DNA of 64,000 nucleotides from Eledone cirrhosa (taxonomy: Eukaryota), in assembly GCA_964016885.1 (NCBI GenBank), contig OZ024761.1:30876001-30940000 (forward strand), in the 5' to 3' direction. The position numbers were made by a program, and so were the translations under genes. A model generated the notes under the pieces. That model did no database searches, was not told the DNA's origin, and worked only from the letters and a program-made list of their open reading frames with translations. The first letter of the stretch is position 1; the number at the start of each line of letters is the position of its first letter. Below are positions 1 to 64,000 of the stretch, piece by piece.

Positions 1-129
1 ACTTTGAAATGACGTTCAACTCCGACACTGTCATTGAGCTGTGTACCGAGAACACAAATTTACCTACTATTACTTATGATTTTAAACCCTTGAAAGATTT
101 AGGGAATTTGGAAGCTAATGCTATCATTG
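1..129 (+). CDS. RPA1: RPA1 (replication protein A 70 kDa subunit) internal exon, truncated by the window edge
   Basis: FEMTFNSDTVIELC...YDFKPL...AII matches the RPA70 DBD-A/B junction; gtaag donor at 130. Confidence 0.9.
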
Positions 130-227
130 GTAAGTATAACCATTGTCCTTTTTATTCCTTTTTTTACTACCTGGTATTTTTGAGGGCTCAGATATTTCTC
201 CCTGTAAAAGTTGAGGTAGATAAAATA

Positions 228-532
228 CATGGGTTGGCTGAAAAGTTCATAGGCTGACCAATGGAATGATCAGATGAGGTTTATTTTTCAACATAGTCCT
301 TCGAAAGAAACAATGCAGTTATTAATAAGCAGAGTTGAAATTAATGCATGCAAGATTTCACACAATTCTAGCATGACTCTTTCATAGGCTGACCAAGATA
401 CTCTCACATAGTCCCTGGAAAAAAACAATGCAGTTATTAATAAGCAGAGTTGAAATTAATGCATGTAAGATTTCACAATTCTAGCAATCATTTCTTCATG
501 GTCAGCCTATGAACTTTTCAGCCCACCCTCAC
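228..532. mobile_element. Tc1/mariner-type MITE
   Basis: Inverted ends gggttggctgaaaagttcataggctgacca / tggtcagcctatgaacttttcagcccaccc; internal duplication. Confidence 0.7.
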
Positions 533-664
533 ATATTCTGGTGATAAATTGAGATTGGGTTTGGTGTATGCCAAGGACATGACAATTTCCCTAGTGTTAG
601 TGCCATGATAAAAATGATCATATGTCAAGCCCCCTGACTACCTGGAGTTCAGAGGCTTCGCTTA

Positions 665-1120
665 AATATTGGCCAATCTGTGATGACATGTCCAACCCTT
701 GTTGACAGGGAAAATGGATGCTAAGTGGTGACGATGATGATATAGCTAAAAGCTTTGGTTGAATACTGGCCAATCTGCAGTGTGTGCTAACATGTCCAAC
801 CTTTGTTAGCAGGGAAAATGGATGCTAAGTGATGACAATGATGATGATGTAGCTAAAAGATTTGGTTGAATACTGGCCAGTCTGTAGTCCGTGATAACAT
901 GTCCAACCTTTGCTAGCAGGGAAAATGGATGCTAAGTGGTGACAATGATGATGTAGCTAAAGTTTTTGATTGAATATTGGCCAATCTGTGAAAACAGATG
1001 TTAAGTGATGACAATGATGATGATGATATTGCTAAAGGCTTCACTTGAATACCAGTCACTTTATAAGGATAAGTCCAACCTTTGCTAGCAAGGAAAATGA
1101 ATGGTAAATGATGGTAATGT
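665..1120 (+). repeat. Degenerate ~100-bp tandem repeat of a SINE/RTE 3' tail
   Basis: Repeated catgtccaacc...ggaaaatggatgctaagt..gatgatga. Confidence 0.65.
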
Positions 1121-1185
1121 AGAGATATAAAAATATGACAGAGTATGAATATCTTATGTTGAAAACATTTTTGTGTGATTTACAG

Positions 1186-1325
1186 ATGTGATTGGAGTTG
1201 TTACTAACACCAGCGATATCAGTACTGTGGTTGGACGACAGAGTAATAAGGAATTCTCCAAACGGGAACTACAACTTGCTGACCAATCAGGGATGTCAGT
1301 TCGACTGACAATCTGGGGAAGTGAG
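1186..1325 (+). CDS. RPA1: RPA1 exon (DBD-B)
   Basis: tacag acceptor, gtagg donor; DVIGVV...KEFSKRELQLADQSGMSVRLTIWGSE; phases consistent. Confidence 0.95.
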
Positions 1326-1538
1326 GTAGGTTCTAGCTTAGACCTCTATCTGTGTGTGTGTATATGTGCATATATATTGCTATACTTTGGGAGGGTCATG
1401 CTGCTAATAAAAACACACGCACCTGTTGGTTTTGGTGTGTGTTTTTATTGGCAGCATGACACTCCCAAAGTATAACCATATCTGTTTCAACACACGTTTT
1501 CAGATAAGAAATCTCGCAAAACAAATTTTGTATATATA

Positions 1539-1612
1539 TTGGGCTGTCAAGTATGAAATTTGTAGAAATTTGTCTTTTTTTTTTTCTACAAATTTCATAC
1601 TTGACGACATAA
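1539..1612. mobile_element. Small MADE1-like mariner MITE (second copy at 62325-62386)
   Basis: gtcaagtatgaaatttgtagaaa / tttctacaaatttcatacttgac inverted arms with TA flanks. Confidence 0.7.
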
Positions 1613-1624
1613 TATATATGTATA

Positions 1625-3135
1625 CTAGCATAATGGAACCCTGCGCGAACACACGCACACATGTTAATTACTTATAGCTTTCCTTCCCCTCTTCCAGCAT
1701 CTCTCTCTCTCTCCCGCTATCCCCCTCTTTTAGTCTGTCTGTTTCTTTCACTCTCACTCTTTCTCTTTATAACTCACTCACATTAATACTAAAGGATTAA
1801 GGTATTGTTCTCAAAATAAATAATATTAAATCTATGAGATTTTTATATTATGTGAGATAAAGCCTTTACCATGAAAATAATATAGTATATATATAGAGTA
1901 ATATAAATGCTAAAGGGTTAATTCCATCAGACCATGTGATAGTTTATAATCACTCGTGCATGCAAACGCACGCAAACTCACACACACGCAATATTTATTC
2001 CACTGTCATGTATCTTTGACGCATACAACTCTCAAAAGATGGCGTCTGTCACTCTCTCTCCCGCTATCCCCCTCTTTTAGTCTGTCTGTTTCTTTCACTC
2101 TCACTCTTTCTCTCTGTAACTCGTTCACATTTCTCCCCTCTATCGAAAAATGCTGTGACGAATGAGGAGGAGGAGGAGTAGAGAGCCACTTCTTCACTTC
2201 GCCTCTCCGTTTCTTTCTCTCCCCTCTCACTCCCTCATTATGTACAGACATTGGCCACTTCACTAATTTGACCCCTAGGTCAGAATAATTTGAAATTTTT
2301 TTTGGCTCAAAACATTTCCGGCGCCATGCGGGTTACATGTGTAAAGTTTGAAAAAAAACGGTTGGGTACTTCTCGAGTTTTAGGGAAACAGACACACAGA
2401 CATCCTCTGTTTTATATATATAGACTAGCAGAATGGCCCGGCGTTGTTTGGGATTTACTCTAGGGTTCTTATATATTTGATATATAATTATTCTTATCGA
2501 GCCTCGTGAAATAAATACGTTTGTTTATATTTTGTTATTGTGTATGCAAAAATATCTGTACACGAATATATAATTATATATATATATATTAAAATAACAG
2601 ATTAAAGTTTAAGCAAAGAATCACTGCTTTCACACTTAACGGGATCTTCTTAAACTAAAAAAAATCAATCTGGAACGCAGAAAATGAATCGCTGCTTTCA
2701 CCCTTAACGGGATCTTCTGAAACTAAAAAAATCAATCTGTGAACGCAGAAGTAAATATTTCAAAAAACGTTGCAACCGAAGGAAAACAGGAAGACAATAC
2801 TTTGGTTCGTGAAGACATTCCCTGGCATAAGAATATATACACACACACACACACTGATCGCGTCATAATGTTGTAATGCAGACAGCCAGGCATACAGGCA
2901 GATATTATGAAGGTGCGACGTCATATCTATGTATCTATCTAAAAAGAGAAAGAGATCGCTAAATCGCCTAATACGGTGCCTAGGGCATTGAAAATTTGAA
3001 TTTTTTTTTTGCTCAAAACACTTCCGGGTCCATACGGGTTACATGTGTAAAGTTTGAAAAAAAACAGTTGGGTACTTCTCGAGTTTTAGGGAAACAAACA
3101 CACAGACAGACATCCTCTGTTTTATATATATAGAT
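1625..3135 (+). mobile_element. Two tandem Helentron/DINE-like non-autonomous elements (about 1625-2424 and 2425-3135)
   Basis: Both begin ctagca and share a ~130-bp 3' end finishing acagacatcctctgttttatatatataga. Confidence 0.5.
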
Positions 3136-3264
3136 TATGTATATTATATATCTGTCTCTGTTTCCTTCTCTTTCTCATTCTCTCTCACTACTACACTTCT
3201 TACTTTCAGCCAAACTATATCTCTGTCAAATTCAGATCTTGTTTTCCAACACAAGAATCCATTA

Positions 3265-3450
3265 CACCACCATCACTAGCACCATCACCATCACCACCAT
3301 CAACATCACCACTACCACCATCAACATCACCACTACCACCACCATCAACATCACCACTACCACCACCATCACCATCACCACCATCACCATCACCACTACC
3401 ACCATCAACACCACCACTACCACCACCATCAACATCACCACAACCATCAT
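3265..3450. repeat. (CAC/CAT)n trinucleotide repeat
   Basis: Seen directly. Confidence 0.9.
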
Positions 3451-3477
3451 TTATTATTTTATGTTTTTTCTTTCCAG

Positions 3478-3547
3478 GCAGAGCAATTTACAAATAACAA
3501 GAACCCTGTTGTTGCATTTAAGGGAGTCAAGGTATCTGAATGGGGAG
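3478..3547 (+). CDS. RPA1: RPA1 exon
   Basis: ttccag/gtaaa; AEQFTNNKNPVVAFKGVKVSEWG. Confidence 0.93.
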
Positions 3548-5344
3548 GTAAATTCATTATATATTCATAAATTATTCTTGGGGTCCCCCAAAAATAGGTG
3601 TGGATAGATCATGAGGTATATGTTCTAAGTTATGGTTGTATCTATTTCTGAATTAGAATGTCTATCATCACCCAGTCCACACTGTAATGTGGTCGTGTAG
3701 GTGTCACAACAAAAAGCATCCAGCCCACACTAAAGTGGTTGTATAGGTGTCACAACAAAAAGCACCCAGCCCACACTAAAGTGGTTGTATAGGTGTCACA
3801 ACAAAAAGCACCCAGCCCACACTGTAATGTGGTCATGTAGGTGTCACAACAAAAAGCACCCAGCCGACACTAAAGTGGTTGTATAGGTGTCACAACAAAA
3901 AGCACCCAGTACTCTCTGTAAATGAAGTTGGCATTAGGAAGGGCATCCAGCTGTAGAAACCAAGCCGAAATCAGTTCTGTATGAGCAAGACATGGTCACT
4001 TGACCTAGCATTGCTCACAACAGAACAACTTGTCTAACCCATGCCAGCATGGAAAAATGGACGTAAAATGATGATGATGATGACAGTTAAGCTGTAGAGG
4101 ACAGACTATATACTTTATAGAGAAAAAATTTAAATAGTAAAAGGAAGGAAAAACTGTCTTTCATTAGAAATATGGTAAGAAAATGTGGTTGGCATTAGGA
4201 AGGACATCCAACCATAAAAATCTAGCCAGAAACAGTCCTATATGAGCAAAACATGGTCACCTGACCCAACTTACTTCTAATGGGACAAATCGTCTAACCC
4301 ATGCTAACATGGAAAATAGACGTTAAATGATGATAATTATGATTGTACATTGAAAATAATGATTTGTCCTAGAAATCATTATTTTCAACGTACAATCATA
4401 ATTATCATCATTTAACGTCTATTTATAATTATCATCATTTAACGTCTATTTATAATTATCATCATTTAACGTCTATTAACTCCTATTTCGATTTGCTGGC
4501 CACTGCCATCGTGCCACCTATGAGGTTGTGTCCCCATTAGTTCTTTGGAAACCACAAGTAGTCACTAATAACAGGAGGCGCAAGCTCTCCTATCTCGATT
4601 TGCTGGCCACTGCCATCGTGCCACCTATGAGGTTGTGCCCCCATTAGTTCTTTGGAGGTTTAAGTTTAACTATTAGAAAAGATTCTTTGATTTGGAGATT
4701 GCAAGTATTCCTATGCCTTTATGGTAATGAAGAATCCTTGTTGGATAGTTTATCAATATAGACGTGAGGGAAAGTCCCTCGTCTATTTACCATTTTCGTA
4801 AGTGAGAGGATAGGTACTCCATAGAATTGTAACAAGTGAGTGGGTGTGTGTGTAGACAAGATAATAACCACAACGAGAGTTCTATTCAACAATGTAAATA
4901 AGGATGATGTTTATTTTGTCTATTATGTGTTTGTTATATTACAAATGAAACAACATACCAATATAGACGTGATCAGTTGAAATGAAGGCAACGTATTACA
5001 ATTGTCGTGAGTCACCAATGTGACGGGACCAGTAAAGTGAAATCAGTTATGAGCCAGTGCTCGGCCAACACTATCCTTGTGGCTTCAGCATAGGAGTTCA
5101 GTGTATTGACATCTGTGTGATCTCGTGGTCCAAAGGCTGTCTGCTGTTTCGTGGTGCAAAGGCCATCTGCTGTTTGCTATCTCTGTGGCTTGTCTGAGAA
5201 AGTAATACTGTTGCTTACTTAGTGTTCTCAACCAGGGGGAGACAACTAGGCCTGGTCCATTATCCGACAGGGAGGGCGTAAGGCGTCTTACTACACCTTT
5301 TTTAAAAATATATTTCTGTTCTTTTTTTTTTCTCTTCACTTTAG

Positions 5345-5491
5345 GTCGATCCCTGTCTTTATTATCCACTGGACAAATGCTTCTCAACCCCGACATTAGA
5401 GAAGCTCACTTCCTTCGAGGCTGGTATGATCGCGATGGTTGTTCTATGGAATTTAACACATTTCAGGGTGACAAAAGTCTCTCTAATGGAG
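5345..5491 (+). CDS. RPA1: RPA1 exon
   Basis: ttag/gtaat; GRSLSLLSTGQMLLNPDIREAHFLRGWYD. Confidence 0.95.
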
Positions 5492-5627
5492 GTAATGTCA
5501 GATCTCTCTCTCTCTACTGTATATTGCTAGATATATACACCATATTTCTTATACACACTGATTAATTATATATATATATATATATATGCACTAAAACCAC
5601 AGTGGCCTCCAGTGATCAATTGATCAG

Positions 5628-5663
<36 letters not shown>

Positions 5664-5853
5664 TGTGTGTGTGTATATATGTAGATGAGTAAAGAATAAC
5701 ATGGATCGGCTCTACAATTAGGGCTCTAGGGTTTATTCAAAGTAATAACGAATGTTTCGTTAGTCTGGTGTGTCTAAAAACCACTGTTCTTAAAATGGTA
5801 CGTCACTTGATTTTAATTACAATTGATACCAGATCTTTATATATATATATGTC

Positions 5854-5954
<101 letters not shown>

Positions 5955-6361
5955 CTTTTACTGTTTCGATAGTGATTCATTACTTTTGAAATTGTAAAAG
6001 CTTAACCATCAAGCAGACCAATCTACTTTTATAGTAGAGTTGGGCTGAGAGGACCCTTCAGTTGTGTCAAAGACATGACAGCCTCCTCAGTGTTGAGGAT
6101 CTATACGATAAACACACCCAATACAAGCTGTAGGGTGGTTGGTGATAGGAAGAGCATCCAGCCAAAGAAAGCTTGCTAAGCAAAGGGTTGAGAGGACCCT
6201 TCAGTTCTATCAAAGACGGGGCAACCTTTTTTTCTGCACTCCACCCATCGAATGTAAGACCAGATATAAGTGTGTTAGACACACTGCCTTGGCCTGTCTG
6301 GGAGTTGAACTTGGGAACATCATGTTGGGTTCATGAGCAAAACACTTGATTTCACATTGCA

Positions 6362-6810
6362 CATCATCATCATCATCATCACCGTTTTACGTCCGTTCTT
6401 CCACGCTAGCATGGATTAGACGAGTTGTCCTGTTGTGGGCAGTGTCCGGTCGGCTGACCTTGTCTTGCTCATACGAGAACTGACTCTAGCTTGATTTCTA
6501 CAGCTGGATGCCCTTCCTAACACCAACCTCATTTATAGTGAGTGTTGGGTGCTTTTTTTCCGTAGCGCCTCCACGTCCACTTTACAGTGTGGGCTGGGTG
6601 CCCCCCTGCTGTGGCACCTCCAAGACCACTTTGCAGTGGAATGATAGGGACCCCAGTCCCTAGCATCTCATTTCTACAGCTGAGTAAACTGGAGCAATGT
6701 GAAATAAAGTGTCTTGCTCGAGGAAACAACACATCACCTGGTCTGAGAATTGAACTCACAATCTTTTGATTGCAAGTCCAATGCTCTAACCACTAAGCCA
6801 TGTGCTTTCA
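6362..6810 (-). mobile_element. tRNA-derived SINE with RTE-like (ATG)n tail; related copies at 32771-33100 (+), 3670-4083, 18895-19160, 28280-28490 and 60146-60410
   Basis: A box tggcttagtgg, B box gagttcaattc, gagcaagacactt core, tail catgctagcgtggaa...gatgatg. Confidence 0.75.
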
Positions 6811-7019
6811 CTATATCATCATATATCAGCTAAAAATCAGTACCAGATCTAGTTGTGGGTTAACCCTACAACGGACAGGCATCCTGTGGGGTACTCTCAG
6901 CCACTTAACGCCGAGCAAACCCGGATCAGCACTGGCCTAAAGAGTCTGAGGGGTTGTGATAGGGGTAATTATGTTTCCAGTTATATATATATTGACTTCT
7001 ATTTTTTTGTTTTCATTAG

Positions 7020-7138
7020 GTTCTGACTGGAAGAGACTTGACCAAGTTAGATCTGAGGAGTTAGGGTCTTCGAAACCTAGTTACTTCACCACAAAAGGAA
7101 CTCTGTCTTATGTAAAGAAGGCAAATTGTATGTACATG
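7020..7138 (+). CDS. RPA1: RPA1 exon (start of DBD-C)
   Basis: ttag/gtaag; SDWKRLDQVRSEELGSSKPSYFTTKGTLSYVKKANCMYM. Confidence 0.93.
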
Positions 7139-7395
7139 GTAAGTGTTACTCCATACTCCATACACTAATTCTTACCATATACATGGTAAGAATTACTTTG
7201 TACAATATATAATAATTCTAATTCACCATGTACATGGTAAGAATTACTTTGAACAATATATAGTATTTCTATCTCACCATGTACATGGTAAGAATTACTC
7301 CAAACAATATATAGTAATTCTAACTCACTATGTACATAAGTATTAGTACTATATAGTATTTTTAACTCACCATGTACATGGTAAGTATTAGTACT
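7128..7395 (+). repeat. ~47-51-bp minisatellite containing copies of an RPA1 splice donor
   Basis: tacatg|gtaag at 7139, 7186, 7237, 7288 and 7381. Confidence 0.85.
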
Positions 7396-8090
7396 CTATA
7401 GTGTAGTGTGGACAGAGATTCATGGAGAGCATCAAAACAGGCAAAGCAGCGCAAATTTTCCAGCCAAAACGAAGATGGCGGAGGCAGTCGGTGGAAAGAG
7501 AGAGAGAAAAAGTATTAGTACTCTATAGTGTAGTATGGATAGAAATGTAGAGCGGCTGTGAGACATTGCCTGGTGTTGCCTACTTCGGAGTCCAGGACAA
7601 CTGCGGCACCCTAAAGACCAAAACTGGATATGGATGGAGTATTTCTAATTCACCATGTTTTTAATAAATGCACCATATTACAGTGTTTGGTATAAAGCAA
7701 TGCTACTGTGTGATATAGTGCAGTGTAGTATAGTGTAGTAGTACTAGTGTGCTATAAAGCACTTCTTATCCTATCCTAAACCAGTAACTCCTGATGGAGT
7801 GGTAGGGGTGCCTTAGTGACATACAGCATTTCCTGGGCATCTTAAACCTCTCTAAGTCTGAACACAGCTTATTTCTTCCAGATGAGAAGAAAGGGAGAGT
7901 GAAAGAGATATCGAGGAAGAATTGACTGCAGTGTGTGACAAGGCTGGTCTTTTGAACTAACAAATACAACTCATATTTGCCAGCTGAGTGGACTGAGGCA
8001 ACATGAAATAAAGTGTCTTGTTCAATGACACAGTATACCACCAGGAAATCAAACACAACCTTATGATCATAAGCTGAATAACTCCTAAGC

Positions 8091-8379
8091 TAGGGATCTG
8101 AAACTCAAGGGCTCAAAAGGGCCATTACATCGTAGGGAAGAGGCACAGCGGGCCAAAAGTGAGACGAGAGTAGAGGGGTGATTTCCACCAGTTATATTGC
8201 TAATCTGCAATTCAGCAGAAAAACTTATTTATTAATTTTTTTTTTTTTTAATTAAAATGAATACATATGTATGTGATAGGAAGTGGGATATGTGAATTAG
8301 TGCAAAATATAGGGCGACGCATTTTCCTTAATTAGTTCTGAAAATTATTCTGCCGTGGGCCACATGCTCGAGACGCCTG
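8091..8379. mobile_element. hAT-like MITE
   Basis: Ends tagggatctgaaact...gggcc / gggccaca...cgagacgcctg. Confidence 0.45.
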
Positions 8380-8950
8380 CCTTAACCCTTTAGCACTTAA
8401 ATTGGCTGTATCCGGGCAAAATTCTCTCACCTCTTTCTATTTGTTCAAACCGACTGTAACCGGCTGCTCATACTGATGTTAAGGTATTGATCTCAAAATA
8501 AATGAAATCAAAATCTTATAGATTTTATATTATATGAGATATTATGTAAGGTAAAGCCTTTACGATGAAAATACAATAGTAAATATAGAGTGATGTAAAG
8601 GGTTAATCAACACATTATGTTTAGACGGTGTAGTTTTATAAATTTCCAGAAGTGGAGAATATTTTTTATGAAGTTTTAATATTTTGATATCTAAAATGCT
8701 TTATAACAGCGGCCACCAACCATGGCCCGCTGGTGACATAATTTTGTTATACTTAATAGGTGCATTGCATATGAATAAAATGGAAGTTTTCCAATCATTA
8801 TTTTACAAATGTATTTATCTTTTTTTTTAAATTTCATATTAGTGGTCCGCTAAAGGGTTAAGTTATGCACTTTCATGATAAAATAAGTAATGTAATGTCA
8901 ATATGTTCTTCAAGAAGAAGCTTGATGTTGTTATTATTTTGTTTTGTTAG

Positions 8951-9064
8951 GCTTGTCCAACTGAAAATTGTAACAAGAAGCTAATAGACCAAGGCAACGA
9001 TCTTTACCGATGTGAGAAATGTGATCAAGAATTCCCAAACTTTAAATGGCGGTTCATTTTGACG
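8951..9064 (+). CDS. RPA1: RPA1 exon (C4 zinc finger)
   Basis: ttag/gtaag; [38 protein letters not shown]. Confidence 0.96.
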
Positions 9065-9637
9065 GTAAGTTTATATATTATCATTATCGGTAGAGGGTCG
9101 GGCGCCATGCTTTGCAACATAGAGTTATGGCCCTTTGTGATCTGAGTTCAAATCCCGCTGAGGTTAACTTTGCCTTTCATCCTTACGGTGTCGATAAAAT
9201 AAAGCACCGGTAATGTACTGGGATCGATTTAATTGACTTTCCCCTCTCCTTCAAATTACTGGCCTTGTGCCTAAAGTAGAAATAATCATTATCATCATCG
9301 TTTAACGTCCATCTTCCACGCTAGCATGTTCGGTTTTGTTCCATTTGATGCGGGGATTGGTCAGGGGACCGTGTCTCACTCGTTCGGAAGTCTATATTTA
9401 TATAAAAATATTCCATCATAATTTTATATATAAGAAATTTTGTTAAATTATATTCCAAACATCAGCATAATAATGAGAAAGTTATATTACTAAGTCCCTC
9501 CAAATTCTTGATTATTTGAAAGCCATAGGTAGTGACTTTCATAAATATTTTAACAAAAGGGTTAAATATTACAATTTCTTGTTCAGTTTGACTGAAAAGT
9601 TTATGAATTAACAGTCTATTTCCTTCTTATCTATCAG

Positions 9638-9745
9638 ACCAGCGTTTGCGATTATATGGATCAGCTATGGGTTACATGTTTCCAAGAAACTGGTGAAGCT
9701 TTGCTTGGAATCTCGGCTGATGAACTGGGCAAATTACAGAGCACG
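9638..9745 (+). CDS. RPA1: RPA1 exon
   Basis: atcag/gtaag; TSVCDYMDQLWVTCFQETGEALLGISADELG. Confidence 0.95.
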
Positions 9746-10094
9746 GTAAGGCTTATATTTCTCTATTTGCTTCTCTTCTCTTTTCTTCATCATAATTCAG
9801 ATGATGATCATACCACGATAATAAAACACACTCATTACACACCGTTAAATGGTTGGCATTATGAAGAGCATCCAACCATAGAAACCATGTCTTTTTCTTA
9901 AGACAGCATTGGTGGTATGCAGAGGGAGGTTCACTGTATTTACTCGAATATAAACCAAGAAATTGGGAGGTGGGGTTGTTTATATTCAAGGTCAATATTT
10001 TGCCGGTTTTCACCAACTTCAAATTTTATGTAAATAAAGTGCTAAAATATCTGGAGTGATTATTTTACAATGAAACATTGTTTTTCTACATTTA

Positions 10095-10420
10095 CTACAT
10101 TATCTTCTTCTTTAAACACTTAATCTTGGGTGGGTTGTGGAGGAAGAGTCCTCAAACACTCCTTCCAGTGCGATCTGTCAGAAACAACCATCTCCAATTA
10201 ATCTGGCTGGATCCCCAAGTGAGACCAGCCAAGCTCATGGATGTTATCCAACCATCTTTCTTGGGGTCTACTCCTGGGTCTCCTGCCGGTTGGTTTTTTT
10301 CCTGTAAAATCTGTCCACTGATTCTTTCCTGAAACATTCTAACCACATGCCTATAGTATCGGAGCTGTGATCTCTCAATTCAGAGAAATAGCAGCTCTAC
10401 CGACATTACTCCACAGAGTT
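10095..10420 (-). mobile_element. RTE-like LINE 3' fragment (related fragments at about 13280-13510 and 32050-32495)
   Basis: RSQLRYYRHVVRM..ERISGQIL, resembling the RTE ORF C-terminus. Confidence 0.6.
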
Positions 10421-10926
10421 GGTGTTATTTAAGCATTCTCTTGAAAATATTTCCGACAAATTTTTATAATTTGAATTTTTTGATACCTAATATCCCATAC
10501 ACATATACGCATGCTCACGTAGACATACACACCTGCCCACGTACGTTTTTCTCTAAATATAATGTACCCAGTATAAGTATAATGTATTTGTAGTGTGGTG
10601 GATCTTAATGACTCCTGGGGCTTAATACTCCTGTTTGCCCTACAGTACCTGAATGGTAGTTAGTCTTCTTCAAAAACTCATACTTACATGCATACACACA
10701 TTCATACATACATATATATATACATACATTCATACATACACATATAAAGTCTGGGATTAGCCATCGAAAGACCAAGAGTCAACCGTCGTGGGGAGTTTGT
10801 ATCTTGGAGAGGAACTTTTCTGGTGCAAACTCATGGTCAACTCTGACTGATGAGGCCCTCATCTTTCTCCTTTCTTTTCCTCTATTTTCATCCTTTTTTT
10901 TTTTTTGTTTTGTTTATCTTTTTCAG

Positions 10927-11013
10927 GATGAATTTGCATATGGCCAAGTATTCCAGGATGCCGCTTTTAAGTCTTACATTTTCAAATTGAGAGCAAAATT
11001 TGAAACCTACAAT
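10927..11013 (+). CDS. RPA1: RPA1 exon
   Basis: ttcag/gtaag; DEFAYGQVFQDAAFKSYIFKLRAKFETYN. Confidence 0.95.
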
Positions 11014-11048
11014 GTAAGTATTTTATTTCAGGTGTAATTTATAAATCT

Positions 11049-11081
<33 letters not shown>

Positions 11082-11521
11082 GCATGCACCACCTCACCCA
11101 CTACCCTATGAGGTCAAGCTGGCGTATTCATCCAGTGAAGCCTCCAGCCCACACTGTAAAGTGGTCGTGTAGGGGTCATGACAGTCCACACTGTGAAGTT
11201 GGCGCTAGGAAGGACATCCAGCTGTAGAAACCAAGCCAAAATCAGTTCTCTATGAGCAAGATATGGTCACCTAACCTGCCATTGCTCACAACAGAATAAC
11301 TCATCTAACCCATGCCAGCATGGATAAGTGGACATTAAACAGTGATGAACCGTCCATAATTTTATGTAGAACCATTTTGTTAAGTAATTTTCTAAACACT
11401 AATTTAATAATGAAGAGGTTAGATTTATGGGTCTTCTGTTGGCTGGTTTTGCCTTCAGAGTATAAGGAACTCGGAGAAAATTGTTCTGGTTTCTTCTGTT
11501 TGGAATGAAATTTATATTTAA

Positions 11522-11822
11522 ATTCTCAGGAAAATTGGAAAACTCTGCATTTGTAAGCTGTTAGAACAGCAAAATGCAGTCGAAGCGGCATTGGGTAAAA
11601 TATTACCTCGAAGGACAGAAATCACCGGCTAGATGTGAGTTGACTCAAAGGAAGGCGGAAATAGAATGGATGAAAGCAAACAGGTCACAAACATTAAAAT
11701 ATGCTCTTCAGATCTCTTCCTCCTTCTTTCGATTCGTCCTTCAAGGTAATATTTTACCCAACGCCACTTCGACTGTATTTTGCAGTTCCAACAGCTTCCA
11801 TACGCCCAAGTTTCCTGAGAAT
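11522..11822. mobile_element. Fold-back element or MITE in the last RPA1 intron
   Basis: About 60-bp imperfect inverted arms plus outer ttctcaggaaa/tttcctgagaa. Confidence 0.6.
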
Positions 11823-11938
11823 CGTAATACACTCACGTCTCAAAACATGAGTTAATTTGTTTATATTTAAATGTTATAAACTGCTTTCAAGCGTTTTTTA
11901 TTCACAATTTTTAAACTTTTCTTTACTTTGTCTTACAG

Positions 11939-12046
11939 GATGAAAACCGTTTGAAAACTGTATGTGTGAATGTCACCCCAGTTGATTGGAAATCATATGG
12001 TCAACACTTGATCAATGAAATAAATACTTTCGAAAAAAGTCAATAA
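11939..12046 (+). CDS. RPA1: RPA1 last coding exon
   Basis: tacag acceptor; DENRLKTVCVNVTPVDWKSYGQHLINEI...; TAA at 12044-12046. Confidence 0.93.
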   Translation, partial: DENRLKTVCVNVTPVDWKSYGQHLINEINTFEKSQ

Positions 12047-14384
12047 TCTATGGCAGTGCATGATACAATTAGTATGTATGTCAACTCCTATGATTACTGT
12101 TTTGTTATAGGATTTCAAATACAATGTTTGTTTGGGGTTTTTTTTTTGTTTTCATTTAAATACCCACCTACCTACATACATCTAATCTCCTTTTAATGAT
12201 AGTTAAAACTTGCAAAGCTTTGGCCCAATATATAACTGACCAGAATTCTAGCCAGTTTTTAAAGAAAAGCTACTATTACTGATGTAAAGGTATTGTTCTC
12301 AGATTCAATATTATTTAAAGTAGAGCCTTTACCATGAAAATGTAATAGTAAATAAAGAGTAATGTAAATGCTAAAGGGTTAAACATGTCTAATATGATAG
12401 CTTTCAGATATTGGGAAAAAGAGGATTTTAAGAGGGGGGTCAAAATTAAATTACATTTCATGTCCTATTTTTGAAGTGCCAGATCATACTGCACACAATT
12501 TATTATAAAGTACTAAATTGTTTTGTTCCTTATTATGTAACAGCAGTGTGCCATGCATGATAGGAACACTATAATTCTAATGTTACTTGGAGATTACTTA
12601 GAGATCTTAATCATGATAGTCACAACTGTTCTAGTTAAAACGTTTCATCTTATGAGGATTACTGTTACGAAAAATTCCCTGGCCTGTTCAACATTTGGAT
12701 TATCTCTTAATATCCTGTACCACATGAAACTTCATCAGCAAGCCATTGAAAAATACAAAACGGTATTTTGACTGCATCACACTGAAATTGCAAATTTGTG
12801 TCATGAGAAAGTTGGATAGAGCGCTTTGTAGTGTTTGGACCAGCTCTGAGTTCAGTTCCTGCTGAGGTCGATTCTTCCTCTATATCTCTTTCACTTCTTA
12901 TTCTATTGAGGAAACCTGCTGTGCTCGGGCGGGCTTTAGAAAATGAACAAATCACCATATGGTGCCCCTACTCCATCAGGAGTAGTGGGATAAACCTATT
13001 TTGGGATATTTCTGCTAAATCATTACAGGATGTTAAGAGATAATACTACAACAAATTTTCACTTGTTAGAGTTAATACTAACTCAGTTTCATGTTCTTTG
13101 TTTTTGTTAGTTGAAAGTGTATATATATATAAAAAAAAAAGATCTTTTCTTCTAACAAACTTTATTCAAAACTTTGTACACAAAAAAAAAAAAATTCTTT
13201 TTTTTTTGTAAAATTAAAGCAAATTTAATGAATCCTGTACTTCATGCTGCTTATATTTCTTTTTCTTTGTCTATATATTTCTGGGAGGGTCATGAGGGCA
13301 GAATCCTCAAGCACACGGTGTCAGGAGTACACGTCTCTAATTGATGCAGGTGATAAATTGTACACTAAGATTCCACACAGTTATTTCTTCGTCATAGAGG
13401 CAGAGTCCTCAGACAGGTCCTATCAGAAACAACTATCTCCGGCTGGACAGCCAAGCTTATGTATGTTATCCTACAATCTTACTTAGAGTCTCCTGCCAGT
13501 TGGTTTTGATTATAAAATTATGAATTCAAACCTCACTTGCACTCAATTTTGCTTGTGAATCGAACTCTAAGCCATGTAGTTTTTAGGATAGATAGACCGT
13601 AGAGGAGGCAACTGGCTGTAAAACATTTGTTTCAAAATCTCAACCCGTGGACAGAGACTTTTTAACCCTTAAAGCTTTTAAACTGGTTATATCTGGCCAG
13701 AATTTTCTCACCTCTTTCTGTTCAAATAGATTAAGCCTTTACCACGAAAATACAATAGTAAATGGTTAAACACCATGGTTGAGGAAAGGAGGCTTTCGGC
13801 AACTGAGGCAAGTTGGCAGTGTATAAACCAACCAATCAAAATGAAGCTTTCATTAAAAACAAAAGAAGGTTTATATTCATAGAACATTTAAAATGTATCA
13901 AGTTTTATTCAACTCAGTTTCTGATAATCAATAAAACAATGTTTTGTCTAAAGAAACGGAAAGAGTTTCTGGTGGGAATCAAAATCCAAATAATTATCAA
14001 GGTTTTCTTTTCAAAAACAAAAAGAAAGATTAAGTCTTCTGGTCTACCTCAGTGGAGAGAACAATAAAAGGAGCAGAGGAGGAATGGACATATTTCTTGT
14101 ATGACAACATTGAGGAGAGATTATGGTTTCCCATCCATTTATATGAAAAAATAACATGCTCCCATTTTGCAAAATGCAGGGAAAGGAATCTATCTTCTGG
14201 GGCACCATTTAAAGACCACTGCTACATTCTGGGTGGGATAAAGGGGGGGACATTTGAGTTGTTTTCCCTCATAGTCTTCAGGTATGTATGAGGATCCAAT
14301 CTTCAACCATTCCGACAGCCATCAGTTTTAGTTGTCCTTAATACTTACAGTGATGAACTGTGTGGGGTATATATATATACACTT

Positions 14385-14700
14385 GGAGTTACCAGTTTAT
14401 ACAAGACCTTGTTTCATCTAAGTACTTAATACTTGAGAAAGTAGAGTACATGTATATATATACACAGATTGAGAGTTACGAATTTAGACTAGTAAGACCA
14501 TGTTCATCTAAGTACTCAATACTTGAGAAAGTCGAGTGTATATACACATATAGACTGGGAGTTTCCAGTTGATACTAGTAAAGACCATGTTTCAGCTAAG
14601 TATTCAATACTTGAGAAAGAGTATGTCTGTATATATTTATATATACAGATTAGACTAGTAAGACCATGTTTCAGCTAAGTACTCAATACTTAAGAAAGTA
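14385..14700. repeat. Degenerate ~85-bp tandem repeat (4 copies) in the presumed USP30 3'UTR
   Basis: Repeated agaccatgttt.a.ctaagtactcaatacttgagaaag. Confidence 0.7.
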
Positions 14701-15004
14701 GTGTGTAAATAAATATATAAATATGGTAGAATTGTTAGAAACACACACTTAATGCTGACATTGGATTGGAGGATTTGATGCTGTGAAATTTTCATGCACC
14801 ATGTTGGCTGAGTCAGCTACTGTGTAGTATATTGGATCTGCAGTTAAATGTGAAATAAAATAATTTAAAACATTCTAAATTTCCTACAGATGTGAGAGTG
14901 TGTGTGTATTTGTGTATATATATATATATACATATGAGTCTGTGCTTTCAACAGAAAATATTACCGAATGATGGTGCTAGAAGCTAAGAAAAATTAAACC
15001 CCAA

Positions 15005-15395
15005 TCAGACCTTCTCGTAAAACAACATATATGCTTCAGAGTTCAATACTTGCGAGAGGCTGACTTTTTTGACAACTGTGTCGGAGGTGAAAAGCCATTT
15101 ATCGCTGTGCTTCTCACCCGACTGGTATGTGGGGCAACGTCTGTATGAAACAAAATGACCGCTCACTACATCTCCTATGTGTTCAATAACAGCAATCAGT
15201 CTATAGGTGTGAGCACTGAGGTCATATTTTGGTGGGTTAGGGCCATTTTGGTTGACATCTGTCTGTACGTTTGAATACATGGCACTTTGCAATGCAGGGG
15301 TTGCTAAAAACTCATTCATGGTGGTCTGCGAATGGTGGTTTAAGGCTCGTAATAAATTAACAGCAGCCGATGATGATGTCAGTCTCGTTAGTGAT
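15005..15395 (-). CDS. USP30: USP30 last coding exon (His box)
   Basis: YRLIAVIEHIGDVVSGHFVSYRR...WLFTSDTVV...AYMLFYEKV; Ser at the third catalytic position as in USP30. Confidence 0.93.
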
Positions 15396-15889
15396 CTGGG
15401 AAAGAAAGAAAAATAATATTAACCATTTAGTTACCAATCCGGCCAAAACTGGCTCTGGTTCTATGAAATAAAACTACCCATTTTAAAGGTTTCCAATTTA
15501 AATTTTCTAACATCATTTTATATAAGAACCTTATATTAAGTTACTATCTTAGTAATATAATAATTTTAGTAAATCCCTCAAAATTCTTTGTGTCACTTCA
15601 GTTTTATTGATAGTGAAGTAACTAACCCATTCCTCGGTTAGTTTAGAAAATGTAAGGAACTTAGTCGAAACATCAGCTGAATATTGAGAGTGAGAAAGTT
15701 ATTTTATTAAATTCTTTCAAATTCTCAATTATTTATAGGCAATGTCTTCCATTAAAAATATAGTAACTAGTAACAAAACAGTTGAAGACATGATAAAAAT
15801 GTTGGTGCCAGGAAGGATATCCAACTGTAAAATATTGCCTAAAAAAAAAAAAATACAAAGACGCGCACACTAACAAAATAGTAACCTAC

Positions 15890-16083
15890 CGATTCACATT
15901 AGAAGCTCTTCCACCAAACAACCAATTCTTGCGGTCCTTCTCACCAGCAGAACCAGCACCCATGTATATAAATTCATCCATTTGAAGAGTTTCGGGAAAA
16001 GATATTCGTTCAAATCTCTTGACTGGGACATTGTTGTTTAACCAATGTGTCCTGGGTATATGGAGACACAAACACTGCGGTAA
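15890..16083 (-). CDS. USP30: USP30 exon 7
   Basis: ttcag/gtagg; LPQCLCLHIPRTHWLNNNVPVKRFERISFPETL. Confidence 0.93.
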
Positions 16084-16109
16084 CTGAAACAGAAGACGGT
16101 TCAGAGATT

Positions 16110-16594
16110 ATATCTATATGATTAGATAGCTAAGGTATATATCTATATGACTGGATGGTTAAGGTGTTTGTATATCTATATGACTGGATGGTTAAGGTGT
16201 TTGTATATCTATATGACTGGATGGTTAAGGTGTTTGTATATCTATATGACTGGATGGTTAAGGTGTTTGTATATCTATATGACTGGATGGTTAAGGTGTT
16301 TGTATATCTATATGACTGGATGGTTAAGGTGTTTGTATATCTATATGACTAGATGGTTAAGGTGTTTGAATATTTATATGACTGGATGGTTAAGGTGTTT
16401 GAATATTTATATGACTGGATGGTTAAGGTTTTTGTATATCTATATGACTGGATGGTTAAGGTTTTTGTATATCTATATGACTGGATGGTTAAGGTGTTTG
16501 TATATCTATATGATTGGATGGTTAAGGTGTTTGTATATCTATATGACTGGATGGTTAAGGTGTTTGTATATCTATATGACTGGATGGTTAAGGT
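16110..16594. repeat. 33-bp minisatellite, about 14-15 copies
   Basis: atatctatatgactggatggttaaggtgtttgt. Confidence 0.95.
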
Positions 16595-16847
16595 GAATGC
16601 TTTTTTATTTTAGTCTTTCTTCGTTGTTTTATTTAGAGTAATATAATAATTGTACTACTGGCGCAGTGACTTTCATTTATTTAATACATTTATACTGATC
16701 TAATAATATGGAATTATATAACTACTATTGATTTATGATCAATAATCGTTAAATAATGAACTGGTTAAGCACTAAACTACCGTTATATATGTGTGTATAC
16801 ATCGCCTTTTGTTTTATTTTCGTTGTTCAAAGCACACACACATACAC

Positions 16848-16889
<42 letters not shown>

Positions 16890-18044
16890 GTTTGATTATT
16901 GACTCGTCAATGTCACGTTTCACATCATGACTAGAGTCGCAGGTAAACAGTGACAGACACACATACACACACATATATATAGAGAGAGAGATAACGTGAG
17001 ACGACGAGTAGTAAACAGTGAGATACGCTCACACACCAGAAACTATCGTCTGCTTCCGACAACCGCCAATGTTTACGTTATTTATTTTACTCTTTCTTCG
17101 TTGTTTTTCATTAACAATGTCTTATAACGTTGTAAATGTTATGACGAATACGTTGATGTCTTGTAGTCTGTTTATATACATATTTATTTTGTTGAAGGTA
17201 GTTTTAACTGATAGAGCGACCAAGTAATGCCTTGGTGTCGTAACATTTTAAACCAATTCCAGTAACAGTCAAAGGGAAATAAATCCTGCAGGCCTTCTTT
17301 TGTATCTGTCAAGATTTACTTCCCTTTTACTGTTAAATTGATTTGGTTCCACGAAGATCTCGGATATTTATTAGGAGCATCGTGAATGTTTCAGAGATTC
17401 TTTTGTTTTACCGAATTCAGTCATTAGATTAAGGCCATGCTGGAGCATCGACTTAAAAGGATTTACTCGGTTATATCGACACCAGCACTTTTTTTTTTCA
17501 AGCCTAGCACTTATTTATCGATCTCTTTTTGTCGAACTACTATGTTACAGACTAAACAAACAGTAAATAGAGTCATGTGTATCATCATCGTTATTTTACG
17601 TCTATTTTCCATTCTTGCATCAGTTAGACTAGCTGTCGTGTTCCCAACTCTTCCTCATACTATCATTGTATCACATTAAAAAGTGAAGTGTTTACTTCTA
17701 ATACTTAAACATAATATTAAGACTTGATTTCTTGTTATTTTCATTTCATTAGGAAATTGGTTCTATGAAATAAAGTCACCCATTTTAAAAGTTTCCAATT
17801 TATATTAAAATCTTCCAACATAATTTTATATAAGAACCTTATATTAACCCTTTAGCATTTAAACCAGCCGGAATTCTCTCACCTCTTTCCGTTCAAACTG
17901 GCTGCTCATACTTTAAATTATTGTTCTGAAAATATATATCAAAATCTCATAGATTCATTATTATATTTACTATTGTATTTTCATGGTACTGTAAATGCTA
18001 AAAGGTTAAATAGTTAAAAAAAAAAAAAATAGGTAAATACTTAC

Positions 18045-18197
18045 TTTTCCAATGCTTAATTTCTTAAGAAATGTTGATTGCACCACTTTAGTCTGGTTGA
18101 TATTGTGTGCTTTATCTGTACAACCAGGGCAGTCAACATTAAAAACTGTTTCACTTGTTATAAACTTCTGTAATAACATCTCAAGGGAAAGAGGACC
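18045..18197 (-). CDS. USP30: USP30 exon 6
   Basis: ttttaag/gtaag; GPLSLEMLLQKFITSETVFNVDCPGC...TFLKKLSIGK. Confidence 0.9.
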
Positions 18198-18468
18198 CTT
18201 AAAAGTAAAGAGAACATGTTATTTATTACATATTTTAGCAATATTCTAAAGTGTAACACTAAATACAGGATAATTAGATTTATAGTAATGTATAAAGAAA
18301 ATTAAAATAAAATTTCGTGGGGATTGATTAACAAAATTTAATATGGGGGAGAAGAAATAAGAGCAGTGGGGGTTGGAAAAAATCTGAAAAATTAATAAGC
18401 GGGGGCAGGGATGATTATTCGAGACCCGAGAATACACAACTATACTTTCAACTCTAAATGATACTTAC

Positions 18469-18669
18469 CCAATGACTTTCAGGAATATTTAGTGAAAGAC
18501 TGTCAAACAAGTCGTATTTAACTGGATAACAATAAGAACAAGACTGGCAAGTAAGCTGGCTGGCAAAGTGACCACGAAATGGATGGTCTGTGTCTCGTGG
18601 TAAAACTGGCAACAATCCTTTACTGCGAGTTACAGCTGATTTGCAGGTCTGGTATTCGTTATCGGGGTT
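18469..18669 (-). CDS. USP30: USP30 exon 5
   Basis: ttcag/gtaag; HPFRGHFASQLTCQSCSYCYPVKYDLFDSLSLNIP. Confidence 0.93.
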
Positions 18670-19258
18670 CTGAAAGGAAAATTAGTGGTAAATTTTCATA
18701 ATTACACCCATCTAAAGAAAATGAAAACATCCTTTATTGCAAGTTACAGCTGATTTGCAGGCTTGGTATTCCACACTCCACCCATGTACTAACACATCAC
18801 CCTTCATCCACGTCCTTACACCACCACCCTTCACCAGATAAGTGCCCCTACCCTAGATTTATCTCTCCAATCCCCATATACCTCCCCCTTCCCCAGTCCA
18901 CACTGTAAAGTGGTCGTGTAGGTGTCATGACAAAAAGCATCCAGTCCATACTGTAAAGTGGTTGTGTAGGCGTCACAACAAAAGGCACCCAGCACACACT
19001 GTAAATGAAGTTGGCGTTAGGAAGAGCATCCAACCGTAGAAGCCAAGCCCAAATCAGTTCTGTGTGAGCGAAACGCGGCCCTTTGACCTGATCTCTCACA
19101 AAGGGGACAACCCGTGCTAGCCATGCTAGCGTGGAAAATGTATGTTAAACGATGATGATGATCTATGTGTGTGTAATGAAGAAAAATATGTGAATTACAA
19201 GTTAGAGGCATAAAAATTAACTGCGTAAGAAACAAATGTGAAAACCAAGGACACTTAC

Positions 19259-19357
19259 CTGTAATGCTGATACATCAAAAAGTGATAAAACTTTAGGGTA
19301 ATGACCAGTTTCCTCAGCAAGGGTCTGAGTTAAGGCATGAAAAAGTTCATGTGCATC
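19259..19357 (-). CDS. USP30: USP30 exon 4
   Basis: ttag/gtaag; (Q)DAHELFHALTQTL, the USP QDAxE motif. Confidence 0.93.
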
Positions 19358-19490
19358 CTAACAAATAAATGGAGAAAGGAACCACATGAGAGGGATACTT
19401 TCAAACAATATGGAAATAAACAATAACAACAGGGACTCTAAATACAACAAAAATATGAGAGAATATTCAATCGGTTGAAATAATGAAAAG

Positions 19491-19943
19491 GAAAGGAGCC
19501 AAGCATCAGGTTGGACCAAGGAGACAATGTTTCCATTGCTGATATCATCTGCCAGCCACAACTCCAGGCAGAAAGGAGCCAAGCGCCAGGTTGGACCAAG
19601 GAGACAATGTTTCCATTGCTGATATCATCTGCCAGCCACAACTCCAGGCAGAAAGGAGCCAAGCGCCAGGTTGAACCAAGGAGACAATGTTTCCATTGCT
19701 GATATCATCTGCCAGCCACAACTCCAGGCAGAAAGGAGCCAAGCGCCAGGTTGGACCAAGGAGACAATGTTTCCATTGCTGATATCATCTGCCAGCCACA
19801 ACTCCAGGCAGAAAGGAGCCAAGCGCCAGGTTGGACCACGTAGACAATGTTTCCATTGCTGATATCATCTGCCAGCCAAGCGCCAGGTTGGACCAAGTAG
19901 ACAATGTTTCCATTGCTGATACCATCTGCCACAACTCCTGGCA
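19491..19943. repeat. 80-bp tandem repeat, about 5.5 copies
   Basis: Units start at 19491, 19571, 19651, 19731 and 19811. Confidence 0.93.
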
Positions 19944-20852
19944 AAACATACAAAGCCAGATCAGACACTGCATGCATGCATGGTCCCATAACTGAGGGGG
20001 TCGTAGGGGCACTGTATTGACATACATCTAGGGCATTGTTAAACCTGGCAGAGCCCATCCCTTCTCCAGGTCTGAATACAGCAGATTTCTTCCAGAGAAG
20101 GACAGAGGGAGAAAATGGCAATCAGAAAGCAATATAAAGGAAGAATCAACCCCAGTACTTGACTGGTACTTTTTTTATCGACCTCAAATAGATAAAAGGC
20201 AAATTTGACTGCAAAGTATTTTATCCAGCATTCAAATGACTTTGCCAATTCGCCACTTTAGATGAGATGCTGGAGAGCAGGAATTCTAACTAAGCACAGC
20301 CATTGAAGTGGTACTTTACTTTACCAACTCCGAAAGGATGAAAGGCAACGTTGACCCTGGCAGGATTTGAATTCAGAATGTAAAAAGCTGGAACAAATAC
20401 TGCTAAACATTTGCTTGATTTAAATAATGGACTTAGCACAAAGCCAACAATTTTTTTAGGAAAGTCAATTAAATCGACCCCAGTGCATTACTGGTACTTT
20501 TTATTGACATCGTAAGGATTAAAGGCAAAGCTAACCTTGGTGGGATTTGAACTTAGAACGTAAAGGGATGTAACTCTAGCATTCTCTCCAACGCTCTAAC
20601 AATTCCACCAATCTACCGCCATGTTTAATTTAAATCAGCCATTTCTGACCAGAATTCTTTCATCTCTTTCTGTTCAAACCAGCAGTAACTGGCCACTCAT
20701 ACTGATGTTAGGGTATTGTTCTTAAAATAAACAATAACAAAATCTCATAGATTCGATATTCTATGACAAAGCCTTTACCATGAAAATACAATAGTATATA
20801 AAGAATAATGTAAATGATAAAGGGTTAAATAATAAAATATAAAAGTACTAAC

Positions 20853-20950
20853 TTGTTCATCATCAGGAATAACCCATCGAGACCGGAGAGCATTTAGGAC
20901 TTCACTGGGACAAAACGTATCTCTGTCATGGTAGGTCTTGTTTGTCAACA
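20853..20950 (-). CDS. USP30: USP30 exon 3
   Basis: ttcag/gttag; ...EVLNALRSRWVIPDDEQ. Confidence 0.9.
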
Positions 20951-21280
20951 CTGAAAATACACAGGAAGAAGAAACATGTTTATAATGGCCAGAGGAAGAC
21001 AGCTTGATCAGTCTAGCAGCTACATCTCAACTAAATGGACTGTAAGTAGTGATGTGAAATAAATATTTCCTCATTACATTAAATGGGCCAAACCACAATC
21101 CAGCAACATTCATTCAAAACCTACTGGTGAAATATTTGACATACACGACCTGGACAGGACACCAGTCTATCACAAGGTTAAAGTCTGTCTCGAGCCAGGA
21201 GGCTCATTCCATGGCGTTAAACAACAGAGTACAAGACTCCACCTTGGACAGGTTGCCAGTCCATTGCAAGTACTCATTTT

Positions 21281-22261
21281 CAGCTGAGTATACTGGAGTA
21301 ATGTGAAATGAAGTGTTTTGCTCAAGAACACAACACACAACCCAGTCCAGGAATCAAACCCATGGCATTGTGATCATAAGTCAAACAAACTTACCACTAG
21401 GCTACATGACTCCATTTAAAACAGCTGTGTATACTGGACCAACATGAAATGAAGTGTTTTGCTCAAGAACACAACACACAACCCAGTCCAGGAATCAAAC
21501 CCATGGCATTGTGATCATAAGTCAAACAAACTTACCACTAGGCTACATGACTCCATTTAAAACAGCTGTGTATACTGGACCAACATGAAATGAAGTGTTT
21601 TGCTCAAGAACACAACACACAACCCAGTCCAGGAATCAAACCCATGGCATTGTGATCATAAGTCAAACAAACTTACCACTAGGCTACATGACTCCATTTA
21701 AAACAGCTGTGTATACTGGACCAACATGAAATGAAGTGTTTTGCTCAAGAACACAACACACAACCCAGTCCAGGAATCAAACCCATGGCATTGTGATCAT
21801 AAGTCAAACAAACTTACCACTAGGCTACATGACTCCATTTAAAACAGCTGTGTATACTGGACCAACATGAAATGAAGTGTTTTGCTCAAGAACACAACAC
21901 ACAACCCAGTCCAGGAATCAAACCCATGGCATTGTGATCATAAGTCAAACAAACTTACCACTAGGCTACATGACTCCATTTAAAACAGCTGTGTATACTG
22001 GACCAACATGAAATGAAGTGTTTTGCTCAAGAACACAACACACAACCCAGTCCAGGAATCAAACCCATGGCATTGTGATCATAAGTCAAACAAACTTACC
22101 ACTAGGCTACATGACTCCATTTAAAACAGCTGTGTATACTGGACCAACATGAAATGAAGTGTTTTGCTCAAGAACACAACATACAACCCAGTCCAGGAAT
22201 TGAACCCATGGCATTGTGATCCTATGTCCAGCACACTTACCACCAGGCCACATGTGTCCAC
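21281..22261 (-). repeat. 141-bp tandem array (7 copies) of a tRNA-SINE head
   Basis: Period 141; minus strand has tagcctagtgg (A box), ggtttgattcc (B-box-like) and ttgagcaaaacactt. Confidence 0.9.
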
Positions 22262-22290
22262 TTAATTAATCAATAACAATCTCCATTTAC

Positions 22291-22461
22291 CTTTAAGTGT
22301 CTTCAACATTGTATAGGCAAGATAGTTTTCTGTCTTGTTCATGTGTTTTCTAAGCAGAATCTTACTGAGCCAGTCAAGAATACTTTGACATGGTGCCAAA
22401 GCTTGTAGAACGGCATTTAGAAAACATGTATTTCCAAGATTCTCTAAACCAGGAGCAACAT
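22291..22461 (-). CDS. USP30: USP30 exon 2 (catalytic Cys box)
   Basis: tag/gtaaa; PGLENLGNTCFLNAVLQALAPC. Confidence 0.95.
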
Positions 22462-23075
22462 CTATAAGAAAAGAAATTGAAAAACATTTAAGATAAATAT
22501 ACAAACACACAGGCAAGCATACATTACACATAACCACAGACAAACATACATCACACGTAACCACAGACAAACATACATCACACATAACCACAGACAAACA
22601 TACATCACACACAAGCATACATTACACACTCAAACATAATATGGTGGTGAAGAGGCAAAATTGATAGAATATAGGATAGAATGGTTTGTAGTATTATTTC
22701 CAGCTGACTGCATCCTTAGTATAAACTTTGCCTTTCATACTTTCAAGGTCTATAAATAAGGTGTTATTACAGTACTGTAGTTGGTTCTCTCTCTCTCTAC
22801 CTCACACACACTTTCTCTCAGTGTCATACACATTATCTGGAAGAAATTTGCAAGGTTTAAAACGCCCATATATATATATATATATATCCTGTCTGGCTCT
22901 TAACTCGCGAAGGGGTCAAAATGGCACGGTTCTGACATGCAGCGCGTCTTTTGACATATATGCATACTGACTGGGTGTCCCCTCCAAAAAAATGTATACG
23001 CACTTTGATTACCTGTACAGGCAATATATATTAGAATTTGTTTAAGTGTGCATACATTTTTTTGGACACCCTGTG

Positions 23076-23119
<44 letters not shown>

Positions 23120-23202
23120 TATATATAGGCATATGCTGACCAGTCGCTGAAGTGAATAACTCGTATGAGAGGCTGCATATCAACGGATATTTACATCTGT
23201 GG

Positions 23203-23269
23203 ATTTTATCTGAAGAGAACATGTTGACTGATGTTATACAAAAGCCACACGTCTTCGAAATAATAAAAT
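23203..23269 (+). ncRNA. Degenerate hammerhead relic (stem III collapsed)
   Basis: attttat-CTGAAGA-gaa...ttc-GAAAT-a-ataaaat. Confidence 0.4.
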
Positions 23270-23412
23270 AAATAGCGATGGACTAACGTAACCGTTTTAT
23301 TTGTTTATCATAATAAAACTCCGGATGGACATAAATCGTTGAGTGCTTGACCCTGTTGTGTAAAAGTCGGCAGATTTTCAATCAACCATATATATATATA
23401 TATATATATATA

Positions 23413-23596
23413 CCGTATTTCCCGGCGTCGAAGACACTACTTTTTTTTCCTAAAATAAGTCTTAAATCTACTATGCGTCCTGGAAGCCGAAGGTTGTTTA
23501 TCACTTTTTTTTTTCTTTTTTTTTTTTCAAATTTTTGGTTGTCAACATTAGGGTGCTTCCTCGAGGACGAAGCGTCTTCGGCACCGGGAAATACGG
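23413..23596. mobile_element. Tc1/pogo-type MITE with TA target duplication
   Basis: TA|ccgtatttcccggcgtcgaagac ... gtcttcggcaccgggaaatacgg|TA. Confidence 0.8.
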
Positions 23597-24374
23597 TATC
23601 TTATACACATACACACACACATATATATATATATATATACCGACATACACACACAATCATTCCTCAACTGTAAACGCTCCTCTAAACTTGTGGCAGTAAG
23701 TTATTTTAACAGTCAAAACAACTAGCATTGCATTGGCCGTGGATGTACAAACAAGAGGAAAATATTACTGAATATATATATATATGTTTCTTTTATTTGC
23801 CACTAGGGCATCAAAAGTGGGACAAGTACAAATATATATATATATATATATATAAAGATATAATTTATTTTTAGGGAGATTTAGCTGCCATTTCGAGCAG
23901 AACATGCAACCGCAAAGAAGTTTCCTCTTTGATATAATAATAATTGTTTCTACTTTTGGCACAAGACCAGCAACTATCCAGTACATTACTGGTACTTTAT
24001 TTTATTGACCCCGTAAGGATGAAAGGCAAAGTTAACCTCGGCGGGATTTGAACTCAGAATGGCAAGGGCCGTAAATGATAGTAGTAGCTGTGGGGGAGAA
24101 GGAGGCTGTTAGATAAACAAGGTTGGATAAACATGTTTTTGTGAAGTTAATTAAGGTCATTCGATGTGTGTGTTTGTTTGTTTGTATATATGTGTGTGTG
24201 TGTTGGCATAATTAGTTTCATGTCCCCCCCCCCCCTCTCACTGGTTTTGTTTTCTTAAAACTTTCTTAATAAAACGCACCTTTTAATAGAATTTTACAGA
24301 AATATGTTTTCGAATGCGTAGATTATAATTATCTTTTTTTTTTTCTTCAAAAATTTACTTTATATATTTATGTT

Positions 24375-24417
24375 TACGAGCTGAGGATCCGCTAAGGTGA
24401 AACAATTGTTCTCGGTA
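24375..24417 (+). ncRNA. Degenerate Penelope-type hammerhead
   Basis: cgag-CTGAGGA-tccgctaaggt-GAAAC-aatt-GTT-ctcg; stem II weak. Confidence 0.55.
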
Positions 24418-24542
24418 TGGTGAACTAACTGTTGTGTAACCACTTCTATATATATATGAAAAGAGTCAGAGCACCGGAGCTAAGCCGTCGGGTGCCTGAG
24501 TACTCAGGCATGGTCCACCTGGTATCTTACCACACTGTTTGT

Positions 24543-24575
<33 letters not shown>

Positions 24576-24841
24576 CCTGCCAACCTCTAAAAACCCAAAC
24601 GGGGGAGAAATGAGGCAAAATGAGATTTTTACATAATGAGAGCTATACCAATTTTCACAAGAGAAGACATCTCTTACCCACCCCAAAGTGGGTGAGAGAT
24701 CTACCCGTCGGACTTGACACGTCTGATATATATATCAGTGAATCATAGATGTAGATATGACATGACATTCCTTGTATAAAAAATCTATGACATTATACTG
24801 ATTGATAAACTCAACGTTCGTTATAAACATGTGATATGATA

Positions 24842-25330
24842 TGTTTCTTTATTAGCCACAGGGGCACAACAGAAGGGGACAAATACAAAGGGGGAAGTTT
24901 ACATACAATAAAAACGTGTAAAATGTTATCACAAATGCAATTAAAAAAATTTGTCTCTTTTCCCCAATAGGGGGAGACAGTTCATATTGGGTAACACATA
25001 CCCCCGAAAAAATGTGCAACCCTCATCTCCAGGAGTACGAAGAGTTTGTACTCCTTTCCTCTCCTCCTCCTTTTCCTTAACCTACAGGCTGATATAGAGA
25101 GAAGGCCCATTCACTCGGGCCATTCTCGCCACTTTCACCCACCTTTCATAAAACTTGCTGGGGTACAGCACCTCTCTTTCCATCCTGATTCTTCTTCCAA
25201 AGTGGTATTTGAAAAAAAGAATCAGTTGTTGGCCGGAGAGAAAGGTGTCTGACCTCAGCCCTTTCAACCTTGTCCACCATACAACCTCTTTCGCCATAGC
25301 TATCACACAAAGGAAAACCGCCTCTCCTTC
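24842..25330 (-). mobile_element. 5'-truncated L1/Tx1-like LINE with an 11-bp TSD
   Basis: AMAKEVVWWTR...F..RW C-terminal motif; gtgatatgata at 24831-24841 and 25331-25341. Confidence 0.6.
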
Positions 25331-25954
25331 GTGATATGATAGATAGATAGAAAGATATAAGAAACTATTCCAAATATAGATCGAATGTATTGAAGTATTG
25401 AAAGTTAAAGGCATTAATAAACGGGATTATATAATAATTGTTCCTACTTTCGGCACAAGGCCAGCAATTACCCAGTACATTACTGGTACTTTATTTTATC
25501 AACCTCGTCAGGAAATGAAAGGCAAAGTTAACCTTGGCGGGATTTGAACTCAGATCGTAAAGCGAGACGTAACTATGCTGGAAAGCATGTCCAACCCTCT
25601 ACCAATTCTGCCAATCCACCGCCCTTATATAATAATGAAGGCATTGGGTTGTCTTCTAGACAATCGTAACAAACTTTTACTTTCGAGAGGTCGAATGGGG
25701 CATAAAATTATGTGTGTGTATGTAAATATATATATATATATATATATACAGGGTGTCCCAAAAAATGTATACACACTTCAACAACATTCTAATAAATATT
25801 GCCTGTAAAGATAACCAAAGTGTGTAGACATTTTTTTTTGGGGGGGGGGGGGGGGGCGATATATATATATGTGTGCAGAAATTTATTTTCGAAGGTGCAT
25901 GCTTCGATTATGTTGATAACCTTTCATTTTTTTTTTTTTTTTAATTGTGAGTTT

Positions 25955-25977
25955 CACTTCCGGAAATTGCCGGAAGT
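25955..25977. promoter_or_regulatory. Paired ETS/GABP-type motifs in USP30 intron 1
   Basis: cacttccggaaattgccggaagt. Confidence 0.35.
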
Positions 25978-26109
25978 TGTTTTCGATCTTAAAATATACA
26001 TTTCTCAATAACACCTTCCTATGTGTGTCTATTTCTTCCTTGTACTACGTCGCTTGCTTTATTATTTGTGTATGCCTTTTGCCAACACGCACACATATAT
26101 ATATATATA

Positions 26110-26208
26110 TAGGATGTCCCCCAAAATGTGTACACACTTTGATTACCTGTACAGGCAATATTTATTATGCTGTTGAACCGTGTATACATTTTTTCAGGAC
26201 ACCCTGTA
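26110..26208. mobile_element. Small Tc1-like MITE family (also about 22968-23074, 25748-25860 and 26465-26541)
   Basis: cagggtgtcc..aaaaaatgtatacac inverted ends within TA runs. Confidence 0.65.
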
Positions 26209-26559
26209 TAGATACATATATATATATATAGTAATAATAATAAATTTGAAGACTAAAATCCAAAGAGGGCTCGATAAGGATAAACATATAAGAACCGTAG
26301 AACAAATATTTATTAAGCGAGCGATTCTTTGCTTAAACTTTAATCTGTTATTTTAATAAATTACTATATATATATGTGTGTGTGTAATTATTTGTTGGAA
26401 TGTAAAGTAACTGAAAATATATCGATCTGATAAATGAACGTGAGATATATGTATGTATATACATACAGGGTGCAAAAAAAAATGTATAGATACTTTAGTT
26501 AGAATGCTGTGAAGTATGTATACATTTTTTGTGGGGGGACATATATATGCGTTATTTAC

Positions 26560-26668
26560 CTTTCTTCCTTGTCTTCTTCTTGTGTGGTGGACCCCAAAAC
26601 ACATAAGCTGCGGCTGTTGCTAGAGTCACGGTTAGTAGGCCCACGAATGCTGTGTTTTTGTAAAACAT
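26560..26668 (-). CDS. USP30: USP30 first coding exon (mitochondrial signal-anchor helix)
   Basis: MFYKNTAFVGLLTVTLATAAAYVFWGPPHKKKTRKK: TM helix, YVFWGP and a basic tract; gtaaa donor in phase with exon 2. Confidence 0.9.
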
Positions 26669-26899
26669 CTCTCCAACACGGATTTATAACACTACAACTT
26701 TAGCAGAAACACTATGTGTATATAGTACCATTTAGTATATTACTCTGTGTATGAGTGTATATATAGAGAGATATTTGTACATATATATATTTATATAGAG
26801 AGGGAGAAAGATTACATATATATAGAATCTATATGAATATATATATATTTATATTTAGTGTCAATATGTAATGCGTACGTGCGTGAATATAATGTAAGA

Positions 26900-27030
26900 T
26901 GTCAATAGTGGAAGTTGACGTAGAGATGCATTATGGGATTCTGGGGGGGGGGGGTAAACCAAGGGAGATAACTGTGTATTACATAAAGATATTTAAAACA
27001 ACAAAAAGAATCACTTCCTGGAAACTGGTG
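26900..27030 (-). promoter_or_regulatory. Candidate USP30 promoter (ZNF143/SBS-like and ETS-like motifs)
   Basis: gcattatgggatt at 26928-26940 and cacttcctg at about 27012, 260-350 bp upstream of the ATG. Confidence 0.3.
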
Positions 27031-27329
27031 ACCGTCTGTCTCAACAAGAATTTATAGAAGTGAGTCCATGAATTTGGATAAATTCTTATGTCAGACTGGT
27101 CACTGGCTTGCATCCGTTCGTGTACCATATGAATTTTTTTCGGCATATTATCATGCACTCTTCTCAGTAGTATTTGCTAGAGCTGGAGTCCTCCTGACCT
27201 TTGTTTGGCAGGCTTTCTACGGCTGGATGTCCTTCCTCTCACCAACCAAATCTAAAGACCTCTTGTGGCGCTAAACTTCGTCAATTGCAGACTGCGCATC
27301 AACAGGAGACATCTTTCTCCACAAAGTTC

Positions 27330-27790
27330 GATCACCAGCAGCAGAGTTCAAAGAGCAAAGATCAAGTCCAGTCCATAAGTTGACATTGTCAAGCCATCGT
27401 TTTGGCTGCTGGCCCCTGCTTCTCTTACCTGCCAACCTTCCTTCCAGGCATAACCTACTCACACCACGAGTTGATCTTTTTATATTACCGTATAATTTGA
27501 GTACTTTTGACTTGACAATTGATGTAATTGGTCTAAGTTTGGTAATGTTGAGCAGCTCATACAGATACGGTCGCTGAGCTGCTTACCAGTCATAAGTCTC
27601 ATGATGTGGTTCTGGAATGTAGAGAGCTTCTGAAGTGACCTTGTCGTCCAATTAATATAGTCAAGACTATATAACACAATTGGTAAGATGTAAATATCGA
27701 AGATCTTAGCCTGATCTGGGTAGTAAACGATGTTAGAGGAGATACAGAGTGGGTATTTTGATCCCAGTTTTTTCAACTTGCTTCCACACA
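27330..27790 (-). mobile_element. Degenerate RTE-like LINE fragment
   Basis: ILPIVLYSLD..W...LSTFQNHIMR and GKRSRGQQPKRWLDNV motifs. Confidence 0.6.
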
Positions 27791-27864
27791 TATACATAAA
27801 TATATATATATATGTCTTGGGGCCTCTATCAACAGTTTAGATGTGTCTTTGCACATGTAAACTC

Positions 27865-27953
27865 GCATATCTGACGCGATGTCGAAAAAGAATCAGGCCC
27901 TGTCATCTTGATTGTACCTTGAACTGATCGATATCGAAACAATTGTAATATGC
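27865..27953 (+). ncRNA. Penelope-type hammerhead with a core variant (CUGACGC)
   Basis: gcatat-CTGACGC-gatgtcga...tcgatatc-GAAAC-aatt-GTA-atatgc, followed by AATAAA. Confidence 0.65.
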
Positions 27954-28719
27954 CAATAAAGTTTGTATATATGCTGCAAAACTGATTCTTCTTTATCTAT
28001 TTACACTCTGCACACTACAGCCGCCTTAATCTGGAATACGAGACGGACCTCTTAACAGTATTGAGTGCTTCAAACTGCATGCTGCCTGTAACTGTAGTTA
28101 CACACCTAACATATATATATGTGTGTGTGTGTGTATTAATGATGGAGAGAACCAACTGCGAGCTCATGCGGTTTCATCTTGTGGTTGTATCTCTACCTCA
28201 TTAATATAACATTTACATTACTCTATATTTACTATTGTATTTTTGTGGTAAAAGGATTTATCTTACATAATTATCTCATCATCATCATTATTTTATGTCT
28301 GCTTTTCCCTGCTTGCAAGGGTGGGACGGGAACTGTTTGGCTTGATTTCTACAGCTGGATGCCCTTCCTAACACCAACCTCATTTACAGTGAGTGCTGGG
28401 TGCTTTTTTGCTGTGGCACCTCCACAACCACTTTGCAGTGGAATATGGACACCAGTCCCTATCATCTCATTTCTACAGCTTAGTAAACTCACATAATATC
28501 AAATCTATGAGATTTTGATATTATTTTGAGAACAATACCTTAACGTCAGTCTGAGCAATCAGTTATGGCTGGTTTGAACAGAAAGAATGAGAGAATTCTG
28601 GCCAGATATGGCCAGTTTAAATGCTAAAAGTTAAAGCAACCCAGACTTTGCCAATTCAGGCATGAACATCATTTGTGAACTGATCTTTTGCCATTTTACT
28701 TCCAAGATATGTGAATGTC

Positions 28720-28960
28720 AATGTTTTTCAAGGATTTTCCAGGTGTGGAGTGAGTTAATGTTGCCTCCCTGGTTGTATATCATATATTCTATATTCTATC
28801 ATGTCTGGGTTGACATAGAGGCCAACTTCTTTAGCAGCACTTTCAAGGCTGTATAAGAGAGACTCTGCATCACAAACCTCATCTGCTCGTCGCGCCAGGT
28901 TGTCATCTGTGATGGTCATGGTTGGATAAAGTCTGCTTCTGACTGGTTGAAGATTGACTA
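28720..28960 (-). mobile_element. Degenerate LINE RT fragment, followed by a ~44-bp degenerate minisatellite (28965-29375)
   Basis: AESLLYSLESAAKEVGLYVN is RT-like; repeated gtgatccctaaat. Confidence 0.55.
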
Positions 28961-29637
28961 TCTTGGAAGTGATCCCTAAATATCTGTTTTTGTTGAGTGG
29001 TATGTGATCCCAAAATATCTTGTTGTTGGTGTATGGTGTGGTCCCTAAATAATTTCTGTTAGTGTATATGTAATTCCTAAGTATGTTCTGTTCTTGCTGT
29101 GTGGTCTCTAAATAACTTCTATTGTTGGTAGGTGGTGTATAATCCTTTAATATCTTCTGTGATTGGTGTGTGATCCCTAAATTTCTTCTGTTGGTGTGTG
29201 GTATGTGATCCCTAAACATTTTCTGTTGTTAGTGTGTGATGTGTAGTCCCTATATATGTTTTTGTTGAGTGGTGTTTGATCCCTAAATTTCTTCTGTTAG
29301 TGTGTGGTCCCTAAATATGTTTTTGTTGAATGGTGTGTGATCCCTAAATTTCTTCTGTTAGTGTGTTGGTGTTTGACCATCTATCTTATAGTCTGAAAAG
29401 GTTTGCCATTTTATCATTTCACGACACATTCCAAACTCCTTAAACTCTCAGGTCCCAAATAATAGGTTGGTAATTTTTTCTAGGTTGTTTCCCTTGAGTA
29501 AAAAAAAGTCTGAATTAGTCGTTTAGTTTGCATATATATAATCGAATATAAGCTGAGGAATAAAGTATGGAACACTTATATAAACTGAAAGTGGGCAGGA
29601 ATTTCTGTGTTGACTGATAAAATGACAAGTCAGTCAA

Positions 29638-29930
29638 TCATATTGATGGCCTTCCCACAGCCCCAGCGGACAGAATGGAGAAGGCATTTCCCCGGAGAAC
29701 AGCAAGGGAGACGTGCTGGAAAAGCCATTCTAACTCGCGAGGCTCACACCTGCGGCTGGCCAGCTCAGCGCCTATGGTGGTGAATAGGGAGGTAGCCTTA
29801 GGGCTGAGGACACCAGAAGTCTTGACTGCCAAGGGTACAACCGCAAACCTGTTGGAGAGTTTGGCCTCCTCAGCCCGACGTGCAGCAAAACCTGGGTTAG
29901 TCGCAGACTGCACCAGGTTGCTGCTGAACT
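29638..29930 (-). mobile_element. CRE-like non-LTR retrotransposon C-terminal (REL endonuclease) fragment
   Basis: GC-rich island; VPLAVKTSG...LFQHVSLAVLRGNA. Confidence 0.6.
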
Positions 29931-30795
29931 GAACCCATCCTGTTTATTTTATAACGTATGGGATTTCTTGAAATGTTCTTGTTTTTTTTAATATCTAAAG
30001 AAAATTAATTATCACTGGAATGCTACCACTTAAAATAAAATTTCGCTGGAGATAGATTAGCAAAATTTAATAAGCAAAAGGGTGGGGTTAAATAAGAGTG
30101 AGGGGGTTGGGGAAAAATCTGAAAAATTAATTACGAAAGTAAGTATATTTGGCAGTAAAGAAAGAGAGAGAGACACAATAACATTAATTTATACAAAAAC
30201 CAAAATAGCATATAAAATTTAAGATTTATATAAAAAATATTTTAATTATACATACATACATATATTTTATATATTATATCATATAGTTCTTTCATTCATG
30301 GATCTTTGAGCATTTTAAATAATCATTTTATATTTTAAATTATAAAAATAAAGCTACACACATTGAAATTCATTGTCAATAAAAAAATAATATTTAAAAG
30401 AAGTTGATTATAGATTGGGTTAATTTGTTGTTGTTATTGTTTATGTATGTTTTTTTTTAATAGCATTAAGTATTGAAATGTCTCTTCAAGTATGTGATGG
30501 AACATATTTTGTTGAGTGAATATTTTTTTTGTATGAAAACCTCTGTAATATATTAATTTTTGTTATAGACACAATGTCTGAAATTTGATGGTGTAGAGAG
30601 GTGTAGTCAATTATATCAATATCAGAACTTGTATGGTATTTTATTTTATCGACCTCGGAAGGATGATAGGTAAAATTCGAGCTCAGCAGGGAGTTCTAAC
30701 TCGGAATGTTAAAAATCTTTGTCACCGAATAAATAACCCCAAGGCATTATTTTTTTTCTTGTTTTGTTTGTTGGGGGATGTCTTTTTCTGATGCT

Positions 30796-31020
30796 CTAAC
30801 AATTCTGCCAACCTGCCGATCCTGGTATTAAATTATTTGGGTTTTGATTCATAACTGAGTCATCGTTGCTTGGTGTGTTATCAAGGTGGTTAACAGACAT
30901 AATACCATTAACTTTAATCTGGATTTTCTGAAAGTCTTTGATATATGTTAGGAAAAATGCAAGGAATGATATAGACATCAACCATTCACAGCTCGTACTC
31001 ACGATATGGAAAGCGAATCC
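30796..31020 (-). CDS. DRAM2: DRAM/DRAM2-like (Frag1/DRAM/Sfk1 family) last coding exon
   Basis: GFAFHIVSTSCEWLMSISFLAFFLTYIKDFQKI; TAG at 30798-30796. Confidence 0.88.
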   Translation of the reverse strand, partial: GFAFHIVSTSCEWLMSISFLAFFLTYIKDFQKIQIKVNGIMSVNHLDNTPSNDDSVMNQNPNNLIPGSAGWQNC

Positions 31021-31070
31021 CTAAAAGTAGACAGAATAAAGCATTACAAATCATTATTATTACTAATAAA

Positions 31071-31460
31071 AGGGCAGTGGATTGGCAGTATCGGTAGAGG
31101 GTTGGTCGCGATGCTTTGCAGCATAGAGTTACGTCCCTTTATAATCTGAGTTCAAATCCCGCCGGGGTTAACTTTGCCTTTCATCCTTACGGGGTCGATA
31201 AAATAAAGTACCAGTAATGTACTGGGTAATTGCTGGCCTTGTGCCTAAAGTAGAAACAATTATTATTACTAATAAAAGGGCAGTATCGGTAGAGGGTTGG
31301 ACGCCATGCTTTGCAGCATAGAGTTACGTCCCTTTATGATCTGAGTTCAAATCCCGCCAGGGTTAACTTTGCCATTCATCCTTACGGGGGGTCGATAAAA
31401 TAAAGTAACAGTAATGTACTGGGTATTTGCTGGCCTTCTGCCAAAAGTAGAAACAATTAT
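31071..31460 (+). mobile_element. Two tandem tRNA-derived SINEs (family also at 9089-9285, 20430-20620, 23945-24070, 25437-25625, 30595-30817, 36150-36430 and 58890-59005)
   Basis: tggcagtatcggtag A box, gagttcaaatccc B box, conserved ctttgcctttcatcc..ggggtcgataaaataaagtacc. Confidence 0.8.
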
Positions 31461-31702
31461 TAATACTAATAAAAGGATAAACATTTTTAAATGAGCAGTT
31501 TTTGTACCAGGGTGACTTGAGGGTTTAAGTTGGTATTTGTCTTGAAACTTAGTGGTTTGACAGAAAAATAATAGGAACCAGCCTTGAAATAATAAGCACT
31601 AGGGTCAATTCGCTAGACTAAATCTTTTCATAACATTGCCCCCAGCATGGCCGCAGTCAAATGAACGAAACCAGTAAAAGAATATACTGTATATATACTT
31701 AC

Positions 31703-31773
31703 ATCTACGTCTGGTTTCCACTTTAAGGGATCGCCTCTGTACTCTTTGCCAGCAATGGCAGCTGTAAGAAAGG
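31703..31773 (-). CDS. DRAM2: DRAM-like exon 5, downstream of the U12 intron
   Basis: TTCCTTAAC branch site plus ccag acceptor; TFLTAAIAGKEYRGDPLKWKPDVD; gtaag donor. Confidence 0.85.
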
Positions 31774-31844
31774 CTGGAAATTGAGGTTAAGGAACATCAT
31801 AGCAATTTGTAATACTGGAATTTTTTTCAACACGCTGACGCATA

Positions 31845-31907
<63 letters not shown>

Positions 31908-32531
31908 ATTGTACACAAATGTAGTGAATGTTATATAGTTATATAAGTAATATAACTAACTTTCTCATTATTAAGCTGGTATTTAGAGCATAATTTAACA
32001 AAGGTTTTTATATAAAATTGTGATTCTTCTTCGCTTTCTCCCCCCTCCGCCTCCTCCTCCTTCATCCACTTATTCCTGAGAGAGTCTTGGTGGGGGCAGA
32101 GTCCTCTAGCATGCCTTCTAATTCTAATGGGTCCTGTCAAAAGCAAACCTTATCCAAATGATCTGTCTGGATTCTTAATCCAGACCAACCGAGTTCATGG
32201 ATGTTATCCAACCATCTTGCTCATGGTCTACCTCTGGGTCTCCTGTCAGTTGGCTTTGCCCATAAAATCAGTCCGGTGATTCTTTCCTTAGGTATTCTAT
32301 CCACATATCCATAGTAGCGGAGCTGTGGCTCTACATGGAGCGACTATCTGACCTCTGAGCTATGCAGCCTTATCAAGTAACATTACTCCAAAGACCCTTC
32401 AGAGGAATCCCATTTCAGTTGCTTGTATTTGTGGTCATATTCTTTTAGTCATAACCCCAGATTTATGACCACAGGTCAGAGTAGGCATGAATATCTTTAA
32501 TCATTATTTTTTTTTTTTTTAAAAAGGATAC
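31774..32531 (-). other. U12-type (minor spliceosome) GT-AG intron in the DRAM-like gene
   Basis: 5' site GTATCCTTT; branch site TTCCTTAAC about 10 nt before the AG. Confidence 0.9.
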
Positions 32532-32709
32532 TCATTATGAAACATAGAACAGAGAAAATAGATATCAGCAATCTAAATATAATAATTGTTTTCCCATTGT
32601 ACATTGGGTACATCATATAAGAAATTATCGTCTGGAAAATAGCATAAATTGAACCAACTCCAAATACCATGAAGGCTCCAATAACATGGACTACAAGAAC
32701 ATTGGATTC
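32532..32709 (-). CDS. DRAM2: DRAM-like exon 4
   Basis: ESNVLVVHVIGAFMVFGVGSIYAIFQTIISYMMYP...FRLLISIF; GTATCCTTT donor. Confidence 0.92.
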
Positions 32710-33504
32710 CTGAAAGTAGAAATAAACATTGTCATACCATTTAGATTAAATATTGAAAGTTTATATGTATGGAGGCACATGGCTTAGTGGTTAGAGCATT
32801 GGCCTTGCAATCGAAAGATTGTGAGTTCAATTCTCAGACCGGGTGACGTGTTGTTTCCTTGAGCAAGACACTTTATTTCACATTGCTCCAGTTTACTCAG
32901 CTGTAAAAATGAGATAGGGACTGGGGTCCCTATCATTCCACTGCAAAGTGGTCGTGTAGGTGCCACGGCAAAAAAGCACCCAGCTCTCACTGTAAATGAG
33001 GTTGGTGTTAGGAAGGGCATCCAGCTGTAGAAATCAAGCCAGAATCAGTTCCCGTCCTACCCTTGCAAGTAGGGAAAAGCGGACGTAAAATGATGATGAT
33101 GTGTGTGTGTGTGTGTATATATAATAATGGAAAATGAAAATTATTATGTACAATGCTCAGGTGCACTATATATATGCATATACATATATACATATATATA
33201 TGTATGTGTGTGTGTGTTTCCATCCACTGTGTTGATGACAACAAAAAGCATCCAGTCCACGCTGTAAGGTGGTTGTGTAGGAGACATGGTAAAAAGGCTC
33301 ACAGTCCACATTGTAAAGGTGGTTGGTGTTAGGAAGGGCATCCAGCCGTAGAAAACCTGCCAGAGACACTTCTGTATGAGCGAGACACGGTCTCCCGACC
33401 ATTCCCGCATCAAATGGAACAAAACCGTCTAACCCATGCTAGCGTGGAAGATGGACGTTAAACAATGATGATGATGATGTATATATATTTGTAATTGAAC
33501 TGAC

Positions 33505-33647
33505 CTGAAAATTTCCTACAATACTCATTCCGAATGCTGCTGTTATACCAAGAGCAAAAGAAAATTTATTTAGCGTGTGTATTCGTGAAATGTCCATGCT
33601 GACCAAACTTTGTATCAACTTAAAACGAATGTACATTGTAAATAAAG
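33505..33647 (-). CDS. DRAM2: DRAM-like exon 3
   Basis: ttcag/gtcag; TMYIRFKLI...LNKFSFALGITAAFGMSIVGNFQ. Confidence 0.93.
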
Positions 33648-33691
33648 CTGAAACAAAGACAAAAATTCATTAGTTTTAATATGATATAATA

Positions 33692-33833
33692 CAGTGAAAT
33701 TCTTTTATAACAAAAAATTCTTTATAACAAGATCGACCAAAACAAATCGACCATTTGTTTCAGGGATTGAAAAAAATTTTGTTATAGTGAAAAATTTGTT
33801 ATAATGGTATTCATTATAACGGAATTTTACCTG
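33692..33833. mobile_element. pogo/Tigger-like MITE
   Basis: TA|cagtgaaattc..ttataac ... ttataacggaattttacctg|TA. Confidence 0.55.
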
Positions 33834-34370
33834 TATAATGAAAATTATTGTGTACAGTGCTCAGGTGCACTACAACTCATCAAAGGTGCATGTATAGTAA
33901 ATAGAATAATGTACAAATGTCAGGAAAGTGAACAGTGTATGAGTTATGATATATACACAGATACATGCATGCATGTGTATGGAGAGGGAATATCAGGTGT
34001 AGTGTTGACGAATTTCAGGAAGCAAGGAAGTTTTGAAGGATGCAATGTTTCGGCAGCTAACAACTGATGCAGGTAGTTTGTTCCATGCTTCAGCAACTCT
34101 GAGCATGAAAAAGTGTTTCCGAAATTCATAAGAGCAATTAATAACTCTTTCATTACAATAATTAGTTAATAACCCCTTCGTTAACATAATTAGTTAATAA
34201 TCATTTCATTACCATAATTAGTTAATAATCATTTCATTACCATAATTAGTTAATAACCCTTTCATTACCATAATTAGTTAATAACCCTTTCATTACAATA
34301 ATTAGTTGATAACCCCTTCATTGCCATAATTAATTAATAACCCTTTCATTACAATAATTAGTTAATAACC

Positions 34371-34985
34371 TTGTACTTGTGTCGACATTCACCCTGGACG
34401 GGTTGAGCCGGCTCCTTCCCTTGTCCTGACGGCATCCCGAACCACGGCAACCCACGCACGACGGTCCCGGGCAAGGTCACTGGAGATAGCGAGCCAGTCA
34501 CGGTTCCATCGGCGCAGGCCGACCACCTGTGGACCTGAGAGTTCGGAGAGGTCCTCCTTGTTCATCGTTGTCCAGGACTTCAGCTGCCCGCCAACGCGCT
34601 TGCGCCAGTTAGGGAGTGGAGAGGAGAGGAGAACATTGCGGATCAGCTCACGCTCAGTGCGCCGCGTTGCGTGACCAAACCATCTGAAGCGCCGTTGCAG
34701 AAGCACTGAAGGAAGGGGTCGAAGATTCAGGCGAAGACGAAGACTGGTGGTAGGTACCCGATCAACGCGTCGGCAGCGAAGAATGCGGCAGAGACAGTCA
34801 TTGTCGAAGACCTCCAGCCCCCGTTGATCGACTACCCTCATAGGCCATGTTTCACAGCCATAGAGGAGGATAGTGTGAACGACGGCCTGGTAGATTCACC
34901 CTTTGGTCGCCGAGGTGATCTCTCTTCTGTCCCACAGACACTGCTGGAGGCGCCCAAAAGCGGATCTGGCAGCACCTATGCGATG
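34371..34985 (-). mobile_element. RTE-clade LINE 3' fragment inserted in a ~27-bp AT-rich minisatellite
   Basis: LEVFDNDCLCRIL...RRFRWFGHATR...WRKRVGGQLKSW; acaagt tail; cataattagttaataaccc repeats on both sides. Confidence 0.8.
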
Positions 34986-35119
34986 CTTTAATAACCCCTT
35001 CGTTAACATAATTAGTTAGTAACTCCTTCATTAACATAATTAGTTATTAACCCTTTCATTAACATAATTAGTTAGAAGAAATTAATAAGAAGTATCCAAA
35101 TATTTTTGTTTCTACTTAC

Positions 35120-35187
35120 CTATTATTGTAGATACTGTTAATAACTGACCAAATATACAACTTTCGGGACTTTTAGCACCAGTATCA
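35120..35187 (-). CDS. DRAM2: DRAM-like exon 2
   Basis: ttcag/gtaag; SDTGAKSPESCIFGQLL, a family motif. Confidence 0.93.
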
Positions 35188-35326
35188 CTGAAAAATATTG
35201 AACATATTATTACAACTTTAAGACTTTGATATTTGGGAGAAGTTAACTTTAACACAAATTAACTACAGACTTTATTTTTGTTGGATAACTATAACAATAA
35301 TATTAATATTAATAATGATAATACCA

Positions 35327-36140
35327 CCTTTGGTAAGAAAATGGAATTCAGAGATCCACAAACATGGAATTGGTTAAAAAGAGGAGACCTTAAAAAAATT
35401 ACAGAGGGATGCTGCTGGCTGCACAGGAGCAAGCCCTCAGAACTAAGTGGGTGAAATACCATATTGACAAGGAGGAGGCTAGCCCACTCTGTAGGATCTA
35501 TGGAGAGAGAGAGAGAGGAAACTGGTTCACATCATATCCAAGTGTAAACACCTAGCCCAGATTCACTATAAAGGATGGAGGCATGATATAATAGGAAAGG
35601 TGATTCACTGGCATTTGTGCAAACTAAATAATTCACCACATTCTGAGAAGTGGTATGAGCATAATCCAGAGTCGGTGATAGAAAACAATCGAGTGAAGGT
35701 GCTATGGGATTTTAGGATACAGACAGACAAGAAATTAGAACACAATAGGCCTGACCTGGTGGTTTTTGACAAGGAAAAAAGATTGTTCCTGATTGTAGAT
35801 GTAGCCTGCCCCTTTGACACAAGAGTGTAAGAAAAGGAGAGGGAGAAAATTAACCGTTACCAGGATTTAAAGTGGGAATTAAAAAGGATTTGGGACTGTC
35901 ATGTGATCAAGGTCATCCCGATTGTCATAGGAGCACTAGGTACTATCTCAAAGAGTGTTCAAGGATGGTTAAAGAACATTAGTCCAGCCCCCTTTTTTGG
36001 AAACTTCAAAAGGTATGCTTGCTGGGAACAGCAAGAACCCTCCGATATGTCCTGAATATCTGAGGCTGCAGGTAGCGGCTTGATGGTCATTTGAACAAAC
36101 TTTCCAGTTAAATAACCTCAATGACTGAGACTCCAAGAAA
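35327..36140 (+). mobile_element. R4/Dong-clade non-LTR retrotransposon 3' fragment (Zn knuckle and REL endonuclease), with frameshifts and stops
   Basis: RHD...IHWHLC...WYEH.PESVIEN..VKVLWDFRIQTD...HNRPDLVVFDK...VDVACPFD...VIPIVIGALG. Confidence 0.8.
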
Positions 36141-37199
36141 ATAATAGTGGTTTCTGATATAGACAGAGGGCCAGCAATTTGAAGGGTGGGGGGCAAAGTC
36201 AATTAAATCGACACCAGTGTGTTACTGGTATTGTTTTATCGACCCAGTAAGGATGAAAGACAAAGCTAACCTCAGTGGAATTTGAACTTTAATAATAATA
36301 AAAAATAATGGTTTCTGATACAGGCACAAAGGCCAATAATTTTCGGGGAAGGGCAAGTCAATTAGATCGGCCCTAGTGCGTTACTGGTACTTTATTTTAT
36401 TGACTCAGTAAGGATGAAAGGCAAAGTTAATCATCATCATCATCGTTTAACGTCCCTGTTCCACGCTTGCATGGGTTTGGACGGGGGTTTTCCCACTTGA
36501 GGCAAGAGTGGTTGTCTTGCTCGCATAGGACTGTCTGGCGGGTTTTCTACAGCTGGATGCCCTTCCTAACACCAACCACATTTACAGTGTGGGGCTGGGA
36601 GGTTTTTACCGTGTTGCCTACACGGCCACATTACAGCGTGGACTGTCTGGCGTGTTTTCTACAGCTGGATGCCCTTCCTAACACCAACCACATTTACAGT
36701 GTGGGACTGGGAGGTTTTTACCGTGTTGCCTACACGGTCACATTACAGAGTGGACTGTGTTTTTTTTGTCGTGACACCTATACGATCTCGTTTGTTTCGG
36801 CCTGGATGTTGTGGCACCAACATAACTTTGCATTGAAGGGGGCGGTGTGGATGGGGTGGGACGGGGGTGTATTTTGTTAGAGATGCCTACTGACTAGTAG
36901 GTTTTACTTTGTATTTAGAGGTAAGGCGGGTCTTCTCTGTTACTGAGTACCGCCAAAGGTCTCGGTCCAGTGACATTGTCTTGGAGAGGTGTAAGTGTGT
37001 GAGGTCGGAATTTATCAGCTCGTCCCAGGTTTTCCTGGGTCTGCCTACTCCGTGGCTACCATCTATCTTTATTGCCCTGCACTTTGTTATACAGCTGTCG
37101 TCTTTCAGGATTTGAATGTCGGCAGGATTTGAATTTGAATAATAATAATAAATATAATCGTTTCTGATTTAAGCAATAATAATAATAATTATGATATAC

Positions 37200-37327
37200 C
37201 TGATGTATGGTAAATATGGTGTAACATGGCCATTTGTGGCAGAAATTGTGTAGGTTATGATAAATGTCAGGAGGGTTACTACAACAAGAGAAATTGGTAG
37301 AACCTCCAAACCTAGGAGAAGGCACAT
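37200..37327 (-). CDS. DRAM2: DRAM-like first coding exon
   Basis: MCLLLGLEVLPISLVVVTLLTFIITYTISATNGHVTPYLPYIS; the ATG directly follows a pyrimidine tract and ccag, implying an upstream 5'UTR exon that I could not locate. Confidence 0.9.
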
Positions 37328-39449
37328 CTGGAAGAAAAAGAGAACAAAAATTAAATTAGTTCAACAAATGTAGATAAATTACCTCCAAAAAGACATAAAA
37401 ATTCTTCCCTGTGTCCAATGCACCTGTATCAATCATGGGTTAAAAAAATTAGTTAGTATTACTGTTAGTACTAGTTGTAGCCTGTTTTTTTTTCTTAGAA
37501 CATACAGAAACACAGGTGCAGGGGAGGGGGGGGGTCCACATGTTGATAGATTTGCACTTAAAATTCCCATGTTTTTCAATCACAACTCTTAGTGTGCTGA
37601 TAACTATCTACCTATCTATTTTTCACACATACACACACTGTATTTCTCTTTCAATGACAACAACTGCCTGTCATTACATATCAAAGTCTTTTTTTGAAGT
37701 CTGTCTTGTAGTTAGTTGTCTATATATGTTGAAGGACATACAAAAACACACATGCTGATGATATATGATAGACAATGATAATGATGATAGTAGTGGTGAT
37801 GGCGATGATGATGGATTTTTAAACACTTTTTTTTTTTTAAATAAACAACTTTGTATGGTAGAACCAGAAATAGTTTCAGGTGGTTTTTTAAATCAAAGGG
37901 GCTAACAAAGATATAATAAAAGGGGGTGGTGAGAGAGGGGGTGGGAGTGGAAGACGACACCGCAACAACAATCCAATAAAATTTAGTAAATTTAGTGTAA
38001 AGCATAGCAACACCCCCATAAAAACAAAAATAACATAATAGCGTTTAATAAAAACAATAACAAATAAATCTATTAACTTCATTATTCACATACAACACTT
38101 CATACCATACTTGTGCAACAATATTTCCATTCTCCACAAACAAAGACCTACATATCTAGCATGACAATACCTAGCTATATTGCTTTTACAATAAAAAAAA
38201 AAGGCATGAAAGCCATATTAAGAATATATACAGTAAGCCTGATTGGTTGAAAGATTTTTTTTTTTTTTTTTAATTTACAAATAATGAATCAGGAAGCTTT
38301 TAAATTCAAATTGCTTGAAACTACTCCTAGTCCTACAATATAAAGCCAGATTAAAACTTTTTAATATCATAATTCAATGTAGAAAAAGAAATGTTACTTC
38401 ATTTCAAACACAAGATTAGAGTGTTCATATTTAACCCTATAGTATTTAAACTGGTTGTATCTCACCTCTTTCTATTCAAACCGGCCGTAACTGACCATCT
38501 TATTGGTGTTAAATAACATCAAAATCTCATAGATTCAGTATTATGTGAGATAAAGCTTTTACCATGAAAATACAGTAGTATATAATAGAGTAATGTGAAT
38601 GCTAAAGGGTTAAATTTAAACCTTCCGCAATAATTTTATGGAAAAAAACAATTTTAAGTAGTTTCAAACACCAGCTTAACTCTTTTAGTACCATACTTCC
38701 CGAAAACGTTCCTGTTTCTCTAATAAAATTTTAAGATGTTTATATTCATTTTTAAAATGCCCATCATAGTGTATGTTTGAATCTTTGTTAAGCTTGCTTC
38801 AAACACCAACTTAATAATGAGAAAGTTATATCATTAAATCATTCTAAAAATTCCAGATTATTTTAAAATCTATTTTTAAAATCATTGGCAGTGTCTTTTA
38901 TTAAAAATATGGTAATGAAAGGCTTAGATTTAAAACCTTCCACCATCATTTTGCATAAAAATAAAAACATTTTGTTGTTTCAAAAACCAGCTTAAAAGTG
39001 AAAATGTTAGCCAGTGAACTAGATCCTTCCAAAATTAATTGGATATCATAAGCAGTGTCTTTCTTTAGAAATATAGTAATTTTATGAGTTCTAACTGGAA
39101 CCCCAGATTCTTTATTAAAAGCTCAACAACAATAAACTAGACAAAATAATTTTCTGCACATAGTATTAAATTACATTCACACCACACTCTCCATTCCGTC
39201 TGTCGGGGGCCACTGGACCATGGGACCATGAGGTAGACTAACCATTTAAACCTCTTTCTGTTCAAACCGGCTGTAACTGGCCGTTCATACTTATGTTAAC
39301 GTATTGTTCTCAAAATAAATATAAAAATCTCATACATTCGATATTATGTGAGATAGTTATATGAGGTAAAGCCAGTACCATGAAAATACAGTAGTAAATA
39401 TAGAGTAATGTAAATGCTAAAGGGTTAAACAGTAAGTATTAAATACAGA

Positions 39450-39505
39450 TCTCTCTCTCTCTTTCCTCATTTCTCTCTCTCTCTCTCTCTCTCTCTTTCC
39501 TCATT

Positions 39506-39537
<32 letters not shown>

Positions 39538-40185
39538 CCCCTCTCTCTCTTTTTCTCCTATCTCACATACATGCAGAGTTAATAATTCTCAAGGACCAAC
39601 TTATGACATAAAATCAGGAAGACTCAGAACTACTGGCCAGTTTTTAATCAGTGTTATGAATATCTTTCTTTAAATGCTAGCAGGGAAGTAGGTCACCACT
39701 GAGGCATTTTATGTAACATGTGAAAGGCAGGATATGTCTCTAAATTCTGGCATGTAGTAGAGTTAAAGAGAGCTGGGTGTGGAGGTGGTAGACAATCTTA
39801 CTGTCTACATTTAGCTGTGAAAGAGAAAGGGCAGAGGTGGAGATGGGTAGAAAAGGAGAGGTATGGTTAGAGAGAAAGGGAGAGGTAAAGAGAGTGAGAA
39901 AAAGGGAGAGGTAGGGATAGAGATAGAAAGAAAGAAAGAGGTAGGGATAGAGAGAGAAAGAAAGAGGTAGGGATAGAGAGAGAAAAAAAGAAAGAGGTAG
40001 CGATAGAGAGAGAAAGAATGAAAGAGGTAGGGATAGAGAGAGAAAGAAAGAAAGAAAGAAAGAGGTAGGGATAGAGAGAGAAAAAAAGAAAGAGGTAGCG
40101 ATAGAGAGAGAAAGAATGAAAGAGGTAGGGATAGAGATAAAGGGAGAGGTAGAGATGGAGAGAAAGAAAGAGGGAGGGAGAGGTA
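39450..40185. repeat. (CT)n tract and GA-rich minisatellite
   Basis: Seen directly. Confidence 0.8.
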
Positions 40186-40295
40186 GTCTCCTGGTATTTA
40201 CAGTCAATGATGTGAATTAAATTTGCATCACAAATTCTTGTTTTTTCAGAACATTACCATAACTTCATGGTTTTTACATGTTTCATGGGTTAGTA

Positions 40296-40343
<48 letters not shown>

Positions 40344-40432
40344 CATCATCATCATCTATACATACATATATATATATGCCAGGTGGTGCTATTAAGGTTA
40401 GACATGGGCCAATACTGGCCGAAACCTATCAG

Positions 40433-48556
<8,124 letters not shown>

Positions 48557-48770
48557 GTTAAAAATGTACATCCACATATGTATACTGAAATACTAGTATG
48601 CATATGAATACACACACGTGTACATATGTAGATGTACCGAGTTTTCACTGGTCACTTTACTGTGAGTGTCCAGCTATTCTGTATGTAGACACACAGACAA
48701 ACCGGTTCTTAGAGTCATACTGGTTTTTGAGGAAACACCTTTCCTCTATTCTCCAGAAAGCCAGACAAGG

Positions 48771-48815
48771 AATATTGGACTAGTTTCGATGTTGTTACAT
48801 CTCATCAGCAATATT
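48771..48815 (-). ncRNA. Type I hammerhead ribozyme
   Basis: Reverse complement of aatattg-CTGATGA-gatgt(aaca)acatc-GAAAC-ta-GTC-caatatt. Confidence 0.9.
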
Positions 48816-49235
48816 TACCTATCTTCCGGCTTCTCTAGAGAATCGTGAAAGCACCTATCGTTATATGCTTTTTCTATGAAAATTAGTAGTGGGCAGACCA
48901 ATTTGCATAGAGCGTGAGTACGTACCGGTTCAACGGAGACGATAAAAACAAATAACGAAACGAAATTAAATTTCGTTTCGTTTGTAACTCACTTTTGTAT
49001 GACTGACGCTTAAACAATTAAGTTAAAAATGTACATCCACATATGTATACTGAAATACTAGTATGCATATGAATACACACACGTGTACATATGTAGATGT
49101 ACCGAGTTTTCACTGGTCACTTTACTGTGAGTGTCCAGCTATTCTGTATGTAGACACACAGACAAACCGGTTCTTAGAGTCATACTGGTTTTTGAGGAAA
49201 CACCTTTCCTCTATTCTCCAGAAAGCCAGACAAGG

Positions 49236-49280
49236 AATATTGGACTAGTTTCGATGTTGTTACATCTCATCAGCAATATT
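49236..49280 (-). ncRNA. Type I hammerhead ribozyme
   Basis: Same motif, +465. Confidence 0.9.
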
Positions 49281-49700
49281 TACCTATCTTCCGGCTTCTC
49301 TAGAGAATCGTGAAAGCACCTATCGTTATATGCTTTTTCTATGAAAATTAGTAGTGGGCAGACCAATTTGCATAGAGCGTGAGTACGTACCGGTTCAACG
49401 GAGACGATAAAAACAAATAACGAAACGAAATTAAATTTCGTTTCGTTTGTAACTCACTTTTGTATGACTGACGCTTAAACAATTAAGTTAAAAATGTACA
49501 TCCACATATGTATACTGAAATACTAGTATGCATATGAATACACACACGTGTACATATGTAGATGTACCGAGTTTTCACTGGTCACTTTACTGTGAGTGTC
49601 CAGCTATTCTGTATGTAGACACACAGACAAACCGGTTCTTAGAGTCATACTGGTTTTTGAGGAAACACCTTTCCTCTATTCTCCAGAAAGCCAGACAAGG

Positions 49701-49745
49701 AATATTGGACTAGTTTCGATGTTGTTACATCTCATCAGCAATATT
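49701..49745 (-). ncRNA. Type I hammerhead ribozyme
   Basis: Same motif, +930. Confidence 0.9.
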
Positions 49746-49903
49746 TACCTATCTTCCGGCTTCTCTAGAGAATCGTGAAAGCACCTATCGTTATATGCTT
49801 TTTCTATGAAAATTAGTAGTGGGCAGACCAATTTGCATTAGAGCGTGAGTACGTACCGGTTCAACGCATATAACGATTCTCTAGAGAAGCCGGAAGATAG
49901 GTA

Positions 49904-49948
49904 AATATTGCTGATGAGATGTAACAACATCGAAACTAGTCCAATATT
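49904..49948 (+). ncRNA. Type I hammerhead ribozyme
   Basis: Stem I aatattg/caatatt; CUGAUGA 49911-49917; stem II gatgt/acatc; GAAAC-ua-GUC with cleavage predicted after 49941. Confidence 0.92.
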
Positions 49949-50368
49949 CCTTGTCTGGCTTTCTGGAGAATAGAGGAAAGGTGTTTCCTCAAAAACCAGT
50001 ATGACTCTAAGAACCGGTTTGTCTGTGTGTCTACATACAGAATAGCTGGACACTCACAGTAAAGTGACCAGTGAAAACTCGGTACATCTACATATGTACA
50101 CGTGTGTGTATTCATATGCATACTAGTATTTCAGTATACATATGTGGATGTACATTTTTAACTTAATTGTTTAAGCGTCAGTCATACAAAAGTGAGTTAC
50201 AAACGAAACGAAATTTAATTTCGTTTCGTTATTTGTTTTTATCGTCTCCGTTGAACCGGTACGTACTCACGCTCTATGCAAATTGGTCTGCCCACTACTA
50301 ATTTTCATAGAAAAAGCATATAACGATAGGTGCTTTCACGATTCTCTAGAGAAGCCGGAAGATAGGTA

Positions 50369-50413
50369 AATATTGCTGATGAGATGTAACAACATCGAAA
50401 CTAGTCCAATATT
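50369..50413 (+). ncRNA. Type I hammerhead ribozyme
   Basis: Same motif, next monomer. Confidence 0.92.
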
Positions 50414-50833
50414 CCTTGTCTGGCTTTCTGGAGAATAGAGGAAAGGTGTTTCCTCAAAAACCAGTATGACTCTAAGAACCGGTTTGTCTGTGTGTCTACA
50501 TACAGAATAGCTGGACACTCACAGTAAAGTGACCAGTGAAAACTCGGTACATCTACATATGTACACGTGTGTGTATTCATATGCATACTAGTATTTCAGT
50601 ATACATATGTGGATGTACATTTTTAACTTAATTGTTTAAGCGTCAGTCATACAAAAGTGAGTTACAAACGAAACGAAATTTAATTTCGTTTCGTTATTTG
50701 TTTTTATCGTCTCCGTTGAACCGGTACGTACTCACGCTCTATGCAAATTGGTCTGCCCACTACTAATTTTCATAGAAAAAGCATATAACGATAGGTGCTT
50801 TCACGATTCTCTAGAGAAGCCGGAAGATAGGTA

Positions 50834-50878
50834 AATATTGCTGATGAGATGTAACAACATCGAAACTAGTCCAATATT
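50834..50878 (+). ncRNA. Type I hammerhead ribozyme
   Basis: Same motif. Confidence 0.92.
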
Positions 50879-51298
50879 CCTTGTCTGGCTTTCTGGAGAA
50901 TAGAGGAAAGGTGTTTCCTCAAAAACCAGTATGACTCTAAGAACCGGTTTGTCTGTGTGTCTACATACAGAATAGCTGGACACTCACAGTAAAGTGACCA
51001 GTGAAAACTCGGTACATCTACATATGTACACGTGTGTGTATTCATATGCATACTAGTATTTCAGTATACATATGTGGATGTACATTTTTAACTTAATTGT
51101 TTAAGCGTCAGTCATACAAAAGTGAGTTACAAACGAAACGAAATTTAATTTCGTTTCGTTATTTGTTTTTATCGTCTCCGTTGAACCGGTACGTACTCAC
51201 GCTCTATGCAAATTGGTCTGCCCACTACTAATTTTCATAGAAAAAGCATATAACGATAGGTGCTTTCACGATTCTCTAGAGAAGCCGGAAGATAGGTA

Positions 51299-51343
51299 AA
51301 TATTGCTGATGAGATGTAACAACATCGAAACTAGTCCAATATT
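51299..51343 (+). ncRNA. Type I hammerhead ribozyme
   Basis: Same motif. Confidence 0.92.
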
Positions 51344-51763
51344 CCTTGTCTGGCTTTCTGGAGAATAGAGGAAAGGTGTTTCCTCAAAAACCAGTATGAC
51401 TCTAAGAACCGGTTTGTCTGTGTGTCTACATACAGAATAGCTGGACACTCACAGTAAAGTGACCAGTGAAAACTCGGTACATCTACATATGTACACGTGT
51501 GTGTATTCATATGCATACTAGTATTTCAGTATACATATGTGGATGTACATTTTTAACTTAATTGTTTAAGCGTCAGTCATACAAAAGTGAGTTACAAACG
51601 AAACGAAATTTAATTTCGTTTCGTTATTTGTTTTTATCGTCTCCGTTGAACCGGTACGTACTCACGCTCTATGCAAATTGGTCTGCCCACTACTAATTTT
51701 CATAGAAAAAGCATATAACGATAGGTGCTTTCACGATTCTCTAGAGAAGCCGGAAGATAGGTA

Positions 51764-51808
51764 AATATTGCTGATGAGATGTAACAACATCGAAACTAGT
51801 CCAATATT
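51764..51808 (+). ncRNA. Type I hammerhead ribozyme
   Basis: Same motif. Confidence 0.92.
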
Positions 51809-52228
51809 CCTTGTCTGGCTTTCTGGAGAATAGAGGAAAGGTGTTTCCTCAAAAACCAGTATGACTCTAAGAACCGGTTTGTCTGTGTGTCTACATACAG
51901 AATAGCTGGACACTCACAGTAAAGTGACCAGTGAAAACTCGGTACATCTACATATGTACACGTGTGTGTATTCATATGCATACTAGTATTTCAGTATACA
52001 TATGTGGATGTACATTTTTAACTTAATTGTTTAAGCGTCAGTCATACAAAAGTGAGTTACAAACGAAACGAAATTTAATTTCGTTTCGTTATTTGTTTTT
52101 ATCGTCTCCGTTGAACCGGTACGTACTCACGCTCTATGCAAATTGGTCTGCCCACTACTAATTTTCATAGAAAAAGCATATAACGATAGGTGCTTTCACG
52201 ATTCTCTAGAGAAGCCGGAAGATAGGTA

Positions 52229-52273
52229 AATATTGCTGATGAGATGTAACAACATCGAAACTAGTCCAATATT
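52229..52273 (+). ncRNA. Type I hammerhead ribozyme
   Basis: Same motif. Confidence 0.92.
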
Positions 52274-52693
52274 CCTTGTCTGGCTTTCTGGAGAATAGAG
52301 GAAAGGTGTTTCCTCAAAAACCAGTATGACTCTAAGAACCGGTTTGTCTGTGTGTCTACATACAGAATAGCTGGACACTCACAGTAAAGTGACCAGTGAA
52401 AACTCGGTACATCTACATATGTACACGTGTGTGTATTCATATGCATACTAGTATTTCAGTATACATATGTGGATGTACATTTTTAACTTAATTGTTTAAG
52501 CGTCAGTCATACAAAAGTGAGTTACAAACGAAACGAAATTTAATTTCGTTTCGTTATTTGTTTTTATCGTCTCCGTTGAACCGGTACGTACTCACGCTCT
52601 ATGCAAATTGGTCTGCCCACTACTAATTTTCATAGAAAAAGCATATAACGATAGGTGCTTTCACGATTCTCTAGAGAAGCCGGAAGATAGGTA

Positions 52694-52738
52694 AATATTG
52701 CTGATGAGATGTAACAACATCGAAACTAGTCCAATATT
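52694..52738 (+). ncRNA. Type I hammerhead ribozyme
   Basis: Same motif. Confidence 0.92.
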
Positions 52739-53158
52739 CCTTGTCTGGCTTTCTGGAGAATAGAGGAAAGGTGTTTCCTCAAAAACCAGTATGACTCTAA
52801 GAACCGGTTTGTCTGTGTGTCTACATACAGAATAGCTGGACACTCACAGTAAAGTGACCAGTGAAAACTCGGTACATCTACATATGTACACGTGTGTGTA
52901 TTCATATGCATACTAGTATTTCAGTATACATATGTGGATGTACATTTTTAACTTAATTGTTTAAGCGTCAGTCATACAAAAGTGAGTTACAAACGAAACG
53001 AAATTTAATTTCGTTTCGTTATTTGTTTTTATCGTCTCCGTTGAACCGGTACGTACTCACGCTCTATGCAAATTGGTCTGCCCACTACTAATTTTCATAG
53101 AAAAAGCATATAACGATAGGTGCTTTCACGATTCTCTAGAGAAGCCGGAAGATAGGTA

Positions 53159-53203
53159 AATATTGCTGATGAGATGTAACAACATCGAAACTAGTCCAAT
53201 ATT
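53159..53203 (+). ncRNA. Type I hammerhead ribozyme
   Basis: Same motif. Confidence 0.92.
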
Positions 53204-53623
53204 CCTTGTCTGGCTTTCTGGAGAATAGAGGAAAGGTGTTTCCTCAAAAACCAGTATGACTCTAAGAACCGGTTTGTCTGTGTGTCTACATACAGAATAG
53301 CTGGACACTCACAGTAAAGTGACCAGTGAAAACTCGGTACATCTACATATGTACACGTGTGTGTATTCATATGCATACTAGTATTTCAGTATACATATGT
53401 GGATGTACATTTTTAACTTAATTGTTTAAGCGTCAGTCATACAAAAGTGAGTTACAAACGAAACGAAATTTAATTTCGTTTCGTTATTTGTTTTTATCGT
53501 CTCCGTTGAACCGGTACGTACTCACGCTCTATGCAAATTGGTCTGCCCACTACTAATTTTCATAGAAAAAGCATATAACGATAGGTGCTTTCACGATTCT
53601 CTAGAGAAGCCGGAAGATAGGTA

Positions 53624-53668
53624 AATATTGCTGATGAGATGTAACAACATCGAAACTAGTCCAATATT
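53624..53668 (+). ncRNA. Type I hammerhead ribozyme
   Basis: Same motif. Confidence 0.92.
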
Positions 53669-54088
53669 CCTTGTCTGGCTTTCTGGAGAATAGAGGAAAG
53701 GTGTTTCCTCAAAAACCAGTATGACTCTAAGAACCGGTTTGTCTGTGTGTCTACATACAGAATAGCTGGACACTCACAGTAAAGTGACCAGTGAAAACTC
53801 GGTACATCTACATATGTACACGTGTGTGTATTCATATGCATACTAGTATTTCAGTATACATATGTGGATGTACATTTTTAACTTAATTGTTTAAGCGTCA
53901 GTCATACAAAAGTGAGTTACAAACGAAACGAAATTTAATTTCGTTTCGTTATTTGTTTTTATCGTCTCCGTTGAACCGGTACGTACTCACGCTCTATGCA
54001 AATTGGTCTGCCCACTACTAATTTTCATAGAAAAAGCATATAACGATAGGTGCTTTCACGATTCTCTAGAGAAGCCGGAAGATAGGTA

Positions 54089-54133
54089 AATATTGCTGAT
54101 GAGATGTAACAACATCGAAACTAGTCCAATATT
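54089..54133 (+). ncRNA. Type I hammerhead ribozyme
   Basis: Same motif, last copy. Confidence 0.92.
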
Positions 54134-54420
54134 CCTTGTCTGGCTTTCTGGAGAATAGAGGAAAGGTGTTTCCTCAAAAACCAGTATGACTCTAAGAACC
54201 GGTTTGTCTGTGTGTCTACATACAGAATAGCTGGACACTCACAGTAAAGTGACCAGTGAAAACTCGGTACATCTACATATGTACACGTGTGTGTATTCAT
54301 ATGCATACTAGTATTTCAGTATACATATGTGGATGTACATTTTTAACTTAATTGTTTAAGCGTCAGTCATACAAAAGTGAGTTACAAACGAAACGAAATT
54401 TAATTTCGTTTCGTTATTTG

Positions 54421-56207
<1,787 letters not shown>

Positions 56208-56816
56208 GGTGGCTGCCAACTCGTTTTCGAGTACGGCCACTACTTTATATCCATGTAGGAGAACACCTACTGATGCGCTGAACGAGTGTGACTTTTTAGA
56301 CCAGCCAGCGACTTGAAAACTCTGGTACAAACACCACACTTGTGACAATTATTGACACATAGTGCTAGGCCCATGGTACCATGTAACGACAAGTGCAGAG
56401 AGATCTCCAGATATAAAGCAATGCCTGTGCCGTGAAGCTTTTATAGTGAGCAAAGGCACTGCACAAAGCCAGTCCCACTCTCTTAACCAAGATGATATTT
56501 ACCAAAAAGAAGAACAAGTCAACATCATTGGATACCATCAGGGTTGCAGGTGTTATATCAGAGTTTTCCTTCTCCTAGAATTCTGCCTTGACAAAGGCTA
56601 AGGGGTCATCTTTCCCGGTGATTTTGGATGGCCATTGACTCTTAAGAGCTCCTTTGCCCTTTGACAGGTTTTGTTTTTAGTCCTGCAGGATGTCCAAAGT
56701 CACCCTCCTCACCAAGAAACCTTGGTGGGGTTGCCAGTTTAGTCGCCAACGACCCGACCATGAGACAGGTTGTACTGGGATACATGTTACCAGTAGCACC
56801 AGCTAGTGACCTGACA
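56208..56816 (-). mobile_element. Probable LINE (RTE-like) 5'UTR fragment embedded in TA arrays
   Basis: Unique island with ctaggagaaggaaaactctg on -, a motif I recall from RTE 5' regions (unverified). Confidence 0.35.
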
Positions 56817-57803
<987 letters not shown>

Positions 57804-58058
57804 TAACTTTGAATAACTTTGAAATGTTTTGGCCAGTATTGGCCCAGGCCATGTCTAACTTAATAGCACCACCTGGCGAAGTCTTTCAATTCAGGATTTG
57901 GGCACCATGGCCCATTCGAGAAGAGAATTACTGTTTGCGGAGACATATCCGGGTGTGGGTGGTTTGTCCGGGATTACTTGGAGGAATTTGTCCAAAGACT
58001 TCTTGAATTTTGTGTGGTCAGTTTCTGTTTTGACGTGTCCTGGTGTGATGTTGAAGAG

Positions 58059-58060
<2 letters not shown>
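57804..58060 (-). mobile_element. CR1/L2-like LINE 3' end (short copy of the same tail at 40378-40435, +)
   Basis: [20 protein letters not shown]...NSL; ttcaaagtta tail repeats. Confidence 0.7.
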
Positions 58061-58105
<45 letters not shown>

Positions 58106-58310
58106 CATATACATACATACATACATATATATATATATATAGAGAGAGAGAGATACATATATATATATATACATTACATACATATACATGCATACATACA
58201 CAGACATACACACATAAGTATGTAATAATGATAAATAGGTGTCAAAGTATCATCATTAAGTTTATTCAGGTGTGCCCTATGTTTCGTGATTGATCAGTTC
58301 CTATATATGC

Positions 58311-58381
<71 letters not shown>

Positions 58382-59239
58382 TATGCTTGGGTGTGTGTGT
58401 GTGTGTGTATAGGTTAAAAAAATATTTGATAAAAACATAGAAGCATAAGTATGAAAATAGGTGTGTCATTGTCTTTCTAATTAGAATTACAGAAATTTAG
58501 TTAAACAGTTTTGCTACATAATGATCACGTAAATGACTGAAGAAAACTGAATTATCATATACTTAGCTATCAAAGGTATTTTAACAACTTAGATATCTTC
58601 CATGTGATGAAAAAATAAAAATAAACAATTTCTCATATCCTTATCTGAAAATGTTCCAAAGATAAGCTCCTAAGCAACAGAAAACTTAGAAAACAATTTA
58701 TCAAAATGACCATTGAACCTCTTTCAAGTCATCTTAGTCAAAATGGAAACCTGAATGACTATTAAAGTAGAATTTAAAATAAAGTTATACATTCAGTCAA
58801 AATGGAAACCTGAATGACTGTTAAAGTAGAATTCAAAATAACAATCTATTAATACATAAATGTAATCTGAGTTTTTCGAATATCAATAATTATTTCTACT
58901 TTTGGCACAAGGCCAGCAATTACCCAGTGTATTACTGGTACTTTATTTTATCGACCCCATAAGGATGAAAGGCAAAGTTAACCTCGGCGGGATTTGAACT
59001 CAGATCAATAATAATAATTGATTCGTTTGCAATTATGCAAACAGCCTCTTTAAAGCCATGTCAGTAGAATGACCCCGTCATTCTCGCTCTTGCGTTGGCA
59101 TGTAAACAGAACTGCAGACACTAGAGTTACGGCCCTTTATGATCTGTTGTCATTCTTATTCACAATGATTCTAAGGCAAAGTTTTCAGAATAAGCATATG
59201 ACCATAACATTTCCTAAATCTGAGAATAGTATTCCTTAA

Positions 59240-59432
59240 CCCTTTAGCATTTAAACCGGCCATATCTGGCCAAAATTCTATCACCTCTTTCTGTTCAAAC
59301 TGGCTGTAATCGGCCACTCATATCAATGTTAATGTATTGTTCTCAAAATAAATAACATCAAAATCTCGTAGATTCGATATTATGTGAGTGAAAATACAAT
59401 AGTACATATAGAGTAATGTAAATGCTAAAGGG
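59240..59432. mobile_element. piggyBac-type MITE; other copies at 61233-61451, 8386-8602, about 17849-18005 and 38435-38609, plus partials
   Basis: TTAA|CCCTTTAGCATTTA ... TAAATGCTAAAGGG|TTAA. Confidence 0.8.
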
Positions 59433-61479
59433 TTAATCACATAACCTGTGTCTAGTTAGATAAAAGCACAAAACAAACTGGCAAACTGTCCAATCCGGCC
59501 AAACGTGAACAACAAACCTTTTCACTTCTCCATTGTGTCTTTTAATTATATGTTACTAATAGATAAAAATTATTCAAGAGAACATTTACTTGTCTGGTGT
59601 CCACACATAGAAAGACATTTGTCTTTGTCTAACCCATGCTAGCATGGAAAATGGACATTAAATGATGATGATGATGATATAATACATATTTAACTCTTTT
59701 ATCATCTTTCTAAGGAGAGATAATGCCCGTGAATTTTAAATCATTTTGAAAATAATCAAGAATTTGGAAGGATTTAGTAATATAACAGTCTTGCTCATTA
59801 TTAAGCTGGTGTTTGGAGCATAACTTATCATCATCATCAAGGGTTGGATGGGTCTACATAGACCAAATCAGTACTGAAGCGGGGCTACTGACCTCCCTCT
59901 TACGTATGGTCATATTGAGTGCAGAGGAGAAGTTGTCGTGTCTTTTGACACAAACTGAAAGGTCCTCCCAACCCCTTGTTTGGCAGACTTCCTACAACTG
60001 GATGCCCTTCCTAACACTAACCACTTTACAGAGTGTACTGAGTGCTTTTATTGTGTAGATCACCAACACTAGAGAGGCTGTCATGTACTTGACACAACTA
60101 AAGTGTCCTCCCAACCCTTTGTATGGCAAACCTTTTACAATGGTTCATCATCATCATCATCACCGTTTTACGTCCGTTCTTCCACGCTAACATGGGTTAG
60201 ACGGGTTGTCCTGTTGTGTGCAGTGTCTGGTCGGCTGACCATGCCTTGCTCATACAGGAACTGATCTGGCTTGATTTCTACAGCTGGATGCCCTTCCTAA
60301 CACCAACCTCATTTACAGTGAGTGCTGGGTGCTTTTTCGTGGCGCCTACACGTCCACTTTACAGTGTGGGCTGGGTGCTTTTTTGCCGTGGCACCTCCAC
60401 GACCACCTTGCGGTGGGGGGAGTGGGGGCATATTGTTTATATGCTTCAGCATGTACCCATGGGAGGTCGGGTACCCTGTATTACTGCGTGACGCCAGAAG
60501 TCACGCTTAAATAAAATTATGATGGAAGATTTTTAAATAGATATAAACACTTTAACACTTTCTTTCTAATATTTCAAGTGAAAGACACTGCCTATGATTT
60601 TCAAATTATTATGAAAAATAATCAAGAATTTTGAATGATTCATTAATATATTTAACTTTCTCATTATTAAGCTGGTATTTGGACCATAACTTAATGGTTC
60701 ATACATAAAATTATGATGGAAGGTTTTTAGATAGATATAAACATTTTAGAATAAACAGTTTTGTATCGATGGTGGGATGGGGTGAGAGTTACAGGCAGTA
60801 ACATTTATTTTATGGCGTAATTTTGATTTAAATAAAAAATGAATTACCAGTGGTTTGAATAAGAAACTGGAGCTTGAAGCTGGTTAAACAAAGGAAGAGC
60901 TTTTCTTAAATGCAAACATGTTTCTCAAGCTGCAAGATGTATGTGGTATATATATTAATCTGTGGCCTTTTCTACGTTTCAACTTTTGAACTATCTCTGT
61001 ATCTACTCACAGCTATTCATGGACTGTCATTATTGTAGATTTGGACTTTGTGTTTAAATCTTCTTCTGCCATGAGTCTCATAACTGTGAAATACTCAGTC
61101 ATCGATGCCATTATACAAGATGGAATGTTTTTCTAATTCAAAAGTCCAACCTTGTCACATATTGTTGTCATGCTGATTCGGTTTTAAAATTGTGTTATGG
61201 CTACACGTGTCTGTGGCATAAAATTATGTTAACCCTTTAGCATTTAAACCGGCTGAATCCAGCCAGAATTCTCTCACCTCCCCTGTTCAAACCAGCCATA
61301 ACTGGCTGTTCATCCAACACTAAGGTATTATTCTCAAAATAAATGATATCAAAATCTCATAGATTCTATATTATAAGAGATAATTATGTGAAATAAAGTA
61401 TTTACCGCGAAAATACATTAGTATATATAGAGTAATGTAAATGCTAAAGGGTTAAGGCTACATGTATCTGTGGCATACA

Positions 61480-62430
61480 AGATAAACAATAGCTGTCGTT
61501 CAAAATTCCAGTTTTGACACACTGTATCAAGCTGAATCTCCCTGGGAATTACTTTAAAGGTACACATGTCTGTGGAATACTCAGCCACTCACATTATAGT
61601 ACAAGATAAACAGTAGCTGTGGTTCAAAAGTACAACCTTGTCATGCACTATGTCATGCTGAATCTTCCTGAGAACTACAGTAAGTGTACACATGTCTGTG
61701 GAATACTCAGCCACTCACTATAATACAAGATAAACAATAGCTGTACTTCAAAAGTCCAGCTTTGTTACATGCTATATCAAACTGAATCTCCCTGAGAACT
61801 CCTCTAAAGATGCACGTGACTGTGGAATACTCAGCCACTCACTATAATACAAGATGGATTGTACCCGACACATACTATATTAAGCTGAATCCCCCTGAGA
61901 ACTCCTTTAAAGGTACATGTATCTAGACATTCACACTATAATACAAGATAGACAATAGCTACGGTTCAAAAGTTCAGCTTTGTCACATACTGAATCTCCC
62001 TGAGAGTTCCAGTAAAAGTACCCGTGTCTGTGGAATACTCAGCCACTCACACTTTAATACAAGACAAACATTAGCTGTGGTCCAAAAGTCCAGCTTTGTC
62101 AAATACTGAATCTCCCTGAGAGTTCCAGTAAAGGTACATGTGTCTGTGGAATACTCAGCCACCCACACTATAATACAAGATAGACAATAGCTACAGTTCA
62201 AAAGTCCTACTTGTCACATACCATATCAAGCTGAATCTCCCTGAGAACTCCTTTCAAGATACACGTGTCTATGGAATACTCAACCACTCACTATAATACA
62301 AGATGGATTGTACCTGACATACTATCAAGTATGAAATTTGTAGAAAAATAAATAAATTTCTACAAATTTCATACTTGACGACCCAATATATCAAGCCGAA
62401 TCTCCCCGAGAATTACGTGAAAGGTACACC
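61480..62430 (+). repeat. Degenerate ~115-bp tandem array (about 8 copies), probably SINE-derived
   Basis: Repeated gctgaatctccctgagaact...tgtctgtggaatactcagccactc. Confidence 0.8.
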
Positions 62431-62643
62431 CACATTAAGTTTCAAATTGAACCTCCAATTGATCAGAGAACTGACTGACTGATCAGTGTTGAATGTGACA
62501 AAGGATCAATCATTAATTCTGCAACAAATGTGTATCCATTTAATGTAAAAATGCAGTTAATTAGTATCTCATTCAATACTAACACTAATGAAATGTCATT
62601 CAATACTAACACTAATGAAATGTCATTTAGAATGCAGAAAACT

Positions 62644-62692
<49 letters not shown>

Positions 62693-62844
62693 TACATGAA
62701 TCAAAGTTCTGTTCAAACCATTTATAAATGGTTTGAACAGAACTTTGATTCATGTAATTTCTATATAACTGCTCTGTAGAACAACTGATGTTATTACATA
62801 TATTTCGGTGATGGCTGTGACCTCTTCAGGCAGTCCGAATTCGG

Positions 62845-62903
62845 ACTGCCTGAAGAGGTAGGTCACAGCCAAAGATGGCCGTCACCGAAATATATATAGC
62901 AGT
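62845..62903 (+). ncRNA. Penelope-type type I hammerhead ribozyme
   Basis: actgc-CTGAAGA-ggt...acc-GAAAT-atat-ATA-gcagt. Confidence 0.72.
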
Positions 62904-63105
62904 AATAAACGAAGCCAAATTTTAAACATTTGACTTATTTATTTTATTTTATTTTATTTTATATATATATGTGTGTATATGTATACATATATATATATAT
63001 GTGTGTGTGTATGTATTAGCTCCAAACCCATGCTAGCGTGGAAGATGGACGTTAAACGATAATGATGATGATGGATATGTGTATTTATATATATATATAT
63101 GTATA

Positions 63106-63234
<129 letters not shown>

Positions 63235-63339
63235 ATATATATATATATATATGTATATGTATATGTATATATGTATGTATATATATATATATATATGTAT
63301 ATGTATATATATATATGTATATGTATATGTATATATGTG

Positions 63340-63990
63340 CAATAAGTAGCAGCAAATGCCCACAGAATACTAGCTCATTCCATTGCCCAGATGGTTCTAT
63401 AGAAATAGTGGACACCTTACGTTACCTGGGTGACAAAATCAGCAGTGGTGGAGGGTGCTCTGAAAGTACAGTAGCTAGAGTCAGAACAGGATGGAAAAAG
63501 TTCAGAGAGCTTATACCACTATTGGCCGCTAAAGGTTTCTCTCTAAAAATAAAAGGCAGACTGTATGATGCCTGCATACGAACAGCGATGTTACATGGCA
63601 GTGAGACATGGGCCTTGTGTGCAGAGGATCTACACAGACTGAAGAGGAACGAAGCTTGCATGCTCCATTGTATGTGTAATAGTAATATACGTGAACGGCA
63701 AAGCATAAATGAACTAAGTGAGAAATTAGGAATAAGAGGGATCAGATGCTGATTACTCGAGAGAAGACTACGTTGGTATGGTCACGTGATGCGCATGAAA
63801 GATGACAGCTGTATAAAAAAGTGCTGGGCGATCAAAATAGACGGTAGCTACGGAGTAGGCAGACCCAGAAAAACCTGGGACGACTTGACAAAATCTGACC
63901 TCACACACTTACACCTCTCCAAGACAATGTCACTGGACTGAGATCTTTGGCGCTACGTAATACAGAAGACCCGCCTTGCCTAAGTACAAA
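63340..63990 (+). mobile_element. RTE-clade LINE ORF 3' portion
   Basis: [12 protein letters not shown]...[13 protein letters not shown]...[20 protein letters not shown]...RRLRWYGHVMRM...GRPRKTW. Confidence 0.88.
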
Positions 63991-64000
63991 GCGAAACCTA

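Follow-up and report, generated by a model that had tools for sequence, protein, structure and literature searches.

How does a tandem array come to consist of two arms of opposite sense, fused head to head, that both run directly into (TA)n sequence? We address this question for a locus in a 64,000-nt stretch of Eledone cirrhosa DNA, referred to here as the window. A preliminary description had proposed that both target strands primed cDNA synthesis on a circular template in a single event, citing 5' inversions as typical of Penelope insertions and of L1 twin priming. The explanation that we favor, with moderate confidence, is a single recent insertion of a non-LTR retrozyme that is itself non-autonomous: the RT/GIY-YIG protein of a Penelope-like element (PLE) would have produced the array in trans through rolling-circle copying of a circular monomer. 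As separate parts of this explanation, two-ended priming of the PLE type is highly likely, and a circular template, given such priming, is likely.

The window array, its unit and its target tracts

The array is built from a 465-nt unit, one copy of which extends from cleavage site to cleavage site at 50407–50871 (+ strand). Type I hammerhead ribozymes occur ten times on the + strand and three times on the − strand of the array. One of these 13 copies (50358–50429, +) matches Rfam HH9 with an E value of 1.9e-8 and 38.9 bits, which is below the 52-bit gathering score, and a search at the gathering threshold missed the ribozyme. From the hammerhead consensus, cleavage is predicted after GTC, between 50406 and 50407, and we number phases from 50407, the first nucleotide past this site (phase 1). 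The monomer, predicted to be a circular RNA, is highly structured (MFE −153.4 kcal/mol, z −8.3; as stable in 0 of 100 shuffles), with a GC content of about 0.37 and no ORF, the longest stop-free stretch being 64 codons. A 13-bp hairpin that folds between the two start sites described below (phases 261–289; 50667–50695, +) is a candidate RT-binding element. The tandem units that each carry a type I hammerhead, the non-coding, low-GC, structured monomer and its dispersed multi-copy occurrence identify the window element as a non-LTR retrozyme. The RT plus GIY-YIG ORF of an autonomous PLE is absent from the 465-nt unit.

The left arm (48551–49866, −) is 1,316 nt or 2.83 units long, and runs from phase 308 at its 5' end to phase 227 at its RNA-sense 3' end, which is the proximal or "short" start site. 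The right arm (49873–54427, +) has 4,555 nt or 9.80 identical units, and runs from phase 375/397 to phase 301, the distal or "long" start site. These values agree with the 2.8 and 9.8 units on opposite strands given in the preliminary description, and both RNA-sense 3' ends are indeed seen to enter (TA)n, with the 5' ends fused head to head. The left arm matches the unit perfectly from 48551 to 49838, then carries an extra T (49838–49839, +), 28 nt from the joint, and continues with 27 more matching bases. At the joint (49866–49877, +), the right arm has its true start at 49866, with a 1-nt overlap (G), and phases 375–386 then pass to phase 402 through an ACGAT microhomology, so that 15 nt between two ACGAT words are missing; from 49873 to 54427 the match to the unit is perfect. 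The extra T is the sole within-array variant outside the joint, giving 1 variant in 5,838 nt compared, and the earlier statement that this T and the 15-bp deletion are the only variants holds. It also holds that the outer ends lie off the ribozyme cleavage site, as they are 227 and 301 nt past it.

The array is flanked on the left by 8.1 kb of (TA)n with TACA variants (40434–48550; TRF) and on the right by a (TA)n/TACA tract (54428–56207) of the same strand polarity. On the + strand, we counted 551 C and 2 G at 40700–48550 and 132 C and 0 G in the right tract. Both tracts thus carry C on the + strand, so the flanks are not mirror images, which argues against the joint being an assembly or long-read fold-back artefact. 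Such an artefact would be consistent with the position of the joint within noisy TA tracts, with a PLE locus of this genome that is palindromic including its flanks (L141, see below), and with the contigs of four sequencing runs, none of which spans the window joint, a result that is uninformative as disproof. However, the outer ends of the two arms differ and obey the rule of the family described below, and their 5' phases differ as well (308 vs 375/397). In addition, run X1 yielded contigs with TA ends at phases 227, 232 and 301 and with 10 further joints between a left and a right arm, so this class of structure exists outside this assembly. An artefact is very improbable, and we conclude that the two-armed structure in the window is real, its joint being known from this assembly alone.

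Several other features lie near the array. Scattered single-base slips at 42200–47300 suggest that consensus accuracy in this part of the TA tract is below that of the array. A 613-bp element (56207–56819) sits inside the right TA tract and has full-length copies of 96–98% identity in L050 and L113, often beside PLEs. Related 60-bp stretches (83%) at 40377–40436 and 57805–58059 bound the whole 17-kb TA domain in inverted orientation; the right-hand stretch recurs at 99.6% identity in L119 and L194 and contains a small GGCC hairpin resembling a degenerate hammerhead stem II. A tRNA-like match on the − strand (6743–6800; 35.2 bits) is probably the head of a SINE.

Start sites and joints across the family

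The genome (3.0 Gb) holds about 2,000 or more insertions of this retrozyme, with 1,622 exact copies of a ribozyme 33-mer, 1,952 exact long-end/TA junctions, and 548 short-end/TA junctions on the forward strand, the reverse-strand count being inflated by repeated matches. We sampled 50 stretches: the window, the 20 loci of greatest similarity to it (drawn from the 150 matches listed out of 264, and biased to young, long arrays), and 29 clusters on C1. The latter were all those among the first 100 ribozyme matches on C1 and were picked for an intact ribozyme core, not by end type. The 50 stretches gave 52 insertions, one of which was cut by a stretch end and dropped, leaving 51 that were complete. 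In total, about 70 of the 2,000 or more loci were examined.

Thirty-nine of the 51 complete insertions were two-armed, all of them divergent, and 12 were single-armed; no convergent joint was found among the 51. The structure in the window is therefore not due to chance, and the inversions looked for in other copies are present. RNA-sense 3' ends (n = 90) fell at the distal site in 44 cases (phases 295–302; 41 exactly at 301), at the proximal site in 38 (224–232) and elsewhere in 8. TA directly adjoined 78 of the 90 ends, as anticipated for other copies. All 34 two-armed insertions with both ends canonical combined one long and one short end (p = 6e-11), and 5 of the 39 two-armed insertions had a non-canonical end. 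A census by position alone at 0–143 Mb of C1, whose loci partly overlap the sample above, found 100 long and 62 short ends. Divergent neighbors within 10 kb were long/short in 28 cases, long/long in one and short/short in one; 72 of the 100 long ends had no exact short partner, and the pairing counts cover the matched ends. The long/long pair (L052) is two separate insertions, and the short/short pair (L183) is a true exception to the pairing.

The 5' ends at the joints were distributed uniformly around the unit (n = 78, Rayleigh p = 0.65), with 1 of 78 within 3 nt of the cleavage site. The random end phases that had been predicted for the family are thus found at 5' ends and contradicted at 3' ends, 82 of 90 of which lie at the two fixed sites. 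Arms reached 18 units, and both arms exceeded one unit in 21 of 34 insertions. Arm length did not differ between start sites (Wilcoxon p = 0.46), and the lengths of paired arms were not clearly correlated (rho 0.26, p = 0.14). Most joints had 0–9 nt of overlap or short filler sequences, some of these copied from parts of the unit close by, an anatomy that we take to resemble polymerase-theta joining.

In L1 twin priming, the second target strand primes on the RNA to give a 5' inversion joined by microhomology, and the first cDNA halts at the second primer. Only 2 of 51 distal-site arms were 110 nt or shorter, so the first arm rarely halts at the second priming site. Twin priming of the L1 type in the strict sense is not supported.

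Two further ideas about the ends were rejected. Priming by best TA homology fails because longer TATA/ATAT matches at phases 150, 172, 193, 198, 376 and 428 are unused. A collision of the long arm with the short site was suggested by 13 of 34 long-arm 5' ends near that site (phases 195–270, an interval chosen post hoc); in a fresh sample the count was 5 of 17 (p = 0.13), and enrichment is not established.

Some loci showed additional rearrangements. A 65-nt GC-rich foreign sequence was captured at one head-to-head joint (L200:669–735), and same-strand jumps inside an arm occurred at L047:4380 and 5195, L045:3860 and L079:4379; in L047, an identical 445-to-330 junction is found twice, 816 nt apart. 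At L076:2609–4816, two retrozyme pieces, both of which stop at the hairpin near phase 277–283, are separated by a 5.5-kb insert that contains a LINE-like RT frame.

Two arms could also result from a single priming event, after which fold-back or self-priming copies the first strand into an inverted arm (the model of PMC3846280, as given in its accessible text). This would explain a common haplotype directly, and the short arm of the window could, by length, be a copy of the long arm. We examined 51 long/short loci, the 34 above and 17 newly fetched. Three joints were palindromic (loop 0) and one had a 10-nt loop. However, neither arm fits inside the other in 10 of the 51 loci, which contradicts the model for those 10. 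The implied loops were uniform (KS p = 0.77), with 5 of 51 at 40 nt or less against 4.5 expected, the loop implied for the window is 376 nt, and the longer arm was the long-site arm in 26 loci and the short-site arm in 25. Fold-back of a single first strand is quite improbable.

Template haplotypes and the nature of the template

In 33 of 35 loci, no compared family-polymorphic site distinguished the two arms of an insertion, whereas random locus pairs showed such agreement in 125 of 1,128 cases; a gap-placement flip at phases 10–11 (four loci) was set aside, and phases 128–137 were skipped for a like reason. Over the 20 loci with at least two copies per arm, there was one fixed between-arm difference in total, and 20 private variants, in 12 loci, were fixed across both arms. 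No array was mixed at phase 98 (23 with A, 9 with G). The window carries its own variant, a G at phase 388 (50794, +), in 12 of 12 units of both arms, where the other 49 stretches have T. The 25-mer containing this G has 13 matches in the genome, 12 in the window and one in L182. L182 was rejected as the donor because the variant there is an unrelated singleton in an older, 96% identical array, and the 25-mer search found no donor carrying the variant in this assembly.

Template jumping between RNAs is a property of R2-type RTs, and jumps between ribozyme-cleaved linear monomers could produce multimers without a circle. We found no scar, however, at 323 cleavage-site crossings, where the deviation (13/3,250 vs 420/145,711 elsewhere) was at background level, and 5' ends are not piled at the cleavage site. 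Jumps between molecules should also mix haplotypes, whereas arms and arrays are unmixed. Jumping between monomers is largely refuted and hardly credible.

A short two-armed insertion might instead have been amplified later at the DNA level, by unequal crossover or slippage, as in the satellite model (bioRxiv 10.64898/2026.07.22.740005, accessible text). In the older arrays C1big and L059, common variants repeat at 4- or 6-unit spacing, indicating that DNA-level duplication also occurs, and the repeated internal junction in L047 likewise favors amplification. In the window, however, there is a difference of 1 nt per unit from the nearest relatives, and together with the near-absence of variants within the array this leaves little time for amplification. 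Private variants cross the inversion, and the monomer divergence gradient that the preliminary description had named as typical of unequal crossover is absent from the window array. As an origin for this array, later amplification is improbable to much the same degree as fold-back.

The same two-ended PLE priming could also have used long, uncleaved multimeric transcripts of a homogeneous donor array, with no circle, whether one RNA was read twice or two RNAs came from one locus. In vitro, the anole PLE acted mainly on unprocessed RNA, according to the accessible text of PMC11167929, and autonomous PLEs form the same two-armed structure from long, presumably linear RNA. The scarless cleavage sites and uniform 5' ends fit uncleaved multimers equally well. 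What such multimers cannot do alone is fix a new single-unit mutation across 12–19 units and both arms: this requires a single-unit bottleneck followed by regrowth, which circles can provide and linear multimers cannot. Arrays copied from multimers could only shrink over generations, and both the missing donor of the window variant and the unmixed arrays at phase 98 speak against this alternative, which we consider unlikely. Counting against the circle, 20 of the 208 minor substitutions are found in more than one locus. Common haplotypes might also stem from a lone active donor locus or from conversion of one inverted arm by the other, and the one-haplotype pattern could likewise arise if a single donor, active and homogeneous, were missing from this assembly. 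Judged by the anatomy of the DNA, the template was probably circular.

For the favored explanation, we propose the following course. Tandem transcripts would self-cleave and ligate into 465-nt circles; self-cleavage and circularization of retrozymes have been seen in other animals (PMC7229834, accessible text). The enzyme, probably a dimer, would cut both strands of a (TA)n tract, and, according to the accessible text of PMC11167929, the anole PLE, predicted to be a dimer, cuts and extends both strands in vitro. One 3' end would prime at RNA site 301 and the other at 224–232, the sites at which the ends are seen, using at most a few bases of TA match. Each RT would then travel around a circle of one and the same RNA haplotype, reading across the ribozyme site, presumably displacing strands, and making a number of turns that varies; the single haplotype and the scarless junctions are observed. 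The cDNA ends, halted at arbitrary phases, would be joined by small overlaps, deletions or templated fillers, as the observed junction anatomy suggests, through a presumed repair pathway. The short/short pair L183, the long/long PLE locus L141, the 12 single-armed insertions and the 5 with a non-canonical end count against this explanation. So do the periodic variants of older arrays, the start sites common to both strands in the anole PLE and, among the matches listed, the missing homology between the unit and the PLE families examined. We conclude that the original proposal is supported as regards one event, two primed strands and one haplotype, and that its template was probably circular.

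Penelope-like elements of the same genome and related systems

Fragments beside the sampled loci matched GIY-YIG over the cut-off and, weakly, RVT_1. They belong to two abundant families, A and B, which by these matches appear to be autonomous PLEs; family A has an ORF of about 1,240 aa, a hammerhead-like motif in its pLTR and CX4CX2C before the nuclease. Each family has two 3' ends in (TA)n, about 60 nt (A) and 40 nt (B) apart. Among 17 fetched PLE loci of families A and B, both outer ends could be called in 10, and 9 of the 10 were long/short. The sole long/long locus, L141 (family B), is a 99.5% palindrome over 8.4 kb including flanks, which represents either a secondary inverted duplication or an assembly fold-back. 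One 3' end of each kind is the Penelope "tail" signature, which points to a PLE enzyme for the retrozyme. In the window, the corresponding "tail" (phases 228–301; 54354–54427, +) is terminal at the right end and missing from the left, and may be compared with the tails in the accessible text of PMC11167929 and PMC8557442. Along with this one-end tail and its two internal start sites, the insertions show the head-to-head truncated copy and the (TA)n target of PLE-mobilized sequences; any target-site duplication would blend into the TA tracts.

Comparison of the retrozyme unit with 25 family A, 25 family B and 30 GIY-YIG loci revealed no homology among the matches listed, and retrozyme matches inside PLE and GIY-YIG loci were neighboring insertions. 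Folding of the start-site regions of the unit and the PLEs gave no clear common structure. Families A (L136:3452–7174) and B (L150:4174–6807) are young, with median pairwise identities of 98.5% and 99.2% among the top matches. The ORF start of family A contains both of its start sites, an arrangement also seen in the anole element, and three or more additional GIY-YIG families are present (L152–L181). A 150–200 nt element with a strong internal palindrome lies between TA tracts in L031, L035, L047, L052, L053, L057, L063 and others (19 motif matches in the loci examined), and is possibly non-autonomous and TA-targeting.

The reverse transcription of retrozyme circles into tandem cDNA, with PLEs as candidate helpers, is a published hypothesis (Cervera and de la Pena 2020, PMC7229834). 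Li et al. 2026 (bioRxiv 10.64898/2026.07.22.740005) base a PLE origin on co-occurrence and pLTR phylogeny and, in the accessible text, discuss amplification by crossover. How retrozymes return to the genome, and how the tandem and inverted structures and tails of PLEs originate, are open questions in the accessible parts of PMC7229834, PMC8557442, PMC11167929 and bioRxiv 10.64898/2026.07.22.740005. The family numbers thousands of insertions, and as each preserves a haplotype along with two start and two stop positions, it links both questions: the element is of an ordinary class, and its insertions carry an unusually clean mechanistic record. If the favored explanation is true, tandem arrays are born full-length by reverse transcription and not grown by crossover, and there is genomic evidence on how RNA circles and Penelope helpers jump. 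It predicts that a PLE protein, a TA target and a circle would yield, in vitro, two strand-specific concatemers starting about 70 nt apart. More tentatively, the two subunits of a PLE RT-endonuclease dimer might engage a single circular RNA, one at each of the two fixed sites, take their primers from different target strands and roll together around that circle. Such obligatory priming at two sites from two strands might then underlie Penelope inverted repeats and one-sided tails in general, and produce kilobase satellite-like arrays in a single step. A literature search, with most subscription papers and supplements outside its reach, found no two-armed retrozyme insertions with paired fixed start sites, and the accessible text of PMC6765202 has nothing on insertion anatomy.

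Priming by the second strand, the 5' inversion and the microhomology joint are L1-like features of these insertions. In contrast to L1, both priming sites are fixed and internal, there is no poly(A), and the first arm passes the second primer.

As in animal non-LTR retrozymes, we found a non-coding tandem unit with a type I hammerhead per copy, about 37% GC, structure, dispersed arrays and coexisting PLEs. The unit of 465 nt compares with RNAs of 170–400 nt in PMC7229834 and with 51–972 bp in bioRxiv 10.64898/2026.07.22.740005. The accessible text of these two sources does not describe the head-to-head arms, fixed start sites and long/short pairing found here. Li et al. 2026 describe pLTR-derived retrozymes; homology of the unit to a pLTR was not found among the matches listed for families A and B and the 30 GIY-YIG loci.

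Published descriptions of PLEs include a 5'-truncated inverted copy, a bias toward TA and a tail that is frequently confined to one end (Craig et al. 2021, PMC8557442; Adineta PLEs, PMC3846280; accessible text of both). In anole Poseidon, the tail is as long as the interval separating two RT start sites (Frangieh et al. 2024, PMC11167929). The retrozyme insertions resemble endonuclease-positive PLEs in their head-to-head 5'-truncated copy, one-end tail, two internal RT start sites, AT-rich or (TA)n targets and hammerhead upstream of the start sites, as far as the accessible descriptions go. They differ in lacking an ORF, in arms of up to 18 perfect copies of one monomer, and in a tail of 69–77 nt against 30–40 nt in PLEs. 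Finally, long/short pairing is strict in the retrozyme, whereas for the anole PLE the accessible text of PMC11167929 describes in vitro start sites that do not differ between the strands.
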